NCBI GenBank assembly: GCA_010909165.1
Contig: VJWM01000354.1
Span: 1 to 42,849, forward strand
DNA length: 42,849 nucleotides
Source of the DNA: Anthoceros angustus
Lineage: Eukaryota > Plantae > Anthocerotophyta
Direction: 5' to 3'
In this document: one piece after another, positions 1 through 42,849 of the stretch
Position numbering within the stretch: the stretch's first letter is position 1
Layout: each line of letters begins with the position of its first letter
The notes under the pieces: model-generated
The model's database searches: none
Told to the model about the DNA's origin: nothing
The model's input: the letters and a program-made list of their open reading frames with translations, nothing else
Translations under genes and position numbers: made by a program

Positions 1-1556
1 AGGGTGGTGGACGAGGGCCTGGGGATAGTGCCGCCAGAACCCCGGGGGCGTGCTCGGGCAGAGCGGGGAAGGAGAGCACTTTCGGACGAGAGGGATCTAA
101 GGACACCACAGCAAAGAGGTAAGTCCGTCCACGCACAAGGCAAGAAGGAGAGGGGTTTGAGTCAAGGGAGGAGAAGCCTGTGGGATATGGGACATGAAGG
201 GGTCCGGTGGGTGAACACGGACCCCGAATGCTCGGGCGAGGATGTCTAGGAACCAGCGAGGCCCGGACCACGAGGTCCGGACTCGGGCGACCGAACCCTC
301 CAACTCGGAAGGTGGGACCCCGAGGTCCGGGACTCGGAAAGGGGAAGGGTGAGTGAGATCGATCTCAACCCACCTGAGGCCGGAATGGGTTCGAGTGGAC
401 CCACAGGGCAAGGACCCACCAGCGCGCCAAGGTTTAATGAGGAGGAGGACTTGGTGGTCACTGCGGTTGTCGCCAGAGGCGCACTGGCTGCAGTCTCGGC
501 GGAGGAGGGCCTCCGCGTGCGGATCATCCGATTGGTCTTGTTGCAATTGTAGCCGGGGATTGGGCACCGGTAGCAAAGGAATCCTGGTCAGCCATAGCCC
601 CACCGCCAAAGACGTAGATAGGAAGCTAGGGAAGATAGGGGATTGCGTGCTGGGGCAAAGTGAGCTCCGACATCACCGGGCAAGATAGAGTAATAAAGGC
701 CCCTCGGGGACGTGAGTATCCGGTGCTCGCCCATGTGGAGGCCATTCAGCAAGTCGATTCCGACTTCGCATATGATCATGTGGAGCTCCTCAAGGCGGTG
801 GAGGTAGTACCCCACACAGGGCAAATTGAAGGGCCGAGGAAAGAGTCAAGGAGGGTGGACCACGAGGGCACAGGGATAGTGCCGCCAGAACCACAGGGGC
901 GCCTGTTCGGACGAGAGCAGCAGCGGGGAAGGAGAGCACTCGGACGAGAGGGATCTGGCGGACTTACAGAGAGGTAAGTCCGCCGCACCACAAGGCAAGA
1001 AGGAGAGGGGTTCCGGCGAGTCAAGGGAGGAGAAGCCAGGATATGGGACATGAAGGGGTCCGGTGAACACGGACCCCGAATGCTCGGGCGAGGATGTCTA
1101 GGAACCAGTAGGACCACGAGGTCCGGACTCGGGCGAGACCAACCCTCCCGAACTCCGGAGGCGGACCCGAGGTCCGGGACTCGGAAAGGGGAAGGGTGAG
1201 TGAGATCGATCTCAACCCACCCAGTGAATGGGTTCGAGTGGACCCACAGGGCAAGGACCCACCAGTAGCGCCAAGGTTTAATGAGGAGGAGGACTTGGTG
1301 GTCACGCGTTGCGTTGTCGCCAAGAGCGATGGTGACTGACAGTCTCGGAGGAGGGCCTCCGCGTGCGGATCATCCGATTGGGTGTGCCATTACAGGTGAG
1401 GATTGGGCCAGCCCAAAGGAATCGTCACCATAGCCCCACCGCCAAAGACGTAGATAGGAAAGCTAGGGAAGATAGGGGATTGCGTGCTAGGGCACAGTGA
1501 GCTCGACATCAGCTCAGTATAGGAGTGTAATAAAGGCGCCCCCTCAGGACGTAGTA
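1..1556. repeat. Tandem duplication, period ~851 bp (1-~718 matches 852-~1556)
   Basis: agggtgg..gatagtgccgccagaacc at 1 and 852; gagtgagatcgatctcaacccac, gacgtagataggaagctagggaag etc. occur twice; copies differ mainly by indels. Confidence 0.9.
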
Positions 1557-2460
1557 TAAGAGGGCGGACGCCGCTCCAGTAAAGCATCTTTCTTTTGGGG
1601 TTGATACCGCGTTATCTCACAAGCCCTTGTGTGTCCTTTGTTGACGCGAGTTCTGAGTCACTGAGCGGGCAAGACTACTCCGAAGAGACTGATCCAAGTC
1701 CTAGTGACGGACCCTAACGCGTGGTGGTGTGTGTGCATGTGCCGACGACCGGATCACCGCCTCCGTAATGGGACCGACCACACGGACCGAGCGCGAGACT
1801 AGTGGAACTCAGAGGGCGGGCGGACGGAGGGACACAGTTGAACGATCATGAGGTCCTGCACCGAGCCCACCCGCGATTTCCAACTGGTAATGTATATAGT
1901 GAGCGCGGTAGGAGAGGCGGACTAGAAGAAGGGGCGTAAGGCCAATTTGGTGAGGGAGCGTGAATGACGAGGTCCTTGAACGTTTGGCCACGCCGGGCTT
2001 GTCCGATGGACGCTTAGGAGTAATTAGGAAGTGAAAACGATCGCGTTGGGGTCTCGGATAGAAACCCTTCCCAACGACGGGGCGAGAATCGGGTCATGAA
2101 CGAGCAAAACGGAACAAATCATTCCCTTGGGAACGGACCCCTTACTGCAACAACACGGGATTACTACGCGCCCGGCTGGCCGTCAGCGAAAGTCTCGCCA
2201 CACCTGCTCAGGAGTTAATCATGTGACTATTCGTATTAGGTCTACTTAACCATTGTATTTAAGAACAATTATGGATGCTATGTAATTCATTCTTTTACTT
2301 TACATTATCTGAGTAATAGTCTTATGATCTCAAATTGACAAGGCCCAACCGCTCCGGCAACCCTCCCGCCTTGACTTGCCAGTGGTCCATGTTGGGACTC
2401 TACTTGGTTGCGATCGCATTTGCGGGCGCAGAGGAAGAGGATGCGCCCCTAGCCATCTCT
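1..2460 (-). mobile_element. Degenerate, probably TE-derived coding-like region (family unassigned)
   Basis: Broken minus-strand frames run from an ATG near 2455 (MARGASSSS...) preceded by a pyrimidine-rich UTR-like tract, through 1-2000. No host-gene or RT/INT motif was recognised, so the TE origin is inference. Confidence 0.3.
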
Positions 2461-4375
2461 ACAACATAGAGATAGAAAGAGAAGAAATCTAGTAGGTAGG
2501 AGACGGTGGAGAGAATAGAGTACTCCCGGCGCAAAGACAATAATGGCGGGTGGAAGAAGACAAGAGCGAAAAAGAGCAAAGTGTGGGCAAAGAGGTGATC
2601 TAAACTAAAGAGAATGAGGTATGGAGTTCTCAGATAATGCAATGTGTTTGAGAGGGAGAGGTAAAATAGTAGTAGACCACGTTGTCAAAATAGGCTTGAG
2701 CTATTAATGTAGCTAATTAACTAGCAAACGCGCATATGCTTGATGCAAAATGCTTCCCCTTGGCATCTCAAACTGTAATGGCTCGATCACGGCCTTCTGA
2801 ATAGCTGCAACCACAAGCAGATTGGGCGCTGCTCCAGCTTGAAGCCGCACCTAACCCGGTGCACCTGGCTCATTGTTCATTTTTTATTTTTAAAGATAAA
2901 AACCTCTCTATACTCATATTTGTATGGAATACCGATTTGGTCACTCGGCATCGTGTGTGTGACTTTGGTTTTTGTGGATGTACGCTACGGAAACATGCCA
3001 CGGCATCTTTGGACACTTAACAATACATGTATAATCGTGCACATTAGCTTCAGCCAGGTTCGTAACGGCAAAAACTTTCTATGACACGATGATAGGCTAT
3101 TGTTCCGATTGTGTCATGCACATGTTTTCTTGTTTAGGGTTTTAGGTTCGATCACACACATACATGTTAAGCAGTGACCCAAGACACTATGCACCCCATA
3201 GGGGCGGGGCCTAAAGCGTTGCGACATATGCGGCTGCAAACACCTTTACCTTGCGTAGCAAATGCACTCACCGCGCCACAAACACGCTGCATGAGTGCAA
3301 AGGTGCAAGCGCAATTACAGCAGTGGCGCAGCAACGCAACCGCTCATGTCGGCGCCCGGTGCACGCCATGGTGCACGCAATGGCAAACGCAACCCTAAAC
3401 CCGAGAGAAGAAAAGTTTCTGTGTATCGTGAAAGCTTTGTGTGCATCATGGGGTAGGTTGACGACATTAATACATCGGGGGGCCGCAGCCCCGACCGATG
3501 TGGTCATGCGTGACATAACGAAATAGTTCCGCCGTATGCGGCGGGACTATTTCTTTCTGTCCACCACCCTAAAAAAATGTGGATGCCGTGTGACCAGATC
3601 GGTATTCCATGCATTGGTATTCTATATGGATGATAATTATGGAATTGAAATAAATCATATACATAAATTGTGAAAGAGATTGTCGTAGAAGGATAGAACT
3701 AAACTTCGGATGGATTCATCATTTTCATCATTTCTATCGGTAAAATCCACATGCCGGTGAGTAATCCGAAAGCACTCCGCACGCTGCTGACAATACAGTA
3801 ACCTCCACGTTCCCTAACACCTACAATCAAAGCTCCACCTATATACCTCTACAGAGGGATAGAAGAACGATTAACCTAGTTCAAAAATGTCCTCGAGTAC
3901 TGCGTGTTCCTTGAGAGAATGTACGGCTCGGTTGCAGTTTCTGACCGACTGATGCGGGCATTGGAGGTGGCTTGGTTCTGTACTGTACCCTTCCTGGCTC
4001 CGTACTAACACTACAGCAGGTCTTCTTCTAGTGGTGCACTGCAGCTGCGCTTGCTGTCCTAGCCTAGGTGATTGCCTTCGTGTACACTCGTCTTCTGCCG
4101 CTCCCTAGCCCCTACCCTTTCTCAGCTGTCACATTTTCTCTGTGGTTCTACCCTTGGATGATGGTGGGGTTATGTTTGATAACTTGGCACATCATCGCAA
4201 TAGTGAACACAATGTCGGATTAGGAACACAGTGGCTTGAGGCGGAAGCGGCGAAGTCGGGAGGTGCCATGACATGTATGATCGTCAGAGCGACCCAGGAT
4301 GCCTTATTGGTCTTTGTGATTCTGGGAGCAGGAGCACGAAGAGGTAGATCAGTTGTTGGATAGGACGAAGCAGAG

Positions 4376-7300
4376 ATGCAGGCAGCTGTGCAATCTGGGG
4401 GGCCCGCACCAAGAGCTGTGACAGGGCCAACTTCTTCTCAGCAACTAAAGTCTGGAACTGACATAAATGCAGCTGTAGTGCACTCAGCACCTGGAAAAGG
4501 CAAGAAAAGAGATCGAGCTGATCAGCACCTCGATCCCAGTAAACGTGAGCGCCCTTTGAAGCCAGATGATAATGATTCGACTCTTTTAAAGTATGACCGC
4601 CCTATGAGACCTGAAGATATTGGTAGCATTACGGACAAGGATGGAGGCCTCTCCAACCTTGCTGCAGTTGATCGCCTGGTGCACCTTATGCAGCAGGAGA
4701 GGATGGAGAATGCCAGTAAAGTCAATGATCCAGGTTGCAGACGAAGTATGCTAGCAGGTGTCATTGTGGCCAGTGAACGGGAAGATTGTCTGGAGCGATT
4801 TGTGCAGCAAGGGGGGTTGGCTTTGCTGGATGACTGGCTCCAGGAGGCTCAGAAAGTAGCGAATGGGGACGCCGGGAGCCCAAAAGAAGGGGACAAGGCA
4901 GTGGAGGAGCTCCTGTTAACGCTTCTGCATGCACTTGATAGACTTCCTGTGAATTTGGAGGCATTGAAAACTTGTGTGGTGGGTAAGTCGGTGAATCAGC
5001 TGCGTAGCCATAAGAACTCAGAAATTCAAAAACGGGCTCGAAAGTTGGTGGATGTTTGGAAGAAAAGGGTTGACGCTGAGATGAAGTTGACGGGAGAAGG
5101 GAAGTCTGGATCGAGTCATGAGATAGCCTGGTCTTGCAAGCAATCCTCAGCAGACCTTGTGCATGTGCATCTTCTGAAAAGTGGTGTGCCTCCTGAAGTT
5201 GCTGTAAAGAGTGGTTCAGGGCCTTTTCCAAAGGTCAACTCAAATAGCTGCTGTCCTGGAGAGACAAGGTCCATTGCTGGCGCCCCTAAAACCTCAGAAT
5301 CTCTTTCCCCTAACTCTGCAGGTCTGAAGGATGGTTGCAGTAAATTTTCAGTCAACAACGTAAACACTGACATACCTGCATCTCTGCCCAAGGAAGAGAA
5401 AGGCAGCGACGCTACTCATGCTCAGAACAATGGGCAAGTATGGTCAAGTGGAGTGGGAAAAGGGTGTACCTGGAAGGAAAATGTAAAGAGCTGTACACCT
5501 TCAGGGCTCAATCCCAAGCTGCTCCCATCTGGACTCTGGCCTAATAGTGTATCTGGGAAAGCATTTCCAGGCATTGTATCAGGGGTTCAGAAGGAGATGG
5601 TTGCTGGAAGGCCTCTGGTCTGGAGTAGGAATGCTGCTAATGACAAGGCATGTGCTACAGGACCCACCATTGAGAAGAGCACAATTGATGTTTCCCGTGC
5701 AGAAAGTTCTAGTGCTCAAGGGAGGTTAATGGGAAAAATTCCAAGTCATGGAAAGAGTCCCGCACGAGTGAGTGGAGGAACAGAAGCCCCTGCAGTTCAA
5801 TCTGGGAGGGGAAATTTAGCTACCGTTACTGACAGACAAACTGGGAGCTCCTCGCTATCCATGAATTTGGCGGATGTCACTGAAGCTAAAGGAAGGCCAC
5901 AGAACAATGGAAGGATAATTGGCATATTGGAGGCATCTGACGAGACAAAAGCTGCACCATTTGGCGGAGAAGACGATAAGAAGGTTTCTGGTGCAAGGAT
6001 TCCAAGCAGTGATTCTGAGAATTTGGTCAGTGAAGGTACCAACCATGGGAGGTCTGCTGATGAGATGCGAAAAGTTGAGTCAGCTCCACCCAGTAAAGCT
6101 GACTGCAGCACAGAGGACTGTTTATCGAAGGGAGAGAGGGAGATTGAGGGAGGGAAGGGTCTGCAGCCTCATTTGGTCGTTGTTGAGGAAGATGTTGCTG
6201 CTGATGTGGGCGGCATAAGTCTGCTGGCAAATGTCCTAGCTGTTGAGGTGTCAAAGGGGACTAGTGTAGCTAGGCCTGTTGAAGGTGTACTAGATAGAGC
6301 TGTGAGGTGCTCATTTGACATGGCGACTCAAAGGGATGAGTGCAAAAGGGAAGGCTGCAGCATGGATAAAGTTCGGGGAATTGCTTGTGACAGTATACCA
6401 AGTCCACCAACTGTGGCCTCTGAGGTTGGTCGGGCCATTGGAGTGGATGTCTCTTCACTTAAAAGTACACGGGAGAGGGTGGGCATGGACACGGAGAGCA
6501 AGGGAGGTAACAGTCCACCTGGCACTGGTGTCTCAAATGAGACTGACACAAAGCAAGAAAGTTTCACACCCAATGTAAATGTAGTAAATGAGATCAACAG
6601 TGATGCACTAGAGAGAAGGCTGCCCCTCCCTGAGGAGGAGCGCGCTGTCACTGGTGCAGTGGGCCCTCTTACTACTTCACAAGATGTAGGGGATGCTTCA
6701 AGGCTTTTCACTGGAGAGGAGGTGCAACTATGTGCACAATCATGTGATGCAGGTCCAGAGAAAGATTCAAATGTAACCACCGATGAAGATATGCACGGAG
6801 TGCTGGGTAACCAGACTGTCTATCCTATTGGAGGGAAGTCTGGCAGGTGGGAAGGTGTCATTGATGATCGAAAGTTGTCCCGGACCCACTTGAAAAGTGG
6901 TAAGCTTTCTGTGGACCTTGCTTGTGTGTTTGCGTAAATTGTATTGACTGCAGCATACCCTCAGTGAACTATGGCGTCAAGGAAACAGCTGTAACGATTC
7001 TGGAAATCTGTGTGCAGGGAAGAGAGATCTGGAAGCAGGGGGGGGCCTCATGTCCAGTGAGAACTGTCTTTTCGAGGATGACGCACTTCAGGTGGCACAG
7101 CAAGTGGGAAAAGAAGCTGAGCAGGATATCAAACGTTTTGGAAAGCGAGGAAGTAGTTCATGTGCTGATATGGACAACATGGGTAATGATAAAGTGGAAC
7201 ACACTGCTCCAGTTGCTGGCACTGCTGCTGTGGGCCTCCCGGAGTCCAGTTTGGAGCACCGATGGCAATCACTTGTTGAATGTGAGTTCTCCGATCAGTA

Positions 7301-9188
7301 TAAGGATGTTGGTGGAGCTCACCAGCAACTCTCTGCACGGAATGCTGGCTGTTCCGATGATAGTCAAGAGACTGTCACAGAACGGACTGAAGATGTTGCT
7401 GATAGAGCCACAGGTCTCGGTGCAGGGGAGGAAGTGGATCAGTTGGGCTTCTGCACTGATCAAGAAAGAACAGTCGTTGCCACAGCTGTAGAGTCTGAGT
7501 CTTTGCCAGTTGGAGGTGGCATAGAGAAGAACCTTGCAAATTCAGGTGGTAGGCCTGTTAGCAGGTCGTCGTCAGATCAGGCTGGCCATCTTCAGAATCT
7601 TCCTCAGAACGTTCCTCATAATGTTCTCAAATCTGGTCAACGAAATTCTCAAGCTGGGGAACCCACAACACCTGAGCAAGCAACTGAAGTTCTTGGCCCC
7701 AGCGATGGCCCTGTCGGAGGCAGCGATGCATCTGAAAGGCCTGATTTTGATCTCAATGAAGGCATACCAGTTGAAGAACATCCTCAGGATGATGCTTCAA
7801 CAAACTTACCATCTGTAGATTCTCCTGTTGTAGTGATCAATCATCCAGCAGCTGCAAACTTGACGACTCCTATTGCTGTAGTGGCAGCAACAAAGGGCCC
7901 TTTTATCCCACCGGCTAGTCCCATGCGCCTGAAGGGTGAGCTTGGATGGAAGGGTTCTGCAGCTACCAGTGCTTTTCGTCCTGCGGAACCCAGGCGGACG
8001 CCTGAAAGACAAGCGGGGGCTTTGGACACTGTCCTGAGCTCAGGGTTGAGGCGGATGAGGCCACCTCTGGATATTGACCTGAATGTGGTGGATGAAAGAG
8101 GCTTGGATGATGGGTCTGGAATGCCAAGCCCGCAGTTTCAGATGTCTGACATTGTCTTGGGGCTTCAGGAATTATCATGCCCAACGCGCTCAAAATTATG
8201 CCCAGATTCTACGGAATTTATGAAGGATTCTCCAGTGATTCACACCCTGGTGAAGCTGGATTTAGATCTCAATAGAGCTGATGAAAGTGAGGAAAGTGGC
8301 ACCTTATTGATGTCAGATTGGAGAGTTCCAAAGACGGTTGGGTCTTCCACTGAAACTAAAACCTTCAGGCCAGTGTTGCGAGATTTTGACTTGAATGATG
8401 GTCCTGCTTCTGAAGACAATTTGGTTGATGATACTGTTGGTCTGTCTGGAAGCTCTGCAGGCCTGATAAATCCCCCGATGTCACTGATAGCCAACCTGAG
8501 GTTGGGCAATGAGGTGACGCATGCACCCTCTTGGGTTGTTCCAAACAGCTCATTCTCTGCTGTTGCTCTGCCTTCTGTCTCTATGAATCGTGCTGAACCA
8601 TCCTATTCAGTTGCTGGTGCTGCTGCACAGTATTTAGGTGCTAGACCTAGTTCTGTCTCATTTGCTAGCGAAAGATATAGAACAGTAAACAATCCTCCAG
8701 GAGCAGTGTCCATTGCCTATCCCACAAACCCACCTCCTGCTTTCTGTGCTTATTCTTTCGGATCCAGTTTTCCTTTCGGCTCCTCAGCAGGATTTGCAAC
8801 TAGCTCCTCACCATATCTGGAGTCAGCTGGATCCACGTCACTGACATCGTCTGTGTCCTCTCACACATTGACTTCAGGGGTTCTAAATGCAGCATATTTG
8901 AGACCCCCTTATGTTCTGGGTATTGCTGAGGTGCCTGCACAGGATGTGGCCATGGCCAATACTTGGACGAGGCCAAGTCTAGATCTCAATGCTGGTCCAG
9001 AGTCAGTTGAAACTGAGATCAGGGAAGATGTTCTGGCTGGGAGACAGCCGGGCCTTGCAAGCGGGCAAGTCCTATACAATGACCAGTTGAAGGGTCCCCA
9101 CACAGGTACTCTGAAGAGAAAGGAGCCAGAAGGTGGTTGGGGGGACTCATTCAAAAGTGGATTCCCTCACTCAGCATGGCGCCACTAG
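4376..9188 (+). CDS. SUO: SUO-like TFIIS N-terminal (helical bundle) domain protein; exons 4376-6899 and 7018-9188 (1564 aa from Met 4376)
   Basis: TFIIS-N region (LDDWLQEA..LLHALDRLPVNLEALKTCVVGKSVNQLRSHKNSEIQKRARKLVDVWKKRVDAEM), DDALQVAQQV, GWKGSAATSAFRPAEPR, five DLN/EAR-like motifs and C-terminal LKRKEPEGGW match the Arabidopsis At3g48050 (SUO) family. A GT-AG intron 6900-7017 (GTAAGC...TGTGCAG, phase 1) joins the two long ORFs in frame. Confidence 0.88.
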
Positions 9189-10122
9189 GCATGTACAGCC
9201 AATCAGGTGGTGTGTGTGGCCCTCGGAAGTAATTACATATTGCCCGTGATTGCCATTGTGGCATTCTTTTGGTGTTTAGGCAGTTTCGTGAGCCCTGGAA
9301 TCATAAGTCTATGATCAGTGGAGCACACCAGCCAATTAGGTGCTGTTTCTCTCTATCATGTGTAGTGTTCTGGCGGCTCTTCAGGATTTTCTGCGATGTA
9401 CTTCATTTTCGGGGAGTTTTATTAGCGTTCCTGCTGGCAATCTGGTTGGATCTCATCTTTTACCCGTGGAGGAATAAGCTTGGCTCTAGCTGAACATTCA
9501 GAGTAAAAGTGGTTTTGTGGAGGGGTCGCCAGGAATTCTCTCTGTAAACAGGTCGAGGTTTTGCGCAGAGTGTACATATGATATTCTGTTTGAGTTTAGC
9601 GTGCCTGGCAGTTCACACCGTAGTTATTCAGGCAGGGTTTAATGCGGATGTTGTTACCATTATTGAGTGTTTAGAAATCTTGTCACACCTCTGGCGTTTA
9701 AATGACAAGCGTAAGGTTTCCTGACCAGCCAACGCTTTTGTTCTAAGCACCGTGATTCCCGCCTGCGCTCCAACGAGCCCGACAGTCGGAGACAGCTTCT
9801 AGCCAGAATATATACATTGGCCACCATCAAATTTATCCCGGGTGCACCACCTACCGTTATGTATCGTGAATCTCGTCGTCAACCGCGGGCGTCTCGTGGA
9901 CGAATCGGAAGACGCCGTTCAAACGCCTCGGCACATGGATAACAAATTTATTAGGTCCAGGCACGCATTACGGAATTTTTGTAGAAGATTCGGAATTATC
10001 GAGGGACGAGACGCAACACGCCTTGCAGAGAACTGCAGCTTTGTCCTGCTGGAAATCAACGCAATTTGCTTTGGCCACCGGCTGTAAGGCAGACCCTTCC
10101 ACTTGTGGCCCTACTATGCAGC

Positions 10123-11999
10123 TCAGTCAGAAGCCTCCAAGGCTGCGGCCCCAGATATGATCTCGATGAGCTCTGTGGTGATTTGTGCTTGCCGTGATCT
10201 GCATAAATAGAGAACAATGTTTAGCGCCGAGTCAACCAACGTTCAGTACATTCTAGAGACGCCATCAGTACGATCTACAGCTCAAAGACTGCCGAAACCT
10301 GGATGCAACCATTGCAGGCTCCAACCCAAAGGCGATTACCAACCTGTTATAGCTGAGAGTAAGACGCTCCAGCATTTCACTGGCATTTCTTGAGGAGCTG
10401 TCCATGGCAGACATCCTTGCACCCATCTCGCTTGCAGTATTTTCCAAGATACCGTTGAACAAATGCTGCAAACGTCAAATGCTACAGTCAGACAAACGTT
10501 GATAGCTCGGCTCTGAGAACCTCAAGAGCATGCTCCACGTAACAAGAGCTTTTTAAGGCTTTAGAATTTGAGCTCATGGTTTCAGCCATAAGGCCATTGA
10601 GCAAATGAGACAGGAAGCTCCCTACCGTGGTAAATGTAAGTTCACTTAGATTTTGAAGAACTTCAGCTGTGGACTCCGCACCCTCAATCTCATAACCGTC
10701 CAGATATGCGAGCTTTCCTCCCTCAGATTCCCTGGCTGTCACCTGTACAGAAGACACCAAGACTTCACTTTTACGCACGTCTCATACAAAGAAACTCAGA
10801 TGCCAGGACATTTCCCAACAAGTCACCCACCTCTGGTGAAACCACGGTAGTCATAGTGGGTTGAAATGCTACGACAGAGCGGAATTTGTTGAACACCAAG
10901 CTCAACATGTCATACTCCAAGCTCTTTAAAATCTCATCTGCCATCATCGACACCTGACAAAAAAAATTCAAACACTACTGATTCATTTATGACCACTATA
11001 CCAATACCAGCATCTCGCAATTATATGACAGCACAATGAGTTGAGACCTGGGTGAAACTGAGGTCCACTTTCTGAGTCTCCGAGATAGTAAGAACTATGT
11101 CCTTCTTTGAGTCTCGTGCCAGCTGGGCCCTGCCCTTCTCCCCGATAATAACAAACTTTACCTGTTTCCCTTCCCCTGAAGGCAAGAAGCATTCATTAGG
11201 ACTATGAGCTCTGCTGGTCCAGTACTCGGGCAAGGAGCCTAAACACCTGAGCTGAAAAGGTGTTGATCTTGCGGCCATAACATTACTCAAGACCAGGGAG
11301 AGGATCAGAACCACAGATCATACCCGTCACCAGCCTCTGTAGGGCCCTGCTGAATTTGACGGCCGTCGTATTGATGCCACCGCATAAACCCCGATCGCTT
11401 GTAACGGTGACAATCACGTGCTTGTCGGCGTTGACATCTGAGGACCAGAGTATCAGAATGAGTGACTGACTGACGATCGCTGCGATACGTAGGAGAGATC
11501 CCTGGCAGCTCAAATCTTACCAGGCACATCTCCCAGTGTGACAACAAATGGTTGAGGAATTCCCCGAGAAGCCTCCACCTTCACCTGTACACCGCGAAGC
11601 TTTGAAGCAGCGACCATCTTCATGGCCTTCGTAATTTTCTGGATACTTTTCACACTTTTCATCCTGTTCCTCACTGACACACAAAGCATGTTCAAACCCG
11701 CGACACAGTCAGGAGTTGCCTCATGCCGAAGCTGGAACAATGGAAGACGACATCTTGCAGGATGATACATGATTCTCGTGTACCATGGCGGATCGTGTAA
11801 CGATAAGAGTGAGGAGCAAAACTAGAAGGCGAGAAGACCTACCCACTTGATTGGAGACCATGCGGGTACCAAAAGGAGCTACCTCCCAGCAACTTTCAGA
11901 GAGGGCGCCACGCGCCACAGACCACTTCGTCCGCTCGCAAGCAGAATCCAGCAGAGTAGCGACGCGCAGAACCCCGCGGCGAGCATTGGCCCAAGCCAT
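10123..11999 (-). CDS. ATP3: Mitochondrial ATP synthase F1 gamma subunit, 8 exons (11999-11843, 11673-11521, 11437-11324, 11175-11048, 10953-10831, 10742-10626, 10465-10344, 10198-10123), 329 aa
   Basis: [74 protein letters not shown]. All introns are GT-AG, exons sum to 990 nt in frame, and there is an Arg-rich presequence. Confidence 0.97.
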
Positions 12000-13344
12000 G
12001 ACAGTTCCACGTCCTCCCGCTTCTAGATGCTGGCGCCACACCGCAAAGCTACTGAGCAAAACAAGTGAGTCGTGAGTGTATCAATCGCTCGTCGATTCCA
12101 TATTCCTCTTCTAGGCTTTTTGTGCTTTAAACCCCGAGCGACCAGCCCGTTTTCGGCTTTTGTAAGACCTTAATGTCTTTAGATTATTTTATATTTATTC
12201 ATTCAATTAAATTATAAAATATAATATATCCTTTCCTTAGAACTATACATCATCAAAATCCGATGCTTGGATGGAGAGAAATATTTCTCATTTCTTTCAA
12301 TCGTCATTTGCTTTTTTTTTTCACTGTAAACTGTAAGTTATACTCACATTTGACATTTGAGTCAAATTTTATATTGTTTAGACAAGTCACGAGGGAATCA
12401 TGTAGTGACCCGTCAAATGACTAATCAAATGAAAATTTGGTCACAATACGAGGAAATGTCCTTAGAGTTCCTTATGAATTGATTAAAAGATTTAAACATG
12501 TTTTCATGGAGAATTTAGCGTGGTCATCCCGGTCATTCCAGAATATCACCTTGTTTCCTCCATAAAAACATGAAAATATCTATCTATCTAGTAAAAGAGG
12601 TAAAAAAATATATAATATAGAAATAATAAAAATGAAAGCTGCTCGTCAAAGCTACTACGTCAATTGCATGTTTGGACTAAGAGTGGTCGCATACACGCAT
12701 CTCTTAGTTTAGAAGCTGCAATTATTAGAGAGAAATTGCTCAGAGGGGAACTCTTGAAGATGTTTGATTTCATGGAATTCCAAAGATAGCAGTTGCTAAG
12801 ATTTGGCGAGCCTACATAATTTACTTGGAACTTAGAAATCATTCCTTGCAAAACACTATGGAAAGTGCTTCACGGAGAGCTAGATGTGAAAGCTTTGTCT
12901 CAAGTCTAGGGAGTAGCCATAAGGGTGTTGATAGTTAGACTCTATGTAAGTAAAGGGCAGTATAGCCTCAATTTCAATTTCAATTTCAAAGAGAGAATCT
13001 CGTACAAAAAGACCTCGCTCAAGGAAAGTCGGTTCACCCAAATACTGGGACGATTACATAAAAAAAGAAAAAAAAAAAGAGCCTATTGTGTTGCTTGCAA
13101 AACAACCTCTATTGATACTCTTTACACTTGTAGTTGGATCTTCCTCCAAATGATCTTCCAGTTTGGAGTAAGATCGATGTGATCCTAAGGTACATGCTAC
13201 TTAGCACGTGTCACCCTGTGATTGTCTAGCTAGCACGTGTCACGTTGTGTGGGACAATAAACCTATTATATATTTTATTAAATTTTATACTATTAAATTC
13301 CAACCTATAGTTGTTTACTTTAAAATTGGGTGGTCTTGCGCATA

Positions 13345-13573
13345 TGAAATTGTTGATTATTTAATTAATACTTATAGAGCATTGTATATACCCAGGGCAC
13401 CGTTCATAATCCTAGATGAATGCTAGTTGGTAGTTGTAACCGTTTTCATGTAGCTAGGACATATTGCTTGTTTCCCTCAACCTTTTTGTGATATCTACAT
13501 ATATATCTTTGCCCACGGTGTCATGGGTTGCTCAATCTGCTATGAACCTATAAACGGAACATGGTATCGAGCC
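13345..13573 (+). repeat. 5' LTR of A (~13345-13561, start inferred from TG) plus tRNA-iMet PBS (13562-13573)
   Basis: CA directly followed by TGGTATCGAGCC (TGGTATCAGAGC with one base missing). The left edge is uncertain because no second LTR is available. Confidence 0.7.
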
Positions 13574-13683
13574 ACAGCAGATCGCTTTTATTCTATGCAT
13601 AATGATTTGCTTCTTTGGTGTGTTTGTAAAATTGCTTGTTTTTCTAATGGCAATTTGTCTCAAACCCTAGCACACAAGGCAAG

Positions 13684-14109
13684 ATGCCTCGCAGGCAGAT
13701 CTGCGAGCAATCTTGGCCAGATCTTGATAAGGGAAAAGGAAGACTCTATTCTGAGCCTGACTTTGAGAAGCTATATTATAAGAAGGCAGCATCTGCTGCC
13801 GAAATCGAAGACAGAGCCCGGTTTCTTGGCGCATTTCTTGACTCACAAGCATCTGCAGCAAACAACCGTGCATCGACATCGATCCACGGGACATTCAAGC
13901 GTTCAACCAAACTCTCACATCGAAATCGAGAACCGTCGAAATTTTTCTGGAACATCGCTATTCTTAACTCAATCCTGAATATCAAGAGCATTGTTCTGGA
14001 ATACACATCTCGAATAGATTCTGTTCTAATTAGGCAGGAGCAACTTGAAAGGCTGAGAATTTCAGACCTCATGACGATGGCAAAGCAAGAGGCGACATTA
14101 GCGGTCTGA
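13684..14109 (+). CDS. Unknown 141-aa ORF between PBS and gag of copia A
   Basis: Uninterrupted ATG-to-stop ORF (MPRRQICEQ...) ending 47 nt before the gag ATG; no gag motif. Confidence 0.5.
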   Translation: MPRRQICEQSWPDLDKGKGRLYSEPDFEKLYYKKAASAAEIEDRARFLGAFLDSQASAANNRASTSIHGTFKRSTKLSHRNREPSKFFWNIAILNSILNIKSIVLEYTSRIDSVLIRQEQLERLRISDLMTMAKQEATLAV

Positions 14110-14156
14110 GCAAACCTTGCTTCTCAAACTAATTTGTTCTCGGCTCTGCAGGCATC

Positions 14157-17063
14157 ATGTCAGGATCAACTAATCCTGACTCAGGATCAGACCGGTTGCA
14201 AGATAAGGACCGGCTGACTCCGAGTAATTTCGATGCCTGGAGCTTTAGGGTGCGCTGCATCCTTGAGGAGAAATTGCTGATGGAAGTGGTTGATGGCACT
14301 GTTCCCAAAAAGGTGAGATTACGCGCCACATTCCGTTGGTTGAGGTGACTGGTCAGCCATCTGGAACCATGACACCGAACAGGGTAAATCAAGTACCCTG
14401 GACAAGAAAAGATGAGCTTGAGTGGACATACAAAGACAAGAAGGCACGTACCATCTTGGTGGCCTCTGTCTCGCAGGAAATGATTCCTCATATAAAGTTG
14501 ACGCAGTCTTCAAACGAGGTCTGGTCACTGTTATCAGAAACCTATGAGTCGAAGGATATGATAAGCGAGGCTGCAACCTACAATTCGGACACTTATGAGG
14601 CGATTGTTGAGAGTCATGTTGCTAAGTTTAGGGCTGCTAGAGCCAAACTAGCTTCTTGCGGAGTGATCACAGCTGAGTCTAGAGCAGCAGTACAATTATT
14701 GCTCTCTCTCCCACCAAGCTTTGAACAGTTCAGTGCTAGCATCCAAACATCAGCAGTTGTCACCCCTGCTACAGCAACTACTCCTTCCTCATCTAATCTT
14801 ACTGTTCAGAAGGTCGTAGCAGCCCTTTTACAGTTTGAAGCAAACAGAAAGCATATGAAAGGAGGTAGTTCTTACCGTCACATAGGCAGTGATCGCCCTC
14901 TTCTCCGAGAGGTAGAGGGCGTGGGGAGAGGTAGAGGCGGAGGGGCTTTGGGAGGTAGAGGTTTCACCTTCTACCTGCTAGTTCACATCCCAATTCCAAT
15001 TCCTCGTCTACCACCAAATCGAAATTGTAACTCTGCGGCAAACTTCGGATAAAAGGCGTCGTAAAGAATCGAGATGAAGGTGCTAAAGGCAAACATCCTG
15101 AGGCACACCTCGAGCCTCCACTCCGGGGCGCTGTTGCGTGCCTTACCTCATCTAGAAAGGGCTCGAGATGGTATCGGGCGGTGGAGCTTGAACCATATGT
15201 GTTCTAGGAGAAAGTCCTTCATTACGTATGAAGCTTTTCCGACATGTCACCAGACAGCTGTTGTGTTAGGTGACAACTCGACAATTCCAATAAAAGGAAC
15301 AGGCACAATACATGTTACCTTATAGGATGGTAGTTTTCTGCTTTTGGAGAATGCTTTACATGTTCCTGCCATTACCAAGAATCTTGTTAGTACAATGGCA
15401 CTTGGGAAAACTAACAATAGAATTACATTCGAAGAAGTGGAGTGTACCATTTATAGGTGGCGACCTTGATCATCATTGCTCGTGGAAACCACGATTGATC
15501 TCTGCTGGATTTTGTCTCGGACTTGCCATCGAGTTTTACGCACACCGCCACCGGCGAATGTTATCAAGCAACCTTCAAATGCCTTTAAGTGGCATTGTAG
15601 ACTTGGACACCCGAATATCAAAGCTATGAGGTGACTGTTGAAGGAGAAAATGGTAACAGGTTTTATTGAGAGTGAGTTACATGATCTTGACTTGTGTGTT
15701 GCCTGTGTCCATGGCAAACAGTTTAAGTCACACTTTGGCAGCGGAAATCCACGTAAAGCTACAGAACTGCTGGATCTGGTTCATACCGATATTTGTGGAC
15801 CAATGTCAGTTACTTCATGGGGAGGAGCTCGGTATTTCATTGTATTTGAAGATGACAGATCCCACTTCACTGTCACTGAGCTCCTTCGTCACAAGAGTGA
15901 GGTGTTCTCGACTTTAAGCGTTATCGGCATATCGCGACAAAGCAGGCTTTAAGCTTAAGTGTATACGTCGGACAATGGGAAGGAGTACCTTTCCAATGCT
16001 TTTCAAAATCTTGTCGGAGAAGGGATTACCGGTTGACAATCCCGTATCATTCTGACATGAATGGGCGTGCCAAACGCCGCCACGAGACTATTCAAGATGC
16101 TGCAAGGTCACTTCTTTATCAAGGGAGGCTGCCAATACGCTCGCGTGTATCCTGTAGCCACTTACTTGCGAGAATAGGTCACCGCTTTTCCTTGCTGTGG
16201 TATCACACCTTTTGAAGCCTGGACAGGAAGCAAACCCGATTTGTCACATCTTAGAGTCTTTGGCGACGCATATTCGCACATTCTCGATCGCCTACGCTAT
16301 AAGTTTTCTTTTAAGTCTAAAAGACACATCTTCATAGGATACACCTGTATTCATGGCTACAAATTGTTCGAACTGTCACAAGGAAGGTGATCCATGCAAG
16401 GGCATTGCGTTTGATGAGCGTCTTGTCTTGTCTGCCTTCACACTCCTTTAGTGACTTTCTCGACGAAGAAACTGTTGAACTTGAGCACTCTGTAGATGCA
16501 GGGGAGGAACCACAAGATATCGTTAGTTTTCCCGACATAGACCCTTCCGATTCAAGATAAGATCCCGCAGCCGCCTTATCGCTAATCCAGACTGCCAACC
16601 CCGCCACCGATGAGGTCATATGGAGATGATCGGCCTCCTTGCTCCCACATGATCGGTCGGATGTTGATGATGATCCGCCTACATCCCGTTACATGATGAG
16701 TCAGTCTGTGGATGACCCTGGAGTATGTTATTCTGCCTCACCAAACCCCCAGGCGCCTACACGACCGAGACCACCGTAAGGGAGAGCCTCCTTGAGTGAA
16801 GATTTCAAGAAAGTACCTCGTCCCCATGGTTACGGCTCGATGAGGTGGTTGTCGACATGGTGAATCTTTCTATCAATCAGTGCTATGAGCCTTCTACCTA
16901 TCTTGAGGCCATTAGCGGACAAGATGCCACACTCGAAAGCTATATACGGAGTATGACTCCCTTATACAAAACAATACGTGGGAGCTCTGTCCTCCGCCTG
17001 TGGGGAGGAAGATAGTTACCTCAAAATGGGTGTTTAAACTCAAATACAAAGCTGATGGAAGCA
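14157..17063 (+). pseudogene. Copia A gag-protease-integrase-RT start (frameshifted)
   Basis: gag DKDRLTPSNFDAWSFRVRCILEEKLLMEVVDG; protease VVLGDNSTIPIKGTGTI; WHCRLGH; integrase LDLVHTDICGPMSVTSWGGARYFIVFEDD; RT start KWVFKLKYKADGS. Confidence 0.9.
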
Positions 17064-18668
17064 TGAGAATTTACGGAGAGTAGTTTGGTGCAACAAAACT
17101 TGATACAAAACAATAAATTGAATACAAAATTGTATGTGTATACTGTTTAAATACTAAACTCTGAAACGTTCACTTAATGAAACCCTAAGTTCTTTATCCT
17201 AATGTTGGCTTTATTTCCAACACTCCTCTAAAGCAACTTTAGGCATTTAACGCATTTCCACGAATGCGTGTATTCAAACCCATCACGAGCAGGATCCTCC
17301 ACACGCGGCGTAACCCAAACCCAAGCGTAAAACCCCTTACCCAAACGACGGACTACGCCCCTCGCAAGCGTGTCCGCCGCCAACATCTCCCTCGCCTACG
17401 GCTGCGATCAAGCTTAACTTCCACGCCGCCATCGCCACAGATGCGTATGGCAAAGTCTATGTCGGAGAAGACGCCGGAGAAATAGGGCGCCGCCACGAGC
17501 AGTGGAGAGAGCCTCCTTACAGGAGTGAAGATTTCAAGAAAGTACCTCGTCCCCATGGTTCTGGCTCTGATGAGGTAGTTGTCGACATGGTGAATCTTTC
17601 TATCAATCCAGGCTATGAGCCTTCTACCGCTGAGGCCATTAGCGGACAAGATGCCACACACTGGAAAGCGGCTATACAGTCGGAGTATGACTCCCTTATA
17701 CAAAACAATACGTGGGAGCTCGTCCTCCGCCTGTGGGGAGGAAGATAGTTACCTCAAAATGGGTGTTTAAACTCAAATACAAAGCTGATGGAAGCATGAG
17801 AATTTCACAGAGTAGTTTGGTGCAACAAAACTTGATACAAAACAATAAATTGAATACAAATTGTATGTATCTTGTTTAAATACTAAACTCCTAAACGGTT
17901 CAATTTTAATGAAACCCTAAGTTCTTTATCCTAATGGCTTTATTTCCAACACTCCTCTAAAGCAACTTTAGGCATTTAACGTGCATTTCCACACGGTATT
18001 CAAACCCATCACGAGCAGGATCCCTCCACACGCAATCCAAACCCAAGCGTAAAACCCTTACCCAAACGACGGACTACGCCCCTCGCAAGTGTCCGCCGCC
18101 AACATCTCCCTCGCCTACGCTGCGATCAAGCTTAACTTCCACGCCCCGCCGCACGCCAGATGCACGTAAGATGGCAAGTCTATGTCGGAGAAGACGCCAT
18201 GAGAAATAGGGCACGGCCGCGACACAAGATCGGGAGAGGAGGAGATCCAGGAAAATCATGCGATGGCTCAAAATGTGGGTCATTGGAGGAGCTTGCCAGT
18301 TCATGAACAGCTGCCCAATCAACCTGGACCTGCTCCACGGACCAGCACCTCGAGAAGAGGGACCCGCACTCAAGAATTCTCGCTTTGGCTTGCGCCGCCC
18401 TAGTCAGTGCTTAGCTACCGGCTGTGATGTGGGGAGCTCTCCCTCCTGTGGGGAGGAAGATAGTTACCTCAAAATGGGTGTTTAAACTCAAATACAAAAG
18501 CGATGGAAGCATGAGAATTTCACGGAGAGTAGTTTGGTGCAACAAAACTTGATACAAAACAATAAATTGAATACAAAATTGTATGTGTATCTTGTTTAAA
18601 TACTAAACTAAAACGGTTCATAATGAAACCCTAAGTTCTTTATCCTAATGTTGGCTTTATTTCCAACA
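16785..18668. repeat. Three tandem copies of the A/B junction (A RT + AAGCA + B LTR at 17064-17222, 17797-17951, 18512-18668; PPT follows each)
   Basis: ctcaaatacaaa..gatggaagca|tgagaattt..ttccaaca|ctcctct occurs three times with indel-type differences. Confidence 0.9.
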
Positions 18669-18900
18669 CTCCTCTAAAGCAACTTTAGGCATTTAACGTG
18701 CATTTCCACACGTGTGTATTCAAACCCATCACGGAACGGGATCCCTCCACACAGAACGGCGTAACCCAAACCCAAGCGTAAAACCCCTTACGCAAACGAC
18801 GGACTACGTCCTCGCGCAAGTGTCTGCCGCCGCCAACATCTCCCTCGCCTACCTGGCTGCGATCAAGCTTAACTTCTACGCCCGCCATCGCCTCACAGAG

Positions 18901-19513
18901 ATGCAGACGCGCAGTGGCAAAGTCTATGTCGCATCGGAGAAGACGCCACGGAGAAATAGGGCACGGCCGTCGCCGAGCACAGCATCGGGAGAGGAGGAGA
19001 TCCAGGGAAAACTGCGATGGCTCAAATGTGGGTCATTGGAGGAGCTTGCACAGTTCATGAACAGCTGCCCAATCAACCTGGACCTTCCACGGACAGCCGC
19101 ACCTCGAGAAGAGGGACCCGCACCCGACTTCGCTTCTCGGAGTTTGACCGCTAGTCGCGGTGCGTTTAATACCGGCAGGATCGGTGGAGCATATCCGCGG
19201 AGAAATAGGGCACGGCCGTCGCCGACACGGCATCGGGAGAGGAGGAGATCCAGGAAACTGCGATGGCTCAAAATGTGGGTCATTGGAGGAGCTTGCACAG
19301 TTCATGAACAGCTGCCCAATCAACCCTGGACCTGTTCCACGGACAGCCCAGGCACCTCGAGAAGAGGGACCCGCACCCGACTTCGCTTCTCGGAGTTTGA
19401 CCGCTAGTCGCGGTGCGTTTAATACCGGCAGGATCGGTGGAGCATATCCATATTTCTTTGGAGAAGGGCCTGCGCCAGTTGATGACGAAGAGCAGGATGT
19501 GAAGCCATCTTAA
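18901..19513 (+). CDS. Unknown ORF antisense to B, between pol and 3' LTR (contains an internal ~250-bp duplication and indels)
   Basis: MQTRSGKVYV...GNCDGSKCGSLEELAQFMNSCPIN...GGAYPYFFGEGPAPVDDEEQDVKPS*, pieced together from the duplicated copies. Confidence 0.4.
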
Positions 19514-19749
19514 TAGGGGGCACCGTACTGCAGGAAGATTAAGTACTAAGGTAAGCTTCATCCTTCGTGGCAGACAGATTGTTGCTCCTCTGTTTCCTCA
19601 TGGATCGACACCGATCCGACCTAATCGTGTGCGTAAGTGGCATTATATGTGTCTCAAGATGTCGAAGGCACCACTCAACAACACCTAGGGAACCTTCGGG
19701 TTCCCACCCCAACCTACATGATAATAACCGTCTTCATGTGTGCATAGAA

Positions 19750-22700
19750 TAGTCGCCCAGCCCAAGCCACAGATGCTTATAGTGTTTATACTTCACCAAA
19801 CCCTTTGTTAACACATCGCCACGTTGTCCTCATTTATGTAACCAACCTTCACTCACGCTCCACAACATCTACGATGTAGTGGTGCGTATTCAATGTGCTT
19901 AGTGCGCGTGGAACTGGGATTGGCTACGAGGGCAAGTGCGGCATATTATCGTAGAATTGAGGTAGGTGCTTGCTGAGTTTGCCCTAAGTCATGCATAAAA
20001 GTTCTTTCCCATTCGGCTTCCTTTGAAGCATCAGTTAGGGATTTATACTCTGCTTATGTTGATGACAGGGCTATTGAGGACTGCTTTTTGCAAGACCAAT
20101 TCACGGCTGAAGATGAGAGCAGGAAACAATAAGTCGAAAGGCTTTTCCTGGAATCGCTGTCTGATGCCCAATCAGCATCCGTAAAACCAGAAAGTGTAAG
20201 TTTCCCTTGCCCAGTCCTTCTGTAGAAAAGTCCATATGTATGGGTACCCTTTAGGTACCTAAAAATCCTCTTAAGCTAGCAGCTCGCCAGTTTCCAAGAA
20301 TCACATCTGCATTAACGGAGATCAATATCCGGCCCGTCCAGCTTAGCAACAAAAATTAAGCTACCCACAAAGGCGAGGGTACATCGACATATCCTGGACC
20401 TCTGGAGTGCGGCACTGTGAACCTGTAAGCTTGACCGAGAATAGGGAGTAGGTGCCCAGCCTCATCAAGTTTGAATTCCAGAAGAATGTCGTTGATGTAC
20501 TTGTGTTGGTGAACACAATCGGGCCTTCCTCTCGTATCCTTAGGATCCGAACCCCAAGGCAATATTTAAGCTCTCCAATGTCCTTCATCTCAAACTTGAG
20601 CTCAACATGTGTTTTACTTATTCGAGATTGGCATTTGTTGCGAGGATGACGTCATCTACATACAACGCCAAAACCACGAAGTCCTCACCTCTGCTCAGCC
20701 TATACACATTGGAGTCGGCAGTGCTCTGGACGAAAGAGATATGTATGAGGTAAACGTGCATGGTTGTATACCAAACCCTACCACTCTGCTTTAAACCATA
20801 AATGCATTTTAGTAGCTTCAGAACTTTGGTGGGGTGTGCGGGATCCTCATATCCCTCTGGCTGCATCATATACAGGTCCTCATCAAGAGCACCATAGAGG
20901 AATGCCGTGCAAACGTCCATTTGTTGTAGATCCAGGTCCAATTCCGCTGCAAGGGCAAGGATGATCCTGATAGATTGTGAACGAACCACAGGAGAAAAGG
21001 TCTCTTGATAGTCCAAGCCTTCGATTTGGGTAAATCCCCTGGCCACAAGTCTTGCTTTATAATGTGCAATTTCTCCTTGTGCATTCAGTTTTAACTTAAA
21101 AACCCACTTGCAGGAGATAGGCTTGCGTCCAGGGGGCAGATCGACAAGATCCCAACTCTTGTTCTTAAGCAAGGATTGTTCGTCCTCCAAGCGATTTGCC
21201 ACTTGGAAGCATCAGTCCTTGCATGGCACCTATAGGCGGGTTCCTAGGAGGATGTCGTAGCACCATAAAGCTGCAGAGGATGTCCAAATCCACGGTGATA
21301 TGGGGCTCCCTCCGTCGGGAGGGGCCTGTAGTCGAGCGCTAGGCGGTCGGGATCGAACTGAACAAAATCACAGTCGAAGAACAAAATCCCGATCGGCATC
21401 TTGATCAGGAGGTTGATCTCCAGCCACCTCGTCAGCCAGGTAGTGATCCTCCCAAGCGCATCACGATCGTCGTTCTTGTCGATCGATCTAATGACAGTCA
21501 CGCATCATTTGGTGCAGTCGATGGATCTGCGACAACGGTGTGGGGCGGCGTCATCAAGGAAAGGTACGGATCGCATCCGTGTCCTCATCCAATGATGCTC
21601 CCTCAGAGGGGACAGCAGCATGTGGAGAGCCAGCTATAGATTCCACAAAAGTAACACTGCGTGCTAAGACCAGTGCCTGTGTGTCAGGGTCATATAGTTT
21701 ATACGCTTTGACATGCTCGCTATAACCCACAAAGATGAGACTGCGCGATCGGTTATCTAACTTTTTGCGCTTGTCAGCAGGGACAAAAGCAAAAGCCTTG
21801 GAGCCGAACACTCGTAAGTGAAGTAAACTAGGCTTCCTGTTCCAAAACACTTCAAAAGGAGTTTTCCTTAAGCAGTGGTAAGGACCACATTCAAGATGTA
21901 CGTGGCGTGACCAACCTACGATGCTTGAGGCAAGCCGCCCACATCAACATACTCACATACCAAGCAAGGTTTGATTTTTGCGCTCGCTCGCCATTCTGTT
22001 GTTGAGTATAAGGGACAATCAACTGCCGGCTAATGCCCTGCTCAGATAAGTAATCGTCAAAGGCTTGATTGACGAACTCTGTTCCATTGTCACTGCGGGA
22101 TCCTCATATCCCTCGGCTGCATCATATCTGAGGTCCTCATCAAGAGCACCATAGAGGAATGCCGTGCAAAGCGTCCATTTGTTGTAGATCCAGTCCAACT
22201 CGCGAGGGCAAGGATGATCCCGATAGATTGTGAACAAACCACGGAGAAAAGGTCTTGATAGTCCAAGCCTTGATTTGGGTAAATCCGCCACAAGTCTTGC
22301 TTTATAACGTGCAATTTCTCCTTGGGCATTGATTTTAACTTAAAACCCACTTGCGGAGATAGGCTTGCGTCCGAGGCGGTCGACAAGATCCCAAGTCTTG
22401 TTCTTAAGCAAGGATTGGTACTCGTCCTCCACTGCAATTTGCCACTTGGAAGCATCAGGTCCTTGCATGGCCTGCCTATAGGCCAGGTTCCTGTGGAGGA
22501 TGTCAACGGTAGCACCATAAACTGCAGAGGATGTCCTGAAATCCACGGACTGATATGGAGGCTCCCTCCCTTTGGTCGAGGGGCTGTGCTATCAGGCGCT
22601 GAGGCGGTCTTTGGTGTTGGAACAATCAACAAAATCACAGTCGGGAAGAACAAAATCCCGATCGGCATCTTGATCAGGAGGTTGATCTCCAGCCACGTCC

Positions 22701-25036
22701 GGTGGGGGTCCTCAGCGCATCCACATCGTCGTTCTTGTCGATCGATCTAATAAGTGCATCATTTGGTGCAGTCGATGGATCTGCGACAGCGGTAGCGTCA
22801 TCGGAAGGAAAATACTTGATGTCGCATCCGTGTCCTCATCCAATGATGCTCCCTCGGAGGGGACGGCGCATGGAGAAACCCATTATAGATTCCACAAAAG
22901 TAACATTGCGTGCTAAGACCGGTGCACTGTGTGAGGTCATATAGTTTATACGCTTTGACATGCTCGTATATGAAGATGAGACGCGATCGGTTATCTAACT
23001 TTTGCGCTTGTGAGGACAAAAGCAAAAGCCTTGGAGCCGAACACTCGTAAGTGAAGTAAACTAAACTACTGTTCCAAAACACTTCAAAAGGAGTTTTCCT
23101 TTAACCGAGCTGGTAAGGACCACATTCAAGAATGTGTGTATGACCTACTTCCCGTATGCTTGAGGCAAGCCGGCCCACATCAACATACTCCTGGTCATAC
23201 CAAGCAAGGTTTGATTTTTGCGCTCGGCTACGCCATTCTGTTGTTGAGTATAAGGGACAATCAACTGCCAGCTAATGCCCTGCTCAGATAAGTAATCGTC
23301 AAAAGCTTGATTGACGAACTCCGTTCCATTGTCACTTCGCAGGATCTTGAGCAGGCAGCCACATTGGCGTTGCACTATGAGAAGCCAGTCCTTGAAATAA
23401 CTCAGTGTTTCACTTTTCAGGTGCATCGGATCGTCCGGTGCGGTACGAAATCATCTGTCAATGTCAGGTAATAGAGAGCACCCCCAAGGGAAGGGGTGTG
23501 TATCTTCCCAGAGATATCAGCATGCACAAGTTCTAACACCTTGGTAGCCCTATGTGCAGTCTTAGGGAATGGAAGTTCCTTCTGTTTTGCAAGTATACAA
23601 GACTCACAAATGGGAAGATCCTTGAAACAACTAGGTAAGGGTTCCCGATGACAACCAAGATTAGACATATCAATGAGCTTATTTCTGTTGGCATGCCCTA
23701 GCCTAGCGTGCCAGAGTGTAGCCAACTGGCTGGATTTCATATTAACAGTGAACACTGCATGGTGAGCAGACTGTGGGAGACATCTTATCTCGAGCCTATA
23801 CAAGCCATGGTCTAGAACGCCTTTGAATGCACAGACACTGGGAGAGACCTTCCTGTAGAAGCAGCAAGCATCATCAATTACACGTATCTCATACGTGCGC
23901 ATCTGCATGATCTTACTCATCGACAGAAGATTTTTCGCCATGTCTGGTACGTACCGAACGCCATCGATGTCCTGCATGGACCCATCATTGAAGAGGAAAG
24001 TACAGGTACCATATCCTTCAACTTGCAAGCTTGTGTCACTTCGCTCATCTCCTAACAAGACTTTGTCCTTCATGTGGCAGGCCAACGGAGAAGAGTTAGC
24101 TGTTGCATATGTGGGTGGTAGCTCCCGAATCGAGATACCAGTCACCAACATCATGAACGGTGCTTGTGAGGCAGACTGTTAAGATCTTCACTGTTGCTTT
24201 TCCAGTATCTCCCTTGTCCTTCATGCCTATGCCGGGCAGACTGCTGTGGGTCTCACCGGGCTCCGCCTTCTTCTTCGCGATCGCGATGTGAGTGCTCCAC
24301 ACCAATTGCGCTCTGTTTTCTTTGTGCTTGAAGGAACAGATCGTAGCGATTGAAAAGTACTTGCCTTTTTGTTTTAGTGGGCTTGAATTTGACCAACACT
24401 TTGTCGACTTTGGACTTTGTGTTTCTGTTGTAAGCTTTTTGTTCCTCCCGATGCAGAAAGGCCCACTATATCATCGACAGTGAGGATGCTTGCATTTCCA
24501 ACGGCAACAGCAGCCTGTGATGTACACAGAGGTCCGTTGTACGAGCTGACAAATTGTTGAAGTGATGCTGGCAAACTGCTCAACAGCTGGACCACGGCGT
24601 GTTCTTCCTCAATCTTATAATTGTAGGAAGCAAGCTGAGCACGGAGGTGGCGAAATTTGCTGGTAAAACCTCCCACTTTATCTCCGTCTTTCATCCTTAG
24701 AGCATAAAATTCTTGACACACAGCACACTTGGTCATGATGCTAGTAACCTGATAGGTTTTGCCGAGCTGATTCCAGATCTCTATACCCTTTGTCAGGTAC
24801 TCAACGTCAGGAACAAGGATTGAATCCAAGCCATTGATGATGATACACGCTACTGCTGAGAGCTGTCCACATCTTTATCTCGCTCGCCAGCTTGAGGGTC
24901 CGTTCGCAAAACTTCCACCCACAACACCTGCACTCCTGCCTCGAGAGCTTTCATGCGTACTTTCCACATGAGTACACTTTCCGTTGAACCTATCCTTTTC
25001 TTTCAATTCTGATGTGAAAGAAGGACCTGTAGCCAT
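19750..25036 (-). pseudogene. Copia B gag-pol (frameshifted)
   Basis: gag MATGPSFTSELKEKDRF; WYLDSGATTHIC; LWHARLGH; LELVHADISG; RSDNGTEF; KWVFKLKLNAQGEIAHYKARLVARGFTQ; LALYVDD; RNase H SGFTDADWASDSDSRKS..SCKKQSSIALSS. Confidence 0.92.
20839..23336. repeat. Tandem duplication ~1.25 kb within B pol (20839-22094 vs 22095-23336)
   Basis: cgggatcctcatatccctc at ~20839 and ~22096; gacgaactc.gttccattgtcact ends both copies. Confidence 0.88.
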
Positions 25037-26667
25037 GGTTTGTCTACTTGTGACTGGTACGAGTGGCAGATAATTCCAGAAATAGGATATATCGGCAGCC
25101 TGCAGGTCTTCTTCCCCCTCCGATGAAGTGGAGGTATGATCGGAGTGATCTAAGACTGCACCTGGGTGTCCGCACGCTTTGGTGGCACGCAGCATAGAAA
25201 AACTGGTTGTGTCATTTGGTCACATGGACCAGCCTCTGTGTCACCGAAATTCAAAATTACACACGGGAAGGAACCTCCGCGGGAACATAAAAAATGTGCG
25301 CTCCCGCGTGTTTTCCTGCTCTTGTGAAGACCGCGAACCGATCGTGCATAACCAAACGCGGACTTCCTTCGCCCATTGTCTGCTATCCCCGTTGATGTCA
25401 CTGTGGACACGGTGGGTCTTGCTTTGGGATGCATTCATGGCATATGTTGCTGAATTGATGTGAAAAGCTTGTTCTGCGGTGTGGAGCGTACATCCGCACG
25501 ATACCGTGCAAATGCACGGAGAGGAGGCGGAGGCGATGCGCGATGCGTTGTGTGGCAAGGTTTCCGGCATGGATTGTGCGGTATATGATTGTGCGAGAAT
25601 AGCCGACTTGTGATGGAAGTTTCTCAAGCGATTGGGGTGGTTACGCCCATGATGGCCCGCTCTCCTTGTAGTCACGGTATTGGTGAGAGGAAGCGTCTGC
25701 GGAGAGCTTTGGCGGAAGCTGCGAGCAGCAGCGCAACGAGAGCGGTGGACATAGTAGGCCGAGTGCGGCGGCAACATCGCCTCCACCTCCACAAGCCGAG
25801 TGTGCGTGCGGCGATGCAGCAGCGTTATTTCAAGGTCGTTGGGGTTGATACCTCGCGCACAAGCAAGGAGCAAGGAGCTTGGAGAGCAATTCTTGCGGAT
25901 GACAAGTGAGTTCTCGGTCAATGTCGCCGTGAGATCTATAGTACTTTTGAAGAGCTTCCTCTGAAGGACTTTCGTACTCCCGGGCCAGGAAAGATGAAGA
26001 GTTGTTCGCTCTCATGAGGAATATGAGACATGTAAGAATTTGAAGGATGTTCGGTCGGCGATCACTGCGCGAGCGCAATACGAATATCATTTTGTCGCCG
26101 GGGTCCGGATGACCATCGATTCCCACTGGCCAAGCACATTGGTGTGAGTCGAGCCGGATCCGATCTGCTGAAATTGCGGGGTGGGAAGGATTGTCGGGGC
26201 CAAGGTATGTGGTGCGGGTCCGGAAGGAAGCTTAGGTCGATGTGATCTCGGATGATGTGAAAGCCTTACGCAGTGCAGGAGCTCGCCTCGACCTTCCTCC
26301 AACACAAAGGACACCAAGCGCCTACGTCGGACCAAACACTTTTGACCAGCACATCATCCACTTCTTGGATACTTCACGGTGAGATGAATATCGCATGGGA
26401 TTCCATGCTTGTGTTGTGAGTGCGAACCTTCATTTGCTAGTCCCTCACCTTCCATGCTTGTTTGTACTTCACGGTGTCGTTATATGTTAGCACTACCTTC
26501 CAAATTCATGTTTGACTCTTGGGCATGATGGTATTGGGGTCGATGGGTGTTCACGTAGGCTTCGTGCATCTGGTGTTGTGATTTAGGGACCGGTGATATG
26601 GGGTGGAAGTTGGTGTTGGGAGGAAGGGCTATGTGATGCCTGTGGCCTTGTGATGGTTTGGGCTGAT

Positions 26668-26993
26668 TGGTGATGTTGATTCCTGCTGGTTATGTTTTGG
26701 GCGGCAAGGGCCGGGTTCCCAGTTTGGTGTGGGGAGGACGGGTGTTGTGGTTGCCGCTTGCGTATTGGGGTGGTCGCTGGTGATTTTAGTGGACGCGTGG
26801 ATGATGTCGGGCTGGTGATGTGGTGGTCTGCTATCTTGTTGATTGATCGTTGGTGATGTGGATGATGGCATGGTGATAAGGTGGACGGATTGGTGATGTC
26901 ATGGAGTAGGTGGAGCTCTGTTTGCATAGTGATGTGGTGGATGTGTTGGTGTTGTGGATGATGGAATGGTGATCACATGCGGTTTGGTGATGT
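26668..26993 (+). repeat. Cluster of TGGTGATGT 9-mers
   Basis: Exact copies at 26668, 26813, 26851, 26891, 26985; variant at 26927. Confidence 0.75.
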
Positions 26994-27059
26994 TTTGGAG
27001 TTGTTCCATTTTAGTTGGCATCACTTGGTGACCTCGTGTCCGTCGTTGGAAGTGTGTTG

Positions 27060-29900
27060 CACGTTTTGATATTGGCCATCCCATCGGTGATACCACCGTT
27101 CTCGCAGGCTGTATGTAATGAAATCGCTGCTCGTGATGTGTGCGGAATTCTACTGCGGTTGCGAAGAGCATCGACATTTCAATTGGGCAGCGAACTTTTG
27201 AGAAATTGAAGCCGTATTTTGTGAAGAGCTGCGAGAGCGGAACTTGTCTTATTCTTGGTATCATGTGGAAATGGCCTTTCTCAAGGGCTTTCAATGCTAT
27301 GCTGTTGTCTTTCAAGTGTGCATCAGGTCAATGTCATGTCCATGTGACATATGTGCTCCCCAACAAGGTGACGGGCTTGTTCAAGAGTGTAGTGCAACAC
27401 ATGTGTTGTATCGAGGATGTTGTCACGAAATTGCTTGTGTGCGAAGGAGGCAAGCCGGATGGCACAACCTCGCATGTTTGCGGCACTTGTGGCGTGTGGG
27501 TGGGGCAAATTGGCCACATCACGAGTCATCGAATGATAAGCTTCCTCGGTCCGTCCTCGGTGGCGTTTTCAATACCAAGTCGTTGGTTCGACCAAGATGG
27601 GCATGAGAAGAAGCGGATCAAACTTGTTTTCATGGAGACTCATCCGGTGATTTTTGTCATGTACTTGAAAGAAAAATTGAAAGAGTTCATCCGCGATTTT
27701 TGTGCGGTGATGGCAAGGGTTGGAATTTCGTTGCTTGGAGTGGTTCCGTGATGTTGTCGTCTCTGTCATGGACTTGATCGAACTATGCGTTTGGTGTTCA
27801 AAGCGAAATTCAATCTATGCATTGGCATAATGACCGGTTTCGATTTTTGTCTTGGTGTTCTATAGGAGGACGGGTCCAATTGATGCAGGAACCGGCTGCT
27901 AACATCGACAAATACTATCACTTCTACATCGGTGATGATATGGTCCACGATACTTTTTGTAAACGCCTCATGTTGCATTGGCGGTGGATGCGTGATTCAG
28001 GTTTCGTGCCGGGAACATTGGTGTTGGTCGATGGGGCAGCTAGTCAATTTAAAGCATGTAGGCCTTCTTACTTTGTTGCGCACCCTAGCTTGACCGGTGG
28101 TTGCAAGATGCTATGGTCGTTCTTTGGCGTGGCAAAGGCGAACATGACGGAGCAGTGCAATCTTGAAAAGGGCATTGCTGCAGTCCTCTCCGAATGCTCC
28201 TCATGCGCCTCGATGTTGTCACCTACTTAAGAGAACATCTCAGTGCAACAACGTGCATGAAGTGGAGAGCATCGACATTTCAATTGGGCAGCGAACTTTT
28301 GAGAAATTGAAGCCGTATTTTGTGAAGAGCTGCGAGAGCGGAACTTGTCTTATTCTTGGTATCATGTGGAAATGGCCTTTCTCAAGGACGCTTTCAATGC
28401 TATGCGTTGTCTTTCAAGTGTGCATCAGGTCAATGTCATGTCCATGTGACATATGTGCTCCCCAACAAGGTGACGGGCTTGTTCAAGAGTGTAGTGCAAC
28501 ACATGTGTTGTATCGAGGATGTTGTCGAAATTGCTTGTGTGCGAAGGAGGCAAGCTGGATGGCACAACCTCGCATGTTTGCGGCACTTGTGGCGTGGGGT
28601 GGCAAATTGGCCACGAGTCATCGAATGATAAGCTTCCTCGGTCCGTCCTCGGTGGCGCCGTTTTCAATACCAAGTCGTTGGTTCGACCAAGATGGGCATG
28701 AGAAGAAGCGGATCAAACTTGTTTTCATGGAGACTCATCCGGTGATTTTTGTCATGTACTTGAAAGAAAAATTGAAAGAGTTCATCCGCGATTTTTGTGC
28801 GGTGATGGCAAGGGTTGGAATTTCGTTGCTTGGAGTGGTTCCGTGATGTTGTCGTCTCTGTCATGGACTTGATCGAACTATGCGTTTGGTGTTCAAAGCG
28901 AAATTCAATCTATGCATTGGCATAATGACCGGTTTCGATTTTTGTCTTGGTGTTCTATAGGAGGACGGGTCCAATTGATGCAGGAACCGGCTGCTAACAT
29001 CGACAAATACTATCACTTCTACATCGGTGATGATATGGTCCACGATACTTTTTGTAAACGCCTCATGTTGCATTGGCGGTGGATGCGTGATTCAGGTTTC
29101 GTGCCGGGAACATTGGTGTTGGTCGATGGGGCAGCTAGTCAATTTAAAGCATGTAGGCCTTCTTACTTTGTTGCGCACCCTAGCTTGACCGGTGGTTGCA
29201 AGATGCTATGGTCGTTCTTTGGCGTGGCAAAGGCGAACATGACGGAGCAGTGCAATCTTGAAAAGGGCATTGCTGCAGTCCTCTCCGAATGCTCCTCATG
29301 CGCCTCGATGTTGTCACCTACTTAAGAGAACATCTCAGTGCAACAACGTGCATGAAGTGGAGAGCATCATCCATAGGAGCTTCGTGATTGGGAAAACCGA
29401 GGTGAGCAGGAGGAACAAGTTTAATTGTGACCCAATACAGGTCAAAAAATGCATAGCATATATGGTTTCGTTCTGGACCCAACTCAAAAAAATCGCATGT
29501 TGGCATGTACATCTTGTTGTCTTGATCGCATTCTCTATGTGAAGCCCATGCGAGGATCTGGAGACTCGTATCCATTAGGCCACATGGACAACCCACAGGC
29601 GTACTCGGAGAAGAGGCCGGGATCTTAGTGCGGATACCTTCCGCCGTTGCTACTCGGGAGGAACAAGGAGCTTTGGAAACTACCGTTGATGGCCTTGACG
29701 ATGATGCTATGGAGGATGTGTCGGACATGGCGACCTCCTAGAAGTTGGTGATACGTTTGTTGTACGCGGCATCGAGGCGAGGGGCAATTGTTTTACCTTG
29801 TGCGTTGCACACGGTTGAAGCAAACCCTCTGTAACAAGTGGTGCCCTTGGAGCAACTCAACATTCCGAGTGGGAGAAGTGGTTGTCTGTGGTACTACACA
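27060..29900 (+). pseudogene. DDE-type DNA transposase (superfamily not assigned), frameshifted and partly duplicated
   Basis: SIGQRTFEKLKPYFVK, Cys clusters, SEIQSMHWHN, YHFYIGDD.VHD, DGAASQFK, WSFFG..GKGEHDGA.AILKRAL (read across indels). These motifs resemble eukaryotic RNase-H-fold transposases as recalled from TE proteins; no search was run. Confidence 0.7.
27165..29368. repeat. Tandem duplication ~1.1 kb inside the transposase
   Basis: ORFs 27817-28230 and 28912-29325 translate identically. AGAGCATC is present at 27165, 28266 and 29361. Confidence 0.92.
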
Positions 29901-30099
29901 CTCCACACGTCTGTGTACACACTGGTGAAGAGAATGAGGAGTGCACCCTTCATGCCCATTGTGTCCTAAGTTGCAAGATTGGGTGCGGGTGTACACGATA
30001 GTGAAGGTGTGGTCTCGACCACGCAAGCGACTGGTCACTAACTATTTGCTCACTAACCGGTTGTCACTAACTGTGGCGCCAGTGCACCAGTTATTTTGC

Positions 30100-33000
30100 A
30101 AATGGGTCTTGTCCATGTTAACACGTTGATACATGGCTTCTTTAGGGGTCTGAAGGTCCAAGCGGGATGCACACAGATATGCCGATTGCATTCATGCAAA
30201 ACACTTATTCGTGGAATTTGCTTACAAGGGCATTTGCATTAAAAGTTGAGTTCTGGTCTCGGGACACATGATTATCCGCCACACGTTGAAGCCCACTTTC
30301 GCCAATTGACCGGGCGTGGTGTCCACAGGCCTTGTCCTTGGTGGCACATAGCAGGCTTTAAATGGCGTGGCCCCTGGCGGGTCAGTCACGCATCTTTCGC
30401 CTGAGCTACAAGAATGCAATGGCCGCCATGTGCTCTAACTTGGGTCTTGTGATTTGTCGAACCCTGCACGCAGCCTCCTCTGGTTCCGCCCTTGATCTGG
30501 GAGAAGCCATGGGCAGCCGAGGCAAGGAGCTTGATGGAAGCGAAGGTTTTGGCCGCAATGCGGAAGTTCCAAGATCGACCGTGGGCGGTGGCGGCGTCGG
30601 GCTTGAAGAGGGGCGTGGATGCCATATGCCGGAAGACCTCAAGTCGCAGAATTGCGAGGAAGGGATGTCGACCGTGTTGTTGAGGATGATTGTGACATGG
30701 CGTGTGTTATAGACAATGAATCAAGGATGGCGGTGGAAAGTGGCGACTCTTGATGGCAGGTTTGCTACGCAATGGAAGCATCTTTGTAGCTACGGTCTTG
30801 TGATTGGGGCCGTCTTCCACATTCTTTGGATAGCTGGACATGGCGTGCATGTTGTTGTCGAAGCCCTTTTAGGCGGCGTGCTTGGATGTAGTTGTTACCC
30901 AAGCCTCGTAACCCATCCCTCAGTTGAACGAGTTGGAAAGGATGTTGTGTGGCATGTGCTAATGCAAGACGGGGTGAAGGCATGTTTCGTTAATGTCAAG
31001 TGCAGAGGTAAATCTTGTTGCCTCATGTCGGCAAGTTTATCAGTGACCATTGTATGTGGATCAACCAAAAAAGCAAATCGGGCCTCCTTAACAACCCTAC
31101 ATTTAGCCATGGGTGCCTAGAAACTCAAAACCACGCACGATTGCCGACCATACCGACCAAGACAATCACTTGACTTGAAGTCCCTCCTTGTCATGCTCCC
31201 TCTTAGCCACCCAGTCCGGATATTTGGCGATTGTGGGGCTCGGCCAATACACTGGATGTCTTGGGTAGCCTTGGGATGGCGATCATCTGAAGTTTGCCAA
31301 AACCATGTCCTCCTCTATTGCGGTGGGGTGACCACGGACACACGAGTTAAGGAGCTGGTACACCCCTCGAATTTGGCTCCCTCGTAATAATAAGCCATGA
31401 TCACCCATCGCCAATAGGAAACACCTTGCCGCTTTGCCATGCTTTGTCGAAAGCGGCTTGGCTAAATGACCGCGTCGATACGTAGCACATAGAACTCCAC
31501 ATGCTCTACATTTCCCTTGGGAGCCGGCACCATAAAGTTACTACACGGACCGTGTCCACTCATAAGACCTTGAGGCATGGGTGGGGCGGGCACTTCATCC
31601 ACATTCTCTCTCTGACCATTGAGCACCCTTGTGCTTCCCACGGATGTTTCTTTTGGGGCTGTTTCCCATTCTTCCTTTTCGATCCTCCCTGAACTTGGCC
31701 GAGGAGGTGGCGTCTACCGGACTCATGCATCTTGCTCTCCTTTCCTTCATTGGTTTTTCGATTCGCCCACGTGCTGAACTCGTCAACCATTTCAAAAGTC
31801 ACCATTTCATTCGGGCCCACCTTCTTCATTGGGCATGATGGGCCCACCACCACTTGCAAGAACACCGTCACGTCGACCAAGGTGAAGAGCACGACATTGA
31901 TTCACAGTTGCAAGTATGTTCCGGATCGATGCCTGACCGCGCCTCCACATCGCCGGATGCTCCAAAAGTTTTTGATGTTCGCGATTGAGGGTCATCCGCA
32001 ACAACCCTATCTGCTATAACTTGATTGGCACCAATCATCAGATCCACCGCGCCACCCTCATACGGATCTCCACCGCCACCACACACTGCTACCAAGCGGA
32101 CATCACCGGTTGTCGTCAATGCCAAATGGACACTTGGTCCGTCACTTGCCACATGATCCAAGATATTGGTGGGTAGAACACCACGACTCCTCTGCGATTC
32201 GTCACATTTATCAACACATTCAATTGCGCCACCTCCAAGTTATCACTTGATTCACAAGACTCTGGACACCACAACCATTTCATCACCTACATCCACACCT
32301 CCACTCGAATACCGGTGGAAGGCACGTATGCATGCTAAGACGCACCTACACCGTGACCAACGAGGCGGTGGGCGGCCACCGTTGTAGCTTGTCGTGGCTG
32401 GTCATCCTAGCGGACAAACATGTACTCAAAGTGTAGACAACAGATCTAGTTTCAACAAAGCAATGCCCTCACAAACCCACACACTGTCCTTCGGAGGAAC
32501 ACGCACATGCCAACTTGCGTGCATTCCTCACCAACTTCAACCCTGTGGGGACCTTGTGTCTGCGGCCTTGGTGGAGTAGGAGCTATGTCCGAGCGGAGGG
32601 CTCGTGTGGTCACTGTGGGGACAACGTCATCTTCAATTTGTGAGTCTAGCACCTGTACGAGTAATCATTTAAACATGCGCGAACAACGAGGCTTTTCCTC
32701 CGGGCATTGGGGTCTGCGAAGGAATTCACGTAGGCTTCATGTGCCTCCCTTCGCCTTGCAAGCAAATTCATCAGCTACACGGTGCGGAGAAATACGTTGA
32801 CATCGGCGTCGGTTGGCATAATTGCACCACGGACGAGTTCGATCTTTGTGAATGACAAAATTTAGTCGGACTTCCAACGAAAATGGACAAGACAACAAAC
32901 CGGAGGCGTGGAACATACATATTGGAGACTCAAGATTTTTTCTTTCTGGTGTGGCCAACCAATTCTTCTTGGTGATTGTGACTCAATGTCTTTCCATCGT

Positions 33001-33300
33001 GTCATGGTCGCGGGTCTCCAATGCACTCGAGGAACTCTTTCTCCCAAGTGTCTCTGGTCCTGTTCCCATGGAAGGAGCTTCTCCTCGGTGCTTTGATCAC
33101 CAACCCTTCGCTCTCAACCATGATGCAGGCACATCGCATTGCACCACGGACGTGGGCGGCAACAATGTTTGTCAAGTGCGATACAGTGAGATATCGTGGA
33201 AGCAATGGCCACATGGAGTGAACACATCTCGTTACTGCGTACCACACCGCCATGACACACATTACACTTTAGGACACACGAGCTTGCGGCTTTGAAGGAA
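30100..33300 (-). other. Fragmented coding-like cargo sequence of unknown function
   Basis: Many overlapping minus-strand ORF fragments, some Cys/Trp-rich; no recognisable family. Confidence 0.25.
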
Positions 33301-33388
33301 AACCAGGTTGCGTGAGAAAGGGATCACCTTGGCCTTGGCACCACATGACTAGGTGGTGCCAAGGCCACCTCTCCGCCACCCCACCACT

Positions 33389-33715
33389 ACATCACCAAGT
33401 CCAGAACCCATCCACGAAACCATGACATCACCAGCCACCACGCCCACCAACCTACCACTACATCACGAATGCCACCATGCCACCGACCTACCCCTACAGA
33501 AGGCCATAACCGCACACAAGCCATGCACTACATCACCAAGGCCACCAAAAGCTCACGGGACACCCGGATGAACACAGACCAATTCCTCACCATCCGTCAA
33601 GTGATCACCCACCCTTCCACCAGAGAACACATGAGTCACCACCCCTTGAGCACCCCTACCACCACCTCACCATCCGTGAGCGTCACAGCACCCAACCACA
33701 TGCGGCACATCACCA
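33389..33715 (-). repeat. Cluster of ACATCACCA 9-mers (reverse complement of the 26.7-27.0 kb motif)
   Basis: Exact copies at 33389, 33425, 33530, 33707; variant at 33460. Confidence 0.75.
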
Positions 33716-33879
33716 TAAGGAAAACATCACGGACACCTCGTCCGTGTGCAAGAAGAATCCACCCCTTACCGTACAAACACTACCTGCTCGGGGCATGACT
33801 TGGCGGGAGGCGGGAGCCGACACCACGCAGTGATCCATGTTACATGCTGTTGAAGCGGAGAACATCCTCATGTTTTCAA

Positions 33880-35630
33880 GAGAAGCCGGTGTCCGGAGCT
33901 TGTTCCTCACTTTTCTCCTTCAAGCGGTCAAACACCCTCGGAATATTTAGTTTTGTCAAGCCGAATTTGAATCTTTGTCTGAGTCTCGCGAATACTCTCG
34001 TCAAGCCCTCCACTATTCATGACCATGTCGGCAAGCTGGACCTTGGTGTTGCCCAAATCCAAGAGTGCCTCCTCCCCATCTTTTGACAAACAGCCTCCTC
34101 CAAAAGCTTCCAACTCGCACAATTTTTCCCAGGACCTCATCCATGACAACCTTTGGTGCCCATGGCTCAAGACACGTGCTGGCCGGTGTCACTTTTCTCG
34201 CCCACTGCAGCAATCAATTGGAGACTCCTCGTCTCCCTTCTTGCCGGCCTCCTCTTCTACATTCTTTGCGGCGGTCCGTCCTTCTTCATGGCCTTCAGCT
34301 TCCTCTTCCCAACTCGGAGCTCCAGATTCTTTGGGAGGATCGCCGTGGGCTTCTCGGCTCACGGCAGTGGAACACTCTTCCACATCAACCTCCGCTCTGC
34401 ATCATCACCGCCACCACAACAGTTGTGAAGAATCGTTGTATTCTGCGGATGGGACTTCCACACCTGTGATTTCTTCTCCATCGCATCGCCTTATCCCGCT
34501 TCCTCTTCTCAAGCCTAAATAGTACTCAAACCAATTCACACGCTTGCCAAGCTTCTTCTCGATTAGGAACCCAAGTGCCACAAACCGTGGCACCCTTTGC
34601 GATGCAACTGGAGCCCGCCCATACTTCTCAACAAGACTATCAACATGCGTCCACTCTGTCGAGAGGGTCATGATCCCCAAGAGGTATCCATCGTTCCCAT
34701 TAGTGACATCCCCAAAATGCCTCTTGATCTCATCTTCACCTCCAATAGCCTCCTTTAGTCCAACTCGTAGTTGACATCTCACATTCACACCGTAGTTGAC
34801 AATTCCATATCACCGTAGTGCCAACACCAATGCTCCCCACAATTTTTCAGAATGTCGTGTCCTTGCAGCCGCACACCTTTGCGCTCTATCCAACCTAGCC
34901 TTTGGCGCCTAGCGTTCTGTCCATCTTGCTTGCAGGAGGCGCTTGACACACCACCGGAAGTATCGCCGGCGCTCCGCCCAGAGCCTTCACCCTACTCGCT
35001 AGTGACATGGTGTCCTTCACCTCAAGCGGTGGTGCCTTGTCCTTCTCCCGTTTGGCACCAGCGCTCCTCGTTCAGGCGGGCGGCCGCGTGGCGAACCCAA
35101 ACGCCTTCGCACAAACCCACCGCCTATTGCCTGCACCACCGAGCTCCCAAATCCGGCCGTAGAAAGCGTTCGACTCCAAGCGGGTTCTCACGATCCACCG
35201 CCACACACCTACTATTCCGCGCGAAAGCTCTAGCGAAGACATATAGGGACTCACCAGGAAAACCTCAAGGGTGGTGCCTGAGTTCGCCCACCACTGCCGC
35301 GCACCACAACGCTCCACGTTCCACGAAAAAGGCCGCACGACGGACCAAACGCCCTCGCAAAGCCACGCCGCACCACCGAGCTACCGTCCGGCGTAAGCGG
35401 TTCCGACCCCAAGCGACCAGCGCAATCACCTGCCGTCACACCACCTATTGCCCGACATAGCTCTAGCAAAACCCATGTAGGGACTCCACATGGTGACAAC
35501 GTCCTCCTGACTGCCGTCAAGGTTGAGCTCGATCGTGATGCATGCACAAATCCAATGCTTGTGAGTCTCAACATTAGGAGCACGATGGAAGTGGATAACC
35601 TCATTATCACCCTTAAAAGTCAACGAGCAT
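33880..35630 (-). pseudogene. Transposon-associated protein, possibly plant-mobile-domain-like, with acidic region and coiled-coil C-terminus
   Basis: IKRHFGD..GY..EKYGRAPV..VPRFVALGFLIEKKLGKRVNWFEY, then E/K-rich and heptad-like LGNTKVQLADM..IRETQTKIQIRL. The PMD resemblance is from memory only. Confidence 0.35.
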
Positions 35631-36468
35631 CCCGCTCGTTTCCTCTGCCTTCCCCGTCGGTCACTTACGAGTTTGTATAATAAATTGTCCCTAGCATATA
35701 TAGCAAGACTTAAACCAATAATATATCAAATAAATCAATTTTCCAAATAAAAAATTAAATATATCTATGAAGTTAAAAGCGAATAGCCCTAAAAATATCG
35801 GTCAAAATGGGCATAATTTCAATTGTTAAAAAATCTGAACGTAATGCAAAACACCACTTAGAGACTGCCTGCTTCCGAAATTAGTGGTCACCTAACCATG
35901 CTCACACCACCTAAGCCGATGTCGATGCACTATGCTTATAGGTACTCATTGCGAATGGCTAAGTCCCTTTCAAAACTATGGCTTGAAAGGAAAAATAACT
36001 AGGTTAGCTATGTCTGGCCGTATTTAATCCTAAATGATACTCATGTGATACTAACGATGCGTGTCCAGGGGGCTAGTTGAGGGGACAAATTGGGAGGGAT
36101 GGATGATGGTCTCCCCTAAGCTAGCTCCCTGATCAATTCTCGGATGCGAAAGGTGTAAGTGTGAAAAAGACACAACTTTTCAAAAGTATCGTTTGAGTTC
36201 TTTAATTAGGGTTTCTAACCGACACTTCTTAGTCTTGTGAACAGACATGTCAGTTGATGGACCAAACAAAAGCAAAGAGATGCAAGCAGGCCAAGAGTCA
36301 GTAATGCAATTGTGACGCTTTGAATCCACGCCAAGAGCCACTGCTGACGATGCGCACCGCTTCGCGTCTCCAGCGCTCCCCGCCAGCGGAAGCAGGGTCA
36401 TAGGATGGAATCTCCGCTCGCTGGCAAGAATTATGTGGAAAATCCTTGGCCAAGATCCATCGCACGCA

Positions 36469-37131
36469 TCATTCCAAAGAATCCTGAGATGTTTCCAATT
36501 CGGAAATTTGAGTGTCGGCGACTTGCATGAGCGACACCGTCTCGTGGATGTGCTGATTGAAGAGGAGTTTCTCAAGGGAAGTCCCTAAGGAACCTCCATC
36601 GATTTTGCTTGTCTTCACCAATCTCACAACTTGCTTCTTGTAGGAAGTAGATTTTCCAGCAGCAACTGCGTCGTCTGCTGCAGATGTTTCTCCCCTCAGC
36701 CACCTAATTGTCCTGTGGTGATTTGGATAATTGCACACTTCATCCAAAGTTTGTAATTCCCAGTCAGCAATAGGACAGAATCTAGGTGTGTTGGGGAATA
36801 AGGCTGAAGTTGTGGATTCCTCCTCAGCACGCTTGACGAATGGTTGAGAACGAGGATCAGGCTGGTTCCTAGCTATGCACCGGGCTCGGTAGAGGGAATC
36901 TACTTCAGAGGTTCTCAACTGCTGCAGCCTGATGGCACGCGCTCTGGAACTTGCTGTGCCCTCATTTCTATCAACCCACTGTCTTAGCCGTATGTTAGGG
37001 TAGTTAGCCTCGTACAGATCCAGAACAGAGTCTATAGGAACTTGGTTTGTGTTTTGTAGCCTACTAGTACTACCACAACGTCGTCTCCTTTGTTGACATC
37101 GATCTGCACGAGGTCTACCCCGGCCAGGCAT
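36469..37131 (-). CDS. Unknown 220-aa ORF directly after the PBS of copia B
   Basis: ATG ~30 nt after the PBS, MPGRGRPRADRCQQRRRR..., open to 36469. It may continue by frameshift into the 36180-36575 frame. Confidence 0.55.
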   Translation of the reverse strand: MPGRGRPRADRCQQRRRRCGSTSRLQNTNQVPIDSVLDLYEANYPNIRLRQWVDRNEGTASSRARAIRLQQLRTSEVDSLYRARCIARNQPDPRSQPFVKRAEEESTTSALFPNTPRFCPIADWELQTLDEVCNYPNHHRTIRWLRGETSAADDAVAAGKSTSYKKQVVRLVKTSKIDGGSLGTSLEKLLFNQHIHETVSLMQVADTQISELETSQDSLE

Positions 37132-37334
37132 TATGCCTTGAGAAAAGTAGAGAGCATTTGGAGCTCTGATACCATGAGAATTTACGGAGAGTAGTTTGGT
37201 GCAACAAAACTTGATACAAAACAATAAATTGAATACAAAATTGTATGTGTATATTGTTTAAATACTAAACTCTGAAACGGTTCACTTAATGAAACCCTAA
37301 GTTCTTTATCCTAATGTTGGCTTTATTTCCAACA

Positions 37335-38690
37335 AAGCATAGCCAAGTACAAGGCTAGGTTAGTAGCCCGTGGTTTTTCACAAGTCCCTGGTTTAGACTA
37401 TCATGACACCTTCTCCCCTGTTGTAAAGGCTCAGTCCCTAAGAGTTCTGTTGGTTACAGGTTCCGCTTTTTCCAAGACATCCACCAAATGGATGTTAAAA
37501 CGGCATTCCTACATGGGAAATTAGAGGAAGAGATCTTCATGCAAACTGAGGATATGAGCTACCGAAGTGAGGATTGGGTGTAAGCTCTTGAAGACCTTAT
37601 ATGGTGAGTCCTCTGCAAAAGTGCATAGATGAATTCTTGATAGGTCCGGCCTTAAAAGTTGCTGTCGACACAACCGTATCTCCCTCAAGAGAAAGGCGGT
37701 TTGTTATTTTGGCACTCTATGTAGATGATTGTATTTTTTGGGAACACACATGGAAGGATTACCCGTGTTAAAGGTCTCATTGCCGGGTCGTTTCGACATG
37801 GTGGACGTTGGAGAGCTTTCCACCGCTTTGAACTTCGCCCAGAGAGACATGCCACAATGAACATTGTCAAGAAAAGTACATCTATGATATGTTGTTCAAG
37901 TACAAACTTACTGAAGCCAAGACAGCTCTCACTCCTCTTGAAGCTGGTTGCAAGTTGTCTGTTCAGCAGTCTCCACAGACTGCCCAAGAGAAGCATGAGA
38001 TGGAGGCTGTGCCATACGCACAAGCAGTGGGGTCACTCATATTTTGCTCAAATCACACTCGACCAGATGTTGCTCTGCCATTTAGCTTGGTGTCCCAATA
38101 CCTGAAGGAGCCAGGCAGAGCCCATTGGTCAGCAACCAAGAGAATTCTGAGGTATCTCAAAGGGACTAGTGGCCATGGAATTCACTACACAAGACGAAGC
38201 GATGGAGAGGAAGACCTTACTCTCATAGGATACTGTGATGCTGACTGGGCAGCGGACCAAGACACGAGAAGGTCAGTTTCCGCCTATGCCTTCTTACTTG
38301 CAGGTGGAGCAGTTACATGGTCGTCGAAGAAACAAACAATCAAGCTTCCTTATCTTCCACCGGGCGTAATATTCCGCCTCGATTCAAGCTGCGAAGGAAG
38401 CAATCTGGCTGCGATGACTCCTAGCGGATATGGGTCAGGAGCAGAAGAGTCCCACAGCTTATCTATTGTGACAACTACCGCCTTGCTTTCTAGCTCTAAC
38501 CAGCTTACCATGCCCGAACTAAGCATATGTGGCGCATCACCACTTTGTGAGGCATGCAGCTGAGACCAAACAGTGAGGTTAGAGTATATTCCAACTGTAA
38601 TGCGTATAGACTTACCAAAGCATTATCACAGATAGAGATTGATGCACGAATGTGGCATCACGACTTTATGCAAGTCGAAAGCTGCTGTCA
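37335..38690 (+). pseudogene. Copia A RT-RNase H (3' part)
   Basis: IAKYKARLVARGFSQVPGLDYHDTFSPVVK, LALYVDD, PYAQAVGSLIF..TRPDVA, KRILRYLKGT, LIGYCDADWAADQDTRRS. Confidence 0.92.
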
Positions 38691-38810
38691 TTAAAGCAAG
38701 TTCTCCACGCTGCATGATCTTCAAATGAAAAGTTGAAGTCGCAAATGCATTGAGGAGAGGAGTGCCTTGAGCATAGGCAAGCAAGGGTGCTCAATCACGA
38801 AGAGCATAAT

Positions 38811-39083
38811 GCTCTGATACCATGATGAGAATCAATAGCTCTTAGATAGAAGAGATACAATACAATGAATTGATTAAAGAGTAAAGTACAAGCCTTTATA
38901 TAGGCCAGGTGGTTATCGTGGTTATTACAATATGTTGTTGTAACCACTAAGTTGTTGCAACTAATATAACAACTAACTATCTAGAGCAACTAACTAGGTA
39001 ACTACTAAATGCCCTAGGTCTAAATTAATGTTTAAGTAAAACGGCCCTAATGAATAGTGCCCTAAGCTAGATATATTTCATCA
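38811..39083 (-). mobile_element. LTR (38823-39083) plus PBS of a further element E, inserted in D gag; internal region essentially absent
   Basis: gctctgatacca at 38811-38822 next to a 261-bp AT-rich segment bounded by TGATGA..TCATCA inverted ends. Confidence 0.7.
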
Positions 39084-39701
39084 TCTGGAAGCCTCCAGGA
39101 GGCGCCAAATTTTTACCGATGCGCCTCTTGAACTGTGCCATTCGAGAGACACAATGCTTGAAAGTCAAGTGAAGGGAGGCCGCCAGCTGGACACAAGCTC
39201 AATTTGACAAGGAGTGCCTCGTTAAGTCATTCAAGATAACGAAACTTCCAACATATGTACCAATGTTTCATTATTATGCATGCAAGGAATAAAATTACAT
39301 GACCGTGACTAATGTCATGACATTGGTAGATTGAAAAATATCTACTAGCTGCCGCCAAGCTTCAGCAGCAATAGTAGCACCATCAATATGATGAAGAGTG
39401 ACTTCATCTAGACCCGAGATAAGGATATGCATAGCAAGCTTGTCTTGTTTCAATCAGGAGTCGAGGGCAGGCGAGGGCCCAATGGGCTTGAGGACAGTTC
39501 CATCAACTATGCCAAGTAGATCTCTGGTATTCAAGACAGAATGCATATGTTTGGACCATATTTCGAACTTAGTGTTGTCGAAACGGTCCTTCTCCTTAAA
39601 ATCAGATGTCACATTCATATAATTGATGATGGGAATGGGTGGCACATTTGGGGAGGAGGCCATTGTGATGGAATCAAGCAATAGTTGTTAAATAGAAGTA
39701 G

Positions 39702-39722
39702 ATATATATATATATATATATA
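39702..39722. repeat. (AT)n microsatellite
   Basis: About 10 AT units just upstream of the D gag ATG. Confidence 0.9.
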
Positions 39723-40661
39723 GAAGAACTGCTAACTCCAAGTCATGACAAGAAGCCAAGAAGTCTTCAAATATATAGCAATGCTTGAATATGAGCAAAT
39801 CAAGTGTTATTCTGATAAAGGTCCAGAAGGCCAATGTTAGTTGTGAGAAATCAAACAGCCCAGTGAACTATGCCACGATCGCTAGGGGCATGGCGTAAGA
39901 AAGTTGTGAATCATGGGCACATTGCACCGACTCGTAGAGTCCGATGAAGATGATCCCAAAGATGATGACACTCCAAATGGAATAGCTCTTGAGCAGTAGC
40001 ACCAGCTCGCTCATAAAAATAATGCTGAGTAGCAATGTCGTCAGATTGAAGGCGCGGCGACAAGGGCTCTTGTTTGATTGCTGAAGCTGGAATAGATATA
40101 AGAACGACAGCTGCGGGTGACTTATAAAGAGTTACCGAGCTACCAAAAGTCACGTCCGCTGGCCGAGGAGGCACATCTAATCGGAAGCCAGGAACCTAAG
40201 ATATCAGAGGATGGAAATGGGTAAGAGGGGGTGCGAAACGGCACCCCGAAAGAAACTTTATTAAGTTTTTAAGGGCCGGGGCACCGATTCGTGGCCCTCC
40301 GGTACGTCTTCACGCTGGGGCCTTGCCGCGATGCCTCCAGCGAGCGGTGTAGATCCGACTCCTTCGATCTGCACCGGGGACAGATCGCCTAGGGGCGCAC
40401 CAGGGCAATAAAAGCGCGCAGTCTAGGCGCCTAAGAGGGATTAAGAAGGAGGCATGCGGCTGTTGTATGGCCAACTATCTGGACTTGGATGCCTGGAGGC
40501 GTGGCTGCAGGAATCTGGGGCTGCAACTGCATGTGGGCGTCCGTACCACCAGAAATCTGCATACCAGAGCGATGCACCGTGGATGGCGGGCAGTTGCAAC
40601 AGAATTGCTGAGTCTCCAGGCTAGAAACCATTGTGTGACATTTGATCAAATCTCTGGTCGA

Positions 40662-41527
40662 TTATGAATCTGTTGGTAATCCAGCTATAGGGACCTCAAC
40701 GGCCTGCAGTTTTGAAGAGGGGAAAGCTGTAAAGCGGGCGTCTTTGATTGGCGAGCCACCTTGTGTAGCCTCTATGATAGATCTCTGCTTAGAAGTCTGA
40801 AATTCTGAGAGAAAGGTTGTAGCAGCAGAAATGTCTACCTGCAGCTGTTGATACGAAATGCATTGCTTAGCAGGCTGGCTAGCTGGTATAGTTAAACCAC
40901 AAGAAGTTGCCTCAGGATATGAGGTCTCAAATCTACGTTGATCACATGCTGTGTGTGATGTATAAGAGCTGTGCAGGCTACCAGTTTGTTGTTTAGAAAG
41001 CACAGCAGATACGGGCAAGTGCCAAAAAACCTTGGGGCTTCCGATGCCTGAATCTTTGATAGAACGACCATTTGCCAGATACCACTTCCTCCTCCTTAAG
41101 CTAGTAAATAATCGATCATGCTTAGGTGACCTCTTTGTAGATGACAATTTTGAGGAGTGAGTTGGTGTGGCAGGAGTATATCGAGGAGAAACAGGGTGAT
41201 GCCGGAAAGATGATAATTGGTGCTGGCTGCTGGATACATCTCCACAATACCGTTGTAGACTTGAATCCGAACTTCTTGACCAGCGTCCTTTAGGAAGATT
41301 TGACATCCAAAAGTTTGGACAACTACAGGACGAATCAAGAAAGTTGTTCTTCCTTCCATTGTTCGAAGATAAACAGAGAGAGCTTTAGCAATTGTTGTTC
41401 CTAACTTTAGAAGATTTCTAAAGATAGAGCCACGTGGTGATGAACGAGAGGAGTGGTGATGACCACCTCTGTTGTGATCTCTAAGTCTTCTAGCACTAGT
41501 TTTATTCTTTGAGTGTGTTCTTGCCAT
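40662..41527 (-). CDS. Unknown ORF between PBS and gag of D (143-aa frame plus overlapping 214-aa frame, probably one gene with a frameshift)
   Basis: MARTHSKNKTSARRLRDHNR... (41527-41096) overlaps the long open frame 41306-40662. Confidence 0.45.
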
Positions 41528-42321
41528 GTTGTGACTTTAAGTGAAATAAGAACGGAACGAAGTCTTGTGCAAGGAAGAATGATAGCGTGGCAATGAGCCA
41601 TGAAACTTTAATGAATATAAAGGTTAATCATAGAAGAATCCAAATTATTTTATTAGTAAAATATGTTTGGTTGAATATAAAAGAATCTATGAATAAGTAT
41701 AAAATAGTTGCATAAAAAAAATACCAAAGGCATTAGAAAGACGTTGCATATTAGAAGAACATCTAGATTCACATCATACTGCATGATGAACTTAATAATC
41801 AAACTATGCTTTGATACCAAGTTTGGGGTGCTTTGCGGAAGCGTTTGATCAAAGTTTAGTGCTTTACTAATTGATACAACTGATTACAAAAGGTGGGCTT
41901 TAGCCTTTTATACGTGTCAAGAGTTGTACCTCTTGATTACTAGATACCAAAGGGTATGACCATGCTGGGTTAAGCTAAGCCAACCATAACCAACGCGGTT
42001 TGTACTTCTAACTCTTTTCAAGGTTGAAGGATAAGGTTCGGCGGACGTGCGATCCGCTCTGAACCGCGACGAAGGAGATCGTCACGACCAAAAACCAGGG
42101 TAGCAATGAAAAGCACGCGTTCCATACCTGTACTCGGACCCCAGCGATGGGAGGATGTCTGGGCCTTATGCTGGCGCCCTTTCCCACTGCGGTCCAATGA
42201 ACTTTAGGCAAGAAATCCGCCAGAAATGACTATCGCCCTGGTTGAATTACAGGCATGCCCAAACAAAATGCCCGGCGATCTCGCGCTAGATTTTGAAACG
42301 TCAGCCGCATCGGATGAACGG

Positions 42322-42766
42322 CTAGATGTCTTCGCGAACCGGAACGATTTTTCGCCCCATTCCTCGACCAATTGTTCCTGGCGCTTTTCATGCCGCTAAT
42401 CAACTGGCGCTCCTTCATCGACGCGATCCGCAGCGCGATTTCCGGCGTGTGGAAAACCCCAGCCAACGGCAGCCGCCCCATACATGGCAATACGCCATCG
42501 GGTTGGTCAGGATACCGCCAGAGCCTGAAAATTATGGCCGCCCAGAATCAGCTTCAGCAGATAGGGATCGCCCCGCACAGATTGAAGCCCCCACGCAATA
42601 GGCCGCATATTTTTCCGGACGCCGGTCGATGAACAGCGCAACCAAGGTCGGCGCCATACCGATCAGCAGCAACAGAACGGAATGAAGGCCACCAGCGTAA
42701 TCAGCGGCAGCAGGACCCAAACAATCAGGCCCCGCTTCTTCTTCTTTGTTGAACCCGTGTCGCCAT
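42322..42766 (-). CDS. Bacterial-type (alphaproteobacterial, Rhodospirillales-like) conserved hypothetical membrane protein, read across indels
   Basis: KKKKRGLIVWVLLPLI..SVLLLLIGMAPTLVALFIDRRPEKYAAYCVG.FNLCGAIPYLLKL..YGAAAVGW..RQEQLVEEWG. Intronless, with an AAGG upstream of the ATG. The family was recognised from memory, not by a search. Confidence 0.65.
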
Positions 42767-42781
42767 ATCGGCTGCCTTAAG

Positions 42782-42849
42782 TCATAAGGAAACGAAGACC
42801 GCAATGGCGGTCGTGATGCTGACCAGCACACCACCGATCGCGGCGGCCA
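42782..42849 (-). CDS. C-terminal hydrophobic end of an upstream bacterial-type gene (runs off the window)
   Basis: AAAIGGVLVSITTAIAVFVSL*, stop 15 nt before the next ATG (operon-like spacing). Confidence 0.45.
   Translation of the reverse strand, partial: AAAIGGVLVSITTAIAVFVSL

Follow-up and report, generated by a model that had tools for sequence, protein, structure and literature searches.

A Lacibacterium-like bacterial tail beside a putative LTR of a degenerate copia element in an Anthoceros angustus contig, very probably a chimeric join

The genome of the hornwort A. angustus has been reported to contain 19 genes, in 14 families, acquired by horizontal gene transfer (HGT), with transcript support as part of the criteria by which they were selected (PMC7027989). 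Anthoceros cultures are also heavily contaminated with bacteria, and most of the raw data were bacterial (PMC7027989). The genome was obtained from an ONT 1D ligation library assembled with wtdbg, read correction and polishing relied solely on Illumina reads whose k-mer depth was that of the plant, and decontamination was done by MEGABLAST on whole reads and contigs (PMC7027989). Other Anthoceros assemblies have been filtered by whole scaffold (PMC8075897). With a pipeline of the type used for A. angustus, a plant contig would be polished but not a bacterial tail attached to it, and the tail would be too short to be removed. Whole-contig screens (MEGABLAST, blobtools) would leave in place a tail of ca. 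800 nt on a plant contig of 42 kb.

Here we describe a stretch of 42,849 nt of this assembly (GCA_010909165.1, contig VJWM01000354.1, positions 1–42849), referred to below as the window, whose end we infer, from its odd length, to be the end of the contig. The window is a TE-rich plant contig containing pieces of copia gag, RVT_2 and integrase, and an ORF of 853 codons with a Med26/TFIIS domain. Close to its end the composition changes abruptly. GC goes from 0.19–0.43 over 41600–42000 to 0.51–0.62 past 42000, and CpG observed/expected (o/e) from 0.60 (41001–42000) to 1.16 (42001–42849), so that the switch from AT-rich to GC- and CpG-rich DNA reported in the initial annotation of this sequence is borne out by both figures. 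On the plus strand the AT-rich side reads ...CTTTTCA up to 42020 and is followed by AGGTT, both as had been annotated. The sharp break at ca. 42020–42034, between plant retroelement DNA and bacterial DNA, is real. The bacterial tail (42034–42849) has a GC of 0.56. As a whole, the initial observation was partly confirmed and its interpretation is partly supported. The features at this end of the window are the following.

39457–39687, minus strand: weak N-terminal piece of a copia gag, presumably of the degenerate copia-type element called D in the initial annotation (Pfam Retrotran_gag_3 and DUF4219, E ca. 0.002, below the cut-off).
41808–41819, minus strand: primer binding site (PBS)-like 12-mer for initiator tRNA-Met with one mismatch, TGGTATCAAAGC (pattern search).
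41821–42020, minus strand: putative 5' LTR, or inner part of it, of the degenerate element D, directly upstream of the PBS-like site.
42021–42033, no strand assigned: 13 nt that separate the last position of bacterial homology from the proposed LTR edge and contain AGGTT, the target-site duplication (TSD) proposed in the initial annotation.
42034–42849, minus strand: block of Lacibacterium-like (Rhodospirillales) bacterial chromosome; the blastn matches to the two reference sequences (L001 and L012, see below) span exactly these positions, and the block runs off the end of the window.
42034–42125, minus strand: first ca. 29 codons of a small membrane ORF of 43 aa (MERVLFIATLV...RTSAEP), located by tblastn with the L012 version.
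42126–42321, minus strand: bacterial intergenic spacer, partly conserved with L012 and L001 in the alignments.
42322–42766, minus strand: gene for an unnamed membrane protein of 154 aa, with an intact counterpart (P0001) and 12 indel events in the window copy.
42779–42849, minus strand: 3' end (ca. 21 codons) of the gene for a kinase-like membrane protein of 679 aa (tblastn).

The initial annotation had described the tail as alphaproteobacterial-like, and the search for relatives agrees with this assignment. A word search with the longest frame of the tail retrieved an intact protein of 154 aa from a public read-set assembly (P0001), which resembles the ORF pieces of the tail joined end to end. 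When P0001 was compared with species-representative genomes, the top match was Lacibacterium aquatile KCTC 32017 (89% aa identity), followed by Elstera species at ca. 54%, and a closer match (98%) was found among metagenomes, on the 250-kb JGI contig Ga0209676_1000092 (L012). At the DNA level the tail (42034–42849) is collinear by blastn with L001, the chromosome of L. aquatile KCTC 32017 (NZ_JBHUIP010000013.1; Alphaproteobacteria, Rhodospirillales), at L001:4917–5747 (76% nt identity, E 1e-147), and with L012:2917–3758 (88%, E 0), the nearest DNA reference compared. Off the breaks described below, the 154-aa protein of the tail is 88.5% identical to that of L. aquatile, 96% to that of L012 and 98% to P0001. 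The gene order in both references is 679-aa kinase-like membrane protein, 154-aa membrane protein, 43-aa ORF, Rieske subunit and cytochrome b, and the tail runs from the final ca. 21 codons of the kinase-like gene through the complete gene for the 154-aa protein and the spacer to codon ca. 29 of the 43-aa ORF. Judged by these alignments, the tail is a piece of chromosome from upstream of the bc1 genes of a Lacibacterium-like member of the Rhodospirillales. No match to plasmid DNA was found by blastn in distant mode.

The same data bear on whether the tail could be organellar or plant DNA with no more than a resemblance to bacterial genes, a reading favored only by the general alphaproteobacterial ancestry of mitochondria. 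We give it practically no credence. The 88% nt identity with L012 extends in full collinearity through the spacer, the identity is 76% with L. aquatile, the genes are not mitochondrial, and scans of the whole window gave no tRNAs or Rfam features. Nucleotide identity and collinearity with L001 and L012 thus refute an organellar or plant origin.

As for the genes themselves, residues 657–677 of the 679-aa protein (L012:951–2990) match 42785–42847 with 95% identity by tblastn, and the complete L012 protein gives weak matches to the Pkinase, LanL and MAD6 kinase domains. The 154-aa protein belongs to no family in Pfam or NCBIfam, and in the ESM Atlas it matched only unnamed clusters of Pseudomonadota. 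Its homologues, at 38–54% identity, are found in Elstera and several alphaproteobacterial MAGs, and in Lacibacterium its gene (L012:3001–3465 and L001:5001–5462) keeps its position between the kinase-like gene and the 43-aa ORF. It is an unnamed conserved bacterial family. The broken ORF pieces of the tail had no Pfam match above threshold, and a sub-threshold match to a holin was taken as chance.

The tail had initially been read as a set of ORFs on the same strand. Three genes do lie on one strand; the frame containing LVEEWG belongs to the 154-aa gene, and the ATG at 42125 (MERVLFIATLV...) turned out to be the genuine start of the 43-aa ORF, truncated in the window. What did not stand was the integrity of the ORFs, which are broken by ca. 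15 small indels. Along the tail, GC at third codon positions shifts between the three minus-strand frames every 50–100 nt, which suggests one coding strand broken by frameshifts. In total there are 13 deletions and two insertions, of 1–4 nt each, in ca. 600 coding nt (ca. 2.5 events per 100 coding nt), about half of them in homopolymers or in AAG/GGG runs. Twelve fall in the 154-aa gene (nearly all of them deletions of 1–2 nt), which measures 445 nt in the window vs. 465 nt in its relatives. One is a 1-nt deletion in the 679-aa gene, located in a T run at 42787 and leading to a premature stop, and the remaining two are 1-nt insertions in the small ORF, at 42094 and 42053. The 13 indels lying within the 154-aa and 43-aa ORFs are absent from L001, L012 and all the homologous proteins (six proteins of the P0001 cluster for the former and five versions of the latter), and can be considered specific of the window because all the relatives compared keep the frame. 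For the two others, one at the end of the 679-aa gene and one close to the stop codon of the 154-aa gene, the comparison was with the DNA of L012 and L001 only.

In a global alignment of the 154-codon gene with L012 we counted 36 substitutions, distributed 6/0/30 over codon positions 1, 2 and 3 (chi-square vs. an even spread ca. 42, 2 d.f., p ca. 1e-9). With the breaks read as X, 136 of 139 codons are equal to those of P0001, and two of the three that differ adjoin a break. This is the pattern of purifying selection, as in a living bacterium. Decay inside the plant genome is excluded on two grounds: by the time neutral drift had accumulated a dozen indels, many substitutions would be found at all codon positions, and CpG would be depleted as well, yet at the o/e value given above the tail has suffered no CpG loss of the plant type. 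With its deletion-biased, run-associated indels and few substitutions, the tail looks like a long-read-only consensus of contemporary bacterial DNA.

An explanation in terms of HGT would have to invoke a very fresh event, in which ca. 0.8 kb or more of Rhodospirillales DNA integrated into the hornwort nuclear genome, beside a copia element or interrupted by one. The element could have inserted into the bacterial DNA, or the DNA could have integrated next to an already existing LTR. The transfer would have been caught before amelioration, and the noise would be that of a poorly covered contig end. Bacterial HGT genes have indeed been published for hornworts (PMC7027989), and a very new transfer would likewise be near-identical to living bacteria. 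We regard it nevertheless as improbable. The tail displays no amelioration, CpG loss, promoter or intron, and both its ends fall inside genes. Besides, correction should have reached a resident single-copy locus as it did the plant ORFs of the same window, and the ca. 15 indels in ca. 600 coding nt contrast with open plant frames of 853, 712 and 243 codons.

The quality of the plant part can be gauged from those frames (853 and 712 codons at 4376–9188, and a copia RNase H frame of 243 codons at 37832–38560) and from ungapped plant repeat pairs of 84–300 nt with 99–100% identity. None of these frames or repeat pairs could exist at the indel rate of the tail. In the parts of the plant sequence where it can be judged, which do not include 38.6–42.0 kb, the indel rate is at least 10 times below that of the tail. 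When the copia proteins of the window were compared by tblastn with 38.6–41.8 kb, only the short gag N-terminus was matched. The 3.4 kb before the junction thus lack a quality gauge, for which reason the noise could also reflect a poorly supported contig end; taken alone, it is strong evidence, short of decisive. A stop-free, Ser-rich frame of 240 codons (40665–41384, minus strand) is found inside element D, overlapped by another of 146 codons (41099–41536). For the former, neither a homologue (word search) nor a Pfam family was found, and on these grounds it was rejected as a quality gauge near the junction.

Other regions of the plant part deserve mention in their own right. At 4376–9188, on the plus strand, three consecutive overlapping ORFs (853, 189 and 712 aa) are found, the first with the Med26/TFIIS helical-bundle domain, and all three may belong to a single large plant gene interrupted by introns or by two changes of frame. 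The first 1700 nt contain two copies of a purine-rich direct repeat of ca. 840 nt, with GC ca. 0.6 and a strong skew in both GC and AT. Many small indels distinguish the copies, which were missed by the tandem-repeat finder, their period being over 500; the repeat could be a satellite-like plant repeat or a noisy contig-end consensus. Finally, 27165–28953 is a tandem duplication of ca. 1.1 kb with 99–100% identity (repeat families D1, D4 and D5).

The main argument for a transfer had been that the bacterial part begins exactly at the outer edge of the LTR, where a random chimera would rarely break. This exactness did not hold up. The small ORF reads ...RTSAEP-(A/M)LL(E/G)... in all five versions from relatives, including that of the closest strain (P0010, on the same 5091-bp contig as P0001), and P0007–P0010 all continue with ALLE or ALLG past AEP. 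The window matches the small ORF identically up to AEP and then changes to YPSTLKRV. By this comparison, bacterial homology stops at 42034, and the stretch 42021–42033 has no match in L001 or L012. The idea that the join is too precise for a chimera falls because 13 nt remain between the last homologous position and the supposed LTR edge. The most that holds is a break within ca. 13–20 nt of a possible LTR start, a mild coincidence. It is this proximity to a plausible LTR start that a fresh integration retains in its favor, the stronger claim of precision having failed with homology ending at 42034 and not at 42021.

We also searched the junction for a remnant of the ONT ligation adapter and found none, the best local score being 8 vs. 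a background of up to 13.5. An exact 8-mer match to the adapter at the junction was rejected, since its local alignment score lay within the background. A remnant would be expected only in unsplit reads, and the absence of adapter is compatible with ligation chimeras or graph misjoins and does not exclude them.

How close the break is to a genuine LTR end depends on element D, which is itself difficult to delimit. The PBS pattern was matched three times in the window vs. 0.16 expected. The other two sites, at 37163 and 38811, have no mismatch and directly adjoin LTRs that end in CA; in the putative LTR of D, TG is present at 42020–42019 on the minus strand, and the 3' end before the PBS is ...AAACT, not CA. 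The putative LTR has a TATA box, TATAAAAGG, ca. 90 nt before the PBS, likewise in the other two LTRs of the window. Those two start with TGTTGGAA; at 42013, 7 nt inwards, D has AGTTAGAAG, which is similar. The LTR end of D could not be defined from another copy, since a second copy of 41300–42020 was not found in the window (blastn with word size 9, and with word size 7 and relaxed scoring). The outer end of the LTR is defined by the composition break alone, and the LTR may start inside 42020 or may extend past it and have been truncated by the join.

Inwards, the gag piece at 39457–39687 sits 2.1 kb downstream of the PBS-like site and matches the gag N-terminus of a copia at 14196–14315, and the element is interrupted by another LTR at 39251. 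D is a fragment, degenerate and truncated. Its other end, where the second copy of the proposed TSD would be expected, is outside the window. The three initiator-tRNA-Met PBS (37163–37174, 38811–38822 and 41808–41819, all on the minus strand) lie within 4.7 kb, each after an LTR-like stretch, and with a plus-strand copia RT/RNase H fragment (37315–38560) among them they make up a group of truncated copia elements nested in one another. Further copies of the 162-nt LTR at 37173–37334 are found at 17062, 17795 and 18510.

The state of the element is relevant for another way in which a break near an LTR could arise. In ligation libraries the free ends of DNA molecules are joined, and the ends of linear retroelement cDNA are the LTR termini. 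A linear extrachromosomal copia cDNA ligated to a bacterial fragment during library preparation would account for the break close to a possible LTR start. This we consider very improbable, given that D looks inactive (its PBS has a mismatch and no intact gag-pol was recognized) and that its interior is interrupted by the LTR at 39251 and by other copia pieces. Moreover, the contig runs from D into 40 kb of genomic context, which implies that the read came from chromosomal DNA, and 13 nt separate the bacterial DNA from the LTR.

The degenerate and truncated state of D, with no second LTR in the window, also speaks against the integration of bacterial DNA into the plant genome. Such an event requires host DNA on both flanks, and here only one side of the bacterial block is flanked by plant DNA, the other reaching the end of the window at 42849. 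Comparison with the bacterial loci, at DNA and protein level, gave no match in the rest of the window, and Rieske, cytochrome b and the remainder of the small ORF do not appear elsewhere in it. The rest of the interrupted small ORF, which insertion of the element into resident bacterial DNA would have left elsewhere, is not found beyond D within the window. Insertion of D into bacterial DNA already resident in the plant, as proposed in the initial annotation, is unsupported: the failed precision argument, the substitution pattern and the indels are all against it. The latter two favor the fallback that had been offered with that proposal, namely contamination or a misjoin.

The terminal 816 bases are thus very probably, as far as can be told from sequence, an assembly or read chimera with bacterial DNA. 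The tail matches a free-living organism plausible in the sample and carries the error profile of uncorrected long reads. The source would be a freshwater-type, Lacibacterium-like bacterium of the Rhodospirillales living with the sequenced plant culture. The join would date from library preparation or assembly: a long read may have been chimeric, or the assembler may have followed a wrong graph edge at the point where the contig enters a repeat, in this case the LTR. Short reads would have corrected the plant part and not the bacterial part, leaving the tail with the deletion-biased indel noise of long reads. Contigs often end in repeats, and a chimeric tail beside an LTR would be unsurprising.

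A true join would capture a rarely seen event, the entry of raw bacterial DNA into the genome of a land plant. As a feature of the plant genome, the tail is most likely an ordinary artefact and a caution for HGT surveys, before which this contaminant tail, left in the assembly and flagged here, should be trimmed. Substitutions typical of purifying selection together with dense frame-breaking indels, both with respect to living relatives, provide a test for such tails that uses the sequence only. From the analysis, a Rhodospirillales bacterium close to Lacibacterium was also likely associated with the culture that was sequenced.

Compared with the region upstream of bc1 (petA/petB) in L. aquatile (L001) and L012, the tail has the same gene order and orientation and differs in having ca. 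15 frame-breaking indels. It breaks off past codon 29 of the small ORF, and the window lacks the genes for Rieske and cytochrome b that come next in both references. With the published HGT genes of A. angustus (PMC7027989) it shares being bacterial sequence, alphaproteobacterial included, on a hornwort-type contig. In contrast to them, the tail cuts genes, is flanked on one side only, lies at a contig end, and is noisy, unameliorated and near-identical to living bacteria. The likeness is to chimeric contig ends derived from contaminants in long-read plant assemblies, bacterial contamination having been described for Anthoceros cultures (PMC7027989; PMC8075897), with the same short terminal foreign DNA, the same abrupt break and the same long-read indel noise.
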